Notes under the pieces: generated by a model | Seen by the model: only the letters and a program-made list of their open reading frames with translations | What the model was told of the DNA's origin: nothing | Database searches by the model: none | Source: a bacterium | Lineage (GTDB): Bacteria; Zhuqueibacterota; Zhuqueibacteria; Residuimicrobiales; Krinioviventaceae | Direction: 5' to 3' | Length of the DNA: 64,000 nt | Assembly (NCBI GenBank): GCA_963674595.2 | Contig: CAXXFV010000006.1 | Location: forward strand, 1-64,000 | Position numbers and translations under genes: made by a program | Shown: positions 1 through 64,000 of the stretch, one piece after another | Position numbering within the stretch: position 1 is the first letter of the stretch | Layout: the number at the start of each line of letters is the position of its first letter

Positions 1-1215
1 TACCCTATGACCTCATGACGCAGAATATTCATGTTAATCCTGATCAGCTTTTTACACCATCAGAAAATTATGATACTGTAAATTCGTATTTTCAGGAAAA
101 GCTGAAAAAGGCCAGGCACCCTGTTTTTGTAATCGGTGCTGAGGTTGGCCGTTATCAGTTACAGCCTTTTATTAGGAACATGCTAAAAACCATCGGCATA
201 CCGGCTGTTTTTAACACCCCTGGCTAAAGGAGTGCTTGAAGAGGACGGCAAACTGTGTTATGGTGTTTATGCCGGTGTTGTCAGTTCCTCAAAAGATATA
301 CGAACATTTGTCGAACAGGCTGATCTTGTTATAATGCTTGGTACAAAAATGACGGATGTAAATTGTGGTATATTTACAGCAGATATAGATCAGGAAAAAA
401 TCCTAATTGCAAAAAACGGCTATGCCGGAAGTTATACGGAATGTGTTAATGATAATCTGGACTTTTACAGGTTTATCACCGGATTTGCACAGTTTATTAA
501 TCCAAAACCTGTTCGTCATAATAATTTAAAGATACCACCATTTCAAATTCCTCAAACAAATTCTGTTATGGACCAATACTTGAGAATTATTGAAGAACAT
601 ATAACTAAAGAACATGTCATTGTAGCCGATACGGGGGATTCCTGTTATGGTTCTCTGGCCATGCGCATGAAAAGCGACAATAGCTATTTCGCACCATTAT
701 TTTATAATACTATGGGTTATGCTGTGCCGGCATCGGTTGGTATCCAGCTTGCCATGCCTGATAAAAGACCGGTTGTTCTCGTTGGTGACGGGGCTTTTCA
801 AATGACGGGTATGGAACTTTCGACCAGTCTTCGGTTAGGATTGAACCCGATCATTATAATTTTTAACAATTCCGGTTATGGCATGCAGCGGGTTTTCCAG
901 GATGGAAATTTTAATACATTAACACCCTGGAATTATACCAGCATCACTAAATTAATAGGAGGGGGGATTGCACAAAAAGTAGAAACTGTTCAAAACTTTC
1001 AAAATACTTTACAAAATGCCATGCAAACAAAGGACTCTTTATTTGTAATTGAGGCTTTAGTGCCAAAAGGCGATATATCAACAGGCTTGAAAACTTTTAC
1101 CGATGCGGCCAAAAGAGAAAAAACAGGCATCTGTCCGTTTTTAGAAAATCCGGACCATGTATGCAGTGTATCGTCGAGTTGTGGTTTTTGTCGCGCTTCT
1201 ATCTGGCAGGAATGA
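1..1215 (+). CDS. Thiamine pyrophosphate-dependent 2-oxoacid decarboxylase (indolepyruvate/pyruvate decarboxylase family); 5' end beyond window; frameshift near 208-220
   Basis: ORFs 15-227 and 232-1215 join if one T is removed from the T-run at 208-212 (AVLTPLAKGVLEE). TPP-binding motif GDGAFQM...NN; ADTGDS and MGYAVPA motifs. Confidence 0.8.
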
Positions 1216-1285
1216 AATAACAAATGACTGCCAGGTATTTTAGATCAGGCATGTCAACATTAAGGCTGTTTAACGGTATAACCTG

Positions 1286-1314
1286 AAAAAGCTTCTCTCA
1301 TCAGAGGCTTTTTT
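1286..1314. terminator. Bidirectional intrinsic terminator
   Basis: AAAAAGCTTCT-ctcatc-AGAGGCTTTTT hairpin with A and T tracts, after the decarboxylase stop. Confidence 0.7.
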
Positions 1315-1315
1315 A

Positions 1316-1360
1316 TTAGTAAGGGGAAGCAGGATTTAAACCTGTGTTTTTGGGTTATGA
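1316..1360 (-). repeat. Degenerate direct repeat of the tRNA-fMet 3' half (att-like remnant)
   Basis: TTAGTAAGGGGAAGCAGGATTTAAACCTGTGTTTTTGGGTTATGA aligns to 7543-7587 at about 37/46 columns by hand, ending at the anticodon loop. Confidence 0.75.
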
Positions 1361-2028
1361 AAGAAACAATTTTGTTGTTTGGCATATTATTATTTTATTT
1401 ATCTTGCATTAAATCCATTTAACCGCTGCTCGAAACTATTGGAAGAAGAAAAATAACTGCTTTACCTATTGGACGCAAAATTATCTATTTACTAAATGAT
1501 AAACGGAATAATTTTTACAAACAAGGAATTTTAATTATTTTTAAAATTCCCTTGCACCAATTTAAGAGAATTCGTATTATTCTTTTGTCCGTAATAAAGG
1601 ATGTTTTGGGAAAATTGTTCAAGCCCGGGAGTTTCTGATTCCTGTAAGTTCATTTTAAACAAATAAAAATAAGATTTCAAGGCATACACGACAAAGACAT
1701 TATAATTTTCTGAAAACCAAATTCCCGTTGCCAAACTAATAAAACTTTCTATTAGTTACAGGCTGTTCTGAGTACCAGGACCTATTCCCATAAAACAGAG
1801 CAAGTGTATGTTTATTTAACAGGACTGTTAGTTTTGTTTTGCAATAAATGATATCTCTTTTACGTGAGTAAAAGAGATAAACTTGTTTTTATCCAATCTT
1901 GCTGTTAATGGAAATATTTCTTACAATACCTGGAATCGTGGATTATAGACAATTTTTTATTTATAGACACATGAATTAGAAGTTATACGGAATATCGAAT
2001 ATAGTGGAAATTAATATCCGGAGAAATA

Positions 2029-2781
2029 ATGGACACAGAATCACGATTGCATAAAGAACAAGTTTTTCACGATCAACGCTTTAGCAGTGGAGAAAGTAAT
2101 CGAAGTAAAGCTCAAAAATTCTACACTGTCAGTAAGCATGCACAGGACAGGTATAAGGAAAAAATATCTAATGTTTGTAAAAACAAATCCTTATTGGATT
2201 ACGGATGTGGAACCGGAAGCAGTTCAATATCAGTCGCTAAAATGGGTGCAAAGGTAACAGGAATAGATATCTCATCAGAAGGTATTAAAGTCGCAAAAGA
2301 AAGGCTGAAAAGCGAACCATACCAGATTGATTTTTTTGTTATGAATGCTGAAGAAACCGATTTTAGTAAAGATAATTTTGATGTTATTATTGGAGCGGGA
2401 ATTTTGCATCATTTAAATATTTCAAAGGCTTATCAGGAAATAATGCGAATAATGAAGCCTAATGGTCATATGATTTTTTTGGAGCCATTGGGGCACAATC
2501 CTTTTATCAAGTTATATAGATTGCTAACTCCTAAAATGAGAACAGAAGATGAAAGGCCGTTAAAAGAAAAGGATTTAAAAAAATTAGAAAAATATTTTAA
2601 GGATATAGAAATTGAATATTTTTCATTATTTACATTGTTGGCGGTTCCCTTTGTTAATACAAGATATTTTCAGACAATTTATCGAAATTTAATAAATATT
2701 GATAAAAAGATATTTAAATTTTCATTTTTTCGTAGGAATGCATGGATATCTGTTATTCATGCAAAGATACCGATAAAATAA
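2029..2781 (+). CDS. Class I SAM-dependent methyltransferase
   Basis: LLDYGCGTG motif I, GIDIS, FDVI...ILHHL; GGAG SD. Confidence 0.88.
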   Translation: MDTESRLHKEQVFHDQRFSSGESNRSKAQKFYTVSKHAQDRYKEKISNVCKNKSLLDYGCGTGSSSISVAKMGAKVTGIDISSEGIKVAKERLKSEPYQIDFFVMNAEETDFSKDNFDVIIGAGILHHLNISKAYQEIMRIMKPNGHMIFLEPLGHNPFIKLYRLLTPKMRTEDERPLKEKDLKKLEKYFKDIEIEYFSLFTLLAVPFVNTRYFQTIYRNLINIDKKIFKFSFFRRNAWISVIHAKIPIK

Positions 2782-2925
2782 AGTTTTAATTTTTGTAAAA
2801 ACAATTAGTTAAAGTAAATCCTCTAGTCTTTATAAGTTATAATGCGTATTTAATTGTATTTCTAATCAATGTTTACAGCGGACTGTTTAAGCTGTTTTTC
2901 ACACTAAAACATTTATATACATCAT

Positions 2926-2954
2926 AAAAAGCTCCTTTATTTCGGGAGTTTTTT
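2926..2954 (+). terminator. Intrinsic terminator
   Basis: AAAAAGCTCCT-ttatttc-GGGAGTTTTTT. Confidence 0.6.
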
Positions 2955-3244
2955 GTTTTTATTCAGTTTAAACTAGTAGCTGAGTTTATTGATGATTTTT
3001 TACTGTTTGGAAACATCGGCGGAAAAAATTATTTTTCCGTTAAAGGATGTTACACCATCAAAAAAAACATGGTTCTATATTGGATCAAAATTCATTATGA
3101 CGATATTGTAAAGAAAAAGAAATTAATATTTAATTGTAACACTATCATAATAAATGCCTGCTATTCATTGAAAATTATAGTTTAAACGTGTATATAATAA
3201 CCTATTGTTTTAGTTGCAGTTCTGGAAAAATTTTCGAAAAATAT

Positions 3245-3285
3245 TTGACTTTTGTTAATCATTTGTATAATTGTTATAACAATTA
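3245..3285 (+). promoter_or_regulatory. Sigma70-like promoter overlapped by an 18-bp perfect palindrome (likely autoregulatory operator)
   Basis: TTGACT (3245-3250), TATAAT (3266-3271), palindrome TAATTGTTATAACAATTA (3268-3285) just upstream of the regulator ATG at 3303. Confidence 0.65.
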
Positions 3286-3302
3286 AAGCGAATGGAAAGA
3301 AT

Positions 3303-4409
3303 ATGAATATTGATAAAAACAGTCCGGTTCCTCAGTATTATCAATTAGAGACATGGTTGGAAGAGCAAATTGATCAGGGTATTTTCAGGGAAGATGAAAA
3401 GATACCAACAGAGGAAGAGCTGGCACGTATGACAGGTCTTTCCCGGCCCACCATCAGACATGCCATTCAGAATTTAGTAAATAAGGGATATTTGTCCAGA
3501 AAGCGACGGTTAGGCACTTTTGTTAATAAGAGGTTTTTAAAACCATCTACGCAGAACATATTAGGAATTTTGGTAAATTTTTATAAAAGTGGATATGCCT
3601 CGGAATTGATCAGGGGAGCAGGAGACGCATCAACAAAAGAGAATTATAGCCTTGTTTTATGTAATACTGATGATTCCTATGTTATGGCAGATATGCATAT
3701 CGATAGATTGTTGGAACAAGGAATTCGGGGTGTTGTTTTTGTTCCTACAGCCGCTTCAGATGAAAAGAATACATTACTTGTCGAGAAATTGTTAAGAAAA
3801 GATGTCAAGGTTGTAATAGCAGACCGTCACATTCCCGGTGTCGATATAGATAATGTCATTACGGACAATTTTTGGGGAGCCTATAATATAACCAACTATT
3901 TAATTTCAAAGGGGCACCACAAGATTGCCATACCAATAACCACCCTGTTTAATACGGCCCGCGAGCGATTGGAAGGTTATAAACAAGCGTTAAAGGATGC
4001 CAATATACCTGTTAATCCTTCATTGATATTTTTAAATAACGAGCGTTTTACGGATACATCATATTATGAATATGCGACCCTTGTACTTAATACAAGGAAC
4101 AAGTTTTCATCTATTTTTGCCAGCGATGACAAAATGGCCCATATTTTTTTCTCGGTTGCACGGCAAATGAATATCCGAATACCGGAGGATATTTCTCTTG
4201 TTGGGTATGATGATCTGCCCTGTTCATCGCCGGAATTTTTCGACTTGACCACCGTGCATCAACCTATTTATGAAATGGGCCAAAAGAGTACAGAGATTTT
4301 ATTAAGTCGTATAAATGGAAGTAATGAAAAGACGCAACAACTAACATTAAAATCATATTTGGCAGAAAGGCGTTCTGTTTTACCGCAAAAGTATTATAAA
4401 CGCAAATAA
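3303..4409 (+). CDS. GntR-HTH / LacI-type sugar-binding hybrid transcriptional regulator (AraR-like)
   Basis: N-terminal PQYYQL...IPTEEEL...SRPTIRHAI...GTFV wHTH; C-terminal IPEDISLVGYDD, LTTVHQP effector domain. ATG 3303 preferred over TTG 3252. Confidence 0.9.
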   Translation: MNIDKNSPVPQYYQLETWLEEQIDQGIFREDEKIPTEEELARMTGLSRPTIRHAIQNLVNKGYLSRKRRLGTFVNKRFLKPSTQNILGILVNFYKSGYASELIRGAGDASTKENYSLVLCNTDDSYVMADMHIDRLLEQGIRGVVFVPTAASDEKNTLLVEKLLRKDVKVVIADRHIPGVDIDNVITDNFWGAYNITNYLISKGHHKIAIPITTLFNTARERLEGYKQALKDANIPVNPSLIFLNNERFTDTSYYEYATLVLNTRNKFSSIFASDDKMAHIFFSVARQMNIRIPEDISLVGYDDLPCSSPEFFDLTTVHQPIYEMGQKSTEILLSRINGSNEKTQQLTLKSYLAERRSVLPQKYYKRK

Positions 4410-4736
4410 ATATGTAATATTAATAGTGTAATAATTTAATCATCGAACTGTTGTTTTATTGATTTTAACCAGGTTGTTAATTTTTGACTGATTTAGTGGT
4501 GTTTTTTGCAAAGCATTTTCAATTTTTTGCTGAAAAGAAAGCTGTTTGTAATTCATTACGATAAAAAGACATTTTGTATAAGGAGTGGATGAAATGTCGA
4601 GTTATAAGCCAAATCGTGATCGTGGAAAGACTCAAATGTAAAAGATAATTCCCCGATTCCGGTTGAAATTAGTTAAGAATTGGGATCAGCAATCCCGGTT
4701 TTTCCTATAAATTATTAACAAGAACGAGGTAGCGTT

Positions 4737-7481
4737 ATGAGAGACATCTTTTTTATGATAATTATTTTTTTATTTTGTGCAAATGTTTTTGCCAGTGCTC
4801 CCATCATTGTCAGTGATCTGATTTGCGAATATAAAATCAATCCTGTTGGGATTGATGTGTTGCAGCCAAGGCTTTCCTGGAAAATTCAATCAGAAAATAA
4901 AAAGGACCTTTTGCAGACAGCATATGAAATCCGTACAGCAGAAAATCTTGCGGATCTTCAATCCGGGAAAAAATTACTTTGGCAAACGGGCAAGGTTGAA
5001 AGTGACCAATCGATTCATATCGTTTACGGCGGCCCCTCTCTGAAATCCCGACAGCGTGTCTATTGGCAGGTACGTATTTGGGATAACCATGGAAATCATT
5101 CCGAATGGAGTGAACCGGCATTTTGGGAAATGGGATTACTTGCTGCTGACGAATGGCAGGCAAACTGGATTCAACCAAATTTGCAGGAAGACCCGAAAAT
5201 TTCTAATCCCGCACCTATGTTAAGGAAGGAATTTTCCCTAAATAACAATATAAAATCAGCGCGACTATATATTACGGCATTGGGGCTGTATGAAGCTGAA
5301 CTGAATGGCAAGCGGGTTGGTGACCAATATCTGACACCTGGTTGGACTTCTTATGATCACCGACTTCAATATCAAACCTATGACGTTACATCGCTCGTAC
5401 AAAATGGTGTAAATGCTATGGGTGTTACTCTGGGCGATGGCTGGTATCGTGGAAACCTGACCTGGCATAGCAACCGCAATTTTTACGGCGATAAGTGTGC
5501 CTTGCTGGGTCAGCTTGAAGTTACTTTCAAGGACGACTCTAAACAAATCATAATAACAGATAATAGCTGGAAAACAGCAACGGGCCCAATTCTGGCTTCT
5601 GATATTTATGATGGCGAAATATATGATGCACGCCTGGAAAAAACAGGATGGAACAAGGCAGGGTTTGATGACAGCGGTTGGGCCGGTGTTGCTGAATTAA
5701 ACCATCGCAAGGATTTCCTTATTGCTCCTGATGGACCTCCGGTGAAAAAAATCGAACCGATAAAACCGGTAAAATTAATCAAAACGCCTGCCGGAGAAAC
5801 GGTCATTGATATGGGCCAAAATATGGTTGGCTGGATCCAATTTAAAGTCCGGGGAGAGTCGGGTGCAAAGGTTAAATTACGTCATACTGAAGTTTTGGAT
5901 AAAGATGGAAATTTTTATACGGATAATTTACGTAATGCCAGGCAAACAATTGAATACACATTGCGTGGTGATACTGTTGAAGCGTTTGAACCGCACTTTA
6001 CTTTTCAGGGATTTCGCTTTGTCGCTATCGACGAATGGCCCGGAGAACCAAAACTGGAGGATTTTACAGGAGTGGTGGTCCATTCGGACATTACACCCAC
6101 CGGTTCATTCGAGTGCTCCAATAAGATGATTAATCAGTTACAGCATAATATTCAATGGGGGCAAAAGGGTAATTTTGTGGATGTCCCGACAGATTGTCCA
6201 CAGCGGGATGAACGATTAGGCTGGACAGGTGATGCCCAGGTTTTTGCCCGCACGGCTTGTTTTAATGCGGATGTGGCTGCTTTTTATACCAAATGGTTAA
6301 AGGACGTCGCGGCAGATCAGAAACCTAGTGGCGCTGTGCCGCATGTTTTGCCGAATATACTAAACCGTCATGATCCTGTTAGAGATGCAGGCTCTGCCGG
6401 TTGGGCGGATGCTGCCGTCATAGTACCCTGGACAGTCTATCTCTGTTATGGCGATAAACACATTTTAGAGCAGCAGTATCCAAGTATGAAAGCATGGGTT
6501 GACTATATGGCAACAAAGGCCGGCAGTACATATTTATGGAACACGGATTTTACGTTCGGTGATTGGCTGGCTTTTGCCACTGACAGGTCCGATTATCCCG
6601 GCGCAACAACTGAAAAAGATTTGGTTTGTCAGGCTTATTTTGCCCATTCTACGGATATTTTACAAAAGGCCGCCGCTATTCTGGGTAAAACCGATGATGC
6701 TAAAAAGTATAGTGAACTTTTGACAAAAATTAAATATGTATTTCAGGATGAATTCGTTACACCAAACGGACGCCTTGTTTCAAATACGCAAACAGCTTAT
6801 TCTATGGCCCTGGCTTATGAACTGCTTCCTGAAGAGCAGCGTAAAATTGCTGCTGAGCGCTTGGCAAAGGACGTCAATAATTTTAAACATATAACCACCG
6901 GCTTTCTGGGAACACCTATTATTTGCCATGTTCTCAGTGATTATGGCTATTATGACGAGGCGTTTATGCTGCTTAACAGGAAAGAATACCCCTCCTGGCT
7001 ATACCCTGTAACAAAGGGTGCAACCACAATCTGGGAAAGGTGGGACGGAATTAAGGCAGATGGTTCCTTTCAAGATGCCGGTATGAATTCTTTTAATCAT
7101 TATGCTTATGGCGCCATCGGTGAATGGTTGTATCGTGTTGTGGCTGGTATAGAGATTGATCCTGAACAACCGGGTTATAAACATATTATCATTCAACCTC
7201 ATCCTGGTGGCGAGTTAACCAATGCTAAAGCATCAATGAATTCCATGTATGGAAAAATAATATCTTCCTGGAATTTACAAGAAAATCAGTTCAACCTGAC
7301 TGTAGAAATTCCTGCCAATACAACGGCAACAGTTATTTTACCGAACGCTGTGTTGGACTCGGTTTCAGAGTCGGGCAAGATAATATCAAAGATTAAAGAT
7401 ATGCCTGCAAAACAGACCGGCAATGATGTTGAGGTGGAACTTGGCTCAGGAATTTATACCTTTAGCTATTTGATGGAATAG
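4737..7481 (+). CDS. Glycoside hydrolase family 78 alpha-L-rhamnosidase, secreted
   Basis: Signal peptide; PTDCPQRDERLGWTGD, GATTIWERW and SFNHYAYG motifs. Confidence 0.95.
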   Translation: MRDIFFMIIIFLFCANVFASAPIIVSDLICEYKINPVGIDVLQPRLSWKIQSENKKDLLQTAYEIRTAENLADLQSGKKLLWQTGKVESDQSIHIVYGGPSLKSRQRVYWQVRIWDNHGNHSEWSEPAFWEMGLLAADEWQANWIQPNLQEDPKISNPAPMLRKEFSLNNNIKSARLYITALGLYEAELNGKRVGDQYLTPGWTSYDHRLQYQTYDVTSLVQNGVNAMGVTLGDGWYRGNLTWHSNRNFYGDKCALLGQLEVTFKDDSKQIIITDNSWKTATGPILASDIYDGEIYDARLEKTGWNKAGFDDSGWAGVAELNHRKDFLIAPDGPPVKKIEPIKPVKLIKTPAGETVIDMGQNMVGWIQFKVRGESGAKVKLRHTEVLDKDGNFYTDNLRNARQTIEYTLRGDTVEAFEPHFTFQGFRFVAIDEWPGEPKLEDFTGVVVHSDITPTGSFECSNKMINQLQHNIQWGQKGNFVDVPTDCPQRDERLGWTGDAQVFARTACFNADVAAFYTKWLKDVAADQKPSGAVPHVLPNILNRHDPVRDAGSAGWADAAVIVPWTVYLCYGDKHILEQQYPSMKAWVDYMATKAGSTYLWNTDFTFGDWLAFATDRSDYPGATTEKDLVCQAYFAHSTDILQKAAAILGKTDDAKKYSELLTKIKYVFQDEFVTPNGRLVSNTQTAYSMALAYELLPEEQRKIAAERLAKDVNNFKHITTGFLGTPIICHVLSDYGYYDEAFMLLNRKEYPSWLYPVTKGATTIWERWDGIKADGSFQDAGMNSFNHYAYGAIGEWLYRVVAGIEIDPEQPGYKHIIIQPHPGGELTNAKASMNSMYGKIISSWNLQENQFNLTVEIPANTTATVILPNAVLDSVSESGKIISKIKDMPAKQTGNDVEVELGSGIYTFSYLME

Positions 7482-7507
7482 GGTGAGGGACACTATTTTT
7501 TAAAAAG

Positions 7508-7544
7508 AAAAAGGCTTAGATTTTTATCATCTAAGCCTTTTTTT
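7508..7544. terminator. Bidirectional terminator between GH78 and tRNA-fMet
   Basis: AAAAAGGCTTAGAT / ATCTAAGCCTTTTT inverted repeat. Confidence 0.85.
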
Positions 7545-7546
7545 AG

Positions 7547-7620
<74 letters not shown>

Positions 7621-7665
7621 GTGTATATTCTATATCAAATATTTCTTTGTCGTTTTCAGAGTGAC

Positions 7666-7694
7666 AAGATACTAATAAATAAGCCTATTGTCAA
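7666..7694 (-). promoter_or_regulatory. Sigma70 promoter of tRNA-fMet
   Basis: Minus strand TTGACA-17 nt-TATCTT. Confidence 0.7.
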
Positions 7695-7734
7695 GGAAAA
7701 AATATTTTGAGCTGTTTCTGTTCTTTAGATATTT

Positions 7735-7769
7735 AAAAAATGCACAGGTTTCCTATTGAAACCTGTGCA
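7735..7769 (-). terminator. uxaC terminator
   Basis: TGCACAGGTTTC / GAAACCTGTGCA stem followed by a T6 tract on the minus strand. Confidence 0.85.
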
Positions 7770-7779
7770 AGATCGTTTA

Positions 7780-9198
7780 CTAGAATTTATAGTTCTTTTT
7801 TACCAAATTATAGGCCAAATCTATAACCATTTCTTCAGCTTCATCCATATCAATAACATGTTCCGAAACCAGCTCTGCTAAAAATTTACAATCAACTCTG
7901 CGTGCCACATCGTGACGTGCCGGTATGGATGGAAAAGCCCTGGTATCATCATTAAAGCCGACTGTATTATATATTCCAGCCGTTTCAGTAACCATTTTAC
8001 GGTATCTGTACATACCTTCACGACTGTCATGAAACCACCAGGCAGGCCCAAGTTTCATGGCCGGATAGTGACCGGCAAGCGGTGCCAGTTCACGAGAGTA
8101 GGTTGTTTCGTCTATAGTAAAAACAATCAAATTTAATTTTGGATCGTTTCCATATTTATTTAAAAGCGGCTTTAAATTTTGTACATATTCCGTTGAACTG
8201 GGAATATCACAACCCTTATCCAGGCCGAACATGTTGTATATCTTTGTGTTATGATTTCGATATACACCAGGATGAATTTGCATTGTCAGTCCGTCTTCAA
8301 TGCTCATTCGTGCCATTTCCATAATCATGTGGCCGGTAAAAATGTATGCATCTTCTTGTGTTGCTTTACCTTGCATTGCTTTATCATAAAGTTCTGATGC
8401 TTTGTTTTTATCAAGCTCTATGGTAAAAGGAGAGAGGACACCCTGATCTGTTGATGTAGCGCCCATTTCTTTAAAAAACTGTCTTTGTTTTTCCAAGGCC
8501 TTTATAAAACCATTATATGTGCTGCAGTCAATATCACTAACCTTTGATAGTTTGTCGATATTTTCTTTCCAGCCCCGAAACATAAAATCGGTTACATTAT
8601 CCGGTCTGAAAGATGGAATAATTTTTCCATCCCAATCACTTGCTTTTATTTTTTTGTGATGTTCCAATGTGTCTGTCGGTGCATCGGTTGTAGTCATCAC
8701 TTCAATATTAAAATGTTTAAACATAGAGCGGGGCAAATTTTCCGGTTTGGCCAATATTTCTAAAATATGATCATATATTTCCATGGCTGTTTCACTGGTT
8801 AACCGTTTTTCTACGCCCAATACTTGATAGAGTTCGTGTTTTAACCAGCAGCCTGTGGGTGTTCCTCTGAAAAGGTAAAAATTATCCGCCACTATTTGCC
8901 AGATTTTACGATGGTCTGTTTCTGTCGGGCCGCCATCAATTCTGGGGACTCCTAAAGATTCCAGGGGAATGCCCTGAGAATAAAGCATACGAAACAGATA
9001 ATGGTCCGGAATGACCAACAGTTCTGTTGGGTCCGGAAAGGGTTTGTTTTCAGCAAACAGTTTCGGATCAACATGTCCATGCGGGCAAACTAACGGAAGA
9101 TCTTTTACGCGTTCATATAGCTGTTGTGCAATTTGACGTTGCTCTTTACCGGCACTGAAATACCTGTCTTTATGCAAAACCAATGGTTGATAAGTCAT
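7780..9198 (-). CDS. uxaC: Glucuronate (uronate) isomerase
   Basis: PHGHVDP, PDHYLFRMLYSQG, GPAWWFHDS, GFNDDTRAF, PARHDVARR. Start set at MTYQP after the GAAAGGA SD. Confidence 0.96.
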   Translation of the reverse strand: MTYQPLVLHKDRYFSAGKEQRQIAQQLYERVKDLPLVCPHGHVDPKLFAENKPFPDPTELLVIPDHYLFRMLYSQGIPLESLGVPRIDGGPTETDHRKIWQIVADNFYLFRGTPTGCWLKHELYQVLGVEKRLTSETAMEIYDHILEILAKPENLPRSMFKHFNIEVMTTTDAPTDTLEHHKKIKASDWDGKIIPSFRPDNVTDFMFRGWKENIDKLSKVSDIDCSTYNGFIKALEKQRQFFKEMGATSTDQGVLSPFTIELDKNKASELYDKAMQGKATQEDAYIFTGHMIMEMARMSIEDGLTMQIHPGVYRNHNTKIYNMFGLDKGCDIPSSTEYVQNLKPLLNKYGNDPKLNLIVFTIDETTYSRELAPLAGHYPAMKLGPAWWFHDSREGMYRYRKMVTETAGIYNTVGFNDDTRAFPSIPARHDVARRVDCKFLAELVSEHVIDMDEAEEMVIDLAYNLVKKNYKF

Positions 9199-9517
9199 TC
9201 TACTTCCTTTCACGTATGATAGCATTTATATTCAAGTTAAAATAAATTCATTTGATCAGGGCTGTTTAGTTTTAACAATTTGATTTTGGGAAACAGGGAG
9301 TCCAGGTAAAAATTTTGTATGGTATATTAAAGATTTTTATTGAAAATGAAAAGAAAAAATTAACATACGGAATAATGGTGGAATACCCGCATACAGGTAG
9401 ACTGCTTTTTTATATGGTACACTATGGGTTGGAAAATATTGAAAGTTGAAAATTATTCTTGACAAACCCGGGAAATGGCTGGGAGATAAAGAACTCGGCA
9501 ACTTTTGGCTATTATTA

Positions 9518-10711
9518 TCACGATTCGTTTTTGTTCTTTTCGGTCTGACACAGTCTTCGCCATTTGGGGACGCTCAATGTAAAGCCCATTTTATTAAGAT
9601 ACGTCATATCCAGTTTGTTTTTCAACGATCTGTCATCCGGTGTAGTTGCAAAGATATTGCCCAGGTAAACGGCTGTTGATGCTGAAAATTTTTCGGATAT
9701 GTTTTTTGCCGGATCGTGGTGAAAAACAAGCGCCTCAACAATTTCATCAGGAAAACCCCACAAGCCCAATAAATATCCTCCGAGCTCTGCATGTGTTGTT
9801 TGAAAGTTTTGTAATTCAGTTTTAAATAAAGGAATTGAGTTATTTTGTGCATTTTCAAAAATAGTTTTATAACGTTCGGGCAGGTTTACTGCAAATATAA
9901 CCTTGCCGATATCGTGTAACAATCCGGCTATAAAAGCATTATCAATCAAGTTTTTATCTTTAGGGGACTGTGATGTTGTGATGATTTTTGCATTTCCGGC
10001 AACAAAAATACTGTGTTTCCATAATTTTTCAATATGAAATGTTTGGGCAATTTTAGGATCGATTTGTGTAAAAATATGTACAGAAAGGACCAAAGCCTTT
10101 ATGGTTTCAAATCCCAGAAATATGGTTGCCTGAACAGGGTCTGTTATCTGTTTAGCCGGGCTGAAAAAAGCAGAGTTTGCCAGTTGCAATATTTTTGCAG
10201 CCATTCCGGCATCTGTTGAAATAATTTCACCGGCACGTTTTATTGACGGGTCAGCAGAACGTAATTCTTCAACTATTTCAGTATATATTGAGGGTAAACT
10301 TGGTAATGTTGCCATTTGTGAAACAAGGTCTTTGAGCATATCGTTGTTTAATATGGTTCTGATTTGATATGTTCTTGTAACTGTATTAACCAATGTTTCG
10401 ATATTTGTAGATTTTGCCAGAAACTGATGTCCCGGAATATTGGATTTTAGCATATTATCTTTATAAGCAGAGTCAGAGATAATAATTCTTGCAATATGCG
10501 GATAATAAGTTGCAATTTTTTGTAGTAAATCTGTAATACCTGAAATGGAAATATCATAATCAACAATCAAAACATCACAATACTGCTGTTCCAAAACTTG
10601 TTCTGTTTCGTTTATTTTTGTAACGCAGACAATGTTCCAATCCGGATTGTTTTTAACCAGTTTATATAAAAATTGTATATCTTTGGAAATAAGAATAATC
10701 TGCTTTTTCAT
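9518..10711 (-). CDS. REC-HDOD domain signal transduction protein
   Basis: Degenerate N-terminal receiver; LPSLP, KILQLANSAFF, AGLLHDIGK, HAELGGYLLGLWGFP HDOD motifs. Confidence 0.9.
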   Translation of the reverse strand: MKKQIILISKDIQFLYKLVKNNPDWNIVCVTKINETEQVLEQQYCDVLIVDYDISISGITDLLQKIATYYPHIARIIISDSAYKDNMLKSNIPGHQFLAKSTNIETLVNTVTRTYQIRTILNNDMLKDLVSQMATLPSLPSIYTEIVEELRSADPSIKRAGEIISTDAGMAAKILQLANSAFFSPAKQITDPVQATIFLGFETIKALVLSVHIFTQIDPKIAQTFHIEKLWKHSIFVAGNAKIITTSQSPKDKNLIDNAFIAGLLHDIGKVIFAVNLPERYKTIFENAQNNSIPLFKTELQNFQTTHAELGGYLLGLWGFPDEIVEALVFHHDPAKNISEKFSASTAVYLGNIFATTPDDRSLKNKLDMTYLNKMGFTLSVPKWRRLCQTEKNKNES

Positions 10712-10753
10712 AATTTTGCTCTGCTTTTATAAACAAATATTTTTCTACTCCTT

Positions 10754-12661
10754 TTAGTCATCATCAATATCATCATCATTTAAGCAGCGTTTGACTTTTG
10801 TAAGCAATTCATTGTATTTGTATGGTTTATGGATGAATCCTTTTACGCCACTTTTGGAAATTTCAGCTTCTTTAACACTTTGAAGGATGCCGCTTGATAA
10901 TATAACTTTAATATCAGGATTAAGCGCTTGCAGTTTCATAAACGTGCCGTATCCTCCAAGTTTAGGCATCAGCAGGTCCATAATGACCAGTTTTATTTTA
11001 TCCATTTTAGATTTATATATTTTCAGAGCTTCTTCTCCATTATCAGCGGTTATTATCTGGTAACCTCCTTTGGTGAGAATTTCGCTTGCCATATTTCTTA
11101 TTATTTCATCATCGTCAACGAGAAGTATAAATTCATTATTTCCCTGATATGGTTTGCTTATTTTATTTTCGATTAACATTGGAAGAAAAATCGTAAAAAT
11201 TGTTCCCTGATTTAGAGTGCTTTGTACTTCAATAAAACCATCGTGATTTTTAACAATACTATAAACAACAGAAAGTCCCAAACCTGAGCCTTTGCCTCCT
11301 TCTTTTGTTGTAAAAAAAGGTTCAAAGATGTTGTTTAAAATTTGCGGATTAATTCCTTCTCCGGTGTCACGAATTGAGAGTATGGCATATCCACCGGGTG
11401 TGGCTTTCGGATAGGTCGATAAATCTTCAGCAGATAACATCTTGAAGCCGGTTTCAATATAAAGTTTTCCCTTGCCGTTCATGGCGTCTCTGGCGTTGAT
11501 ACACAAATTAATAATTATCTGTTGCAGTTGATTTGCGTCTCCCAGAATGTTGGGTAATGAATTATCAAATATATTATTAATTTCAATATTCTTTGGAAAA
11601 GTGGGTTTTATAATTTGCAATGCTTTTTCAATAATGTTATTCAGGTTCACCGGCATTGCTTCGAGTTTTTCGCCTCTGGCAAAGGTTACAAGTTGTTCTA
11701 CTAGTTGAGTTCCATGGGTGGCATTGTTTTCGATTACATCAATATGCTGAAAAATGGGATGTTTCTCCGGCAAATTCATTTTAATCAATGCAATGCGCCC
11801 TACAATCGAGCAAAGAATATTATTAAAATCATGAGCAATACCACTGGCGAGGGTATTGATACTTTCCATTTTTTGTGTTTGAATTATCTGTTCCTGAAGT
11901 TTTTTTCGATCTGTTATGTTGAAAATATAGCCCCGCAGGCTTTGTAAAGTCCCCATGGCGTCAAATGTTGCAAGCACATTTTCTATTACTGAAACGGGTT
12001 TTTTGTCTATCGTAAAAAGATCATGTTCATACATTATAAATGAGTCATTTTGTTCAAGCTTTTGTAAATATTTCTTAAAGTCATTTTCATCCGGAAATAA
12101 TTCACATAAATTGTGCTCTAATGCTTGTTCTTTATTGCTGAAACCAAAAATTTGTACAAAAGCCAGGTTACAGTCGATAATTGTGCCGTCCTTTAAAGCT
12201 ATAAAATCTCCGGTTAAATCATTTTCGAAAAACTCTCTATATCGTTTTTCACTTTCCCTGAGTTTGCTTTCCATTTTACTTTTATACAATGCCATTTCGA
12301 TGGTTGCGTGCAGCTCACGCTCTTCGAAAGGTTTCACCAGATAAGCCAGCGGTTCTGTTAATTTGGCTTTTTCCAGGGTGTTTTTATCTGTGTGTGCTGT
12401 TAAATAAACAATCCCTGTGTTATAATGGTCTTTTATGTATTGTGCCGCTTCAATTCCGGTCATTTCACCATTTAATATAATATCCATCAGCACCAGATCA
12501 GGTTGGTGTTCCTGAACAATTTTAATGGCTTCTTCACCGGAAAGACCGGTTACCGGGACGTCATATCCAAATGATTTCAGTTTTTCTGCTATATCATAGG
12601 CTACAAGTATTTCATCTTCGATGATAGCTATTTTGATTTTTTCACTTTTCATAACTGACAT
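10754..12661 (-). CDS. Hybrid histidine kinase (REC-PAS-HisKA-HATPase-REC)
   Basis: GIAHDFNNIL H-box, NLCINARDAM, FEPFFTTK, GSGLGL; receiver domains at both ends. Confidence 0.93.
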   Translation of the reverse strand: MSVMKSEKIKIAIIEDEILVAYDIAEKLKSFGYDVPVTGLSGEEAIKIVQEHQPDLVLMDIILNGEMTGIEAAQYIKDHYNTGIVYLTAHTDKNTLEKAKLTEPLAYLVKPFEERELHATIEMALYKSKMESKLRESEKRYREFFENDLTGDFIALKDGTIIDCNLAFVQIFGFSNKEQALEHNLCELFPDENDFKKYLQKLEQNDSFIMYEHDLFTIDKKPVSVIENVLATFDAMGTLQSLRGYIFNITDRKKLQEQIIQTQKMESINTLASGIAHDFNNILCSIVGRIALIKMNLPEKHPIFQHIDVIENNATHGTQLVEQLVTFARGEKLEAMPVNLNNIIEKALQIIKPTFPKNIEINNIFDNSLPNILGDANQLQQIIINLCINARDAMNGKGKLYIETGFKMLSAEDLSTYPKATPGGYAILSIRDTGEGINPQILNNIFEPFFTTKEGGKGSGLGLSVVYSIVKNHDGFIEVQSTLNQGTIFTIFLPMLIENKISKPYQGNNEFILLVDDDEIIRNMASEILTKGGYQIITADNGEEALKIYKSKMDKIKLVIMDLLMPKLGGYGTFMKLQALNPDIKVILSSGILQSVKEAEISKSGVKGFIHKPYKYNELLTKVKRCLNDDDIDDD

Positions 12662-12743
12662 CCTTTATTTTATTCTCCATTATTAAGGTATGGAAGATTT
12701 TTTAAAATGGAAAGAGTTAAAAAAAGTTTTGTACCATAAAAAT

Positions 12744-15700
12744 TTAATTAGGTTTAAAAGGAATGGATATATGAAAAGATGTTCCATTTTCAGTTTTACG
12801 CTCGCTAATTGCATCTATTTGTTCACAAAGCGCTTCTATTAAAAATAAACCTAGCGTTTTTGTTTTATCTACTTCGAGGTTCTCTGGAAATCCAACACCA
12901 TTATCTCTAACAAAAATTTCACACCTTTTATGCATTTTGTTTAATCCAATGGTAATACACCCCTTATTTGTAGAAGGGAACGCATGTTTAATAGCGTTTG
13001 AAACCAGTTCGTTTACTATTAATCCACATGGAATTGCGGTATTAATTGAAAGTGAAATCGGTTCAAGTTGAAATTTAAAACTAATACTTTTAGTATCCAC
13101 ATGATAGGTACTCATCAGGGTTTTAACCAAACCTTTAATATATTCATCAAACTTTATTACGGCCAGGTTTTCACTTTGATAAAGCCTTTCATGTATCATT
13201 GACATAGACTTTATACGATTTTGACTGTCAATAAAACCTTCTAACGCTTTTTCATCTTTAATATGTTGTGATTGTAAAAACAGTAAACTGCTTATAATTT
13301 GCAGGTTGTTTTTTACGCGATGATGAATCTCTTTTAGTAATATTTCTTTTTCTGTTAAAGAGTTTTGAATTTTTTCTTCAACAAGTTTTCTTTCTGTTAT
13401 GTCTCTGGCGATAAATAAAAGACCTTTGATTTCATTATTTTGCTTAATTTGTGAGGCATTTACCTCAATTGGTATTTTTTGCCCTTGTTTGTTGATGAAT
13501 TCCGTTTGAAAGAGATGTGGTTTAAAATTTCCATGACCATTATCATCAAAACCTTGTGTTACCATTTTAACCACTTTATCGCGATTTTCTGGTGTGATTA
13601 GATTGATAACGTCCATATTTTTGATTTCTTCAGGCGTATATTGTGTTAAAGAAACACCTGCTTCGTTTATATAACTTTCATTATTTTCCATGTCATAAAG
13701 TAAAATAACATCGGTGGCCGTTTCAGCAAGTATACGATATTTTTCTTCACTTTTATATAAGGCCTTTTCTGTTTTTCTATGATGTTCAATTTGTTTTTCA
13801 AGCTTGTTATTAATTCGTTTTAAATCCGATGTTCTGTCTTTTACTTTTATTTCAAGTTCGTCATTGGCTTTTTTCAAATCTGCTTTGGCCTGTTCTTTTT
13901 CATGTATTTGGTAATCAAGCTCCATATTCATCATTTCAAGATATTTGTTTCTTTTTTTCGTTCTTAAAAAACATATTTTATGGGTTGTCAGCAGAACAGA
14001 AAATATTATTAGTATAACCAGGGCGCGAAACCAAAAGGTTTGCCAAAATGGAGGGGGGATAATTATGTTGAGAGTTATACCCTCTTCATTCCATTGACCA
14101 TTTCCATTTGCTCCTTTTATATGTAATGTATATTGCCCTGGTTTAACGTGGGCGTAAGATGCCCAATTTTGAGTCCCCACATAGTTCCAGTCTTTTTCCA
14201 GTCCTTCAAGATAATAAGCATATTCGTTATTTTGAGGGGAGAAAAAGTCCAAAACTGTAAAATATATTGTAAACATATTGTCTTTATAGGAAAGTTGTAA
14301 ATTTTTTAATTCGGAGATAGATTGATTAAGAACAATTCTGTCTTTATAGGTTTCATGAGGATAAATTTTATTATTATAAATTTTCAAGCCTGTTAAACAC
14401 ATCACAGGTTTTTGCTGATTAAACGAATCATCATTTGGGAAAAAATAGTTTAAACCGTTTGTACCTCCAAAAAATAGTTCACCGGTACTTGCTTTCATAT
14501 ATGAACCGGAATTAAATTCGTGCCCTTGTAATCCATGTATCTTTTTAAAATGTTTAAAGAGATTATTTTGTTGATCGAAACGAATAATTCCATCGTCTGT
14601 GCTTAGCCATAAATTATAGTTTTCATCTTCAAGAATGCCGTATATTGTGTTGTTCATCAAACCATCTTTGTCGTTGTAGGTTATAAAACGGTCTTGATCT
14701 CTCAAATAGCAACATAAACCGTAATGATGTGTGCCGATCCAAATATTTCCTTTATGGTCTTCACATAATGATAGTATGGAGTTACTGGGGATAGAATTTT
14801 TATCATTTTTATTATTAACAAACTGTCGAACTGCTTTTGTTTGCGGATCATATTCAAAGAGACCTTTTTCATATACAGCTATCCATAATTTACCAAATTT
14901 GTCCTCAATGATTTTAAATATATTCAGATTTTTATATTCTGTTAAATGTGATTCAAAACAATCATTCTTTTTATCATATCTATGTAGATGAACATATGTA
15001 CCAACCCATAGTTCGCCTGATTTTGTCTGAATAATGCTTCGAATTCTGTCGGTGCTTAATCGTGTCGTATCATCTTGATTAGCTGTGTAATGATAAAATT
15101 TATTATTACTAATATCAAAACGGTCCAGACCGGAATGATATGTACCTATCCATAACGTATTGGGATTTGTGGCACACAGAGAAAGTATGTTGTTTGAAGA
15201 AATTGAATTTGGGTTTGATGGATCATTTGTAAAATATGTTATTTTATTTTTTTGACGGTCTAGTTTATTTAGTCCACCTCCAAACGTACCAATCCAAAAT
15301 ATATCATCTGATGTTTGTTCTATGCTATTAACACGGTTATGGTTTAATGAAAGTTTTTTGTTTGGATCTTTGTTTAATAACTGAAATTGTTTAGGTCTGG
15401 TAGATAAATAAGAAAAACCGTTACCTGTGCAAAACCACATGTCACCGATTTTATCTTTAAATATCATAATTATTCTATAATCAAGCTGGGTGTTATCATC
15501 ATTGTAATTTATTAATGTTTCTTTTTCCATATCATATATGAACAAACCACTTCTTGAACCTATCCATAATCTGTTGTTTTTATCGGCATAGGTATAATAA
15601 ACTATAAAAGGATCAGATTGTTTGTTATAATTTTGAGGTAATATTCTTTTTACTTTCATGGATAACGGGTCAATTTTCAAGAGTCCATTATAATATGTTG

Positions 15701-16421
15701 AAATCCACAAATTATGGTTTTTATCTTCCATTATACAGTAGGTTCTTTTTATACTATATTTATCATTATCGCTAAAGTAGAGTTCACATTTATTATTTTT
15801 AATATTTATCTTGTTTAAACCTAAATTAGTACCGATCCACATGTTTTCAAAAGAATCCTGAAATATATAATCAATTCTATTGCCCTGAATATAAATACTA
15901 TCATTTTTAGCAGAAGGAATGCGGGAGAAATTATCCGATTTGGGGTTATAAATGTTTAACCCATTTGCCGTGCCAATCCAAATTTGGTTATTTTTGTCAA
16001 GATAAATTGAATTAATCCTGTTATTACTGATTGTTGTATTTTCAGAAGAGTTTTGGTATCGTTTAAAGGTATGCCGGTACGGATCGAATTTATTTAAACC
16101 ACCCCAATATGTTCCAATCCAAATATGTCCATTATGATCGAGCATTAATGCCCGGATCGCCTGATCACTTAACCCAAGAGAATCAATGGTTGTATTTTGA
16201 AATTTAACTATTTGGTTTCCATCATATTTATTTAAACCATTTTCTGTTCCAAACCATAAAAAGCCGCTGCTATCCTGTATACCACAGTTTACATAATTAT
16301 TTGATAATCCCTGTTCCATGGTATAGTGACTAAAATCAAGGATTTCCGCCTTTAATGGATTTGGATAATATGATAGAAGAGAAATTAAAAAAACGGTAAT
16401 TTTAATTGATTTTTTAAGCAT
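12744..16421 (-). CDS. Membrane sensor kinase: two-component regulator beta-propellers + Y_Y_Y + TM + PAS + HisKA_2/HATPase
   Basis: Repeated W(I/F)GT..GL blades, YAYYLEG..DW, PPFWQTFWF TM, LLKEIHHRVKNNLQ H-box. Confidence 0.92.
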   Translation of the reverse strand: MLKKSIKITVFLISLLSYYPNPLKAEILDFSHYTMEQGLSNNYVNCGIQDSSGFLWFGTENGLNKYDGNQIVKFQNTTIDSLGLSDQAIRALMLDHNGHIWIGTYWGGLNKFDPYRHTFKRYQNSSENTTISNNRINSIYLDKNNQIWIGTANGLNIYNPKSDNFSRIPSAKNDSIYIQGNRIDYIFQDSFENMWIGTNLGLNKINIKNNKCELYFSDNDKYSIKRTYCIMEDKNHNLWISTYYNGLLKIDPLSMKVKRILPQNYNKQSDPFIVYYTYADKNNRLWIGSRSGLFIYDMEKETLINYNDDNTQLDYRIIMIFKDKIGDMWFCTGNGFSYLSTRPKQFQLLNKDPNKKLSLNHNRVNSIEQTSDDIFWIGTFGGGLNKLDRQKNKITYFTNDPSNPNSISSNNILSLCATNPNTLWIGTYHSGLDRFDISNNKFYHYTANQDDTTRLSTDRIRSIIQTKSGELWVGTYVHLHRYDKKNDCFESHLTEYKNLNIFKIIEDKFGKLWIAVYEKGLFEYDPQTKAVRQFVNNKNDKNSIPSNSILSLCEDHKGNIWIGTHHYGLCCYLRDQDRFITYNDKDGLMNNTIYGILEDENYNLWLSTDDGIIRFDQQNNLFKHFKKIHGLQGHEFNSGSYMKASTGELFFGGTNGLNYFFPNDDSFNQQKPVMCLTGLKIYNNKIYPHETYKDRIVLNQSISELKNLQLSYKDNMFTIYFTVLDFFSPQNNEYAYYLEGLEKDWNYVGTQNWASYAHVKPGQYTLHIKGANGNGQWNEEGITLNIIIPPPFWQTFWFRALVILIIFSVLLTTHKICFLRTKKRNKYLEMMNMELDYQIHEKEQAKADLKKANDELEIKVKDRTSDLKRINNKLEKQIEHHRKTEKALYKSEEKYRILAETATDVILLYDMENNESYINEAGVSLTQYTPEEIKNMDVINLITPENRDKVVKMVTQGFDDNGHGNFKPHLFQTEFINKQGQKIPIEVNASQIKQNNEIKGLLFIARDITERKLVEEKIQNSLTEKEILLKEIHHRVKNNLQIISSLLFLQSQHIKDEKALEGFIDSQNRIKSMSMIHERLYQSENLAVIKFDEYIKGLVKTLMSTYHVDTKSISFKFQLEPISLSINTAIPCGLIVNELVSNAIKHAFPSTNKGCITIGLNKMHKRCEIFVRDNGVGFPENLEVDKTKTLGLFLIEALCEQIDAISERKTENGTSFHISIPFKPN

Positions 16422-16615
16422 TTGATATATATGTGGAGATAAGGTTATAGTTAAAATCTTTTCATTATTCCGTTTATTATGTCAGCAAAAGTTATGCCGA
16501 GTCGTTCTAATAATTTAGATGTCTTTATCTTGATATTTTTAAATGTGTTGCCAGGTTTTTAGCCATGCGATTTTTCCTGTTTATTGTTCACGATATTAGT
16601 AATAGTTACCAAGTA

Positions 16616-18460
16616 TTAACTTTTGTTTTTTGGTATTGTGACAGAAACCAGCGTGCCTTTATTTGCTTTTCCTGAAATATCCAACGTTCCCCCACAACTG
16701 CGAACACGTTCTCGCATTCCAATCAATCCTAATGAATCTGAGGCAAAAATTTTATTTGTTTCTATGCCGATTCCATTGTCCTGAATTTCGAGGAATATTT
16801 TATTATTATCTTCATACAGGTGGATAACGACTTTGGTTGCTTTTGAATGTCTGAGAATATTTGTCATTGATTCTTGAAATATTCTGAACAGAATGATTGC
16901 CCTATCCTGTGATATATGAATGCTTTTTGAATCGATAAGCAAGCTTATTTTAAGGTCTGTTCGGTTTTCTAGTTCTTCAACTTGCCATTCTATTGCAGCA
17001 ACAAGACCAAGGTCATCAAGGATAATTGGACGTAGTTCGTATGCGATTTGCTGAACGGTTTTAATCGTTTCATCAATTAATGTTTTTACAGATTTTAGCT
17101 TGTTTTTAATTTCAGAGTCTTGTTGGGCCAGTTTTATATTGAGCCACGAAATATCCATTTTAAGCGCTGTGAGGTTTTGACCCAATTCATCATGAATTTC
17201 GCGGGCTATACGAATACTTTCTTCTTCCTTAACCGCCTGTAAATGGGTTGACAGATTTCGCAACTCCATCTGGGATATTCTTAACTTGTCTTCAGCATTT
17301 TTAATCAGAGTAATATCATCAATCATAAGGATGATATACTGAACTTGTTTAAGGTCTTTTTTTACGACCGAACATGCTGTTTTGGACCAAATAATATTTT
17401 TTTGTTTTGAATAGTACCGGACCTGTAGTTCGATAGTTGTTTCTTTACCAGCTTGAAGTTTTTTTATTCCGTTTTTATAATTTACAAGATCATCGGGATG
17501 TACAAGGTCAAAAATACTTTTATTGGCAAAATCTTGGGCAGTAAAACCGGTCATATCTTCAAATGAGCTGTTAAGGGCACCGATTGAAAGGTCTGCGTCA
17601 AGTACGATGATGCCGACACTGACAGATTGAAAGATGGTTCGGAAACGTAATTCACTTTCCTTAAGGGCATTTTCAATTTGTTTTTGTTTTGTAATATCCC
17701 TTGATATGCTGCCAAGCATAAATCCTTTTTCAGTCTCAATCGGGAAAAAGACGGCTTGTATAATACGCTTTGATGAATTTTTATCAATAATATCATATTC
17801 ACGTGGTTCTTTGATCCAGGGACCTGTTCCGGTTTTTAATCCAACAGAAAATGTTTTTTTGAAATAGTCATACGTATCGCTAAGAGGACCAATTGTAGGG
17901 CATATTTTTGAAAATTTTTCCCAAGCTTTTGCGCCCATGACATCTGAACGTGCCATCCCTGTTATGCGTTCCTGCCCCGGGCTCCATTCAATTATGTCAC
18001 CTTCTTCGTTCATTAAAACAATGCCATCTACTGATTCCTCGACAATTTGACGCAGTTTTTTTTCATTCCAGGCCAGTTGATTTTCAATTTTACTTTTATA
18101 TAAAGCCATTTGAATAGCTATATGTAACTCTCTGCCTTCAAAGGGTTTAACTATATAACCAAACGGCTCTATAAGTTTTGCTCTTTTTAGAGTTTCATCA
18201 TCAGAATAAGCGGTTAAAAAGATTATAGGTTTATTAAATCGAGTGCGGATTATTTTCCCTGTTTCTATACCGTCAGGTTTCCCCTTTATAACAATATCCA
18301 TAATAACAATATCAGGTTGGTGCTGTTCAATACTTCTTAACGCAGCATCACCAGATTCTACCATATCACATATTGAATAGCCATAATCCTGTAGTTTAAA
18401 TTTAATATCACTGGCGATAATTGCGCTGTCTTCAACTACAAGAATTTTAACCGTGGCCAT
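16616..18460 (-). CDS. REC-PAS-PAS-HisKA_3 (NarX/UhpB-type) histidine kinase
   Basis: IAREIHDELGQ, LRPIILDDLGL, QESMTNILRHS, GLIGMRER. Confidence 0.92.
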   Translation of the reverse strand: MATVKILVVEDSAIIASDIKFKLQDYGYSICDMVESGDAALRSIEQHQPDIVIMDIVIKGKPDGIETGKIIRTRFNKPIIFLTAYSDDETLKRAKLIEPFGYIVKPFEGRELHIAIQMALYKSKIENQLAWNEKKLRQIVEESVDGIVLMNEEGDIIEWSPGQERITGMARSDVMGAKAWEKFSKICPTIGPLSDTYDYFKKTFSVGLKTGTGPWIKEPREYDIIDKNSSKRIIQAVFFPIETEKGFMLGSISRDITKQKQIENALKESELRFRTIFQSVSVGIIVLDADLSIGALNSSFEDMTGFTAQDFANKSIFDLVHPDDLVNYKNGIKKLQAGKETTIELQVRYYSKQKNIIWSKTACSVVKKDLKQVQYIILMIDDITLIKNAEDKLRISQMELRNLSTHLQAVKEEESIRIAREIHDELGQNLTALKMDISWLNIKLAQQDSEIKNKLKSVKTLIDETIKTVQQIAYELRPIILDDLGLVAAIEWQVEELENRTDLKISLLIDSKSIHISQDRAIILFRIFQESMTNILRHSKATKVVIHLYEDNNKIFLEIQDNGIGIETNKIFASDSLGLIGMRERVRSCGGTLDISGKANKGTLVSVTIPKNKS

Positions 18461-18593
18461 GTATGGATCCCATTTTTTTACATTTTTATTTAACCGACTA
18501 GATAATGTATTTTATGAAATTATTAACTAAAAGCAAGTGTTTTCTTTAGCAAAAAGTTTTATTGCAAAATCTGTTGTATTTATGAAAAAAAAC

Positions 18594-18630
18594 TTGATTA
18601 TTGCTATTAAAATCCTATATTCCATATATT
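18594..18630 (+). promoter_or_regulatory. Candidate sigma70 promoter of the aro operon leader
   Basis: TTGATT (18594) or TTGCTA (18601) with TATATT at 18616 or 18625. The region is AT-rich, so the placement is ambiguous. Confidence 0.4.
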
Positions 18631-18669
18631 AATATTATAACAAAAGATTAAGGAAATTTTTTAGATACA

Positions 18670-18732
18670 ATGAATTACTATTTTGCAAAATATTACTTTT
18701 TTTATTTTAGCTGGAGCAAAGGGATGGATTAG
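18670..18732 (+). CDS. Aromatic amino acid attenuator leader peptide MNYYFAKYYFFYFSWSKGMD
   Basis: Direct translation; 10 of 20 codons aromatic (5 Tyr, 4 Phe, 1 Trp); ends 100 nt upstream of the aro operon and overlaps the attenuator hairpins. Confidence 0.9.
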   Translation: MNYYFAKYYFFYFSWSKGMD

Positions 18733-18807
18733 CTGATCCTCAAAATATTTTAAATAAAGCTGATCTAACCCCGTTGCCTCTTTTATCGTCGTAACGGGTT
18801 TTTTTTT
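18721..18807 (+). promoter_or_regulatory. Transcription attenuator (antiterminator plus terminator)
   Basis: GGGATGGATTAGCT (18721-18734) pairs with AGCTGATCTAACCC (18758-18771). The latter overlaps the 5' arm of terminator CCCGTTGC...GTAACGGG-T9 (18770-18807). Confidence 0.88.
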
Positions 18808-18831
18808 GATTACATTTAATGGAGGTCATTC

Positions 18832-19095
18832 GTGGAGCTTACAAAGCTGCGGGAAGGAATAGATATTATTGATCAAAATATTTTACGGATGCTCAATGAA
18901 CGGGCAGAACTGGCAGAAAAAATAGGTATTGAAAAAAAGAAACAAAACCTGCCAATAACTAATGAAAACAGAGAGCAGCAGGTGATACAAAAATTAATTA
19001 AATTAAATAACGGTCCGTTGTCAGATGAAGCCATTGAAAGAATTTTTAACGAAATTATTTTTTGCTGTCGAACTCTTCAAAAAGATATATCATAG
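18832..19095 (+). CDS. Monofunctional chorismate mutase (AroQ-class, CM_2)
   Basis: LREGIDIIDQNILRMLNERAEL..IG..K, NENRE; GTG start with GGAGG SD. Confidence 0.9.
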   Translation: MELTKLREGIDIIDQNILRMLNERAELAEKIGIEKKKQNLPITNENREQQVIQKLIKLNNGPLSDEAIERIFNEIIFCCRTLQKDIS

Positions 19096-19132
19096 AGTTT
19101 ATAATTAATAACTTTTTATTTAGGAGCAAGTT

Positions 19133-20146
19133 TTGGTCATTGTTATGAAGGAAAACGCTACGGGTCAAATGATTGATTCTGTAGCTGAAAAGTTGGAAAA
19201 ATTTGGATTTGATATCCATAAAGTCGTAGGGGTCAATCGTACTATTTTAGGCGCAATAGGCGATAAGCGTGGTATTGATCTTCGGGAATTTGAAGTGATG
19301 GAGGGAGTGCATGAGGTACTTCGAATTACCGAACCCTACAAGCTAGCCAGCAGGACTTTTCATCCTGAAAATACTGTTATAGATGTTAAAGATGCAAGTT
19401 TTGGCGGTGAACGTATCAGTGTAATGGCCGGTCCCTGTTCTATAGAAAGTGAAGAACAGCTTTTTACTATAGCCCGGGAAGTTAAAAAATCCGGGGCAAC
19501 TGTTTTAAGAGGCGGGGCTTTTAAACCAAGAACTTCTCCTTATGCTTTTCAGGGTCTTGGTAAGGAAGGACTGCAAATTTTACAGGCTGCCGGAAACGAA
19601 TTGCAAATGGCAACAATTTCTGAAATTATGGAAATCAGCCAGTTGGATCTGATGGTAGAATATTCCGACATTTTGCAAATCGGCGCAAGGAATATGCAAA
19701 ATTTTTCATTACTTCGGGAAATAGGCCGTGTTAAGAAGCCTATTTTATTAAAGCGTGGAATGGCTGCTACAATAGAAGAATTGTTGATGGCGGCTGAATA
19801 TATTATGGCAGGTGGTAACTATAATGTTATTTTATGTGAACGTGGCATTCGCACGTTTGAAAATTATACACGAAATACCATGGACATTTCTGCTATTCCT
19901 GTAACCAAAAAACTTAGCCATTTACCCATTATTGCCGACCCGAGCCACGGAACAGGACGGCGCGATAAGGTTGGTCCGATGGCCAGAGCTGCAATTGCCG
20001 CCGGTGGTGACGGTCTTGCTATTGAAGTGCATCATGATCCTGATAAAGCCTTGTCTGATGGCGCCCAGTCATTATATCCAAATCAGTTTATGCGATTGAT
20101 GGAAGAAGTAAGAATGATTGCCTGGGCCATTGGACGTAAAGTGTGA
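19133..20146 (+). CDS. aroF: DAHP synthase type I-beta with N-terminal regulatory domain
   Basis: AGPCSIE, GGAFKPRTSPY, QIGARNMQNF, ADPSHGTG. Confidence 0.95.
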   Translation: MVIVMKENATGQMIDSVAEKLEKFGFDIHKVVGVNRTILGAIGDKRGIDLREFEVMEGVHEVLRITEPYKLASRTFHPENTVIDVKDASFGGERISVMAGPCSIESEEQLFTIAREVKKSGATVLRGGAFKPRTSPYAFQGLGKEGLQILQAAGNELQMATISEIMEISQLDLMVEYSDILQIGARNMQNFSLLREIGRVKKPILLKRGMAATIEELLMAAEYIMAGGNYNVILCERGIRTFENYTRNTMDISAIPVTKKLSHLPIIADPSHGTGRRDKVGPMARAAIAAGGDGLAIEVHHDPDKALSDGAQSLYPNQFMRLMEEVRMIAWAIGRKV

Positions 20147-20159
20147 AAGTGAGTTATAT

Positions 20160-21269
20160 ATGGGCGAAAGTGACCGTTTTAAAAGAATTGCAATTATCGG
20201 TGTCGGACTTATAGGAGGTTCGCTGGGACTTGCCTTAAAAAGAAAAGGGCTGCAGGGAACAATTATCGGTGTCGATTCTCAGGATGTTTTGGAAAAAGCA
20301 AAAAAAAGTAAAATAGTCGATGAATGTTATACAAAAGATAAATTAAAAGAAGCCGTTTCCAATGCTGATTTGATTTTTATATGTTCACCTATCGATGAAA
20401 TTGTTAAATTGATACAAACGATTGGCAAGTATGTAAAACCCAATACACTGGTTACGGATGTCGGCAGTACCAAAAGAAAAATCGTTGAAGCGGCAAATAT
20501 TCATTTACCGGCTGATTGTGACTTTATTGGCGGACACCCGATGGCGGGATCCGAGTTTCGGGGCGTAGAGGCTGCTGATCCGTTTTTGTTTGAAAATACA
20601 ACCTATGTGTTGACACCCAGCAGACCTGTTAGTGAAAGCACGCGCAAAGCGATTGGTGAACTTTTGGAACGAATCGGCGCCAAAGTGTTGCTGCTTTTAC
20701 CGCGTTTACACGATGAAATTGCGGCTGCTGTCAGCCATCTTCCACAGATGGCGGCGGTAGCAATGATGAATTTGGTGGCAGGCAAACAATCTGAAAGTCC
20801 CCATTTTTTAAAAATGGCGGCCGGTGGATTCAGGGATATGACACGTATCGCTTCAAGTCCATTTGTAATTTGGGAAGACATTCGTAATACGAATGCGGAT
20901 ATGATTTCAGAGTACATTGACTTGTATATTGACGAACTGAAAAAAGTTAAATCTATCCTGGATGGAAAAGAATTAGAGTCTTACTTTAAAGATTCTGCAA
21001 GGAACCGGTTATCCATTCCAAAAGACACAAAAGGTTTTTTAAGACCACAATATGATATTTCCATTGCCGTTGTTGACACACCTGGAATTATAGCAAAAAT
21101 TGCCACTATTCTTGCAAACCATAATATAAATATTAAAGATATTGAAGTCCTTAAAATAAGAGAAGATGAAGGAGGTACAATTCGGTTATCATTTTCAAGT
21201 GAACATGATCGCGAAACAGCTATTGAATTATTGCAAAAAAATCAATTTGAATGCAGAAAGCGAGACTGA
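20160..21269 (+). CDS. tyrA: Prephenate dehydrogenase with C-terminal ACT domain
   Basis: GVGLIGGS, TDVGSTK, GGHPMAGSE, VSHLP, GGFRDMTRIASS; ACT-like DTPGIIA...INIKDI. Confidence 0.93.
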   Translation: MGESDRFKRIAIIGVGLIGGSLGLALKRKGLQGTIIGVDSQDVLEKAKKSKIVDECYTKDKLKEAVSNADLIFICSPIDEIVKLIQTIGKYVKPNTLVTDVGSTKRKIVEAANIHLPADCDFIGGHPMAGSEFRGVEAADPFLFENTTYVLTPSRPVSESTRKAIGELLERIGAKVLLLLPRLHDEIAAAVSHLPQMAAVAMMNLVAGKQSESPHFLKMAAGGFRDMTRIASSPFVIWEDIRNTNADMISEYIDLYIDELKKVKSILDGKELESYFKDSARNRLSIPKDTKGFLRPQYDISIAVVDTPGIIAKIATILANHNINIKDIEVLKIREDEGGTIRLSFSSEHDRETAIELLQKNQFECRKRD

Positions 21270-21270
21270 A

Positions 21271-22554
21271 ATGAGTGATATAACCATTAGGAAAAGCGCT
21301 TCTATTCTTGGCAAAATTAAGGTACCAGGGGATAAATCGATCTCACACCGGGCATTGATGTTTTCGTCTTTAGCTGAAGGTGTTTCCAATATCAAAGGTT
21401 TATCATTGGCCCAGGATGTGATGAACACGAAAAAATGTATGAAAGCACTGGGCATAACAATTGAAAAGAAAAAAGATATTCATATCGTTCATGGAAATGG
21501 TACTGATGGTTTAAAAGCTCCGGCCAAAGTTTTGGATGCCGGTAATTCCGGTACGACGATTCGTTTGCTTTCCGGTATTTTGGCTGCTCAGAATTTTACA
21601 GCGACAATAACCGGTGACGAATCTCTGCGACAACGGCCAATGCGGCGCATTATGGAGCCTTTGGAAAATATGGGAGCCCGTATAACAGCCGAAAATCACC
21701 GTGCCCCGATTACAATTCTGGGCGGTCCGTTAAAAGCCATTGATTTTGCTTCATCTGTTGCCAGTGCACAGGTTAAATCATGTGTTTTACTTGCCGGATT
21801 GTTTGCTAAAGGTCTTACCCGTGTTACCGAACCGGCCCTGTCCCGTGACCATACGGAACGGATGCTGAAAGAATTTGGCGTTCGAATTAGTTATAATAAT
21901 GGAATGACCGGTTTGTTTGGTCCTGCATCTTTAAAAGCTGTTGACCTTGATATACCCGGCGATGTTTCTGCTGCTGCATTTTTTCTGATAGCTGCCTGTT
22001 TATTGCCGAATTCCAAAATAGAGATTGAAAATGTCGGTACCAATCCGACGCGTACCGGGTTTTTGGATGCATTAGCAGCCATGGGTGCCTCAATATTTTC
22101 TATGGAAACAGCCGAAATTAATAATGAACCGCGGGCTACGCTGTCTGCTAAAACATCAGCTTTAAAAGCGACCACTTTTAGCGGGACCCTCATTCCCAGG
22201 ATTATTGATGAAGTTCCGATTTTGGCTATTGCGGCAACCCAGGCAAACGGAACAACAATTATTAAAGATGCCGGTGAACTTCGTGTTAAAGAGAGTGACA
22301 GGATTACAACCGTAACCGAAAATTTGAAAAAAATGGGCGCTAATATTCGCGAAAATAAAGACGGTATGACGATTATCGGACCTTCCAAATTAAAAGGTGC
22401 TGTAATTAATTCCTATGGTGATCATCGCATTGCCATGTCGTTTGCGGTTGCTGGTATGCTTGCCGAAGGTGAAACGACTATAAAGAACGTGGATTGTGTC
22501 AACACCTCTTTTCCTGACTTTTTTAGCTTGCTGGAATCGGTGAAACATGATTAG
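21271..22554 (+). CDS. aroA: EPSP synthase
   Basis: PGDKSISHR, DAGNSGTT, SAQVKS, ELRVKESDRI, DHRIAM. Confidence 0.97.
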   Translation: MSDITIRKSASILGKIKVPGDKSISHRALMFSSLAEGVSNIKGLSLAQDVMNTKKCMKALGITIEKKKDIHIVHGNGTDGLKAPAKVLDAGNSGTTIRLLSGILAAQNFTATITGDESLRQRPMRRIMEPLENMGARITAENHRAPITILGGPLKAIDFASSVASAQVKSCVLLAGLFAKGLTRVTEPALSRDHTERMLKEFGVRISYNNGMTGLFGPASLKAVDLDIPGDVSAAAFFLIAACLLPNSKIEIENVGTNPTRTGFLDALAAMGASIFSMETAEINNEPRATLSAKTSALKATTFSGTLIPRIIDEVPILAIAATQANGTTIIKDAGELRVKESDRITTVTENLKKMGANIRENKDGMTIIGPSKLKGAVINSYGDHRIAMSFAVAGMLAEGETTIKNVDCVNTSFPDFFSLLESVKHD

Positions 22555-23425
22555 GGCCACGAATAAAGTTTTTGCTGTTATAGGTGATCCGATTCACCAT
22601 AGTTTGTCTCCTGTTATGCAAAACTGGATGATTGAATATTTCAATTTACCGGCCGTATATACTGCTTTTCATGTGAAAAACGAAAATCTGGAAAAGACAG
22701 TTGAAGCGATGCGGGCAATGGGCATTTCCGGGTTGAATGTAACCGTCCCGCATAAAGAGGCTGTTTTACCATTTGTTAATGAAATAGCTGACGATACTAA
22801 AATGCTGAAAGCCGCTAATACCTTAAAAAATGTAAACGGTGTTATTAAAGCTTTTACAACAGACAGTTATGGATTTATCGAATCTCTTGGAAAAAACAGG
22901 CAAAGATTTGATAATAGTTCGGTGGTTATGTTTGGCGCCGGAGGCGCGGCAAAATCAATCGCTTATGCGCTTGCGAAATTAAAAGTGAAATCGGTGACAG
23001 TGTTGGATATTGATCAGCAGCGTGTTGATCATTTATCCAAACAATGTTCCGCTTATGGTATCAGTCAGGTAACCGGGCTTTTATCGCAACAACAGGATTT
23101 GACCTTTTTAAAAGATACCGATGTTATTATCAACACATCACCTGTTGGTATGTATCCGAATATACAGGCTTGTGTAATTGATGATTTTTCAATGATCTCT
23201 GATAGACATTTTGTTTACGATTTGGTCTATAATCCCGGAAAAACAAAGTTGCTGGCCGAAGCGGAAAAACAAGGCGCTGCCATTCAAAACGGCCTGGAGA
23301 TGTTGATATTTCAGGGACTGGAGTCTTTAAGAATTTGGATGGACAATAAAGATTTAATATTAAGTAAAGATGCATTAACTGAATTGAAACAAATTATGAT
23401 GGCGGAACTTTTACGTGATGAATAA
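22547..23425 (+). CDS. aroE: Shikimate dehydrogenase
   Basis: HSLSP, NVTVPHK, GAGGAA, DLVYNP. Confidence 0.95.
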
Positions 23426-24626
23426 AATACGATTTTTAACGGCCGGTGAGTCCCATGGACAGGCTTTGAATACGATTATTGAGGGAATACCGGCTGGTTT
23501 GGAATTATATGAAACAGATATTGCTAAAGAATTAAAAAGACGGCAGCGCGGATATGGCCGCGGCGGACGTATGCAGATTGAAAAAGATTATGCTAAAATA
23601 TTATCCGGAGTCCGGTATGGCCGTACATTGGGAAGTCCTATTTCATTATTAATAGAAAATAAGGACTGGCCAAACTGGGTCGAAAAAATGTCGGTAGAAC
23701 CGGTGGAAAATCCGGTGCCTAAATTGCAAATGCCCCGACCCGGTCATGCTGACTTTGCCGGGATGGTTAAATATCAGCACGATGATTTAAGAAATTTACT
23801 GGAACGTTCATCAGCCCGTGAAACAGCTATGCGAGTGGCAGCCGGGGCTGTTGCCAGAAAACTTTTATCAGAATTTAATATCCGTATTTACGGGCATGTT
23901 ATCCGTATCGGTTCTGTTGAATCAGAAACAACTGCAATGGATTTGTTGACCGGCCCAAAATCACGGTTTGAAAAACAGTTGCAGACATGGGAACAAATGA
24001 TGGCTGTGGCGGAAAAATCCGAACTTGCCTGTTTCGATGAAAAAGCCACGCAAAAAATGATACCCATAATCGATGCGGCAAAAGAAAGGGGAGATACTCT
24101 TGGCGGCATATTTGAAATTGTTGCTGTGAATGTACCGGTTGGTTTGGGAAGCCATATACACTGGGACCGTAAACTGGATGGAGCGATTGCCGGCGCCATG
24201 ATGAGTATCAATGCCATGAAATCCGTTGAAATCGGATTGGGCGCAGGTGTTGCTGAAATTCCGGGCAGCCGGGTCCATGATCAAATATATTATGATGAAA
24301 AAGATAGTTTTTATCGAAATACAAATCATGCCGGCGGGGTAGAGGGAGGCATGAGTAATGGCGAACCAATTATTGTTCGTGTTGCCATGAAACCCATACC
24401 TACATTGTCCCAGCCATTAAATTCTGTTGACGTGGGTACAAAGCAGGCGAAACAGGCTTTTAGTGAACGTTCTGATGTGTGTGCCGTTCCGGCAGCGACT
24501 GTTGTCGGCGAAGCGATGCTGGCGCTGGTTTTGGCAAATGCTCTCTGTGATAAAGTTGGCGGTGATTCCGTAGCGGAAATGAAAAGAAATGCGGGAGGTT
24601 TACCAAGTGTACCTTTGGGATGGTAA
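23415..24626 (+). CDS. aroC: Chorismate synthase
   Basis: [43 protein letters not shown]. Confidence 0.97.
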
Positions 24627-25143
24627 AAATATCTATTTTATGGGGTTCATGGCGACCGGTAAAACCCATGTAGGGAGCTCATTGGCAAATTTGCTGGGCT
24701 GGCCTTTTCATGATACGGACACGTTAATCGAGGAAAAAGCAGGAAAAACAATTACCGAGATTTTTGCGGATGACGGCGAAAAACATTTTCGTGACCTGGA
24801 AACAGCCGTTATTGCTGATGTGGCTAAAGTAAAACACCATGTTATTGCCCTTGGGGGCGGTGCTGTTATTCGTCCTGAAAATTTTGACATGATAAAAAAA
24901 AGCGGTATAACAATATGCCTGTCTGCTTCTGAAGATGTTATTTTTAACAGAATTATTCAAAAACAACATCGGCCTCTGATGGCTTCATACAGTCCGGATG
25001 AACAGCGCGCACGGATAAAAAATATGCTGAATGAGCGAAAGCCATATTATGAAAAAGCAGACTATGTGTTTGAGAGTTGCGACGATGTTTCAGCGCACCG
25101 GCTGGCAGAAAAAATATTTTCCATACTCAGAGACGAAATATGA
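24607..25143 (+). CDS. aroK: Shikimate kinase
   Basis: GFMATGKT P-loop, [21 protein letters not shown] 24607 has GGAGG 8 nt upstream. Confidence 0.95.
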
Positions 25144-26234
25144 TATTAAATGTAGAACTCGATCAACCCTATCCGATATATATCGATCATGATAATATTT
25201 CCAAACTCCCTGATCTGCTGAAAAAGCTCAATGCCGAACAGGAATTGTTTGTTATAACCGATGAAAATGTCAGTCGTTATCATATTGATAAATTAATCAA
25301 TGTTTTAAAAAATAGTAATCTGGATGCTAAAATTATAACCGTTAAACCCGGTGAGTCATCCAAGTCGCTTGAAACGGCTAATGAAATTTACACACAGCTC
25401 ATTCAATACAAAGCCACCCGAAATGCCGTTATTCTGGCCTTTGGCGGCGGCGTTGTGGGTGATCTGGCTGGTTATATCGCAGCAACCTATTTAAGAGGTG
25501 TGAGATTTGTGCAAATCCCGACGACTATTTTAAGTCAGGTAGACAGCAGTGTCGGCGGCAAAGTCGGTATCAACCATCAATTGGGAAAAAACTTGATCGG
25601 TGCGTTTTATCAGCCATTGTTTGTTTTGATTGATTCCATGTTTTTAAAAACACTACCGCCGCGTGAAATTATCGCCGGAATGGGTGAGGTCGTCAAGTAT
25701 GGATTTATCTGGGACGAGTTATTTCTGGAGAAAATTCAGCAGAATTGGGCGTCGCTTATTGAATTAAGTGATAGGGAGCTTTTGGAAAATATCCTTTACC
25801 GGTGTTGTGAAATAAAGGCGGATGTTGTCGCCCAGGATGAACGTGAATCCGGATTGCGTGCTATATTGAATTTTGGTCATACCATCGGTCATGCTCTGGA
25901 GGCTGCCACACATTATAAACATTTTCTTCATGGTGAGGCTGTTATACACGGCATGAAAGGCGCTCTTTATTTGTCCCTTTGTTCCGGTTCATTATCGGAT
26001 GAAAAATATAATCACTATTTACAGTTTATGAACACGTTACCTGTTCCTGCTGTACCGGATTTCCTGGATGTTGAAACTGTGAAAAACGCCATGCTGCGGG
26101 ACAAAAAAAGGTCTGCAAAAGGTCAGTTATGGGTGCTTGTAAACAAAATCGGTAAAGCTGTGCTTAAAAACAATCTGGATGAGGCACATGTTGAACAGGC
26201 CATCGAACTGATTTTAAATAACGGACAACAATAA
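25140..26234 (+). CDS. aroB: 3-dehydroquinate synthase
   Basis: GGGVVGDLAG, PTT..QVDSSVGGK, KNLIGAFYQP, LNFGHTIGHALE. Confidence 0.97.
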   Translation: MILNVELDQPYPIYIDHDNISKLPDLLKKLNAEQELFVITDENVSRYHIDKLINVLKNSNLDAKIITVKPGESSKSLETANEIYTQLIQYKATRNAVILAFGGGVVGDLAGYIAATYLRGVRFVQIPTTILSQVDSSVGGKVGINHQLGKNLIGAFYQPLFVLIDSMFLKTLPPREIIAGMGEVVKYGFIWDELFLEKIQQNWASLIELSDRELLENILYRCCEIKADVVAQDERESGLRAILNFGHTIGHALEAATHYKHFLHGEAVIHGMKGALYLSLCSGSLSDEKYNHYLQFMNTLPVPAVPDFLDVETVKNAMLRDKKRSAKGQLWVLVNKIGKAVLKNNLDEAHVEQAIELILNNGQQ

Positions 26235-26250
26235 TCATTTGGAGGTCTCT

Positions 26251-26694
26251 TTGTATCATATTCTTGTTATTCACGGTCCTAATCTGAACTTGCTGGGTGA
26301 ACGGGAACCCGGCGTTTACGGTCATTTGAACCTGCAGGACGTGAACAGATACATTGAACAAAAAGCCTCTGACCTGAATGTTACGGTTGAATTTTTTCAA
26401 TCAAACCATGAGGGGCATTTAATAGATTTTATTCATAATAACAGGCACGATGCTCAGGGGATTGTCATCAATCCCGGCGCGCTGACTCATTACAGTTACA
26501 GCCTGAGGGATGCGATTGCCGGTGTTCAGTTACCCACGATTGAAGTGCATTTATCGGATATTCATTCCCGGGAAGACTTTAGAAAAATATCCGTGATTCG
26601 TGAGGTGTGTATCAATCAAATCTCGGGTCTGGGGCTCGACAGCTATTTAACAGGATTGGAAAATCTTGTGTCATATCTTGATGAAAAAAAGTAA
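26251..26694 (+). CDS. aroQ: Type II 3-dehydroquinate dehydratase
   Basis: HGPNLNLLGEREP, QSNHEG, NPGALTHYS, EVHLSDIHSRE. TTG start after GGAGG. Confidence 0.96.
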   Translation: MYHILVIHGPNLNLLGEREPGVYGHLNLQDVNRYIEQKASDLNVTVEFFQSNHEGHLIDFIHNNRHDAQGIVINPGALTHYSYSLRDAIAGVQLPTIEVHLSDIHSREDFRKISVIREVCINQISGLGLDSYLTGLENLVSYLDEKK

Positions 26695-26708
26695 ATCAAA
26701 ACAATAAA

Positions 26709-26786
26709 TTAAAAGGTAGTCTTACAAAAGTTTTCAATTTTTCCAGCATATAGCCACATGACAACATGGGTATCAAGGTAAATCAA
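26709..26786 (-). pseudogene. Truncated PIN-domain (VapC) toxin, 25 aa remnant
   Basis: MIYLDTHVVMWLYAGKIENFCKTTF* has the LDTH PIN N-terminus; it overlaps the antitoxin end and has an AAGGAGG SD. Confidence 0.8.
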
Positions 26787-27026
26787 GATTTACCTCCTTT
26801 TCCCAACTAATATCCACTAATTCTCATCAGGATTTCCCCTAATCACATTTGGCCTTGATACTAAATTTTCAAGTTTATTTACTTTTTCTGCAGGCATGAT
26901 CTTTAACTTCCGATCTCCTTTATTTATCTCTATTGGAATGCCGGTATTCAATACTTCATCAAGAAGTTTATATATATTTCCTCTTAATTCTGTTACTGTG
27001 ATTGTTTTTATTGCTCTTTTCCTCAT
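26773..27026 (-). pseudogene. Phd/YefM-type antitoxin, frameshifted
   Basis: KTITVTELRGNIYKLLDEV..TG.P.EI. An extra GA at ~26822-26826 shifts off the tail LVDISWEKEVNLDLP*. Upstream palindrome TGCGTACGCA. Confidence 0.8.
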
Positions 27027-27135
27027 AATATGTGCGTACGCATTATTATATAGACACGTACATATTAGAAAGAAATTTAAATAAATCAATAAAAATGTTA
27101 ACTCTTTCTATGAAAAGTTCATGAATGAGTTCATA

Positions 27136-27257
27136 GTATAACAATGGTGTGAGCGGCTTGCGTTTTGGATTGTGGAACTGTGAAAATTGTAACTGAGCTT
27201 GTTTTTTTGCATCGCGTTATCCCCTGCATAGTAGGTCCGCTCCACGCCGGATTAGGC
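27136..27257 (-). mobile_element. Integron attC recombination site (122 bp), no integrase in window
   Basis: Minus strand R'' GCCTAAT, 5 nt, L'' GTGGAGCG ... L' CGCTCAC, 6 nt, R' GTTATAC. The bottom-strand hairpin has two extrahelical bases (C, T). Confidence 0.8.
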
Positions 27258-27313
27258 AGTATTTCGTTTTTTTTTACTCCATATAATCTCCATAATTAAA
27301 AGCCTTGACGTTT

Positions 27314-27730
27314 TTATATGGTCTTGACCAGGAATAACCACTTGCCGTAGTTTTGACCCAGCCAACCATGGGCTAGTGTACGATATTTCACTTCTGATGG
27401 AAATGTCGGATTAACCGTCACCCAGACAGACTCGACCTGCCAGTCGGGTCCCACTCCAGCGGGTTCGAAGCGAATGTAGACAGGGCACTGCTCAATGTAA
27501 TTGATATATAACGAGCGGGGATCGTTTACCGAGTTCTGTATCACATTTGCATGGAGACCCAACACAAATTGCTCGGTCCCTTGCGTGGACTTGGGTTTCT
27601 CGAAATCGTCATGCCTTGTGTCCAGTAGGAACTCACGGCCGGCAATACCTAGATAGACATACCCATCAGTCCCTGCTCCAGAGGAGCTACCTGTCTTGAC
27701 CTCTACTAATATTTTTTCGATCTTCGTCAT
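27314..27730 (-). CDS. Small stand-alone PLAT/LH2-like domain protein
   Basis: V.TG....AGTD..VYL, DDFE and W.VESV.V pattern of PLAT domains; GGAGG SD before MTKIEK; visibly more GC-rich than its flanks. Confidence 0.6.
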   Translation of the reverse strand: MTKIEKILVEVKTGSSSGAGTDGYVYLGIAGREFLLDTRHDDFEKPKSTQGTEQFVLGLHANVIQNSVNDPRSLYINYIEQCPVYIRFEPAGVGPDWQVESVWVTVNPTFPSEVKYRTLAHGWLGQNYGKWLFLVKTI

Positions 27731-28387
27731 AGTATAATCCTCCATGAAATATGTTTTGCTCGCCCAGGAAATTTTTTCCAGGGTGTTAAATAAAACAGGG
27801 CATGTACCCTGATCAGTTCTCAAATAACGGACTCATTGATAGTTACCTCAATTTTTTTGTCCATTAATAACGTTTGTGATCTGCTGTAGCGCATTTTAAT
27901 AGTGTTTCATTTTATAGTCATATTGGTTTTTAAACCCTTGTTTTATCCGTAAGATACCCCGAATAATCACATCCCTGGAGAAACTAAGGGTCTTCGAAAC
28001 AGGGGATTTCAAGCATTAGACGTTAAAACCTATAGTCCAATAGCTATAGTTCCCATTAATCCTAAAACCATTTATTCTGATCATATATTCTGTCTATTTG
28101 TTTTGCAGCATCATCGCTTTCCGACCTCACTTGATTTTATAAGGCTTCAACATCCTTACGAAGCAAAGAGACAGAAAAAGCTCGTTCAACATCTGAACCC
28201 AATGATTTTTGTAATATTTCTATTTCTTTATCCAAATTTTTACTAAGTCGATTGTTCTGAATTTTGACAAATTGCCTCCAATTTTTATACCAACATTTTC
28301 CTGAGCGTATATGCTTATATTGCATATCAGTGTAAGTATAGTAATAAGCATTATCACTTTTTTATTTATTTTCATTTTATACTCCCT

Positions 28388-29035
28388 TTAAAAATAATAG
28401 TTTATTATGAGACAAAACGATATAAATTTTGAATTGATATTAGTCTTCCGCCGAAGCTCATCAACACTGCCATAAAGGTCGATGCGGGTTTGCAAATCAA
28501 CGGAAAACCAGTCGAACTTTTTCCCGAGACCGACACGTACATCAATCGTTGAATTTCTAAACTCTGACAACATTGCATCATATTGCATAAAATAGTCTGC
28601 ATCTTCTTCTGGAAAATCTCCAGGTTCAATTATAAAAATAGTTGAAATTTTTGAATTGTCAACGATAGACCAACACGGTGTTAAAGCGGCTGTAAAATAA
28701 ACTCTTTTCTGTTCGGCAAACATATAACTGTACTTGAAGGGAAAGGCCAGGTACCCTACCTGCCAGTCAGCATTTATTTTCAACAACCATTGTTCACTGT
28801 AAACATACTTGTTTTCTACCCGGGTGCCTCTGTACAAATATTCAATTCCCAATGAAAAATAGGCCCTTTCGCTTTTTCTCCATTCCTTACCCAATTCTAT
28901 CGAAAAACCGGGCAATATTTTGGAATCGCTATTATAGAATGTTGATAAATTAAATCCCGCACTGATATATTTTTCAGATGCGTAACTTTGAATTGGTAAT
29001 AAGACCAATAAAATAAAAAGGATTAGCCTTTTCAT
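28388..29035 (-). CDS. Outer membrane beta-barrel protein (PorT/OMP_b-brl-like)
   Basis: Signal peptide, GFNLSTF, YLAFP, alternating beta strands, C-terminal aromatic YYF; AAGGAG SD. Confidence 0.7.
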   Translation of the reverse strand: MKRLILFILLVLLPIQSYASEKYISAGFNLSTFYNSDSKILPGFSIELGKEWRKSERAYFSLGIEYLYRGTRVENKYVYSEQWLLKINADWQVGYLAFPFKYSYMFAEQKRVYFTAALTPCWSIVDNSKISTIFIIEPGDFPEEDADYFMQYDAMLSEFRNSTIDVRVGLGKKFDWFSVDLQTRIDLYGSVDELRRKTNINSKFISFCLIINYYF

Positions 29036-29104
29036 TTTTTAACTCCTTAAATTTGAAAACAATTATAAAAAACGAATTTTGTGAGGTACGTTGTTAAAAG
29101 AATC

Positions 29105-29385
29105 ATCATAGAGAACTGATTTTTTTTAGTAAGATGCTTCCGACATTTCAAGCCTTTTTCGTCATGCCTGTGAAAACAGGCATCCAGCGAGAAATGTGGA
29201 CTCTGGATTACCGCGTGCGCGGTAATGACAAGAATGGTTTGGTTTTAAGAGATTTGCTGAAATAAAGAGCTGATTCATACAAGGTAAGATGTTTTTAGCA
29301 TCACAATCCCTTTTGTCATGCCTGTGAAAACAGGCATCCAGAGGAAAGTATAGATTCTGGATTACTAACGTAGTAATGACAAGAA
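29105..29385. repeat. Tandem array A: 2 palindromic cores (29161-29229, 29315-29380), 154-bp period
   Basis: GTCATGCCTGTGAAAACAGGCATCCAG-N-CTGGATTAC..GTAATGAC cores joined by a conserved ~85-bp linker. Confidence 0.92.
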
Positions 29386-29492
29386 AGATTTGTCTTTATA
29401 ACATTGCTTTATTGTCATTTGTTAATATCCTGCTCGAATATAGAATAGTTTGGTGAACTCTGTTATCCTTGCCTACGGTGTGCTTGTAAAAT

Positions 29493-30509
29493 TTAATTAT
29501 TATTTATATAATGCAAAATACCACCCTTACTACCAACAGCCCATCCATCCCCATTTTGCAAAAAAGTAAATGAGTATATCCTTTGATAGATATCAGAATC
29601 TATCTCCCACGATGATCCACTATCCTTTGTTATTAATGTTCTGTCAAATGGGAAATTACACAACCAGCCGAGATCTTTATTAATAAAAAAGAAACATTGC
29701 ACTCCTCCTATATCCATAAATGAAGATTCAGATATTCTTACCCAAATTTTACCTCCATCTTTAGTTGCATAAAATCCCAGATAATCGTCCCGGCTTGATA
29801 CCCACCCATGTAAAGAGTCTACAAATTGAATACAAGTAAATGATGGAAGCGGCGTTAAATTAAAGTTTTTCTCATCCCAGGATAATCCAGCATCTTTTGA
29901 TAAAAGAATTTTACCTCCAAATCCACATATCCAAATATTCTCATTTTCGATGGAAATTTTTGTTAGAGTTGATAACTCATATCCTGATAACATGCTCCAG
30001 TTCTCTCCGCCGTTATCCGTTCGCAATAAAATCCCTTTACTGTCAAAGTCTCCATAACCACCGACTGCAAATCCTATGTCTTTATTTAAAAACTGAATAT
30101 CCCGAAAATGGCCATCTCCTAAATTTTGGAAATATTGTAAATTCCAGGTTTTCCCTCCATCTGTTGTGCATAGAATCGTATCCTTGCCACATGCCCACCC
30201 GCAATAGTTGTCGACAAAGTCTACAGCCTTGAGAAAAGTTCCAGTATTACATGACTGTGTTTCCCATTTGTTGCCTCCATCTTTTGTATGTAATATTATT
30301 CCAGAATCTCCTGCAATCCAAGCGTTTTTGCCGTCAAAAAAATCAATATCATACAGTGTTTTTGTTACACCGCTTTCAACTTTAATCCAGTTATTTTTAT
30401 CATTGTCTGGACCTGTACTATAGTCTTCATTATTACAACTTGTAAGAGCCCAAAACAATACAAAAGAAATTATTAACTCTAGTCTCATGTGTAAAAATCC
30501 CATTTTCAA
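29493..30509 (-). CDS. YCF48/BNR (Asp-box) repeat beta-propeller lipoprotein
   Basis: Lipobox LTSC; repeated T.DGG..W and GW..G motifs. Start may be at 30488. Confidence 0.82.
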   Translation of the reverse strand: MKMGFLHMRLELIISFVLFWALTSCNNEDYSTGPDNDKNNWIKVESGVTKTLYDIDFFDGKNAWIAGDSGIILHTKDGGNKWETQSCNTGTFLKAVDFVDNYCGWACGKDTILCTTDGGKTWNLQYFQNLGDGHFRDIQFLNKDIGFAVGGYGDFDSKGILLRTDNGGENWSMLSGYELSTLTKISIENENIWICGFGGKILLSKDAGLSWDEKNFNLTPLPSFTCIQFVDSLHGWVSSRDDYLGFYATKDGGKIWVRISESSFMDIGGVQCFFFINKDLGWLCNFPFDRTLITKDSGSSWEIDSDIYQRIYSFTFLQNGDGWAVGSKGGILHYINNN

Positions 30510-30683
30510 ACACTCACACTGTTTAATCTCGTCTGTTTTATAGAAATATAATAAATAGATAAATCACAGTTTGTCCTGGATATAGCATTCCCGTCATACG
30601 TTAGCCGACCGACTTTACTATTAGATTATAAATTTGGTCATCTATACTCCCCGGAGAGTCTTTAATTTGATTTTTATTATTCT

Positions 30684-30712
30684 ATAATATTTACTATTTC
30701 AGACAAAGTCAA
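30684..30712 (-). promoter_or_regulatory. Sigma70 promoter upstream of the YCF48-like gene
   Basis: Minus strand TTGACT-17 nt-TATTAT. Confidence 0.55.
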
Positions 30713-30739
30713 GTGTTCTTTACATGTCATTCTGGAAGA

Positions 30740-31185
30740 ACTTTTCCAGAATTAGGAACTGTTTGTTAGAAAGGTAAGATTCTTTCAGCATGAAAACCCT
30801 TTCCGTCATGCCTGTGAAAACATGCATCCAACGTGAAAATGTGAATTCTGGATTACCGCTTGCGCGGTAATGACAAGAATGGTTTGGTTTTAAGAGATTT
30901 TCTGAAATAAAGAACTGACTCATGGAAGGTAAGATGTTTTCAGCATGAGAATTTCTTTTGTCATGCCTGGAATACAGGCAACCAGCAGGAAAATGTGAAT
31001 TCTGGATTACCGCTTGTGCGGTAATGGCAGGAATGGTTTGGTTTTGAGAAATTTTCTGAAATAAAGAACTGATTCATAGAATGTAAGAAGCTTTCAGCAT
31101 AATAACTCCTTTTGCTATGCCTGTGAAAACAGGCATCCAACGTGAAAATGTGAATTCTGGATTAGCGCTTGTACCCAAATGACAG
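30740..31185. repeat. Tandem array B: 3 palindromic cores (30805-30874, 30960-31028, 31114-31183), 154-155-bp period
   Basis: Same core and linker as array A, same orientation. Confidence 0.92.
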
Positions 31186-31286
31186 AGCAGATTTTCCATA
31201 AGCAGAAAACCATTTTCCAATAATTACAGGTTGATTTTTCGCCGCTTTAATGCTATATTCGACCTTGTATCGGTGAGGAATAAAAT

Positions 31287-33002
31287 ATGAAAAATATAGA
31301 AATTGCCACTATTTTCAACCAAATGGCGGACATTCTCGAGTTTCTGGAAGAAGTGCCGTTTAAAATAAATGCCTATCGCAAGGCAGCACGGGCTATTGAA
31401 GAGCTGACAACAGACATTGTCGATGTTTGGAAGAACAATGCGCTGGCTGATATTCCGGGCGTTGGCAAAGCCTTACAGGCTAAAATTGAAGAATATTTGC
31501 AAACAGGTCAAATTCCCCAGTATAACGAACTGTTGACGAAAGCTCCCAAAGAGCTTTTTGAATTATTAAACATTCAAAGTTTCGGCCCCAAAACCGCTGC
31601 CCTGGCTTATAAACAACTCCATGTGGAGACCGTTGATGATCTTTTAAAAGTTGCTGAAAGCGGCGAACTGGCCAAACTGTCCGGAATGGGTGCTAAAAAA
31701 GTTGAAAATATTTTAAAAAGTATTGAACTGTATAAAACAGCCCGGGAACGTATATCAATCGGTATTGCCTGGCCCATATTTGAAGATGTGAAATCCTATT
31801 TGATGGAAAATGCCGGATCAATGATTAGCCGCATTTCTTCTGCCGGGTCCGTACGCCGGTTTCGTGAAACCGTACACGACATAGATGTTTTGGTGGAAAC
31901 AGATAACGGTCCCAGTGTTATTGAAGCTTTTACAAAAATGCCGGCGGTTACCCGGATTTTGGGAGCAGGGGAGACCAAAGCAAGTGTCATACTCAATGAC
32001 CGTTTTCAGGTGGACTTGCGGGCCGTGAGGGCCGAAAGTTTTGGCGCTGCTTTACAATATTTTACCGGTTCACAGGCCCATAATGTACGTTTACGTGAAA
32101 TCGCCAAGAAAAAGGGACTGAAAATAAACGAATATGGAATATTCAGAGAAAATGAAAAATTAGGCGGTGAAACTGAAGAGGATATTTATCGTCTTTTAAA
32201 TATGCCCTGTCCCCCGGCAGAATTACGGGAGGACCGCGGCGAAATTGATGCCTTGATAAAAAATGAACTGCCGGACCTGGTACAGTTAAAAGACATTCAG
32301 GCCGATCTGCATATTCATTCCACCTATAGCGACGGTCAACTGGCTTTAAAGGATATGGCAGAACATGTTCGGCAACTGGGATATTCCCACATGTCTTTTA
32401 ACGATCATTCACAGTCTGTTTTTTACGCCAATGGCTGCAGCATTGACAGATTATACCAGCAGATGGAAGAAATTCGGACATTAAACAAAGAGTTTAGTGA
32501 TTTTACTATTTTAACCGGAACAGAAGTTGATATTATGCCAGATGGCTCTGTTGATTTTCCGGATGATATTTTAAAACAACTGGATTTTGTTGTCGCGTCC
32601 ATTCACAGCGCCTTTAAAACCAATCCGACTGAACGTATTTTATCCGCCATGGGAAATCCATACGTTGATGTCATCGGGCACCCGACCGGACGACTCATAT
32701 CAAGGCGCGAGGGTTATGAGCTTGATATGGACCGTGTGATAAAAAAAGCATCTGAAACCGGTACCGCCCTGGAAGTGAATTCTTTCTGGGACCGTCTGGA
32801 CATTTCTGATTTGAACATCCGTAAGGCAATAGAGAATAATGTAAAAATTTCCATTAATACCGATTCACATCATCCCAAGCACCTGACCATGATGGAACTC
32901 GGAGTCGGCACGGCACGTCGGGGCTGGGCCACAAAAAACGATGTCATTAATACGTTAAGCTTGCCTGATCTGAAAAAATGGCAAAAACGTAACCGGAAAT
33001 AA
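31287..33002 (+). CDS. polX: DNA polymerase X / PHP 3'-5' exonuclease
   Basis: GSVRR..ETVHDIDVL, VDLR, YFTGS..HN; PHP motifs DLHIHS, HPTGR, INTDSH. Confidence 0.96.
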   Translation: MKNIEIATIFNQMADILEFLEEVPFKINAYRKAARAIEELTTDIVDVWKNNALADIPGVGKALQAKIEEYLQTGQIPQYNELLTKAPKELFELLNIQSFGPKTAALAYKQLHVETVDDLLKVAESGELAKLSGMGAKKVENILKSIELYKTARERISIGIAWPIFEDVKSYLMENAGSMISRISSAGSVRRFRETVHDIDVLVETDNGPSVIEAFTKMPAVTRILGAGETKASVILNDRFQVDLRAVRAESFGAALQYFTGSQAHNVRLREIAKKKGLKINEYGIFRENEKLGGETEEDIYRLLNMPCPPAELREDRGEIDALIKNELPDLVQLKDIQADLHIHSTYSDGQLALKDMAEHVRQLGYSHMSFNDHSQSVFYANGCSIDRLYQQMEEIRTLNKEFSDFTILTGTEVDIMPDGSVDFPDDILKQLDFVVASIHSAFKTNPTERILSAMGNPYVDVIGHPTGRLISRREGYELDMDRVIKKASETGTALEVNSFWDRLDISDLNIRKAIENNVKISINTDSHHPKHLTMMELGVGTARRGWATKNDVINTLSLPDLKKWQKRNRK

Positions 33003-33021
33003 ATACAGGTGTGGGTGAGTT

Positions 33022-33750
33022 ATGGCTGGTACAGGTGATATTCGTTCGCAAAGGATGTTTTCGATATATGAATACTTGAATAACAGCCGTACAATGTTAT
33101 ATAGTTTGATCAGCATTGCACCGTTGATTTTGATTTATGAAATAACAGCGCTGATTTTAGGTAAAAATTATTTTACAAATATTAGAAACCAGGCTGATTT
33201 TTTATTTAAAGAAATTTTTCAAATATGGGGCGTGCAAAAAATTTCAACGTTTTTATTATTGCTTTTATTTGTGGTTTTTTTTGCTGTTATTTTTAAGGAA
33301 AGAAAAACAACCCCGGTTGTTTTAAATTATTTTTTTATAATGATTTTGGAATCCGCATTTTATGCGGCATTTCTTGGATTTTTTATCATCCATACCACCC
33401 ATTTGCTTTTGATGATTCATCCTGTTTTGGAAATGCTGCACCTTAATGTGTTTGTGGCTGTAGGCGCCGGTATATATGAAGAGATTATTTTTCGCGCCTT
33501 TCTTTTCGCCTGTACCGGTTATACCTTAAAACGATACTTTGGCGTTCAGAGTTTTTTGGCCTATGGTATTTCGGCCCTGTTCTCTTCAGTTATTTTTTCC
33601 TGGATGCACTATCTCGGCGCAGAACCCTTTACCTGGTTTTCCGCCTTGTTCCGGTTTTTGTTCGGATTGATTTTTTGCGTCCTGTATCAGTTCAGAGGTT
33701 TGGGAATAGCCTGCTGGACCCATGTATTATATGATATTTTTGTATTATAA
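33022..33750 (+). CDS. CPBP family intramembrane metalloprotease (CAAX/Abi)
   Basis: Multi-TM; EEIIFR, FSWMHY, H..YD motifs. Confidence 0.85.
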   Translation: MAGTGDIRSQRMFSIYEYLNNSRTMLYSLISIAPLILIYEITALILGKNYFTNIRNQADFLFKEIFQIWGVQKISTFLLLLLFVVFFAVIFKERKTTPVVLNYFFIMILESAFYAAFLGFFIIHTTHLLLMIHPVLEMLHLNVFVAVGAGIYEEIIFRAFLFACTGYTLKRYFGVQSFLAYGISALFSSVIFSWMHYLGAEPFTWFSALFRFLFGLIFCVLYQFRGLGIACWTHVLYDIFVL

Positions 33751-33754
33751 AAAG

Positions 33755-34807
33755 ATGAAAAAAGTTAAAAAGAATATATTAAAGATACTGTTAATCCTGA
33801 TTGTTGTTGTCATTATCAGCATGTCCTATTTGGCTTATATTGTTTTTTGGCCGTTACAGACAACCGGAAAAGATGTTATTATTACTGTCCGGTGGGGTGC
33901 ATCTTTTACCGAGGTTGCACAAAAATGCCGGGAAAACCAGGTCGTTAAAAGCGCAGATGATTTTCGTTTGACAGCCAAAATTTTTAATAAAACCCTGGCG
34001 CTCAAGGCCGGCAGGTTTACCCTGAAACAGGGGATGTCAAATTATGAGGCGTTAAAAGGATTGACTGAAGGCAGACAAAGTTTTATACAAGTAACAATTC
34101 CGGAAGGCCTACCGGCCCAAAAAATTGCCGGTATTGTAGCAAAAAAAATGGATGTGGATTCGGCGATTTTTATGAGCCTGGTAAACGATTCGGCTTTTAT
34201 TGCCGGTCAGAATATCGACAGTCCGTCTTTGCAGGGATACTTGTATCCTGAGACATATTTTTTTACCTTTGGTCTGGGTGAAAAACAGATTATTCAAACT
34301 TTGCTTGACATGTTTCACAAACAATATTCTGACAGTTTGCAACAACAGGCAAAACGAATAAATTTTACTGATATTCAGGTTTTGACCCTGGCTTCCATTA
34401 TTGAAGGTGAAGCCATGATCGACATTGAAATGGCGGCCATTTCATCTGTTTATCATAACCGGCTTCGAAAAGGAATGCTGTTACAGGCTGATCCGACCAT
34501 TCAGTATATTATCCCGAATGGTCCGCGCCGGCTTTTATTCAGGGACTTGGAAATCGATTCTCCCTATAATACCTATAAATATCCGGGACTACCGCCCGGC
34601 CCCATAAGTAATCCCGGTATAAAAGCGATACGTGCTGCGCTTTTTCCGGATGAAACCCCATATTTGTATTTTGTAGCAAATGGTGACGGCAGCCATACGT
34701 TCAGCACCTCTTTAAATCAGCATTTACGCGCTAAACGCGAATTTGATAAATACAGACGCAAGATTAAACAGAAACAACGATTGGAGAAGCTTTCGAGTGG
34801 ACAATAA
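33755..34807 (+). CDS. mltG: Endolytic transglycosylase MltG
   Basis: N-terminal TM, TIPEG, GYLYPETY, LASIIEGE, LQADPT, SPYNTY, GLPPGPI. Confidence 0.95.
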   Translation: MKKVKKNILKILLILIVVVIISMSYLAYIVFWPLQTTGKDVIITVRWGASFTEVAQKCRENQVVKSADDFRLTAKIFNKTLALKAGRFTLKQGMSNYEALKGLTEGRQSFIQVTIPEGLPAQKIAGIVAKKMDVDSAIFMSLVNDSAFIAGQNIDSPSLQGYLYPETYFFTFGLGEKQIIQTLLDMFHKQYSDSLQQQAKRINFTDIQVLTLASIIEGEAMIDIEMAAISSVYHNRLRKGMLLQADPTIQYIIPNGPRRLLFRDLEIDSPYNTYKYPGLPPGPISNPGIKAIRAALFPDETPYLYFVANGDGSHTFSTSLNQHLRAKREFDKYRRKIKQKQRLEKLSSGQ

Positions 34808-37013
34808 AGCTTTAGATACATCGCAGCTTGATTGGTTATATACGGATATTAATGACGCCCAGAGGGGCGCAGTTACGGAAACAGACGGACCTGTTTTAAT
34901 TCTGGCCGGCGCCGGCAGTGGTAAAACACGTGTATTGACTTATCGTATCGCCTATATTCTGGCAAACGGACTGGCCGAACCTCGTGAAATTTTGGCAATG
35001 ACTTTTACAAATAAAGCGGCAAATGAAATGCGGGACCGGATCAATTTACTGGTCCCTGAAATGATGTCCGGGATGTGGATCGGCACTTTTCATTCTCTTT
35101 TTGCCCGAATGCTGCGTCGTGAAGCTGACCGGTTGGGTTATACATCCAATTTTGCAATTTATGACACAGCCGACCAGGCGACGTTGATTAAAAATATTAT
35201 TAGTGACATTAAACCGCAGGTCCAGGAAATTTCACCCAAGCATGTTGCTTTTCGAATCAGCGGTGCAAAAAACCAAATGATTGATCCGGAAGATTTTGCC
35301 AAAATGGCTGAAGGACCCATGGACCGGGCTATTGCTGATATTTATAAAGAATATCAACAACGGCTTAAACGTATGAATGCGATGGATTTTGATGATTTGT
35401 TGATAAAACCTTTTGAGCTGTTCACACGTTATCCTCTGGTTAAAGAGTTTTATCAGGACCGGTTTCGTTACATATTGGTTGATGAATATCAGGACACAAA
35501 CCAGGCCCAGTATCAGGTATTGAAACTTTTTGCAGAAAAATATAAAAATATTTGTGTTGTCGGTGATGATGACCAGTCCATTTACCGATGGCGTGGCGCA
35601 GAACTGCGAAATATCCTTGAATATGAAATGGATTATCCGGGATGCAAAAAATTTCATCTGGAACAAAATTACCGGTCTACCAAAAACATACTCGCGGCAG
35701 CCCATTCGGTTGTTGAGAAAAACAGCAAACGTCATGAAAAACAATTATGGACGGAAAATGCCACCGGCGAACCGGTTACTTTAATGACGGTGGGGGACGA
35801 GAAGGATGAAGCGCGGCATGTGGTTTTGTACATTACGAGGGAACTTCGAAACAGCACCAAACAGTTTTATGATTTTGCAATTTTATACCGGACTAATGCC
35901 CAGTCGCGTGTACTAGAAGATTTTTTACGCGCCAACGGACTTCCATATATAATTATTGGGGGTGTTAAATTTTACGAACGTAAAGAAATTAAAGATATTT
36001 TGGCCTATTTGCGTTTGCTGACTAATCCTGCGGATGAAATAAGCTTGAAAAGAGTTATCAATTTCCCGGGTCGTGGAATCGGGCCGACAACTCTTGTTAA
36101 AATTGAAGAGTATGCACGGCAGAAAAGTATGACCTTTTATGAGGCTGTTGCTCAAGTTAGGGAAATTCCTTCTATTCAGAAAAAAACAGCGGAAAAAGTT
36201 TATTCTTTTTATAAATTGATAATAAAGTATACGTTATTACTTAAAGAACTTCCTTTGGGTGAATTGTCTGCTGCCATGGTTGAAGAACTTGGAATTATAC
36301 GAATGTATAATGACGAGGGAACAATTGAATCGCAGACGCGTTTGGAAAATATCAAGGAATTGCTGGTTGCTATTTCGGAATTTTCCAGTAATCATTCAAA
36401 TGGCGGAACTTTGGATGAATTTTTACAACACGTTTCATTGACCACAGACATTGATACCTGGAACGACAAAACAAATGCCATTACGCTTATGACATTACAT
36501 GCCGCCAAAGGTTTGGAATTTGATACGGTATTTTTAACCGGACTGGAAGAGGGTTTGTTTCCTCTATCACGGAGCTTGACTGATCCGGAAGCGCTGGAAG
36601 AAGAAAGACGTTTGTTTTACGTCGGTGCAACCCGTGCCAAGGAACGACTTTATATATCCTGGGCAAAAAGCCGGCGACGTTTCGGACAGGACCCGGCAAG
36701 TTTTAAATCCCGATTTCTTAAGGAATTGGATTTGACCTATGTACAGCATGTGCAAAGCCGGTATATACAAACTGAAACACGCAAAGTACCAAAAGCCAGG
36801 CCTGCTTATCAGGATGTTATGCCGAATTACGAAGATGAATCACAGGAATATAAAGAGTTTAGCATAGGCATGCGGGTTAAACACCCGACATTCGGACGCG
36901 GGACGATATTAAAGATGGAGCCATCGGCTGATCGAATAAAGATGGTGATTTTATTTGATACAACCGGAGAAAAAAGAGTTGTCTATCCATTTGCAAAATT
37001 GGAGATATTGTAG
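34797..37013 (+). CDS. pcrA: ATP-dependent DNA helicase PcrA/UvrD
   Basis: AGAGSGKT, TFTNKAA, VDEYQD, GDDDQSIY, LEQNYRS, HAAKGLEF, EERRLFYVG. Confidence 0.96.
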   Translation: MDNKALDTSQLDWLYTDINDAQRGAVTETDGPVLILAGAGSGKTRVLTYRIAYILANGLAEPREILAMTFTNKAANEMRDRINLLVPEMMSGMWIGTFHSLFARMLRREADRLGYTSNFAIYDTADQATLIKNIISDIKPQVQEISPKHVAFRISGAKNQMIDPEDFAKMAEGPMDRAIADIYKEYQQRLKRMNAMDFDDLLIKPFELFTRYPLVKEFYQDRFRYILVDEYQDTNQAQYQVLKLFAEKYKNICVVGDDDQSIYRWRGAELRNILEYEMDYPGCKKFHLEQNYRSTKNILAAAHSVVEKNSKRHEKQLWTENATGEPVTLMTVGDEKDEARHVVLYITRELRNSTKQFYDFAILYRTNAQSRVLEDFLRANGLPYIIIGGVKFYERKEIKDILAYLRLLTNPADEISLKRVINFPGRGIGPTTLVKIEEYARQKSMTFYEAVAQVREIPSIQKKTAEKVYSFYKLIIKYTLLLKELPLGELSAAMVEELGIIRMYNDEGTIESQTRLENIKELLVAISEFSSNHSNGGTLDEFLQHVSLTTDIDTWNDKTNAITLMTLHAAKGLEFDTVFLTGLEEGLFPLSRSLTDPEALEEERRLFYVGATRAKERLYISWAKSRRRFGQDPASFKSRFLKELDLTYVQHVQSRYIQTETRKVPKARPAYQDVMPNYEDESQEYKEFSIGMRVKHPTFGRGTILKMEPSADRIKMVILFDTTGEKRVVYPFAKLEIL

Positions 37014-40000
37014 TGAAAAAGAAATTATTTCAATCTGTAATTTTGATCTTTTTATTAATCAGCAGCGTATGGGCGCAAAACGATCTGTTACAGGAAGAAC
37101 AGGATTTTTTACTTGCCGGTAAACTGGCTGGAGAAAAAATGTTTGATCTGGCTGCCTTGCAATACAAGAAATTTGCCGAACTCTATCCGTCAAGTCAAAA
37201 GGCGCCGGAAGCCCTTTTTTATGCGGCTGTTAATTATGAAAAATGCGACAGCGTGAATGTTGCTGCTCAGACCTATTTAAAATTAATTCTTAAATACCCT
37301 GAATCGAGCTTTTTAGACCAGGCCCAATTCAACCGGGCGGATGTTTTGGCAAAATTTGGAATGCATAAAGAGTCGGCAATCGCCTTTTCACGATTGAAAC
37401 TTTTTTCCCCTGAAAGTAATCTCATACCCGAAGCTCAAATTCATGCTGCTGAACAATATATCAAAGCAAATGACCTGGTAAAAGCATCCGATGCCGCTAA
37501 TTATTTTATGGAAAATTTTTCTCTTCATCCCAAACGATTTGAAGCGCGGTACCTGTTGGCTAAAATACGGATTTCTCAGCAAAAGTATGATTTGGCAAAT
37601 ACTGAGCTCGAAAAATTGGAAAGCGAAAGAATAGAAGACGACCTTGTTATCCGTTCTAAAATGCTGAAAGCGGATTTGTACAAAAAAACAGGCCGTTTTG
37701 CGCTGGTCGACAGTGTTTATTATGAAATCATAAACAGCGGGTTCCAGCACGATTCTGTCGGTGTAGTGGGCATTTCCCTTGCTAATTCATTCAGAAATAA
37801 AAATATGAATGAAAAGGCCATTGAAGTTTTGAATAAAGTTTTAAAGCAGCCGTTGAATGCCCGAATCAAAACACGGGTGAATATTTTGCAAGCTGATTGT
37901 CTTTTTGAAACTAGAGATTATCAAAAAGCGCTGAATATCTATAAAGGTATTGATCTCAATCAACTATCTGAAAATGAAAAGAATAATTATTTTTTCAAAA
38001 TTGCCGTAACCTGTGAAAAACTGGATGATATTGGTGCAGCTTTAGGCTATCTCGAAAAAATCCAGGGAGAGAGTGTTTCCGGATTATTAAATCAACGTAT
38101 GCTTTTAAAAACTGCCGATCTTTTAACAAAACAGGGCAACGCAGCAAAAGCTGTTTATTTGTTGCAGCAGGACCTGCAACAACCCAATCTGTATAAAAAA
38201 GATGAGGTTTTGTACTTTTTAGCACAAATCCAGGAAAAGCAGTTAAAGGATTATACCGGTGCTAAAAATTCTTTTACCGGAATTTCTTCCATCTGTTTAA
38301 ACAGTCCCTATCTTGACGATGCACAGATTAAAACGGCACAGTTGTATGAAAAAGAAAACAATAATGTTGTGGCACTATCCGAATATAAACGGTTTTTATC
38401 CCTTTATCCCGGTTCAGAGTTTTATGACCAGGTTTTAGAAAGAGTTGAATATCTTGAAAAGTTTTCTCAAACCGGTGACACTAAAGATTCTGAGCTTATG
38501 ACTTCTTTGTTATTAAATAATTCATTTTCTGTGCAAAACTCTTCTTTGATTCAAAACTGGTTAAAAAGTTTAATCTTTGAAAAACATCAATACAGTTTAG
38601 CCATGGATTTGATTAAAAAAGTATTATCTGCCGGGGAAAATACCGGTTTAACGCGTGATGAACTTTTGTATTCTATAATCTATTGTCAAAGTGCATTGTT
38701 TGAAAAAAATCAATATTTGGGTGAAACAGCAAAGGCCAAATCCTATTTAGACAACTCGCTGGAAACTTTTGATTTATTGCGTGAGAGTTTTGTGTCATCA
38801 CAATGGACTGAAAAATCCGGTGAGTTGGTTTTAAATTCCTATTTGGAAAATATTTCTGAACCATCTATAAAAATAACCCTGCTCGATTCTGTTATTAACA
38901 CCACCAACTTTTTAAATGATAATGATAACAGCTCATGCTATAAGGTAAATTTGGCAGAATTATTATTAAAACATAAATCGGATTTTTTATCATTACAAAA
39001 AGCTGTTACTGTTTGCCAGGATGTGATATTTTCCGGAGAACAATCAGCTTGTTATCCGGAGGCGTTGTACTATACAGGAACCGCCTTGCAAAAACTGGCA
39101 TTGACTGATTCGTCTGCTGATTTCCTGGAGAGATATACACAATTAAATGATCCAAAATACATTGTACCGGCTAAATTTCAGCTTGCACAGCTTTATGAAA
39201 AGGATCGTCCGGAAAGAGCTAAACAACTTTATCAGGAAATTATAACCTATTATTTTTACAGCCAATATGCTGATCAGGCAAAATCGAGTTTGGCGCAATT
39301 ATTTATAAAAGAGAAAAAGTATAACGAAGCAGAAGAATTATTAAAGGACACGGCTCCTGATATTTTACCGGGAATGGAATCCTTTTTTTCACTAACTCTT
39401 AATGAAGATCATCTCTGGTATTTGACCCTTGCAGAAGCAAAAAGTTCTTCAAACACCACGGCCATTGAAAAGTTTAATTCTTTTTTAAAATTAACGCATG
39501 ATAAAAATTTACAGGCTAAAGCGTTATACGAAGCAGGTTCTATTGCCGATGAAATGAACCAATGGCAGGTTGCTTTGGGTTTTTGGAAGGAACTGGTAAA
39601 AAATCATCCAAGCGACACATTGGCGCAGCAGGCCCAAACCCGGTCGGCTGATATTTTTTATCGAAATGAGAAGTATGAACAGGCATCCGGATTATATAGT
39701 AAGATGATGAACGATTTATCCGGCGAGCTGCAACAGGAAGCATTTAAAAGATATGTTATCTGCGAATATAAACTCGGACATTTAGCAAAAGCGGACCAAC
39801 TGGCCAATCAGTTTAATAAACAGTATGACGATAAAAATTCGGAAGCAGAATTTGTTTATCAAGCCGGTATGTTCCAAATTGCTCAGAAAAATTTCAATAC
39901 GGCTGAAAAATTGTTAAAGAATGTCAGCGACAAATTTAAAGATACACCCGCCGGCGGACATGGTGAACTGGGTTTGGCGCGGTTATATGTTGTTCTTAAC

Positions 40001-40684
40001 AAAACCGATGAAGCCCTGAAAATTTTGACAAACATACCTGAAAAATATGAAGACCCTGAAATTGTTGCTTCGGCCTATGTGTATTTGGCTGATTTTTATT
40101 ATAAAAACCGTCAATTGGAAAGCTGTATCGCCGCTTCTCAGCGTGTTATGGACTTGCAAAAAGATGGGCCTTTAAGAGCAAAAGCAATGGATTTGTTGAT
40201 TGATGCTTTTGATGATCTGGGCCTCCGTGACCGCGCTATTGCCCTTCAACGGGCGTATATTGCCCAGTATCCTGATTCGCCTGATATTTTGGCACGTAAA
40301 GTCACTATTGGTGCTTTTCTTTACTATTTAAAAGACTATGACCGGTCTATTAAATATCTTCATGACCTGAAACCCTTTGTGTCTGCAGAGGAAGAACCCG
40401 AGGTTCAATATTGGATTGCCGAAGCTTATAATGCACGCGGTGATATTGAGCAGGCCATCGTTGAGTATCTCAAAGTCCGTTATCTGTCAAAACCGACAAA
40501 ATTGCCCTGGGGCATAACAGCGTTGTATCGGGCCGGTGAAGGATATAAAAAACTCGGTAACTTGCAAAAAGCCAGAGAACTGTTTAAAATTGTCGTGCAA
40601 GAGCGTGGTGTAACTGATAGTATTGGTCAGTCTGCAAATCGAAAAATTATGGAAATTGATGAGGAGTTGTCAAATAATTCATGA
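37013..40684 (+). CDS. Large exported tetratricopeptide repeat protein
   Basis: Signal peptide; many TPR units with YP.S motifs of the BamD/CpoB type. Confidence 0.85.
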   Translation: MKKKLFQSVILIFLLISSVWAQNDLLQEEQDFLLAGKLAGEKMFDLAALQYKKFAELYPSSQKAPEALFYAAVNYEKCDSVNVAAQTYLKLILKYPESSFLDQAQFNRADVLAKFGMHKESAIAFSRLKLFSPESNLIPEAQIHAAEQYIKANDLVKASDAANYFMENFSLHPKRFEARYLLAKIRISQQKYDLANTELEKLESERIEDDLVIRSKMLKADLYKKTGRFALVDSVYYEIINSGFQHDSVGVVGISLANSFRNKNMNEKAIEVLNKVLKQPLNARIKTRVNILQADCLFETRDYQKALNIYKGIDLNQLSENEKNNYFFKIAVTCEKLDDIGAALGYLEKIQGESVSGLLNQRMLLKTADLLTKQGNAAKAVYLLQQDLQQPNLYKKDEVLYFLAQIQEKQLKDYTGAKNSFTGISSICLNSPYLDDAQIKTAQLYEKENNNVVALSEYKRFLSLYPGSEFYDQVLERVEYLEKFSQTGDTKDSELMTSLLLNNSFSVQNSSLIQNWLKSLIFEKHQYSLAMDLIKKVLSAGENTGLTRDELLYSIIYCQSALFEKNQYLGETAKAKSYLDNSLETFDLLRESFVSSQWTEKSGELVLNSYLENISEPSIKITLLDSVINTTNFLNDNDNSSCYKVNLAELLLKHKSDFLSLQKAVTVCQDVIFSGEQSACYPEALYYTGTALQKLALTDSSADFLERYTQLNDPKYIVPAKFQLAQLYEKDRPERAKQLYQEIITYYFYSQYADQAKSSLAQLFIKEKKYNEAEELLKDTAPDILPGMESFFSLTLNEDHLWYLTLAEAKSSSNTTAIEKFNSFLKLTHDKNLQAKALYEAGSIADEMNQWQVALGFWKELVKNHPSDTLAQQAQTRSADIFYRNEKYEQASGLYSKMMNDLSGELQQEAFKRYVICEYKLGHLAKADQLANQFNKQYDDKNSEAEFVYQAGMFQIAQKNFNTAEKLLKNVSDKFKDTPAGGHGELGLARLYVVLNKTDEALKILTNIPEKYEDPEIVASAYVYLADFYYKNRQLESCIAASQRVMDLQKDGPLRAKAMDLLIDAFDDLGLRDRAIALQRAYIAQYPDSPDILARKVTIGAFLYYLKDYDRSIKYLHDLKPFVSAEEEPEVQYWIAEAYNARGDIEQAIVEYLKVRYLSKPTKLPWGITALYRAGEGYKKLGNLQKARELFKIVVQERGVTDSIGQSANRKIMEIDEELSNNS

Positions 40685-41550
40685 ATAAAGAAATTTTAAA
40701 TTTTGATAAAATTACAGAGTTGATAAGATCGGCGCTGATTGAAGATTTGGGCGACAATGGTGATATTACTTCAAAAGCCGTAACTCAGGTTAAAACAACA
40801 TCAACGGCTGAAATTATTGCAAAAGACACAGGCGTTGTTGCCGGAATTTCGATTGCCAAACAGGTTTTTTTAGCTGTTGATGAAAATCTGGAAATTGAGG
40901 AAATGGTTACAGACGGTGATCATGTTGAAAAATTTCAGGTTTTATTAACATTAAAAGGAGAGTCGGATTCGATTTTAATAGCGGAAAGAACAGCCCTGAA
41001 TTTTTTAGGCCGGCTTTCCGGAATTGCGACCATGACAAACAAGTATGTGGAAAAAGTCAAAGGCACCTCTGCAAAAATACTCGATACACGTAAAACCACC
41101 CCCGGATGGCGAATGCTGGAAAAATATGCTGTTGCCTGCGGCGGTGGTGAAAACCATCGATTCGGGCTTTATGATATGGTGCTTATTAAAGACAATCACA
41201 TTGTTGCTGCCGGTGGTATAACGCCTGCTGTTGAAAGGTGTCGAACCTATTTAAAAGAAAACAACATTTCCGCAAAAATTGAAACTGAAACTCAAAGCAT
41301 GGCTGATGTTCAGGAGGCCGTCGCTCTTGACGTTGACAGGATTATGCTGGACAATATGACAGCAGATGAAATGAAAGCATGTGTTGAATATACGGACCAC
41401 CGAATTCCTATCGAAGCGTCCGGTAATGTTACCCTGGAAAATGTAAGGGCAGTTGCTGAAACGGGTGTAGATTATATTTCCATCGGCGCTTTGACACACT
41501 CTGTCACATGTTTTGATACAAGTTTGAAATTTCGTGCGTCAAAAGCCTGA
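40681..41550 (+). CDS. nadC: Nicotinate-nucleotide diphosphorylase (carboxylating)
   Basis: ERTALN, DTRKTTPG, NHRFGLYD, IKDNH, MLDN, EASG. Confidence 0.97.
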   Translation: MNKEILNFDKITELIRSALIEDLGDNGDITSKAVTQVKTTSTAEIIAKDTGVVAGISIAKQVFLAVDENLEIEEMVTDGDHVEKFQVLLTLKGESDSILIAERTALNFLGRLSGIATMTNKYVEKVKGTSAKILDTRKTTPGWRMLEKYAVACGGGENHRFGLYDMVLIKDNHIVAAGGITPAVERCRTYLKENNISAKIETETQSMADVQEAVALDVDRIMLDNMTADEMKACVEYTDHRIPIEASGNVTLENVRAVAETGVDYISIGALTHSVTCFDTSLKFRASKA

Positions 41551-41693
41551 CAATTACTGTCAATATGGCATAGAATATCAAGTAGTTGATTCATTATAAT
41601 ATGATTTTTATTTAACTTAGGTTCCTTTTATTTGGAACAGATTTTGCTGTTATTGCGGTTTAGCTGATATTTGTTATTATTTTTGAGGATAAA

Positions 41694-43229
41694 ATGTCAA
41701 TTTCTAATAATATGAATAAAATTCCCACCCCTGATGAACTTCGTAAAGATGTTTCTGATTTTTTGAAAAGCCGATATGGTGATAAAGTCGTTGTCCCTCC
41801 GGAACCGGATGCTGTTGGAAATGAACCCGGAGAAAAAAAAGAAACACCTAAAAAAACGACACAGATCAACTTTGATCTCAAACCGACAGAGCTTGAAAGT
41901 TATTTAAACCAATATATTGTTGGTCAGGATGACGCTGTTGAAGTGCTTTCTACAAAAATCTGTACACATTTTAATCGAATGAAATATGAAATGTCTATAG
42001 AGGGTGATAGTGAGTTAATCGGTAATATTAAAAGTAATGTTTTGATGATCGGACCAACCGGTGTTGGTAAAACATTTTTATTAAAACTGATTGCTAAAAA
42101 ACTTGGCGTGCCATTTGTTAAGGGTGATGCTACTAAATTTAGCGAGACCGGATATGTTGGTGGTGATGTAGAAGACCTGGTGAGAAATTTAGTACATGAG
42201 GCCAACGGAGATATTCATCTGGCTGAATACGGAATCGTGTATCTTGACGAGATCGATAAAATTGCTTCCAGCGGTAACGGTTATGGACCGGATGTTTCTC
42301 GCGGTGGGGTTCAGCGAAATTTACTGAAACTCATGGAAGAGGCAGAAGTGGATTTGAAAACACCTCACGACCTTGCCTCGCAAATGGAAGCTGCCATGGA
42401 AGCCCAGCGGACCGGTAAGGTGGACCGGAAAAAGATCAATACAAAAAATATTTTGTTTGTTATGAGCGGTGCTTTTTCAAATTTGCCTGATATTATTCGT
42501 CGCCGGTTGAATCAGCAACCGATAGGTTTTAAAAATAAAACAGAGGCAACCGATTTGGATGATTCAAATATCCAGATTTTGAAAAATGTTCGTTCCGAAG
42601 ATTTGATTCGTTTTGGTTTCGAGTCCGAATTTATCGGGAGATTACCTGTTGTTGTTACTTTAAATGATCTGGATGTTGAAGGATTATATCAGATATTGAA
42701 AAATCCCAACAGTACCGTTATTTTGGGCAAAAAACGTGATTTTAAGGCCTATGGAATTGATGTCGATTTTTCCGATAAAGCTTTATATCGTGTTGCTGAA
42801 CTTGCCAATGAGGAACATACAGGAGCACGAGGGCTTGTCAGTGTTGTTGACAGGGCATTGTTGAAATATGAAAAGGTGCTTCCGGATACGACGATAGAAA
42901 AATTTACAGTAAATGATGATATGATTGAAAATCCATTGCCCGAACTTGAAAAGATAATGACAAATTTTTATATTAAAAGTTTTCAAAAACGATTTTTGGC
43001 AACAAACGGTATTGTTATTATCTTTACGGAAGAAGCTGTGCAATTGTTAAATGAGCAGGCAAAAAAGGATGGCAGAAACCTGGAAGAAGAGTGTGCGAAC
43101 CTGTTACGGGATTATGAATATGGTTTGAAATTGTTGAAATGTGATGAATTTACTGTTGACGGAGAAATTGTTAGAAATCCCAAAGAACGGCTTGAAGAAT
43201 TGATTAAAAAGAATTACGAAAAACATTAA
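41694..43229 (+). CDS. ClpX-like AAA+ ATPase lacking the zinc-binding domain, with C-terminal extension
   Basis: GPTGVGKT, DATKFSETGYVGGDVE, YLDEIDK, IGF loop, EFIGRLP, TGARGL. Confidence 0.88.
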   Translation: MSISNNMNKIPTPDELRKDVSDFLKSRYGDKVVVPPEPDAVGNEPGEKKETPKKTTQINFDLKPTELESYLNQYIVGQDDAVEVLSTKICTHFNRMKYEMSIEGDSELIGNIKSNVLMIGPTGVGKTFLLKLIAKKLGVPFVKGDATKFSETGYVGGDVEDLVRNLVHEANGDIHLAEYGIVYLDEIDKIASSGNGYGPDVSRGGVQRNLLKLMEEAEVDLKTPHDLASQMEAAMEAQRTGKVDRKKINTKNILFVMSGAFSNLPDIIRRRLNQQPIGFKNKTEATDLDDSNIQILKNVRSEDLIRFGFESEFIGRLPVVVTLNDLDVEGLYQILKNPNSTVILGKKRDFKAYGIDVDFSDKALYRVAELANEEHTGARGLVSVVDRALLKYEKVLPDTTIEKFTVNDDMIENPLPELEKIMTNFYIKSFQKRFLATNGIVIIFTEEAVQLLNEQAKKDGRNLEEECANLLRDYEYGLKLLKCDEFTVDGEIVRNPKERLEELIKKNYEKH

Positions 43230-43287
43230 TTGTTACAGCCACACATAAATCAAAACATTATTTATTTTATTGACAAGGGATAATAGT

Positions 43288-43788
43288 ATGGATGTATTTG
43301 ACGCAATAAATAATAGGGCCAGTGTACGGACATTTAAAAATTTATCGGTATCCCGGGAAGATGTAAATGCCCTGATTGATGCCGGACGCCGGGCGCCTTC
43401 CGGACGTAATGTGCAGCCCTGGGAATTTGTGGTTATAACCGATGAAGAAATGCGGGTAAAAATAGCTGATATAACCAATTACGGAAAATTTATAGCTCAG
43501 GCCCCGGTTTGTATCGCTGTTTATTGTGAAGATACGAAATACTATTTGGAAGATGGTTGTGCGGCTGTTCAAAACATTTTGCTGGCAGCAACCGGTTTAG
43601 GTCTCGGCGCCTGCTGGGTTGCCGGTGATAAAAAACCGTATACGGGCGAAATCAATTCCTTGTTAAACGTTCCTGTTGTTTATAATTTGGTTGCTTTGAT
43701 TGCTGTCGGCCATCCGGATTCGCCTGTAAAAATTAAAGAGAAAAAATCTCTGGAAAACGTTTTACACTGGGAAAAATTTCGGCGCTAA
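43288..43788 (+). CDS. Nitroreductase family protein
   Basis: RASVRTF, APSGRNVQPWEF, QNILLAA..LGLGACW. Confidence 0.92.
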   Translation: MDVFDAINNRASVRTFKNLSVSREDVNALIDAGRRAPSGRNVQPWEFVVITDEEMRVKIADITNYGKFIAQAPVCIAVYCEDTKYYLEDGCAAVQNILLAATGLGLGACWVAGDKKPYTGEINSLLNVPVVYNLVALIAVGHPDSPVKIKEKKSLENVLHWEKFRR

Positions 43789-45629
43789 TGTTAATCCTGT
43801 CGAAACAACTGGAATTAAAACTGGCGCATCTTTCCACAAAACCGGGAGTTTACCAGTTTAAAGATAAAAGTGGGGGAATCATATACATCGGCAAAGCCAA
43901 GTCGCTGCGGAACAGGGTACGGTCATATTTTCAGCAGTCACGCAAAGTGGATGCAAAACTGTCTCGTTTGGTATCTAGAATACATGATCTCGAAGTCATC
44001 GTAACGGATTCCGAGGTTGAGGCTTTAATTTTGGAGGCCAATCTTGTTAAAGAGCACAAGCCCAGATATAATATTAATCTTAAAGATGATAAAAGCTTTC
44101 CCTATATTCGTGTGACCAATGAGCGGTTTCCACGCATTTTTCCAACGCGAAAAATTATCCGCGATGGATCACAATATTTTGGGCCTTATACAGATGTTCA
44201 AAGCATGCGTATGCTTTTAAAAACGATCAAGCGAATTTTTGCTGTTAGGACCTGTAACTACGATCTTGTTCAGGAAAAAATAGACCAGGGCAAGTTCAAG
44301 CTTTGTTTAAATTATCATATTAAAAGATGCTATGGGCCGTGCGAGGGTTTGATCGATGAAAAAGAGTACAATAATGTAATCGCCTATGTCATAAATTTCA
44401 TTAAAGGCCATACAAAACAAATTGAACACGATATCCGCGACCATATTGCGGAATTGGCGGCCCAGCTCCGTTTTGAGGAGGCCGCACGCTTGCGGGATCA
44501 GTTGAACTTTATTGAGATATTTCAACAAAAACAAAAGGTTGTGGACCAGTCTTTAACAGACCGAGACCTGCTTGCTGTTTCAACGGAAGCCGATGATTCC
44601 TGTTGTGTTGTGTTTAAAATACGTGATGGCAGGATTATTGCGAGACAACATTATTATTTAAACGGCGTTCAGGATGAAACCAAAGAAGCTGTTGTTACCG
44701 CTTTTTTAAAACAGTATTATTTAAAAAATGAAGAAATTCCCGGAGAAGTGATGCTGCCGGTTGAAATTGGCGATGAAATAAAAACGATAAATACCTGGCT
44801 TTTACAGAAAAGAAATGCCGAGATCAAATTTTCTCATCCTGTAAGAGGTGCAAAAGCGCATTTGTTGAAAATGTGTGAAAAAAATGCCAAGTTGTTACTG
44901 GATGAATTGAAGCTTGAAAAAATGCAATCGCCTGATTATATTACCAATTCTGTAAAAGCATTGCAAAGTGATTTAAAATTGGAACACCCGCCAAAACGAA
45001 TAGAGGGATTTGATATTTCAAATATCCAGGGAACGAACCCTGTTGCCTCTATGGTTTGTTTTGTAAACGGAGTTGCTAAAAAATCAGAATACCGGCGTTT
45101 TAAAATTCAATCAAAACAAACCCCGGACGATTTTTTAATGATGAAAGAGGCGGTATTTCGCCGGTACTCCCGTTTATTAAGGGAAAATAAATCACTACCT
45201 GATTTAATACTTATTGACGGCGGCAAAGGTCAGTTGAACGCTGCTTTACAGGGTTTGCATGAAGCCGGTGTTGAAAATATGCCGATTGCAGCCCTGGCAA
45301 AACGACTGGACGAGATTTTTGTTCCCGGATTTTCAGACCCGCAAAATATAAAACGCGGATCAGCCGGTTTGCACCTTTTACAGCGAATCCGTGATGAAGC
45401 ACACCGGTTTGCCGTTACATATCACAGGGCATTGCGAAAACAACGAACCCTGGTTTCTGTCCTGGAAAAAATACCGGGAGTCGGAGGGAAGCGAAGGGAC
45501 CTTTTATTAAAACATTTTGGTTCCGTAAAAAAAATAAAATCAGCACCAATGGAAGAAATTGAAAAAGTCGATGGCATTTCCAGTGAACTTGCTCGGGAAA
45601 TATATCTTTTTTTCAATCCAAAACAATAG
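43788..45629 (+). CDS. uvrC: Excinuclease ABC subunit C
   Basis: GIY-YIG PGVY...YIGKAK, FDISNIQG, DGGKGQ, RDEAHRFA, HhH. Confidence 0.97.
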   Translation: MLILSKQLELKLAHLSTKPGVYQFKDKSGGIIYIGKAKSLRNRVRSYFQQSRKVDAKLSRLVSRIHDLEVIVTDSEVEALILEANLVKEHKPRYNINLKDDKSFPYIRVTNERFPRIFPTRKIIRDGSQYFGPYTDVQSMRMLLKTIKRIFAVRTCNYDLVQEKIDQGKFKLCLNYHIKRCYGPCEGLIDEKEYNNVIAYVINFIKGHTKQIEHDIRDHIAELAAQLRFEEAARLRDQLNFIEIFQQKQKVVDQSLTDRDLLAVSTEADDSCCVVFKIRDGRIIARQHYYLNGVQDETKEAVVTAFLKQYYLKNEEIPGEVMLPVEIGDEIKTINTWLLQKRNAEIKFSHPVRGAKAHLLKMCEKNAKLLLDELKLEKMQSPDYITNSVKALQSDLKLEHPPKRIEGFDISNIQGTNPVASMVCFVNGVAKKSEYRRFKIQSKQTPDDFLMMKEAVFRRYSRLLRENKSLPDLILIDGGKGQLNAALQGLHEAGVENMPIAALAKRLDEIFVPGFSDPQNIKRGSAGLHLLQRIRDEAHRFAVTYHRALRKQRTLVSVLEKIPGVGGKRRDLLLKHFGSVKKIKSAPMEEIEKVDGISSELAREIYLFFNPKQ

Positions 45630-45700
45630 ATAAAAATTCGTATTTATCATCCAAGCTGAAAATACTTTAGAAAAACTTGTTGGAGATGATTGAGGAGCAG

Positions 45701-46990
45701 ATGATGAAAAAAATACTATTTTCACTTTTACTATACCTTGTATACATGGGCTGTGCCGGAAGCGGTTCTTTCGAACAGTCATCACCTGATACCTATAAAG
45801 AAATAGAATTAGCCATTAAATTGGACCCTAAAAATGCGGACCTTTATGTTGATTTGGGAAAATTGCATCGCGAAAATTCGGATTATGAAAACGCAATAAA
45901 GAATTATAATACTGCTTTAAACTTGCATCCGGGATATAACCCGGCTTTGGTTGAAAAAGGTTATGTTTTTTGGGCACAGGAAAAATACCGGGATGCTTTA
46001 GATTGTTTTAATACCGTTTTATATAGCTACCAGGCAAAGCAATATGCCGATTCCATCGCTGCTTTTATTGGTTTGCCCTTTGAAATTAAACAAGTGAGTG
46101 ACGGCATTGGCAATAATGCTTTTCCGTCCTGTTCTCCCGGCGGTGATAAACTTTTGTTCCAATCCAACCGAAGCGGTAATTGGGAAATTTACTGGATGGA
46201 CCTGGCAAGCCGGAAGGTCAAACAATTGACGAAAAACGGGGCTCGTAATGAAACACCTGTATTTCATAAAGACGGTGAAACTTTTGCCTATACTTCAACA
46301 GTTGATGATACGGTAAATATCCGTATAGAAGATATGGTTAGAGAAATTTATATGGGTAATATTTACAATTTCAAACCGTTACGCGTAACGCACAATTTAG
46401 TGGATGACTGGAACCCAATGTTTTCGAAATACCAGGATATTTTATATTACACCTCGCGTGAAAAGGTAAATGATATGGATGAATCTATTAGTGTTCATGC
46501 TTATCAATTAGCCACTCAACAAAGCAATAAAGTGTGGCAAGACAGTATATCTCTTTCTCTTGGAGATATGGTTTGCGAAAATACTTTTTATTATTCCAAA
46601 AAGAATCCCAATAAATTTAATATTTATCACAAAGACATGCTGACCGGGACAGAACAAAAAATACCCGCAACAGACGGCGATAATGTTGGCGCCAGAGTGT
46701 TTAATAACGGTTCGAAAATGGTGTTTTTTGCCAAGGTTGATCAAAATTATGATATTTATATAAAAGATCTGACCTCGGGAACGGTAAAAAAACTGACCTG
46801 TTCACCTGATATTGATGCTTTCCCCGATGTCACGTCGAATGGAAAAATTTATTTTCACAGTAACCGTAACGGCAGTTATCAAATTTATCAAATAGACCCG
46901 GCAAAAAGAGCTTCTGTAGATAATGTTCGAAAGACATTGCGTAAGGTTGTTTTGAACATAGAAAAGAAAAAAATAGAAAGTGGTTCCTAG
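45701..46990 (+). CDS. TPR + TolB/PD40-like beta-propeller lipoprotein
   Basis: Lipobox-like MGC; TPRs; FQSNRSGNWEIY and FHSNRNGSYQIY repeats. Confidence 0.8.
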   Translation: MMKKILFSLLLYLVYMGCAGSGSFEQSSPDTYKEIELAIKLDPKNADLYVDLGKLHRENSDYENAIKNYNTALNLHPGYNPALVEKGYVFWAQEKYRDALDCFNTVLYSYQAKQYADSIAAFIGLPFEIKQVSDGIGNNAFPSCSPGGDKLLFQSNRSGNWEIYWMDLASRKVKQLTKNGARNETPVFHKDGETFAYTSTVDDTVNIRIEDMVREIYMGNIYNFKPLRVTHNLVDDWNPMFSKYQDILYYTSREKVNDMDESISVHAYQLATQQSNKVWQDSISLSLGDMVCENTFYYSKKNPNKFNIYHKDMLTGTEQKIPATDGDNVGARVFNNGSKMVFFAKVDQNYDIYIKDLTSGTVKKLTCSPDIDAFPDVTSNGKIYFHSNRNGSYQIYQIDPAKRASVDNVRKTLRKVVLNIEKKKIESGS

Positions 46991-46993
46991 TAG

Positions 46994-47293
46994 CTACATT
47001 TTCATGTTCAAATCTTTTAAAATGTCTTCAAATTTTTTGGGCTGGGTTTTAAAATATTCGATTGTGGAAATAAATTCTTCTTTTGTAAAATTGTGCTGAT
47101 TTAATATAGAATCAAAAACGGTTGAGGCAAATTCTTTTTCCTGTTTATCAGTTGGTTTTGTTGTTGCTAAAAGATAATCCTGATAAACCTCTATGAATTT
47201 TTCCAGCTTTTCATCGCTAATCGTTTGTTGTTCTTGTTTTTTACCGCAATTTAAAAACAAAAAAAGAGTTAAAATAAATAATATGATTCTCAT
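46994..47293 (-). CDS. Small lipoprotein (DUF4296-like)
   Basis: FLNC lipobox, GGAGG SD, helical body. Confidence 0.6.
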   Translation of the reverse strand: MRIILFILTLFLFLNCGKKQEQQTISDEKLEKFIEVYQDYLLATTKPTDKQEKEFASTVFDSILNQHNFTKEEFISTIEYFKTQPKKFEDILKDLNMKM

Positions 47294-47453
47294 ATTTCCT
47301 CCGGGAAAATCCTCAAAAATCTAAACAAATAATCTGAGATAGTCAAGTTTGCAATTTAAAAATGGCTTGATTTTAAGTTGGAATTTTGATACTTTTTTCT
47401 GCTAAACTAAAAGTGTGAAATTTCAATTGCTTGTAAGGATCCTGTCTTAAAAG

Positions 47454-49966
<2,513 letters not shown>

Positions 49967-49998
49967 AAAATCGTTAACCAACAAAATCCGGAGGAATT

Positions 49999-50343
49999 GT
50001 GAATTCATTATTTATGTTTGTTTTAGCAATGGCTGGTTCATCTCAGCAGGGTGGACAAGGTGGAAATCCGATTGGCGCTTTATTACCTATTATTTTAATT
50101 TTCGGTATTATGTATTTGTTAATTTTCCGCCCGCAGGCAAAAAAGCAAAAAGAACACAAAAAAATGCTGGAAAGCGTTGAAAAAGGTGATAACATTGTAA
50201 CAATCGGTGGAATTTACGGAACAGTTGTCGGTTTGAAAAAAGACAATACCGTCATGATTGTAAAAATTGCCGATAATGTTAAAGTTGAAATGACACGCAG
50301 TTCAATCGCCCGTAAAATCGTGGCTGAAGAAGAAAAAAACTAG
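49999..50343 (+). CDS. yajC: Preprotein translocase subunit YajC
   Basis: TM + RPQ.K, GD.IVTIGGIYG; follows tgt. Confidence 0.94.
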   Translation: MNSLFMFVLAMAGSSQQGGQGGNPIGALLPIILIFGIMYLLIFRPQAKKQKEHKKMLESVEKGDNIVTIGGIYGTVVGLKKDNTVMIVKIADNVKVEMTRSSIARKIVAEEEKN

Positions 50344-50347
50344 TATT

Positions 50348-51272
50348 ATGAAAATTGTTTTTATGGGAACACCTGATTTTGCTGTTCCCTCTTTAAAAAT
50401 TCTTGCTCAACACCATCAGGTATGCGCTGTTGTCACAGTGCCGGATAAACCTGCGGGCCGCGGGCAAAAAATGCGTCAAAGCGACATTAAAAAAACGGCG
50501 ATTGCTTTAAACATTCCGGTCCTTCAGCCGGAAAGTCTCAAGGACCCGGATTTTATCGAGCAATTAAAGTCTTTTAATGCAGAACTGTTTTTTGTTGTCG
50601 CTTTTCGAATTTTACCGGCAGTTGTTTTTACGCTTCCTTCCAAAGGAACGATCAACCTGCATGCATCGCTGCTGCCTTCTTTTAGAGGAGCGGCGCCGAT
50701 TAACTGGGCTCTGATAAACGGTGAAAAGCAGACCGGTGTGACCACATTTTTCATTGAAGAAAAAGTCGATACCGGTAAAATATTGCTGCAGCAATCCCTT
50801 GACATTACACCAAATATGACGGCCGGAGAGCTGCATGATGCTTTAGCAGAGCTGGGCGCAGAGGTTGTTTTAAAACACCGTGAACGGTATTGATAATGAA
50901 ACGCTATCAGCCGTAATACAGGAAGGTACGGTTACCCAGGCCCCGAAAATTACCAAAGAGATATGTGAAATTGATTGGAGCAAATCTGCCCTTGATATTC
51001 ATAATTTTATTCGAGGATTGTCGCCTTATCCGGCTGCTTTTACCTGGTACAAAAATAAAAATCTGAAAATTACAAAGTCTTTGCTGCATAACCAAGATAA
51101 ATCCGGTCAGCCTGGTGAAATTGTAAACATTGAAAAAAATGGGCCTGTTTATATTCAAACAGGGCAGGGTATTGTTGCTGTTTTGGAAATCAAGCCTGAA
51201 GGGAAAAAAATCATGTCTGCGGCTGATTTTGTTCGGGGGTATCGTCTTGAACCCGGCGAGACTTTGGGCTGA
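50348..51272 (+). CDS. fmt: Methionyl-tRNA formyltransferase, frameshift near 50867-50876
   Basis: MGTPDFA, NLHASLLP..RGAAPI; C-terminal APKITKE..IDW, RGLSPYP in the second ORF. Removing one base in TTTTAAAA restores the frame. Confidence 0.93.
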
Positions 51273-51275
51273 TTT

Positions 51276-52622
51276 ATGGTAAAACCTGCACCAAATGCGA
51301 AATCCGTACGTTTACATTCTCTTGAAATTTTAAAAAGAATAGAGTTTGATGGCGCTTATACGGACCTTGTTCTTTCACAACTGTTCAGGAATGATGAAAT
51401 ACCTGCAAAAGACCGTGCCTTTATTTCGGAACTAATTCGGGGAACGGTCCGTTGGAAGAAATATCTGGACTGGATTGTCGGTCACTTTTGGCAGGATGGC
51501 CGCAAAAAACTGGATAAAAACATTCGGCTTGTGCTTTGGATGGGTCTTTATCAGTTGGCGTTTATGCGTGTACCGGAATTTGCCGCCGTGAATGAAAGCG
51601 TTGAACTGGCGAAAAAAATAGCCGGCAAACCGTGGCCCGGTATTGTGAATGCTATTTTAAAAAATTTTCTTCGTAATAAAAGTAAAATCAAACTTCCGGA
51701 CCGTCAGCAGAAACCTGTGCAATATCTGGCTGTTAAATACAGTCATCCTGAGTGGCTGGTGGAGCACTGGTTAAAAAGAATGGAGGTTGTGCAGGTTGAG
51801 GCGCTTTGTAAAGCGAATAATGAAATTCCTCAATTAACGGTCCGTTATAATTCTTTAAATAAAAGTTGTTCAGATTTTGAAAATATTTTAAATGAGAATG
51901 GTGTTGAATTTTCTAAAGGAGATATTGACGGTTTTTATAAAGTAAAGAATTTAACCTATACTATTCAGCTTGAGTTGATGCAAAAAGGATTACTGACGGT
52001 TCAGGACCAAAGTGCGGGCATACCGGCGCTTTTGGCAGCGCCCAAACCCGGACAACGAATTTTAGATGTCTGCGCCGCACCGGGAGGCAAGTCTGTTTTC
52101 CTTGCCGAACTGTCCAATGATCAGGCTGTTATTATAGCCGGTGATTTAAATTTTTCACGCATAAAGCTGATAAAGGAAACGTCTCAACGGTTAAGTTTGA
52201 ATTCCATAAAAACTGTTCAGGCCGATGCAGCCTGTTTTCCGGCTAAACAAGCTGATATTGTTATGGTCGATGCGCCCTGTTCCGGTCTGGGAGTTCTGGC
52301 AAAAAAGCCGGATATTCGCTGGCAGCGTTCGCTTAATGATATTTACGAATTATCAAAATTACAGCTTTTATTATTGGAAAAAAATTTACAACTTGTTAAA
52401 CCAGGTGGTTTTCTAGTTTACAGCACATGTACCATTGAACCAACTGAAAATGAACATGTCATTGAAAAATTTTTAAAAAAACACCAGAATTGTGAAATCA
52501 TTCCTCCTGACAGGGATTTGGTACCATCATCATTGGTAGATTCTAAAAACATGGTACATACTTGTCCGGGAAAAAATAATATGGATGGAAGTTTTTCAGT
52601 TAAAATTAAAGTAAAAACATGA
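51276..52622 (+). CDS. rsmB: 16S rRNA m5C967 methyltransferase
   Basis: NusB-like N-terminus, DVCAAPGGK, DAPCSG, YSTCT. Confidence 0.95.
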   Translation: MVKPAPNAKSVRLHSLEILKRIEFDGAYTDLVLSQLFRNDEIPAKDRAFISELIRGTVRWKKYLDWIVGHFWQDGRKKLDKNIRLVLWMGLYQLAFMRVPEFAAVNESVELAKKIAGKPWPGIVNAILKNFLRNKSKIKLPDRQQKPVQYLAVKYSHPEWLVEHWLKRMEVVQVEALCKANNEIPQLTVRYNSLNKSCSDFENILNENGVEFSKGDIDGFYKVKNLTYTIQLELMQKGLLTVQDQSAGIPALLAAPKPGQRILDVCAAPGGKSVFLAELSNDQAVIIAGDLNFSRIKLIKETSQRLSLNSIKTVQADAACFPAKQADIVMVDAPCSGLGVLAKKPDIRWQRSLNDIYELSKLQLLLLEKNLQLVKPGGFLVYSTCTIEPTENEHVIEKFLKKHQNCEIIPPDRDLVPSSLVDSKNMVHTCPGKNNMDGSFSVKIKVKT

Positions 52623-53398
52623 AAAAAATATCAATTAAAAAACAAGGCATTATCAAGTTTTTAAAAATATCCAGTATTACACTGGTGAGCATCATCATAC
52701 TTTTTTGTCTGTTTGATTGGTTTATAATGCCCATTTACACACGTCATTGGAATGCCGTAGATGTTCCCAATGTCACGCATTTAAGCTTTGATGCGGCTAA
52801 GAAAATTTTGAATAAAGCCGGGCTTGAGGCTGTTAAAGGCAGTGAAAAGTTTGATGAAAATTATCCGCCGGGTTTTGTATTATTTCAAAATCCGGAGGCA
52901 AGTTTTAGTGTTAAAAAAGGACGGCGTATATATTTGACCATAGGAAAAGGTCAGCGTACTTTTGAAATGCCGAAATTGGTTGGGATTTCCGAAAGAGATG
53001 CCAAATTTGTTCTTGCTCAAAACAACCTCAAAGTTGGTCAAATTACCTATGAAAGTGATGATTTTTATCCGGAAGGAGTTGTTTCCGAACAATCGGTTAA
53101 AGAAAATCATCTTGTTGCTGTCAGAGAAAAAATTTCCCTTACAGTTAGCCTGGGTGGAGAGCCGACAGAATTTATTGTGCCGGATATTATCGGCAAATCT
53201 AAAGATGATGCTGTTGTACGCATCATCAAAGCCGGTTTGACTTTGGGAGAAATTAAATTTCAGGCAACAAACAAACTATTGCCCAATACGGTCATTGATC
53301 AATCTTTGGAAGCCGGACTTGATGTACAAAAGGGAGATACGTTGGCGATTATTGTCAGTAAACTGCCCCAGTTAAAGGAGGATGAAATAAAGTGGTAA
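52619..53398 (+). CDS. Membrane-anchored PASTA domain protein (3 PASTA)
   Basis: TM followed by VPNV, MPKLVG and VPDIIG repeats. Confidence 0.9.
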   Translation: MKKISIKKQGIIKFLKISSITLVSIIILFCLFDWFIMPIYTRHWNAVDVPNVTHLSFDAAKKILNKAGLEAVKGSEKFDENYPPGFVLFQNPEASFSVKKGRRIYLTIGKGQRTFEMPKLVGISERDAKFVLAQNNLKVGQITYESDDFYPEGVVSEQSVKENHLVAVREKISLTVSLGGEPTEFIVPDIIGKSKDDAVVRIIKAGLTLGEIKFQATNKLLPNTVIDQSLEAGLDVQKGDTLAIIVSKLPQLKEDEIKW

Positions 53399-54051
53399 AA
53401 ATAGCCCCGTCAATTTTAAGCGCTGATTTTTCGAAATTACCAGAACAGATTGATGCCATCAACAAGAGCAGCGCTGACTGGATTCATCTTGATATTATGG
53501 ATGGAAATTTTGTCCCCAATATTACTTTTGGGCCGCTTGTTGTTAAAGGTGTGCGTAAATTATCCTCCTTGCCGCTGGATGTTCACCTGATGATAGCAAA
53601 CCCGGATGATTACATTGATGACTTTTATAAGGCCGGTGCGGATATTATTACTGTCCATTATGAAACCTGTACCCATTTATGGCGGACTTTGGAGTATATA
53701 AAGAGTTTGAATATTAAAGCCGGTGTTACCTTGAATCCGGCCACACCCGTAAATTTATTGGACCCGGTCCTGGACCTGGTTGATATGGTGCTTATTATGT
53801 CTGTTGAGCCTGGATTCGGCGGACAGAAATTTATTCCAGAGATGATGGAAAAAGCCGCTTATTTACACAACAAAAAGATTGAAAAAAAATTGAATTTTGA
53901 TATTGAAATTGACGGCGGTATTGATCCGGAAACGGCTCCATTGGTAGTTGAAAAAGGTGTTAATATTCTTGTTGCCGGCAGTTTTGTTTTTAAAAATAAC
54001 CAAATTGAGCAGAATATAAAATCTCTTCGGGACTCGATTTCCGGGAGATAA
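53392..54051 (+). CDS. rpe: Ribulose-phosphate 3-epimerase
   Basis: IAPSILSADF, HLDIMDG.FVPN, MSVEPGFGGQ, DGGI. Confidence 0.97.
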   Translation: MVKIAPSILSADFSKLPEQIDAINKSSADWIHLDIMDGNFVPNITFGPLVVKGVRKLSSLPLDVHLMIANPDDYIDDFYKAGADIITVHYETCTHLWRTLEYIKSLNIKAGVTLNPATPVNLLDPVLDLVDMVLIMSVEPGFGGQKFIPEMMEKAAYLHNKKIEKKLNFDIEIDGGIDPETAPLVVEKGVNILVAGSFVFKNNQIEQNIKSLRDSISGR

Positions 54052-54157
54052 GAGCCAATTTAAATATCACTTGCTTAATTTACAGCGAGTTGTTATATTC
54101 ATCGTGATTAAATGTAGATATTATATTTTCAAGTAAACCACCAAGAGGAGAGCCCAA

Positions 54158-54358
54158 ATGCTTCGGGGCAAAGTAAAATGGTTTGATGAAACCAAAGGAT
54201 TTGGTTTTTTAGAACAAGAAGATGGCGATGATGTATTTGTACATTATACTGCCATTGAAATGGATGGGTTTAAAACTCTTAAAGAGGGAACGGAAGTAGT
54301 ATTTGAAGTAACAACCGGCGAACGTGGATTGCAGGCAACCAAAGTTACAACCGGTTGA
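54158..54358 (+). CDS. Cold-shock protein (CspA family)
   Basis: GKVKWF..KGFGF (RNP1), DVFVHY (RNP2). Confidence 0.96.
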
Positions 54359-54382
54359 CTGCTGAAAATAGAATAACACATT

Positions 54383-54410
54383 AACCCCGCACTATGATTG
54401 TGGGGTTTTT
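54383..54410 (+). terminator. csp terminator
   Basis: AACCCCGCA-ctatgat-TGTGGGGTT followed by TTT. Confidence 0.8.
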
Positions 54411-54532
54411 AGTGTCTGATTTTACTTGATACCTGTCCGGAATTTACATAAAACTATGAAACCTTTTTTTTATCTTGTTGTATACTGAAAGTAAAATGAT
54501 TAATTAATATTTAAACTTGTCATGGAAGTTCT

Positions 54533-54976
54533 ATGAAAAAAGTTTTTGCTGAAAAGGATATTAAAAAAATTGCCAAGGTTCTAAATGTTGAACCGAAATT
54601 CAAGGGAAATAATTACCGATTTGTGATTAATAATGAGAGTAAAAATCTCCATATTTCTCTTGAAATTTATCCCGATATTCAAATTGGCGAAAAAACCGGA
54701 AATTTAATTTCCGTATATGCGCCCAGCGCACATTTGCAGCTTCATTTTTGTACCGGATATGTTATCAGTGATATGTTGGGTGAAGTGACTTTTATTGGCG
54801 AATGCGGCGGCAAAGTGTCCGGGTTAATTATAGAAAAAGAAGCCGGCTGTTCTTTATATTCTAACGTTGACAGTTCGATTTTATCCGGAGATTTTACAAC
54901 ATTGGGACCTGAGGTTATGCTTTCCGGTGTTGCACTTTCGCTGGCTGAAGAACTTTTACCCGGCAAAGTCGAATAA
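54533..54976 (+). CDS. Hypothetical protein
   Basis: 147-aa ORF co-oriented with and 18 nt upstream of xerD; no motif recognised. Confidence 0.7.
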   Translation: MKKVFAEKDIKKIAKVLNVEPKFKGNNYRFVINNESKNLHISLEIYPDIQIGEKTGNLISVYAPSAHLQLHFCTGYVISDMLGEVTFIGECGGKVSGLIIEKEAGCSLYSNVDSSILSGDFTTLGPEVMLSGVALSLAEELLPGKVE

Positions 54977-54994
54977 TTTTATGATTTTTGATAT

Positions 54995-55939
54995 ATGAAT
55001 CTTTGGGACCATTTAGCGAATTTTTTGGATTATCTGCATATTGAAAAACACGTTTCCAGCCATACTGCCGAAGCCTATCAACGTGATTTGGACCGATATT
55101 TAAAATTTCTTTCATTACAACAAATTACTGATCCCGAACAAATTTCCAGAACACATATTCATTCCTACCTGGAAACTCTTCATGAACTTTTTCTAAGCCC
55201 AGCAACAATTTCGAGAAACCTCTCTGCTATAAGGACTTTTCATAAATTTTTAATTGGCGAAGATTTTTTAAAAGCAGATCCTTCTTTAGATACTTCCGTA
55301 CCGAAACCCTGGATGAAACTCCCTGAAGTGCTTGATGTGTCGGAAGTGGAAAAACTGCTGGAATACCCGGATATTTCTACTCATACCGGTTTACGGGACC
55401 GTGCCCTTCTGGAATGTCTTTATGCTACAGGTATGCGTGTTTCCGAATTAGTCAATCTGAAGACCATTGATATTTTTTGGGACGATGAATTTGTTCGTGT
55501 ATTTGGCAAGGGTTCCAAAGAACGGCTCGTGCCTATCGGCAAAACCGCCCTGGACTGGATTCGGATATATATAAAAGAAATACGTTACCCATTATCCCAA
55601 CAGGGACTTTCAGGCGATATTTTATTTTTAAATCGTTTTGGGAAAAGGCTAAGCCGACAAAGCGTTTGGATTTTAATCAAAAAATATAGCCGAGATTCCG
55701 GTATAAAAAAATTCACCAGTCCACATACATTACGGCATTCCTTTGCCACTCATTTGGTGGAAGGTGGAGCCGACCTGCGTGCCGTACAGGAAATGCTGGG
55801 TCATGCTGATATTTCCACAACGCAAATTTATACCCATCTTGACAGGGAGTTTTTAAAACAAGTACACCGTAATTATCATCCTTTGGAATCCGGCAAATTG
55901 TGGCGAAAAAAGGATAAGGACAGGGGGGAAGAACTTTGA
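54995..55939 (+). CDS. xerD: Site-specific tyrosine recombinase XerD
   Basis: LYATGMRVSEL, GKGSKER, SPHTLRHSFATHL..GADLRAVQEMLGHADISTTQIYTH. Confidence 0.92.
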   Translation: MNLWDHLANFLDYLHIEKHVSSHTAEAYQRDLDRYLKFLSLQQITDPEQISRTHIHSYLETLHELFLSPATISRNLSAIRTFHKFLIGEDFLKADPSLDTSVPKPWMKLPEVLDVSEVEKLLEYPDISTHTGLRDRALLECLYATGMRVSELVNLKTIDIFWDDEFVRVFGKGSKERLVPIGKTALDWIRIYIKEIRYPLSQQGLSGDILFLNRFGKRLSRQSVWILIKKYSRDSGIKKFTSPHTLRHSFATHLVEGGADLRAVQEMLGHADISTTQIYTHLDREFLKQVHRNYHPLESGKLWRKKDKDRGEEL

Positions 55940-56688
55940 GCACTGTTGGTTGTCATATTCTTCGGTTCCGGTCTTTGTCCTCAACAAATGATTATGCTAA
56001 AAATTTCGCAGAACATTTATTGGATGGAACTGTTATTGTTGCCGATGAACAAACAAAAGGACGGGGACGTTTCAACAGGACCTGGACTTCCTTAAAAGAC
56101 AGGGGATTGTATTTTTCAATAGTTTTAAAACCCACAATTAGTCATTTACCATTACCGATTTTTTCACTTTTACCGACATTGGCCGTTATCAAGGCTATAA
56201 AAAAAGTTTGTGATATTGATGCCTATATTAAATGGCCGAATGATATTTATTTTGAAAAGAAAAAGGTTTCCGGTATCCTTGTGGAATCCATGTCAGGCGG
56301 GAACAATATCAAGCAAATTGTTTTGGGAATTGGAATTAATTTGTTTGACACTTTTCGATTGGAGAAAAAGTACCCTGATAAAGCTGCCTTTTTGGATAAA
56401 TTTTCAAAAACTACATTTTCAAAAGAACAACTGTTGAATGCTGTGATAAAAGAATTGGAAAATTATTATTTTTTAATTCATTCTCAAAAATTAGTTTTAA
56501 AAACAGTTATAAAAGAATGGAATTCTTTTTGCGGTCATATTGATAAATCCGTCCGGGTCATCAATAAAAAATCATGTTTTACCGGTATTTTTAAGGGAAT
56601 TAACGATTCCGGTGAGGCTGTTATTCTTCGTAACAGTGGAAAAATATTTCATTATCAGGCAGAACACATATCATTAAAGGAGATGTGA
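55936..56688 (+). CDS. birA: Biotin--acetyl-CoA-carboxylase ligase (no HTH)
   Basis: STND, QTKGRGR, KWPND, K.SGILVE, GIGIN. Confidence 0.94.
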   Translation: MSTVGCHILRFRSLSSTNDYAKNFAEHLLDGTVIVADEQTKGRGRFNRTWTSLKDRGLYFSIVLKPTISHLPLPIFSLLPTLAVIKAIKKVCDIDAYIKWPNDIYFEKKKVSGILVESMSGGNNIKQIVLGIGINLFDTFRLEKKYPDKAAFLDKFSKTTFSKEQLLNAVIKELENYYFLIHSQKLVLKTVIKEWNSFCGHIDKSVRVINKKSCFTGIFKGINDSGEAVILRNSGKIFHYQAEHISLKEM

Positions 56689-57455
56689 TGTTATTAGCTG
56701 TAGACATTGGGAACACACAAATAGCTGCCGGTTTATTCAGGGGAGATGAGCTTGTTGCGCATTGGCGATTATCCAGCACCTATGAACGTACTGAAGACGA
56801 AACCTGGGTCATTATGCAGTCTATTTGCCAGGCCCATGGATTTGATATTACCGAAACGACCGGTATGGCTGTTTCATCTGTTGTGCCGGGAATGACCCGT
56901 ACATTTGAAAAAATGGCGTCAAAATATCTAAAAACGAGTCCTGTTGTTGTGTCCCATCAGATTGATTTGGGTATTCAAATTTTATATAAAAATCCGTCAA
57001 ACGTTGGAGCAGACAGATTATGTAATGCTGTCGGCGGATTTATAAAATATGGAGGGCCGTTAATAGTTGTTGATTTTGGTACGGCAACAACCTTTGATGT
57101 TATTTCCAAAAATGCCGAATATTTGGGCGGAATTATTGCGCCGGGTATTGAAATGTCATCCATGATATTGCATCAACGTGCTGCCAAATTACCACGTGTG
57201 GAATTAAGTTTTCCTGAACATGTTATCGGGAATTGCACCGAAGACAGTATGCGATCCGGTTTGATGTATGGGACGGTTGAAATGATTGACGGAATGATAA
57301 AAAGAATTTCGAATGAATTGCAGGAAAAAGTGACGGCTATTGCAACAGGCGGGTTGGCAAGAGTGATTATTGAAAAACTGGAAACTGTGGAAATTATAGA
57401 ACCGTATCTAACCTTGGACGGTTTGTTGAATATATATAAACGAGTAAGGCATTAG
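56685..57455 (+). CDS. coaX: Type III pantothenate kinase
   Basis: DIGNT, SSVVP, GADR, VDFGTATT, GGIIAPG, ATGG. Confidence 0.95.
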   Translation: MMLLAVDIGNTQIAAGLFRGDELVAHWRLSSTYERTEDETWVIMQSICQAHGFDITETTGMAVSSVVPGMTRTFEKMASKYLKTSPVVVSHQIDLGIQILYKNPSNVGADRLCNAVGGFIKYGGPLIVVDFGTATTFDVISKNAEYLGGIIAPGIEMSSMILHQRAAKLPRVELSFPEHVIGNCTEDSMRSGLMYGTVEMIDGMIKRISNELQEKVTAIATGGLARVIIEKLETVEIIEPYLTLDGLLNIYKRVRH

Positions 57456-57479
57456 AATAAATGCCTTACTCAAATATTA

Positions 57480-57710
57480 TTATACAGAAACAACCTCAAT
57501 AACTTCAGGCAACTGACGTTTCAATTCTTTTTCAATTCCCATTTTCAAGGTCAATTGGGCCATTGGACACGTTCCACAGGCGCCTTGTAGTTTTACTTTA
57601 ACAATTCCCTCTTCAACAGCGACAAGTTCTACATTGCCGCCGTCAGCCATAAGGGCCGGACGAATTGTATCTAATACGCTATCTACAGCATTAAAATCTA
57701 ATTGTGACAT
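57480..57710 (-). CDS. NifU/NfuA-like Fe-S carrier domain protein
   Basis: IRPAL..DGGNVEL, GACGTCP. Confidence 0.92.
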   Translation of the reverse strand: MSQLDFNAVDSVLDTIRPALMADGGNVELVAVEEGIVKVKLQGACGTCPMAQLTLKMGIEKELKRQLPEVIEVVSV

Positions 57711-57728
57711 AATATTTTCCTGTTATTT

Positions 57729-58586
57729 TTATTGTGCATTTGTTTCGTTATTTTCTTCTACCGGTTCTTCTTCCGGAATTTCGCCGCGTACAACATAGGA
57801 CTTTGACGGGCATTTTTTAGCAGCAGCATATAATTCAATATGATTTGTATCCTGAATAACCGGAAGGTTTCCTTCCATTTGAATAGCACCGGATGGTGTT
57901 ACTTTGGGCATGGTACAAATTTTACATGCAAAACAACCTACTTTACAAACAGACTTGACGGCTTTGGCTTTTCCCTGAGAAACACATCCCAAAAATACTT
58001 TTTGACTGCGGGGTATTAAGGTCATAATACCTTTAGGACAGGTTGAAACACAAATTCCACAGGCAGTACATTTGTCTTCAATAACGACGGGCAAACCATT
58101 TTCATTCATATACATAGCATCAAAGGGGCATGCTTTAACACAGGAACCGAGTCCCAAACAGCCATATTGACAGGCTTTTAAACCGCCGCCAACCAGCATT
58201 GCCGCATGGCAATCCTGAACGCCCTGATATTCAAATTTTTCCTGAGCTTCTTCTTTTCCGCCACGACATTGTACAACAGCCACTTTGGGTTCTTCCGATT
58301 CCAGTGCTTCAAGACCCATAATTTTTGAAATTATTTCAGAAACAGCCTGGCCACCCGGTGTACATTTATTGGGCGGAACTTTGCCGGATACGACAGCCTC
58401 TGCATAAGCGGAACAGCCCGGTTGACCACAGGCGCCGCAATTGGCACCCGGCAATGATTCAATAATTTGTTCAATTTTGGGATCCACTTTAACAGCAAAT
58501 TTTTTAGCTGCATAAGCCAATCCTAATCCAAAAAATAAACCCAAAGCTCCAAGAGCAATAATAGAAGAAAGAAACATTAGATCCAT
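57729..58586 (-). CDS. rnfB: RnfB-like Fe-S electron transport subunit
   Basis: N-terminal TM, LPGANCGACGQPGC, C.YGCLGLGSC...CPFDA, CTACGICVSTCP. Confidence 0.85.
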   Translation of the reverse strand: MDLMFLSSIIALGALGLFFGLGLAYAAKKFAVKVDPKIEQIIESLPGANCGACGQPGCSAYAEAVVSGKVPPNKCTPGGQAVSEIISKIMGLEALESEEPKVAVVQCRGGKEEAQEKFEYQGVQDCHAAMLVGGGLKACQYGCLGLGSCVKACPFDAMYMNENGLPVVIEDKCTACGICVSTCPKGIMTLIPRSQKVFLGCVSQGKAKAVKSVCKVGCFACKICTMPKVTPSGAIQMEGNLPVIQDTNHIELYAAAKKCPSKSYVVRGEIPEEEPVEENNETNAQ

Positions 58587-58762
58587 AAAATTCACTCGTT
58601 GATATGCGGTTAAATGTTTAAGTCAGGTAATATAAACATTGTGCATAATAATTGCAAGTTGAAATAAAGGACAGGAGTTGTGTTTTTATATTTTTAAGCA
58701 GACTAGGTGCTAACTATTTTGATGTTATATGTATCACTTCACGGCCAATAACATATTTGCAT

Positions 58763-58795
58763 AAAAAACCTCAAGGGATTTGTCAGCCCTTGAGG
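58763..58795 (-). terminator. Terminator after the ABC exporter operon
   Basis: CCTCAAGGG / CCCTTGAGG stem plus T6 on the minus strand. Confidence 0.8.
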
Positions 58796-58822
58796 AAAAA
58801 TATTATATTTTTTAAATTCTGA

Positions 58823-59489
58823 TTATTCTTCTTTTTCTAACCAGCCATCCAGCAAATGAATAATTCTGTCTCCGTAGGCGGCTTTTTGTTCGTCATGCGT
58901 AACCTGTATGATTGTAGTCCCTTCACTATTTAATTGTTTCAGCATATCCATTATCTCAAATCCCTGTTTCGAATTCAAATTTCCGGTCGGTTCATCAGCC
59001 AGGATCAGTTTGGGATTTATAATAAGCGCGCGCTATGGCCACCAACTGTTGCTGTCCGCCGGAAAGCTGGCTTGGAAAGAGGTCTTTTTTAGCGACCATA
59101 TTAAATCTATCCAGTATATCGGCAATCAGGCTTTTCCGTTCTGATGTTTTGACTTTTTTGTAAAGTAAGGGTGTTTCAAGGTTTTCATACACGGTCAAAT
59201 CATCGATAAGATGGTATTGTTGAAACACAAATCCGATATATTGCTGATGTAACAGGGTCCTTTTTTTCTCGTTGAGTGAATGGACCGGTTCCTCAAAAAA
59301 GTAATATTCCCCTCCCGAGGCATCATCCAGCATGCCGATAATATGCAGCAACGTCGATTTTCCGGCACCTGAAGGTCCCATAATTGTAACAAACTCGCCC
59401 TGGTTAATTGTCAGGTCTATATTTCGTAAAACCCATGTTTTTACAAATTTATTGGAATAGTATTTTTCTATTTCTTTCAACTTTATCAT
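58823..59489 (-). CDS. ABC transporter ATP-binding protein (LolD/MacB type), frameshift near 59020-59033
   Basis: GPSGAGKST, LSGGQQQ. After the shift the reading continues NPKLILADEPTGNL...QVTHD...EKEE*. Confidence 0.9.
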
Positions 59490-59503
59490 TTTGTTCTCCT
59501 GTG

Positions 59504-61885
59504 TTATTCGTATTTTAAAGAGTGTATAGGATTCTTTTTAACTGTTTTGATGATCTGACTGCTAATGGCAGTTAATGCTGTTATGAATGATATAACGACC
59601 GCTATAATAAAAACATTTGAATTATTATTGGATAGAAAAAGCAATCCTGTTTTTAATATACTTTGCCATATAAAATAAACGAAAATAATACCTGTAAGAT
59701 TTGCTATGAGTATAATTGTAATAAAATTTTTACTGACTGTCCATGATATTTGTAAAAACGTAGCACCCAGTACTTTTCGAATCCCGATTTCTTTTGTCCT
59801 GTGTTCTATAAGTAATGACGTTAAGCCGAACAGCCCAAGACTTGAAAATAAAATACAAACAATTCCAATAATTTGTAAAAATACAGAGATTCGTTTAATC
59901 ATACCCATGGAATCCAGAAAAGTTTCTTCTATAGAAACACATTTGCATGGTACATTTGGTATCAGGTTGTTCCAAATCTTTTCGATTTCTTTATCTATGT
60001 CCCGAAAAGGAATTTCATTTGCATGTCTGAAAAGTATATAATTTAAATTGTTTTTTTGCAAATACAAAATTGCCGGGGGTATTCCAAAACCAATATCCGC
60101 TAAAATAAAATCGTCAACAACCCCGGTAATGATTCCTGATTTTCCATCAGCGATTAGTTCTTGTCCCAAAGGATTTTTCAAACCGAGTTTTTTTACAGCG
60201 GATTTATTGATTAAAAAGCTGTTTTTTCTAGTTAAATTTTTATCGAAACGATAACCCTGTTCGAGATTGATTTTAACGGTTTTTATAAAATCCTGGTCAA
60301 CACCATACATTTCAATTAAAAGTGCGTTTTGTTTATCTGTTCCATTGACGTATACTGATTTTGGATTTGTCCACATATCCGGTAATTCTTTGCATGCTGT
60401 TATATTTTCCACAAAAGGGAGGCGGCCAAGCTCTGTTTTTACGATTTCTTTTTTTGATTCCGATAACCCGTCAACCTTAATTGCCGCAAGATTTTTACGT
60501 TCAAAACCAAAATCAGCATTGATAATATTGTTATATTGGTTTTTAGCGATTCCTGAAAAGGCAATAATCATAATCGACAAAATAAATTGAAACATGATTA
60601 AAATTTTGGTTGGTGTTTTATTGGATTTTGTTTTTGCTTTTTTATTTTCAAACAGGGCCTTGACACTCATTTTTGATAGAATAATGGAAGGATAGAAACC
60701 GGTAAAAAGTCCGACAATTACGGATGTAATAACCATATACCTGAATAAAAATGGGTAATTAGTTATTGAATAATGTGAATGGGCGATTTTTAAGGGCGCC
60801 GGCGTACCGATATATGCAAAAAGTGTCGGTGAAACAAGCTCGAACAATACCAGGGCCAGAGGAAGTGCAATGAGTGATATCAGCAGGGATTCGCCCATAA
60901 ATTGACGAAACAGAGCAAATTGTCCGGCGCCGACAATTTTTCGAACGCTGATTTCTTTTGTCCTCTGCATGTAACGGGCAATTGAAAGTGTTATAAAATT
61001 AATGCTGACGATCAAAAGAAGCAATGAACCGATCAGCAATAGAATGACAACACTTGTTTTGTTGGAACTGCTCAGGCATGATTCGATGTGAGAACCATTT
61101 AATCTGAAATCCTGTAAGGGAAATAGATAAACATTTGATTTTTCATATTCTTTTAAAAAATGTGTCTTAAAAAGAAAAGAAAGCTGGTTTTCTATTTGCT
61201 CTCTTGATATTTCAGAGTTTGTTCGAATAAAAGTTGTACAATTTAATGGTTCCTGGTCTTGCGAATTTGAGGTAAGGGCGTTCCTCGATTCAATTGGAAT
61301 CAGGAACTCAAATTTTAGTGATGATGTTTTGGGAATGTCCTGAACCACGCCGGTAACTGTCAGATCAATTTTATTTTCCAGAGAGAGTGTTTTGCCTATT
61401 GGGTTCTGTTTTCCAAAATATTTTATTGCGGCCGTTTTTGATAAAACAATAGAGTGGGGATCAATCAGTGCTGTTTCGGGCTCTCCTGTTACCATTTTAT
61501 ATGAAAAGAATGTTAAAAAGTTGGGATCAGTGAAAAGGACGTTTTGTTCAAAAAATTGTCTTGTTTTTTCTTTAAATAAAAGTCCGCTTTTGGGAATAAT
61601 ACGTACCTTTTTTAAATCGGGCCATTCGTTTTGTATCATAGGACCCGTTGTCAATGGTATAAATGTTGTATGTTTTTCTTTATTGTCCTTTTCCATGACC
61701 TGAACGATGGTATATATATCCTGAGAATTTTTATGAAATTTATCTGCGTTTAGCTTGATCCCTGATGTTAAGGCAAAAAATGCAAATCCGGCCATGCCAA
61801 CGGCCAGCCCCAAGATGTTGATAAGGGTAAATAACTTTTGCTTATAAAGATTTCGAAGAGCTATTTTTATGTAATGAATAATCAT
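59504..61885 (-). CDS. ABC transporter permease (MacB-PCD/FtsX double-repeat type)
   Basis: INILGLAVG, RTKEISVRKIVGA, QF.LS, RTKEIGIRKVLGA, SLKYE end. Confidence 0.93.
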   Translation of the reverse strand: MIIHYIKIALRNLYKQKLFTLINILGLAVGMAGFAFFALTSGIKLNADKFHKNSQDIYTIVQVMEKDNKEKHTTFIPLTTGPMIQNEWPDLKKVRIIPKSGLLFKEKTRQFFEQNVLFTDPNFLTFFSYKMVTGEPETALIDPHSIVLSKTAAIKYFGKQNPIGKTLSLENKIDLTVTGVVQDIPKTSSLKFEFLIPIESRNALTSNSQDQEPLNCTTFIRTNSEISREQIENQLSFLFKTHFLKEYEKSNVYLFPLQDFRLNGSHIESCLSSSNKTSVVILLLIGSLLLLIVSINFITLSIARYMQRTKEISVRKIVGAGQFALFRQFMGESLLISLIALPLALVLFELVSPTLFAYIGTPAPLKIAHSHYSITNYPFLFRYMVITSVIVGLFTGFYPSIILSKMSVKALFENKKAKTKSNKTPTKILIMFQFILSIMIIAFSGIAKNQYNNIINADFGFERKNLAAIKVDGLSESKKEIVKTELGRLPFVENITACKELPDMWTNPKSVYVNGTDKQNALLIEMYGVDQDFIKTVKINLEQGYRFDKNLTRKNSFLINKSAVKKLGLKNPLGQELIADGKSGIITGVVDDFILADIGFGIPPAILYLQKNNLNYILFRHANEIPFRDIDKEIEKIWNNLIPNVPCKCVSIEETFLDSMGMIKRISVFLQIIGIVCILFSSLGLFGLTSLLIEHRTKEIGIRKVLGATFLQISWTVSKNFITIILIANLTGIIFVYFIWQSILKTGLLFLSNNNSNVFIIAVVISFITALTAISSQIIKTVKKNPIHSLKYE

Positions 61886-61900
61886 TTTTTGCCTCTGGTT

Positions 61901-64000
61901 CTATTCGTATCTTAAGGACTCTACAGGGTCCATGTTTGCTGCTTTGAGCGTGTGAAAGAATATTGTAAGGCAGGCGACCAATAGAGCCGCCATACCCGGA
62001 AGAATAAACATGACCACGTTAAACTGTATGCGATAAGCATAGTTTTGTGCCCAGTTTGACATTATCCACCAGGAAAATGGAATGGCTAAAATATTGGCGG
62101 CAATAATCCAGATACCGAACTGTTTCAAAAACATAAACAGAATGTTTGCTGAGGACGCACCGACAACTTTGCGAATGCCGATTTCTTTGGTGCGTTCTAT
62201 TGTAATAAATGTTACAAGTCCGAATAGTCCCAAACACGCAATTAAGATGGATAAAAATGCAAATATTATAAAAATACGGTGCATTTGAACTTCTGAAAGG
62301 TATAAGGCTTTTAATGTGCCGTCTAAAAAATCATATTGGAACTCCTGGCCGGGAAAGGTTTTGTCCCAGGTTTTTTGTATATAGGCAATTGTTTCTGCTG
62401 TTTTTGCTGTGTTTATTTTTATGGAAATGTGTTTAATGTCCTGCGGTGATGTCAGTAAAAACACGGTCGGTTGAATTTTCAAGTGCAGGGACTGTAGGTG
62501 AAAATCTTTAAGCACACCTGTTATGCTGCTTTCCCGTTTTGTATTCGTGTCAACAGTCATAACAAGCTCGTTACCGATGACCTGTTCAGGCGTTAAATTG
62601 AGTGACCGGCAGGCCCGTTCGTTTAACAAAAATGAGGATTGTTGATCTGCTCCAAAGTCTCTTGAAAATGGCCGTCCTGCAACTGTTGCCAGATTATATG
62701 TTTTAACAAAATCATAATCAATCATCATCAGCATCAGGTTATAGGTTTCACCGGTGTCCTTTTTCCTGAAATTTGTATCCATCATTGTTTTTGTGCCCGG
62801 AACGTTTGAGGATGCCGACACGGAAACAATGTGTTGGTGCTGTAAAAGACGGTTTCTAAACGTATCAATGTTTTCACGAACGATTTTACTGTCTGCCGGG
62901 AGGGTAATTATGTTTTCTTTATCAAAGCCAAGCGACTTGTTTTGCATAAATGTCATCTGAGAGTAAATAATAATCGTGCTGATAATAATAAAAATGGAAA
63001 TTGCAAACTGCATAATCACCATGGCCTTACGAAAACCGGCTTTTCCCTTGCCTGTAATGTTGCTGCCTTTTAAAATAAGGGCCGGTTCCAGCGACGTCAA
63101 ATAAACCGCCGGAATCAAACCCGATAATATGCCGGTAGCAACTGTGATTAAGAGGAAAATAACCCAGTGAAAATCCTGAAATAACCATAGCACCGTTAGA
63201 TTTTTATCAGTGAGGTTGTTGAAAAATGGGGCCGTCAGTGCGATTAATAAAATTGCGGCCAGCAGTGATAATAAAGCGGTCAACAGCGATTCACCAAATT
63301 GTTGGATTAAAAGCTGGCTTTTATTGGCACCGATGGTTTTTCGTAAACCAACCTCTTTAGCTTTTTTAGTTGCTTTGGCCGTTTCAAGATTGGTAAAGTT
63401 TATACCGGCAATAACAAGAATCAATAAAGCAACTGCGGAAAAAATGTAAACCGTGCTCATTTTACCTTGCGGGGCGATTTCATATTCCCGGCTCGGATAC
63501 AGGTGTATGCTTGACAGCGGTTTCAACCGCAGTTTAAACACCTTGTTCACATCTTCATCGGGACCAAAGTAGGCGGCAAACTCGGCTGATATATATTTTA
63601 TCATAAACGGTGGAAATTTTTGTTCCAGTTCGTTTAAATCCGTACCCGGGCGCAACAGCAAATAAGTATATTGCTGACGGCCAAACCATTCGTTCATCAT
63701 GTCCTTTGGATAAGAGGCATTGGATAAAAGGACGTCAAAGCGAACGTGAGAATTGTCCGGTGTTTCCTGCAGTATACCGGTTATTTTAAAATCAACGTCC
63801 TCTCCAAGCCAGTTTACCGTCAAAGATTGTCCGATTGGATCTTTGGTGCCCGTGTATTTAAGGGCCATTTTTTCCGTAATAACCGTTGTGAATGGTTCTG
63901 TTAAAGCGTTTTGTATATTTCCATTTTTTAAGGTAAAATCAAATACCTTAAACAAACTATTGTCTACAATCATCACTTTTTCTTTTCGAAACAAGTTGCG
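61901..64000 (-). CDS. ABC transporter permease (MacB/FtsX type), 5' end beyond window
   Basis: KEVGLRKTIGA, IACLGLFGL, RTKEIGIRKVVGA, SLRYE end. Confidence 0.93.
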   Translation of the reverse strand, partial: RNLFRKEKVMIVDNSLFKVFDFTLKNGNIQNALTEPFTTVITEKMALKYTGTKDPIGQSLTVNWLGEDVDFKITGILQETPDNSHVRFDVLLSNASYPKDMMNEWFGRQQYTYLLLRPGTDLNELEQKFPPFMIKYISAEFAAYFGPDEDVNKVFKLRLKPLSSIHLYPSREYEIAPQGKMSTVYIFSAVALLILVIAGINFTNLETAKATKKAKEVGLRKTIGANKSQLLIQQFGESLLTALLSLLAAILLIALTAPFFNNLTDKNLTVLWLFQDFHWVIFLLITVATGILSGLIPAVYLTSLEPALILKGSNITGKGKAGFRKAMVIMQFAISIFIIISTIIIYSQMTFMQNKSLGFDKENIITLPADSKIVRENIDTFRNRLLQHQHIVSVSASSNVPGTKTMMDTNFRKKDTGETYNLMLMMIDYDFVKTYNLATVAGRPFSRDFGADQQSSFLLNERACRSLNLTPEQVIGNELVMTVDTNTKRESSITGVLKDFHLQSLHLKIQPTVFLLTSPQDIKHISIKINTAKTAETIAYIQKTWDKTFPGQEFQYDFLDGTLKALYLSEVQMHRIFIIFAFLSILIACLGLFGLVTFITIERTKEIGIRKVVGASSANILFMFLKQFGIWIIAANILAIPFSWWIMSNWAQNYAYRIQFNVVMFILPGMAALLVACLTIFFHTLKAANMDPVESLRYE

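Follow-up and report, generated by a model that had tools for sequence, protein, structure and literature searches.

What decides whether RNA polymerase enters the nine-gene operon at 18832-26694 of the window, i.e., of the whole stretch of 64,000 nucleotides that was analysed? The operon lies on the forward strand, its genes, annotated with Pfam and NCBIfam, being tightly packed or overlapping. It opens with a type II chorismate mutase (18832-19095; GTG start, GGAGG Shine-Dalgarno motif at 18821-18825), which is followed by a DAHP synthase with a ferredoxin-like N-domain (19133-20146), a prephenate dehydrogenase (TyrA) with an ACT domain (20118-21269), EPSP synthase (AroA, 21166-22554), shikimate dehydrogenase (AroE, 22547-23425), chorismate synthase (AroC, 23415-24626), shikimate kinase (AroK, 24589-25143), DHQ synthase (AroB, 25077-26234), and a type II dehydroquinase (AroQ, 26239-26694). 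The products of the operon are chorismate, prephenate, and the Tyr precursor; neither pheA nor trp genes were found by Pfam and NCBIfam in the whole window. The upstream neighbour, a hybrid sensor kinase (16616-18460, Pfam), is encoded divergently on the reverse strand.

We consider it likely that this chorismate mutase-DAHP synthase-TyrA-shikimate operon is gated by a ribosome-mediated transcription attenuator, whose leader peptide would sense charged tRNA-Tyr and tRNA-Phe. The leader is preceded by a putative sigma-70-like promoter on the forward strand (18594-18621), composed of TTGATT, a 16-nt spacer, and TATATT, with nine of twelve positions in agreement with the consensus. Transcription would be expected to start from it near position 18628. 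From a second promoter-like site, located at 19076-19105, aroF could be transcribed independently.

The leader contains a small upstream open reading frame (uORF) of 20 codons plus TAG on the forward strand (18670-18732), which starts with ATG at 18670, stops at 18730-18732, and encodes the peptide MNYYFAKYYFFYFSWSKGMD. A longer form is excluded by an in-frame TAA at 18649-18651. The peptide is composed of, among others, five Tyr, four Phe, and one Trp, and its Tyr and Phe codons (Y3, Y4, F5, Y8, Y9, F10, F11, Y12, and F13) occupy nine of the eleven codons 3-13. This run (18676-18708) provides the control codons for amino acids that are products of the pathway. As an aromatic score, we used the maximal number of F, Y, and W in any 10-residue window of a small ORF. 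Both strands of the whole window together contain 1692 distinct small ORFs of 8-45 codons, among which the uORF, with a score of 8, ranks highest. When the intergenic region 18461-18831 was shuffled, a score of 8 was reached in 3 of 5000 cases and a score of at least 7 in 50 of 5000. The intergenic and leader region has a G+C content of 25%, compared to 38% for the window.

A possible Shine-Dalgarno motif, AAGGAAA, is located at 18650-18656 (forward strand), such that, at the level of sequence, the uORF has a start codon and a candidate ribosome-binding site and appears translatable. The distance to the ATG, 13 nt, is longer than usual and constitutes a weak point. A run of seven T is found inside the uORF (18701-18707). 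Elsewhere in the window, fmt (50348-51272) and an ABC ATPase gene (about 58600-59489) are split by apparent frameshifts, and indel errors in the assembly are thus possible. According to a reading of the sequence, loss of one T from the T7 run moves the stop to 18734-18736 in the same helix arm, and gain of one T lets the ORF stop at about 18708-18710, just 5' of this arm. With the run one T shorter or longer, the antiterminator described below would still be masked by a ribosome at the stop.

The uORF is followed, ahead of the first structural gene, by an intrinsic terminator on the forward strand (18770-18807). It consists of an 8-bp stem, in which CCCGTTGC (18770-18777) pairs with GTAACGGG (18791-18798), a 13-nt loop, and a tract of nine T (18799-18807), i.e., U9 in the transcript. 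Folded alone, it reaches -10.9 to -12.1 kcal/mol. It is a modest terminator, and its loop is large and atypical; with a loop of more than 8 nt, the hairpin escaped a simple terminator scan. The upstream gene, being located on the opposite strand, cannot be the one that this terminator serves. From its end to the GTG of the chorismate mutase (18832) the gap measures 24 nt, and a consensus scan of the region between them revealed no promoter-like site. Since neither these 24 nt nor the 13 nt at the same place in a relative, L001, leave room for a promoter before the chorismate mutase, the operon must be transcribed through the terminator. An earlier sequence-only reading had placed here a 20-codon ORF with five Tyr, four Phe, and one Trp, a terminator hairpin with T9, and an alternative helix that takes in the stop, the whole serving as leader of an entire shikimate operon. 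Coordinates and translation of the ORF match, stem and T tract are read directly in the sequence, and all three elements do lie upstream of the nine genes.

The element that competes with the terminator was found by folding the transcript only up to position 18790, where the terminator 3' arm is still absent. The antiterminator, on the forward strand, has its 5' arm at 18713-18734 (outer part 18713-18723, inner part 18725-18734 with the TAG stop) and its 3' arm at 18758-18781 (inner part 18758-18767, outer part 18770-18781, the latter lying over the terminator 5' arm). In this extended helix, 18713-18719 pairs with 18774-18781 and 18721-18723 with 18770-18772, and these pairs stack on an inner hairpin formed by 18725-18734 and 18758-18767. 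The loop of the inner hairpin is AU-rich and 23 nt long. The extended helix has an energy of -22.2 kcal/mol and engages 6 of the 8 nt of the terminator 5' arm in pairs, such that antiterminator and terminator exclude each other. Dinucleotide-preserving shuffles that were at least as stable and captured at least as much of the arm amounted to only 16 of 1000 when the upstream 70 nt were shuffled, and to 12 of 1000 when the shuffled stretch began at the ATG.

The sequence-only reading had assigned this function to a 14-nt helix of 18721-18734 with 18758-18771, said to pair over 13 of its 14 positions with two G-U pairs and to sequester the terminator arm. The pairing exists as described, the single mismatch being A18724/A18768, but sequestration does not follow from it, as helix and terminator arm overlap by 2 nt only (C18770-C18771). 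Since the minimum-energy fold contains the 14-nt helix and the terminator side by side, this helix was ruled out as the antiterminator in the form in which it was drawn; together with a 6-bp terminator it reaches -21.8 kcal/mol, the same energy as the inner hairpin together with the full terminator. The small 5-bp hairpin that had been proposed at 18726-18739 can be drawn, although RNAfold prefers a slightly shifted version of -4.9 kcal/mol.

At -21.8 kcal/mol for inner hairpin plus full terminator versus -22.2 kcal/mol for the extended antiterminator, the two states are nearly equal in energy, and hence the order of folding and the position of the ribosome can decide the outcome. On these modelled energies, the outcome must depend on folding order and on the RNA that is covered by the ribosome. 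The stability of the whole leader fold is not unusual (z = -1.48). A convincing anti-antiterminator (1:2) or pause hairpin like that of E. coli trp was not found; the folds show no more than one weak AU hairpin, located around 18685-18711. The 1:2 anti-antiterminator is not universal among leader-peptide attenuators. With three RNA elements and no 1:2 hairpin found, the naked RNA would default to read-through. At equilibrium, the terminator probability of the naked window RNA ranges from 0.29 to 0.70.

How a translating ribosome would tip this balance was modelled by masking the RNA codon by codon. The edge of the footprint was set 13 nt 3' of the first base of the A-site codon, a value assumed from footprint data. 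With codons 3-11 in the A site (Y3, Y4, F5, Y8, Y9, F10, and F11), the pre-terminator fold keeps -22.2 to -21.3 kcal/mol, 6 of 8 nt of the terminator arm are sequestered, and the equilibrium terminator probability is 0.41-0.70. At Y12 and F13 the fold drops to -17.0 kcal/mol with 2 of 8 nt sequestered and terminator probabilities of 0.94 and 0.89, respectively. At W15 (-9.8 kcal/mol) and at the stop codon (0.0 kcal/mol) no nucleotide of the eight is sequestered, and the terminator forms with a probability of 0.96 and 0.95, respectively. Under this model, the antiterminator is intact as long as codons 1-11 occupy the A site and is lost from codon 14 on, and the terminator probability rises from 0.29-0.70 to 0.95 when the ribosome arrives at the stop. 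The geometry of a leader-peptide attenuator is thus modelled for codons 3-11, is borderline for Y12 and F13, and is absent for W15. The parts of the device, their mutual exclusivity, and their geometry are established by sequence and folding. The logic that had been proposed earlier, a ribosome at the stop blocking the antiterminator and a ribosome stalled at the control codons freeing it, agrees with the footprint model once the extended helix takes the place of the shorter one.

The model also bears on the question of which amino acids are read. The sequence-only reading had proposed that all three aromatic end products are integrated by this one leader. One Trp codon is indeed present in the window uORF, one or two occur in each of four comparable leaders treated below (L001, L027, L030, and L051), and in L001 a stall at W6, upstream of the aromatic run, leaves the antiterminator intact in the footprint model. 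In the window, however, the Trp15 codon (UGG, 18712-18714) abuts the antiterminator 5' arm. A ribosome stalled there would cover this arm, leaving 0 of 8 nt of the terminator arm sequestered and a terminator probability of 0.96, and the terminator still forms; Trp sensing is therefore not supported in the window leader. The operon, moreover, is devoid of trp genes. A three-input integrator that senses Tyr, Phe, and Trp thus appears unlikely to us, and the window element is modelled as reading Tyr and Phe, its Trp codon being too close to the antiterminator for sensing.

From these parts, the following course of events can be proposed. Transcription would start near 18628, and a ribosome would translate the uORF close behind RNA polymerase. 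With an ample supply of Tyr and Phe, the ribosome would reach the TAG at 18730-18732 and cover roughly 18718-18743, i.e., the antiterminator 5' arm. With this arm covered, the hairpin and U9 (18770-18807) would form and transcription would end 24 nt short of the chorismate mutase. Poor charging of tRNA-Tyr or tRNA-Phe would stall the ribosome at codons 3-11 and leave 18713-18734 free. This segment would then pair with 18758-18781 and lock the terminator 5' arm, and the polymerase would read into the operon. Translation of the uORF, stalling on its control codons, and a read-through that responds to starvation are what we infer from the arrangement of the leader.

Is the same arrangement found in relatives? 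The organism-named homologues of the DAHP synthase (up to 81% identity) belong nearly all to candidate division KSB1; among the others, one is named Candidatus Kuenenbacteria and the remainder carry the label 'bacterium' only. Along this line, organism-named homologues of RadA (58-70% identity) are assigned to KSB1 or Candidatus Zhuqueibacterota. Many KSB1 homologues of the DAHP synthase are known as proteins at 70-81% identity. Querying with the DAHP synthase gave 80 listed loci, mostly from Acidobacteriota, among which L001 is the sole locus labelled KSB1. Its DAHP synthase is 76% identical to that of the window, and its nine genes show the same order.

L001 reveals the same architecture as the window. 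A promoter-like site (TTGTAA, 17-nt spacer, TATATT) aligns with the TTGATT-16-TATATT of the window at the same relative position. The uORF starts with ATG, is preceded at a distance of 6 nt by the Shine-Dalgarno motif AAGGAAG, and encodes the peptide MFAVNWFSGFYFYYFFAERRRDVG with eight aromatic residues in the best 10-residue window. Its UAG stop is located inside the 5' strand of the inner hairpin of the antiterminator. The extended helix reaches -41.2 kcal/mol, versus -37.4 kcal/mol with the terminator enforced; it pairs 3 of the 7 nt of the terminator 5' arm and flanks the remainder on both sides. In two sets of 1000 shuffles, none and eight, respectively, did as well. The terminator, a 7-bp hairpin (GCCCACU/AGUGGGC) followed by U9, ends 13 nt short of the chorismate mutase.

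At the nucleotide level, by contrast, the two leaders share little identity and can be aligned only poorly, and the L001 leader region is much more G+C-rich than that of the window. A MAFFT alignment of both leaders, made for RNAalifold, was structurally meaningless. A covariance model built from the window antiterminator alone did not find L001 at E-values up to 10; over the window and the 80 listed loci, its self-match scored 114.4 bits and the next best matches had E-values of 0.41 to 1. A protein search with the 45-aa upstream-extended ORF of L001 gave no candidate. Given the poor alignability and the missing covariance match, the likeness of window and L001 is one of architecture and composition. 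As is typical of leader peptides, the two loci agree in the composition and position of the uORF peptide and not in its sequence. Judged by sequence, the two elements would fit a fast-evolving homologous element. The architecture recurs in the one KSB1 locus compared (one of one, two sequences in all), and the comparative support for an attenuator comes from this one close relative.

The comparison with L001 also bears on two readings in which no leader peptide is sensed. One possibility is that nothing is regulated at all and that the uORF is either fortuitous or a gene for a small hydrophobic protein with its own leaky terminator. The modest terminator and the overall fold z-score of only -1.48 would suit such a reading. 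It is difficult to reconcile, however, with the lack of promoter room behind the terminator in both loci (24 nt in the window, 13 nt in L001) and with a peptide that differs in sequence from that of L001 and yet resembles it in composition and position; we regard it as highly improbable. The other possibility is a switch driven by an RNA-binding protein or a small-molecule ligand, with the uORF left untranslated. The poor spacing of the uORF Shine-Dalgarno motif is compatible with this, and a binding site could conceivably lie in the AU-rich loop of 23 nt that closes the inner hairpin. Searches against Rfam speak against it: with T-box and riboswitch families included, the region 17500-20000 gave no relevant match at E-values up to 10. 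At gathering score, a tRNA is the sole Rfam match in the whole window, where no leader family was found, and L001, L027, and L030 gave none at E-values up to 1. Furthermore, L001 keeps uORF, ATG, and the stop within the helix without keeping the nucleotide sequence, which better fits a translated element. We thus consider a protein- or ligand-driven switch very unlikely, and a translated leader peptide remains the preferred reading.

Beyond KSB1, aromatic runs were sought on both strands of the 80 listed loci (1.11 Mb). Eight small ORFs reach a score of at least 7, and two of these, in L001 and L030, are located directly upstream of an aroF operon; in 76 of the 80 loci a comparable uORF is absent. 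With a lenient threshold of at least five aromatic residues in ten, upstream regions contain such ORFs in 10 of 80 loci compared to 12 of 80 for the reverse complements, i.e., there is no enrichment, and it is strong aromatic runs alone that are meaningful. L015, L016, L020, and L023, which belong to other lineages, offer no leader to compare, as their chorismate mutase abuts an upstream ORF on the same strand. Judged by eye, this upstream ORF may be trpA.

Three further loci carry a Tyr/Phe/Trp-rich uORF directly upstream of an aroF-tyrA pair or, in the case of L051, of a whole shikimate operon. Their uORFs are longer than that of the window (43-57 codons) and cannot be aligned with it. L027 and L030, both labelled Bacteroidetes, have homologous longer uORFs before the aroF-tyrA pair, which end in ...WFYSYYYFPLRGK in L030 and ...FGYFYFPQRGI in L027. 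A clear U-tract terminator is absent in both. In the fold of L027, the uORF sequence pairs with the region just before the aroF ribosome-binding site, and this predicted pairing hints at translational control. L051, labelled Clostridiaceae, combines a strong promoter with a 57-codon uORF in which YYFYFYWGFYFF occurs. The uORF is followed by a strong terminator with U9 (eight U in the folded stretch), and a segment internal to the uORF pairs with the terminator 5' arm. The downstream gene order is aroF-tyrA-aroA-pheA-aroC-aroB-aroE.

These loci allow us to weigh a further reading, namely that the switch reports the general status of translation, or transcription-translation coupling, rather than Tyr and Phe, and that the aromatic codons are a by-product of a U/A-rich leader. 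An intergenic region of 25% G+C does favour TTY and TAY codons, scores of at least 7 arise in 50 of 5000 shuffles, and in a leader lacking an anti-antiterminator any failure of translation would lead to read-through. The observed score itself, however, was reached in no more than 3 of the 5000 shuffles, L001 keeps a run of eight aromatic residues at the equivalent place in spite of its higher G+C content, and L027, L030, and L051 also reveal aromatic runs before aroF. A leader that merely monitors translation is therefore quite unlikely in our view, and we maintain Tyr and Phe as the signals that are probably read.

Taken further, an undescribed family of Tyr/Phe leader-peptide attenuators that diverges fast may be represented by the window and L001, with the complete chorismate pathway, chorismate mutase, and TyrA under a single ribosome-sensed switch in KSB1/Zhuqueibacterota. 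Together with the seemingly unrelated uORFs in two metagenome-assembled genomes labelled Bacteroidetes and one labelled Clostridiaceae, aromatic leaders of aroF may then be recurrent, and probably convergent, across phyla. For this extended view we see about an even chance. Literature searches for such an element in KSB1 found nothing, nor did searches joining leader peptide, transcription attenuation, Bacteroidetes, and shikimate.

If such leaders do recur across phyla, the leader peptides of aroF would be more than a peculiarity of Corynebacterium and Acholeplasma. If the window element is real, a candidate phylum known from metagenomes only would use classical ribosome-coupled attenuation, tight coupling of transcription and translation would be implied in this lineage, and the entry into as well as the whole of the common aromatic pathway would be controlled via tRNA charging rather than by a repressor. 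Tyr sensing is seldom documented for this class of leaders, to which a Tyr-dominated member would be added. For annotators of metagenome-assembled genomes, the element would provide a signature: an aromatic uORF before aroF, whose stop lies in a helix that competes with a U-tract terminator. Our understanding of the attenuation mechanism itself is unchanged, as the window would present a known type of control in a new lineage.

Among known systems, pheL-pheA and trpL-trp of E. coli represent classical leader-peptide attenuation. Like the window, both have a short uORF in which codons for the pathway product abound, a stop placed such that the terminating ribosome blocks the antiterminator, and, directly in front of the first gene, an intrinsic terminator. 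The window differs from them in having three RNA elements instead of four, as no 1:2 hairpin was found, and in the two amino acids that would be read. Its target is the common pathway with chorismate mutase and TyrA rather than a terminal branch, and it does not match the corresponding Rfam leader families (Phe_leader and Trp_leader). The sequence-only reading had regarded the sensing of several amino acids as a departure from the classical trp and phe leaders. The novelty suggested in this way is overstated: in thrL and ilvL of E. coli, one leader peptide carries control codons for several amino acids, and leader peptides of aroF have already been described. Although amino acids, operons, and sequences of thrL and ilvL differ from those of the window, multi-input leaders as such are not new. 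An attenuator of E. coli aroF was reportedly hypothesised in 1980, and attenuators have been predicted in Bacteroidetes/Chlorobi.

Two described elements come closest in their target. In C. glutamicum, the leader peptide aroR, which contains Phe-Tyr-Phe, is located upstream of the aroF operon and, according to the review PMC11802643, which cites Neshat 2014, responds to limitation of Phe and not of Tyr. As described there, aroR resembles the window in that a leader with Phe and Tyr codons controls a DAHP synthase operon; it differs by its origin from Actinobacteria, by a Phe-Tyr-Phe triplet in place of a run of nine in eleven codons, and by the other content of the operon. The second element is the uORFC-13-1 motif of Acholeplasma from the Breaker laboratory, a predicted Phe-coding uORF by a terminator upstream of aroF (PMC8632094). 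It is known from Mollicutes and environmental sequences and contains a U-run coding for at least one Phe, and no Tyr-rich run is reported for it (PMC8632094). Compared by description, it shares with the window the order of elements that we propose to be regulatory here: a uORF with Phe codons, then an intrinsic terminator, then aroF (PMC8632094).

Among the loci from other genomes fetched with DAHP synthase as query, aromatic uORFs precede aroF in three metagenome-assembled genomes besides the KSB1 relative L001. Two of these, both labelled Bacteroidetes, carry a homologous pair of 43-54 codons (L027:7706-7870 and L030:7639-7770). A TTGCAC-17-TATATT promoter is conserved between the two, the uORF starts about 10 nt downstream of it, and an aroF-tyrA pair follows. 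Towards its C-terminal end the encoded peptide shows an aromatic run and then FP(L/Q)RG, and the final codons form a UUCCCC...GGGGAA hairpin. No clear U-tract terminator was found at these two uORF-aroF-tyrA loci. In the predicted fold of L027, the uORF sequence is paired with the stretch immediately 5' of the aroF ribosome-binding site, and because of this pairing aroF may be under translational control in L027.

The third genome, labelled Clostridiaceae, reveals a leader composed of promoter, uORF, and terminator (L051:7652-7970). Its promoter is near-consensus, and the uORF comprises 57 codons, containing …NIYYFYFYWGFYFFSVSYFAW…, followed by a strong terminator (AGGAGACUC/GAGUCUCCU plus a U run) whose 5' arm can pair with a segment within the uORF. 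The genes 3' of this leader are arranged in the order aroF-tyrA-aroA-pheA-aroC-aroB-aroE.

In the window itself, a promoter-like site, TTCAAA-18-TATAAT (19076-19105; 10/12 matches), lies at the 3' end of the chorismate mutase gene, right before the DAHP synthase gene. If active, it would provide an attenuator-independent start for aroF and the genes downstream. Three sensor kinase genes, all large and oriented divergently to the aro operon, occupy 10754-18460 on the minus strand; one encodes a protein of 1225 aa with Reg_prop/Y_Y_Y beta-propeller repeats, and its neighbour is a receiver-PAS-HisKA_3 hybrid kinase. Across the entire window, only one sequence reaches the gathering score of an Rfam family, a single tRNA-Met with CAT anticodon (7546-7620, minus strand).

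Two genes of the window appear to be frameshifted. For methionyl-tRNA formyltransferase (fmt, 50348-51272), the coding sequence is divided between the overlapping ORFs 50348-50893 and 50880-51272, which together match the N-terminal and the C-terminal half of the fmt model; this apparent frameshift reflects an indel in the assembly or else a pseudogene. The second apparent case is an ABC-transporter ATPase (about 58600-59489, minus strand), whose ORF spans only 164 aa, the remaining protein, including the LILADEPT stretch, being encoded in a different frame.

In four loci from Acidobacteriota and Calditrichaceae (L015, L016, L020, and L023), a same-strand upstream ORF directly abuts chorismate mutase-aroF. 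Judged by eye, this ORF resembles tryptophan synthase alpha; if it is indeed that gene, aroF may belong to a trp-type operon in these four loci.
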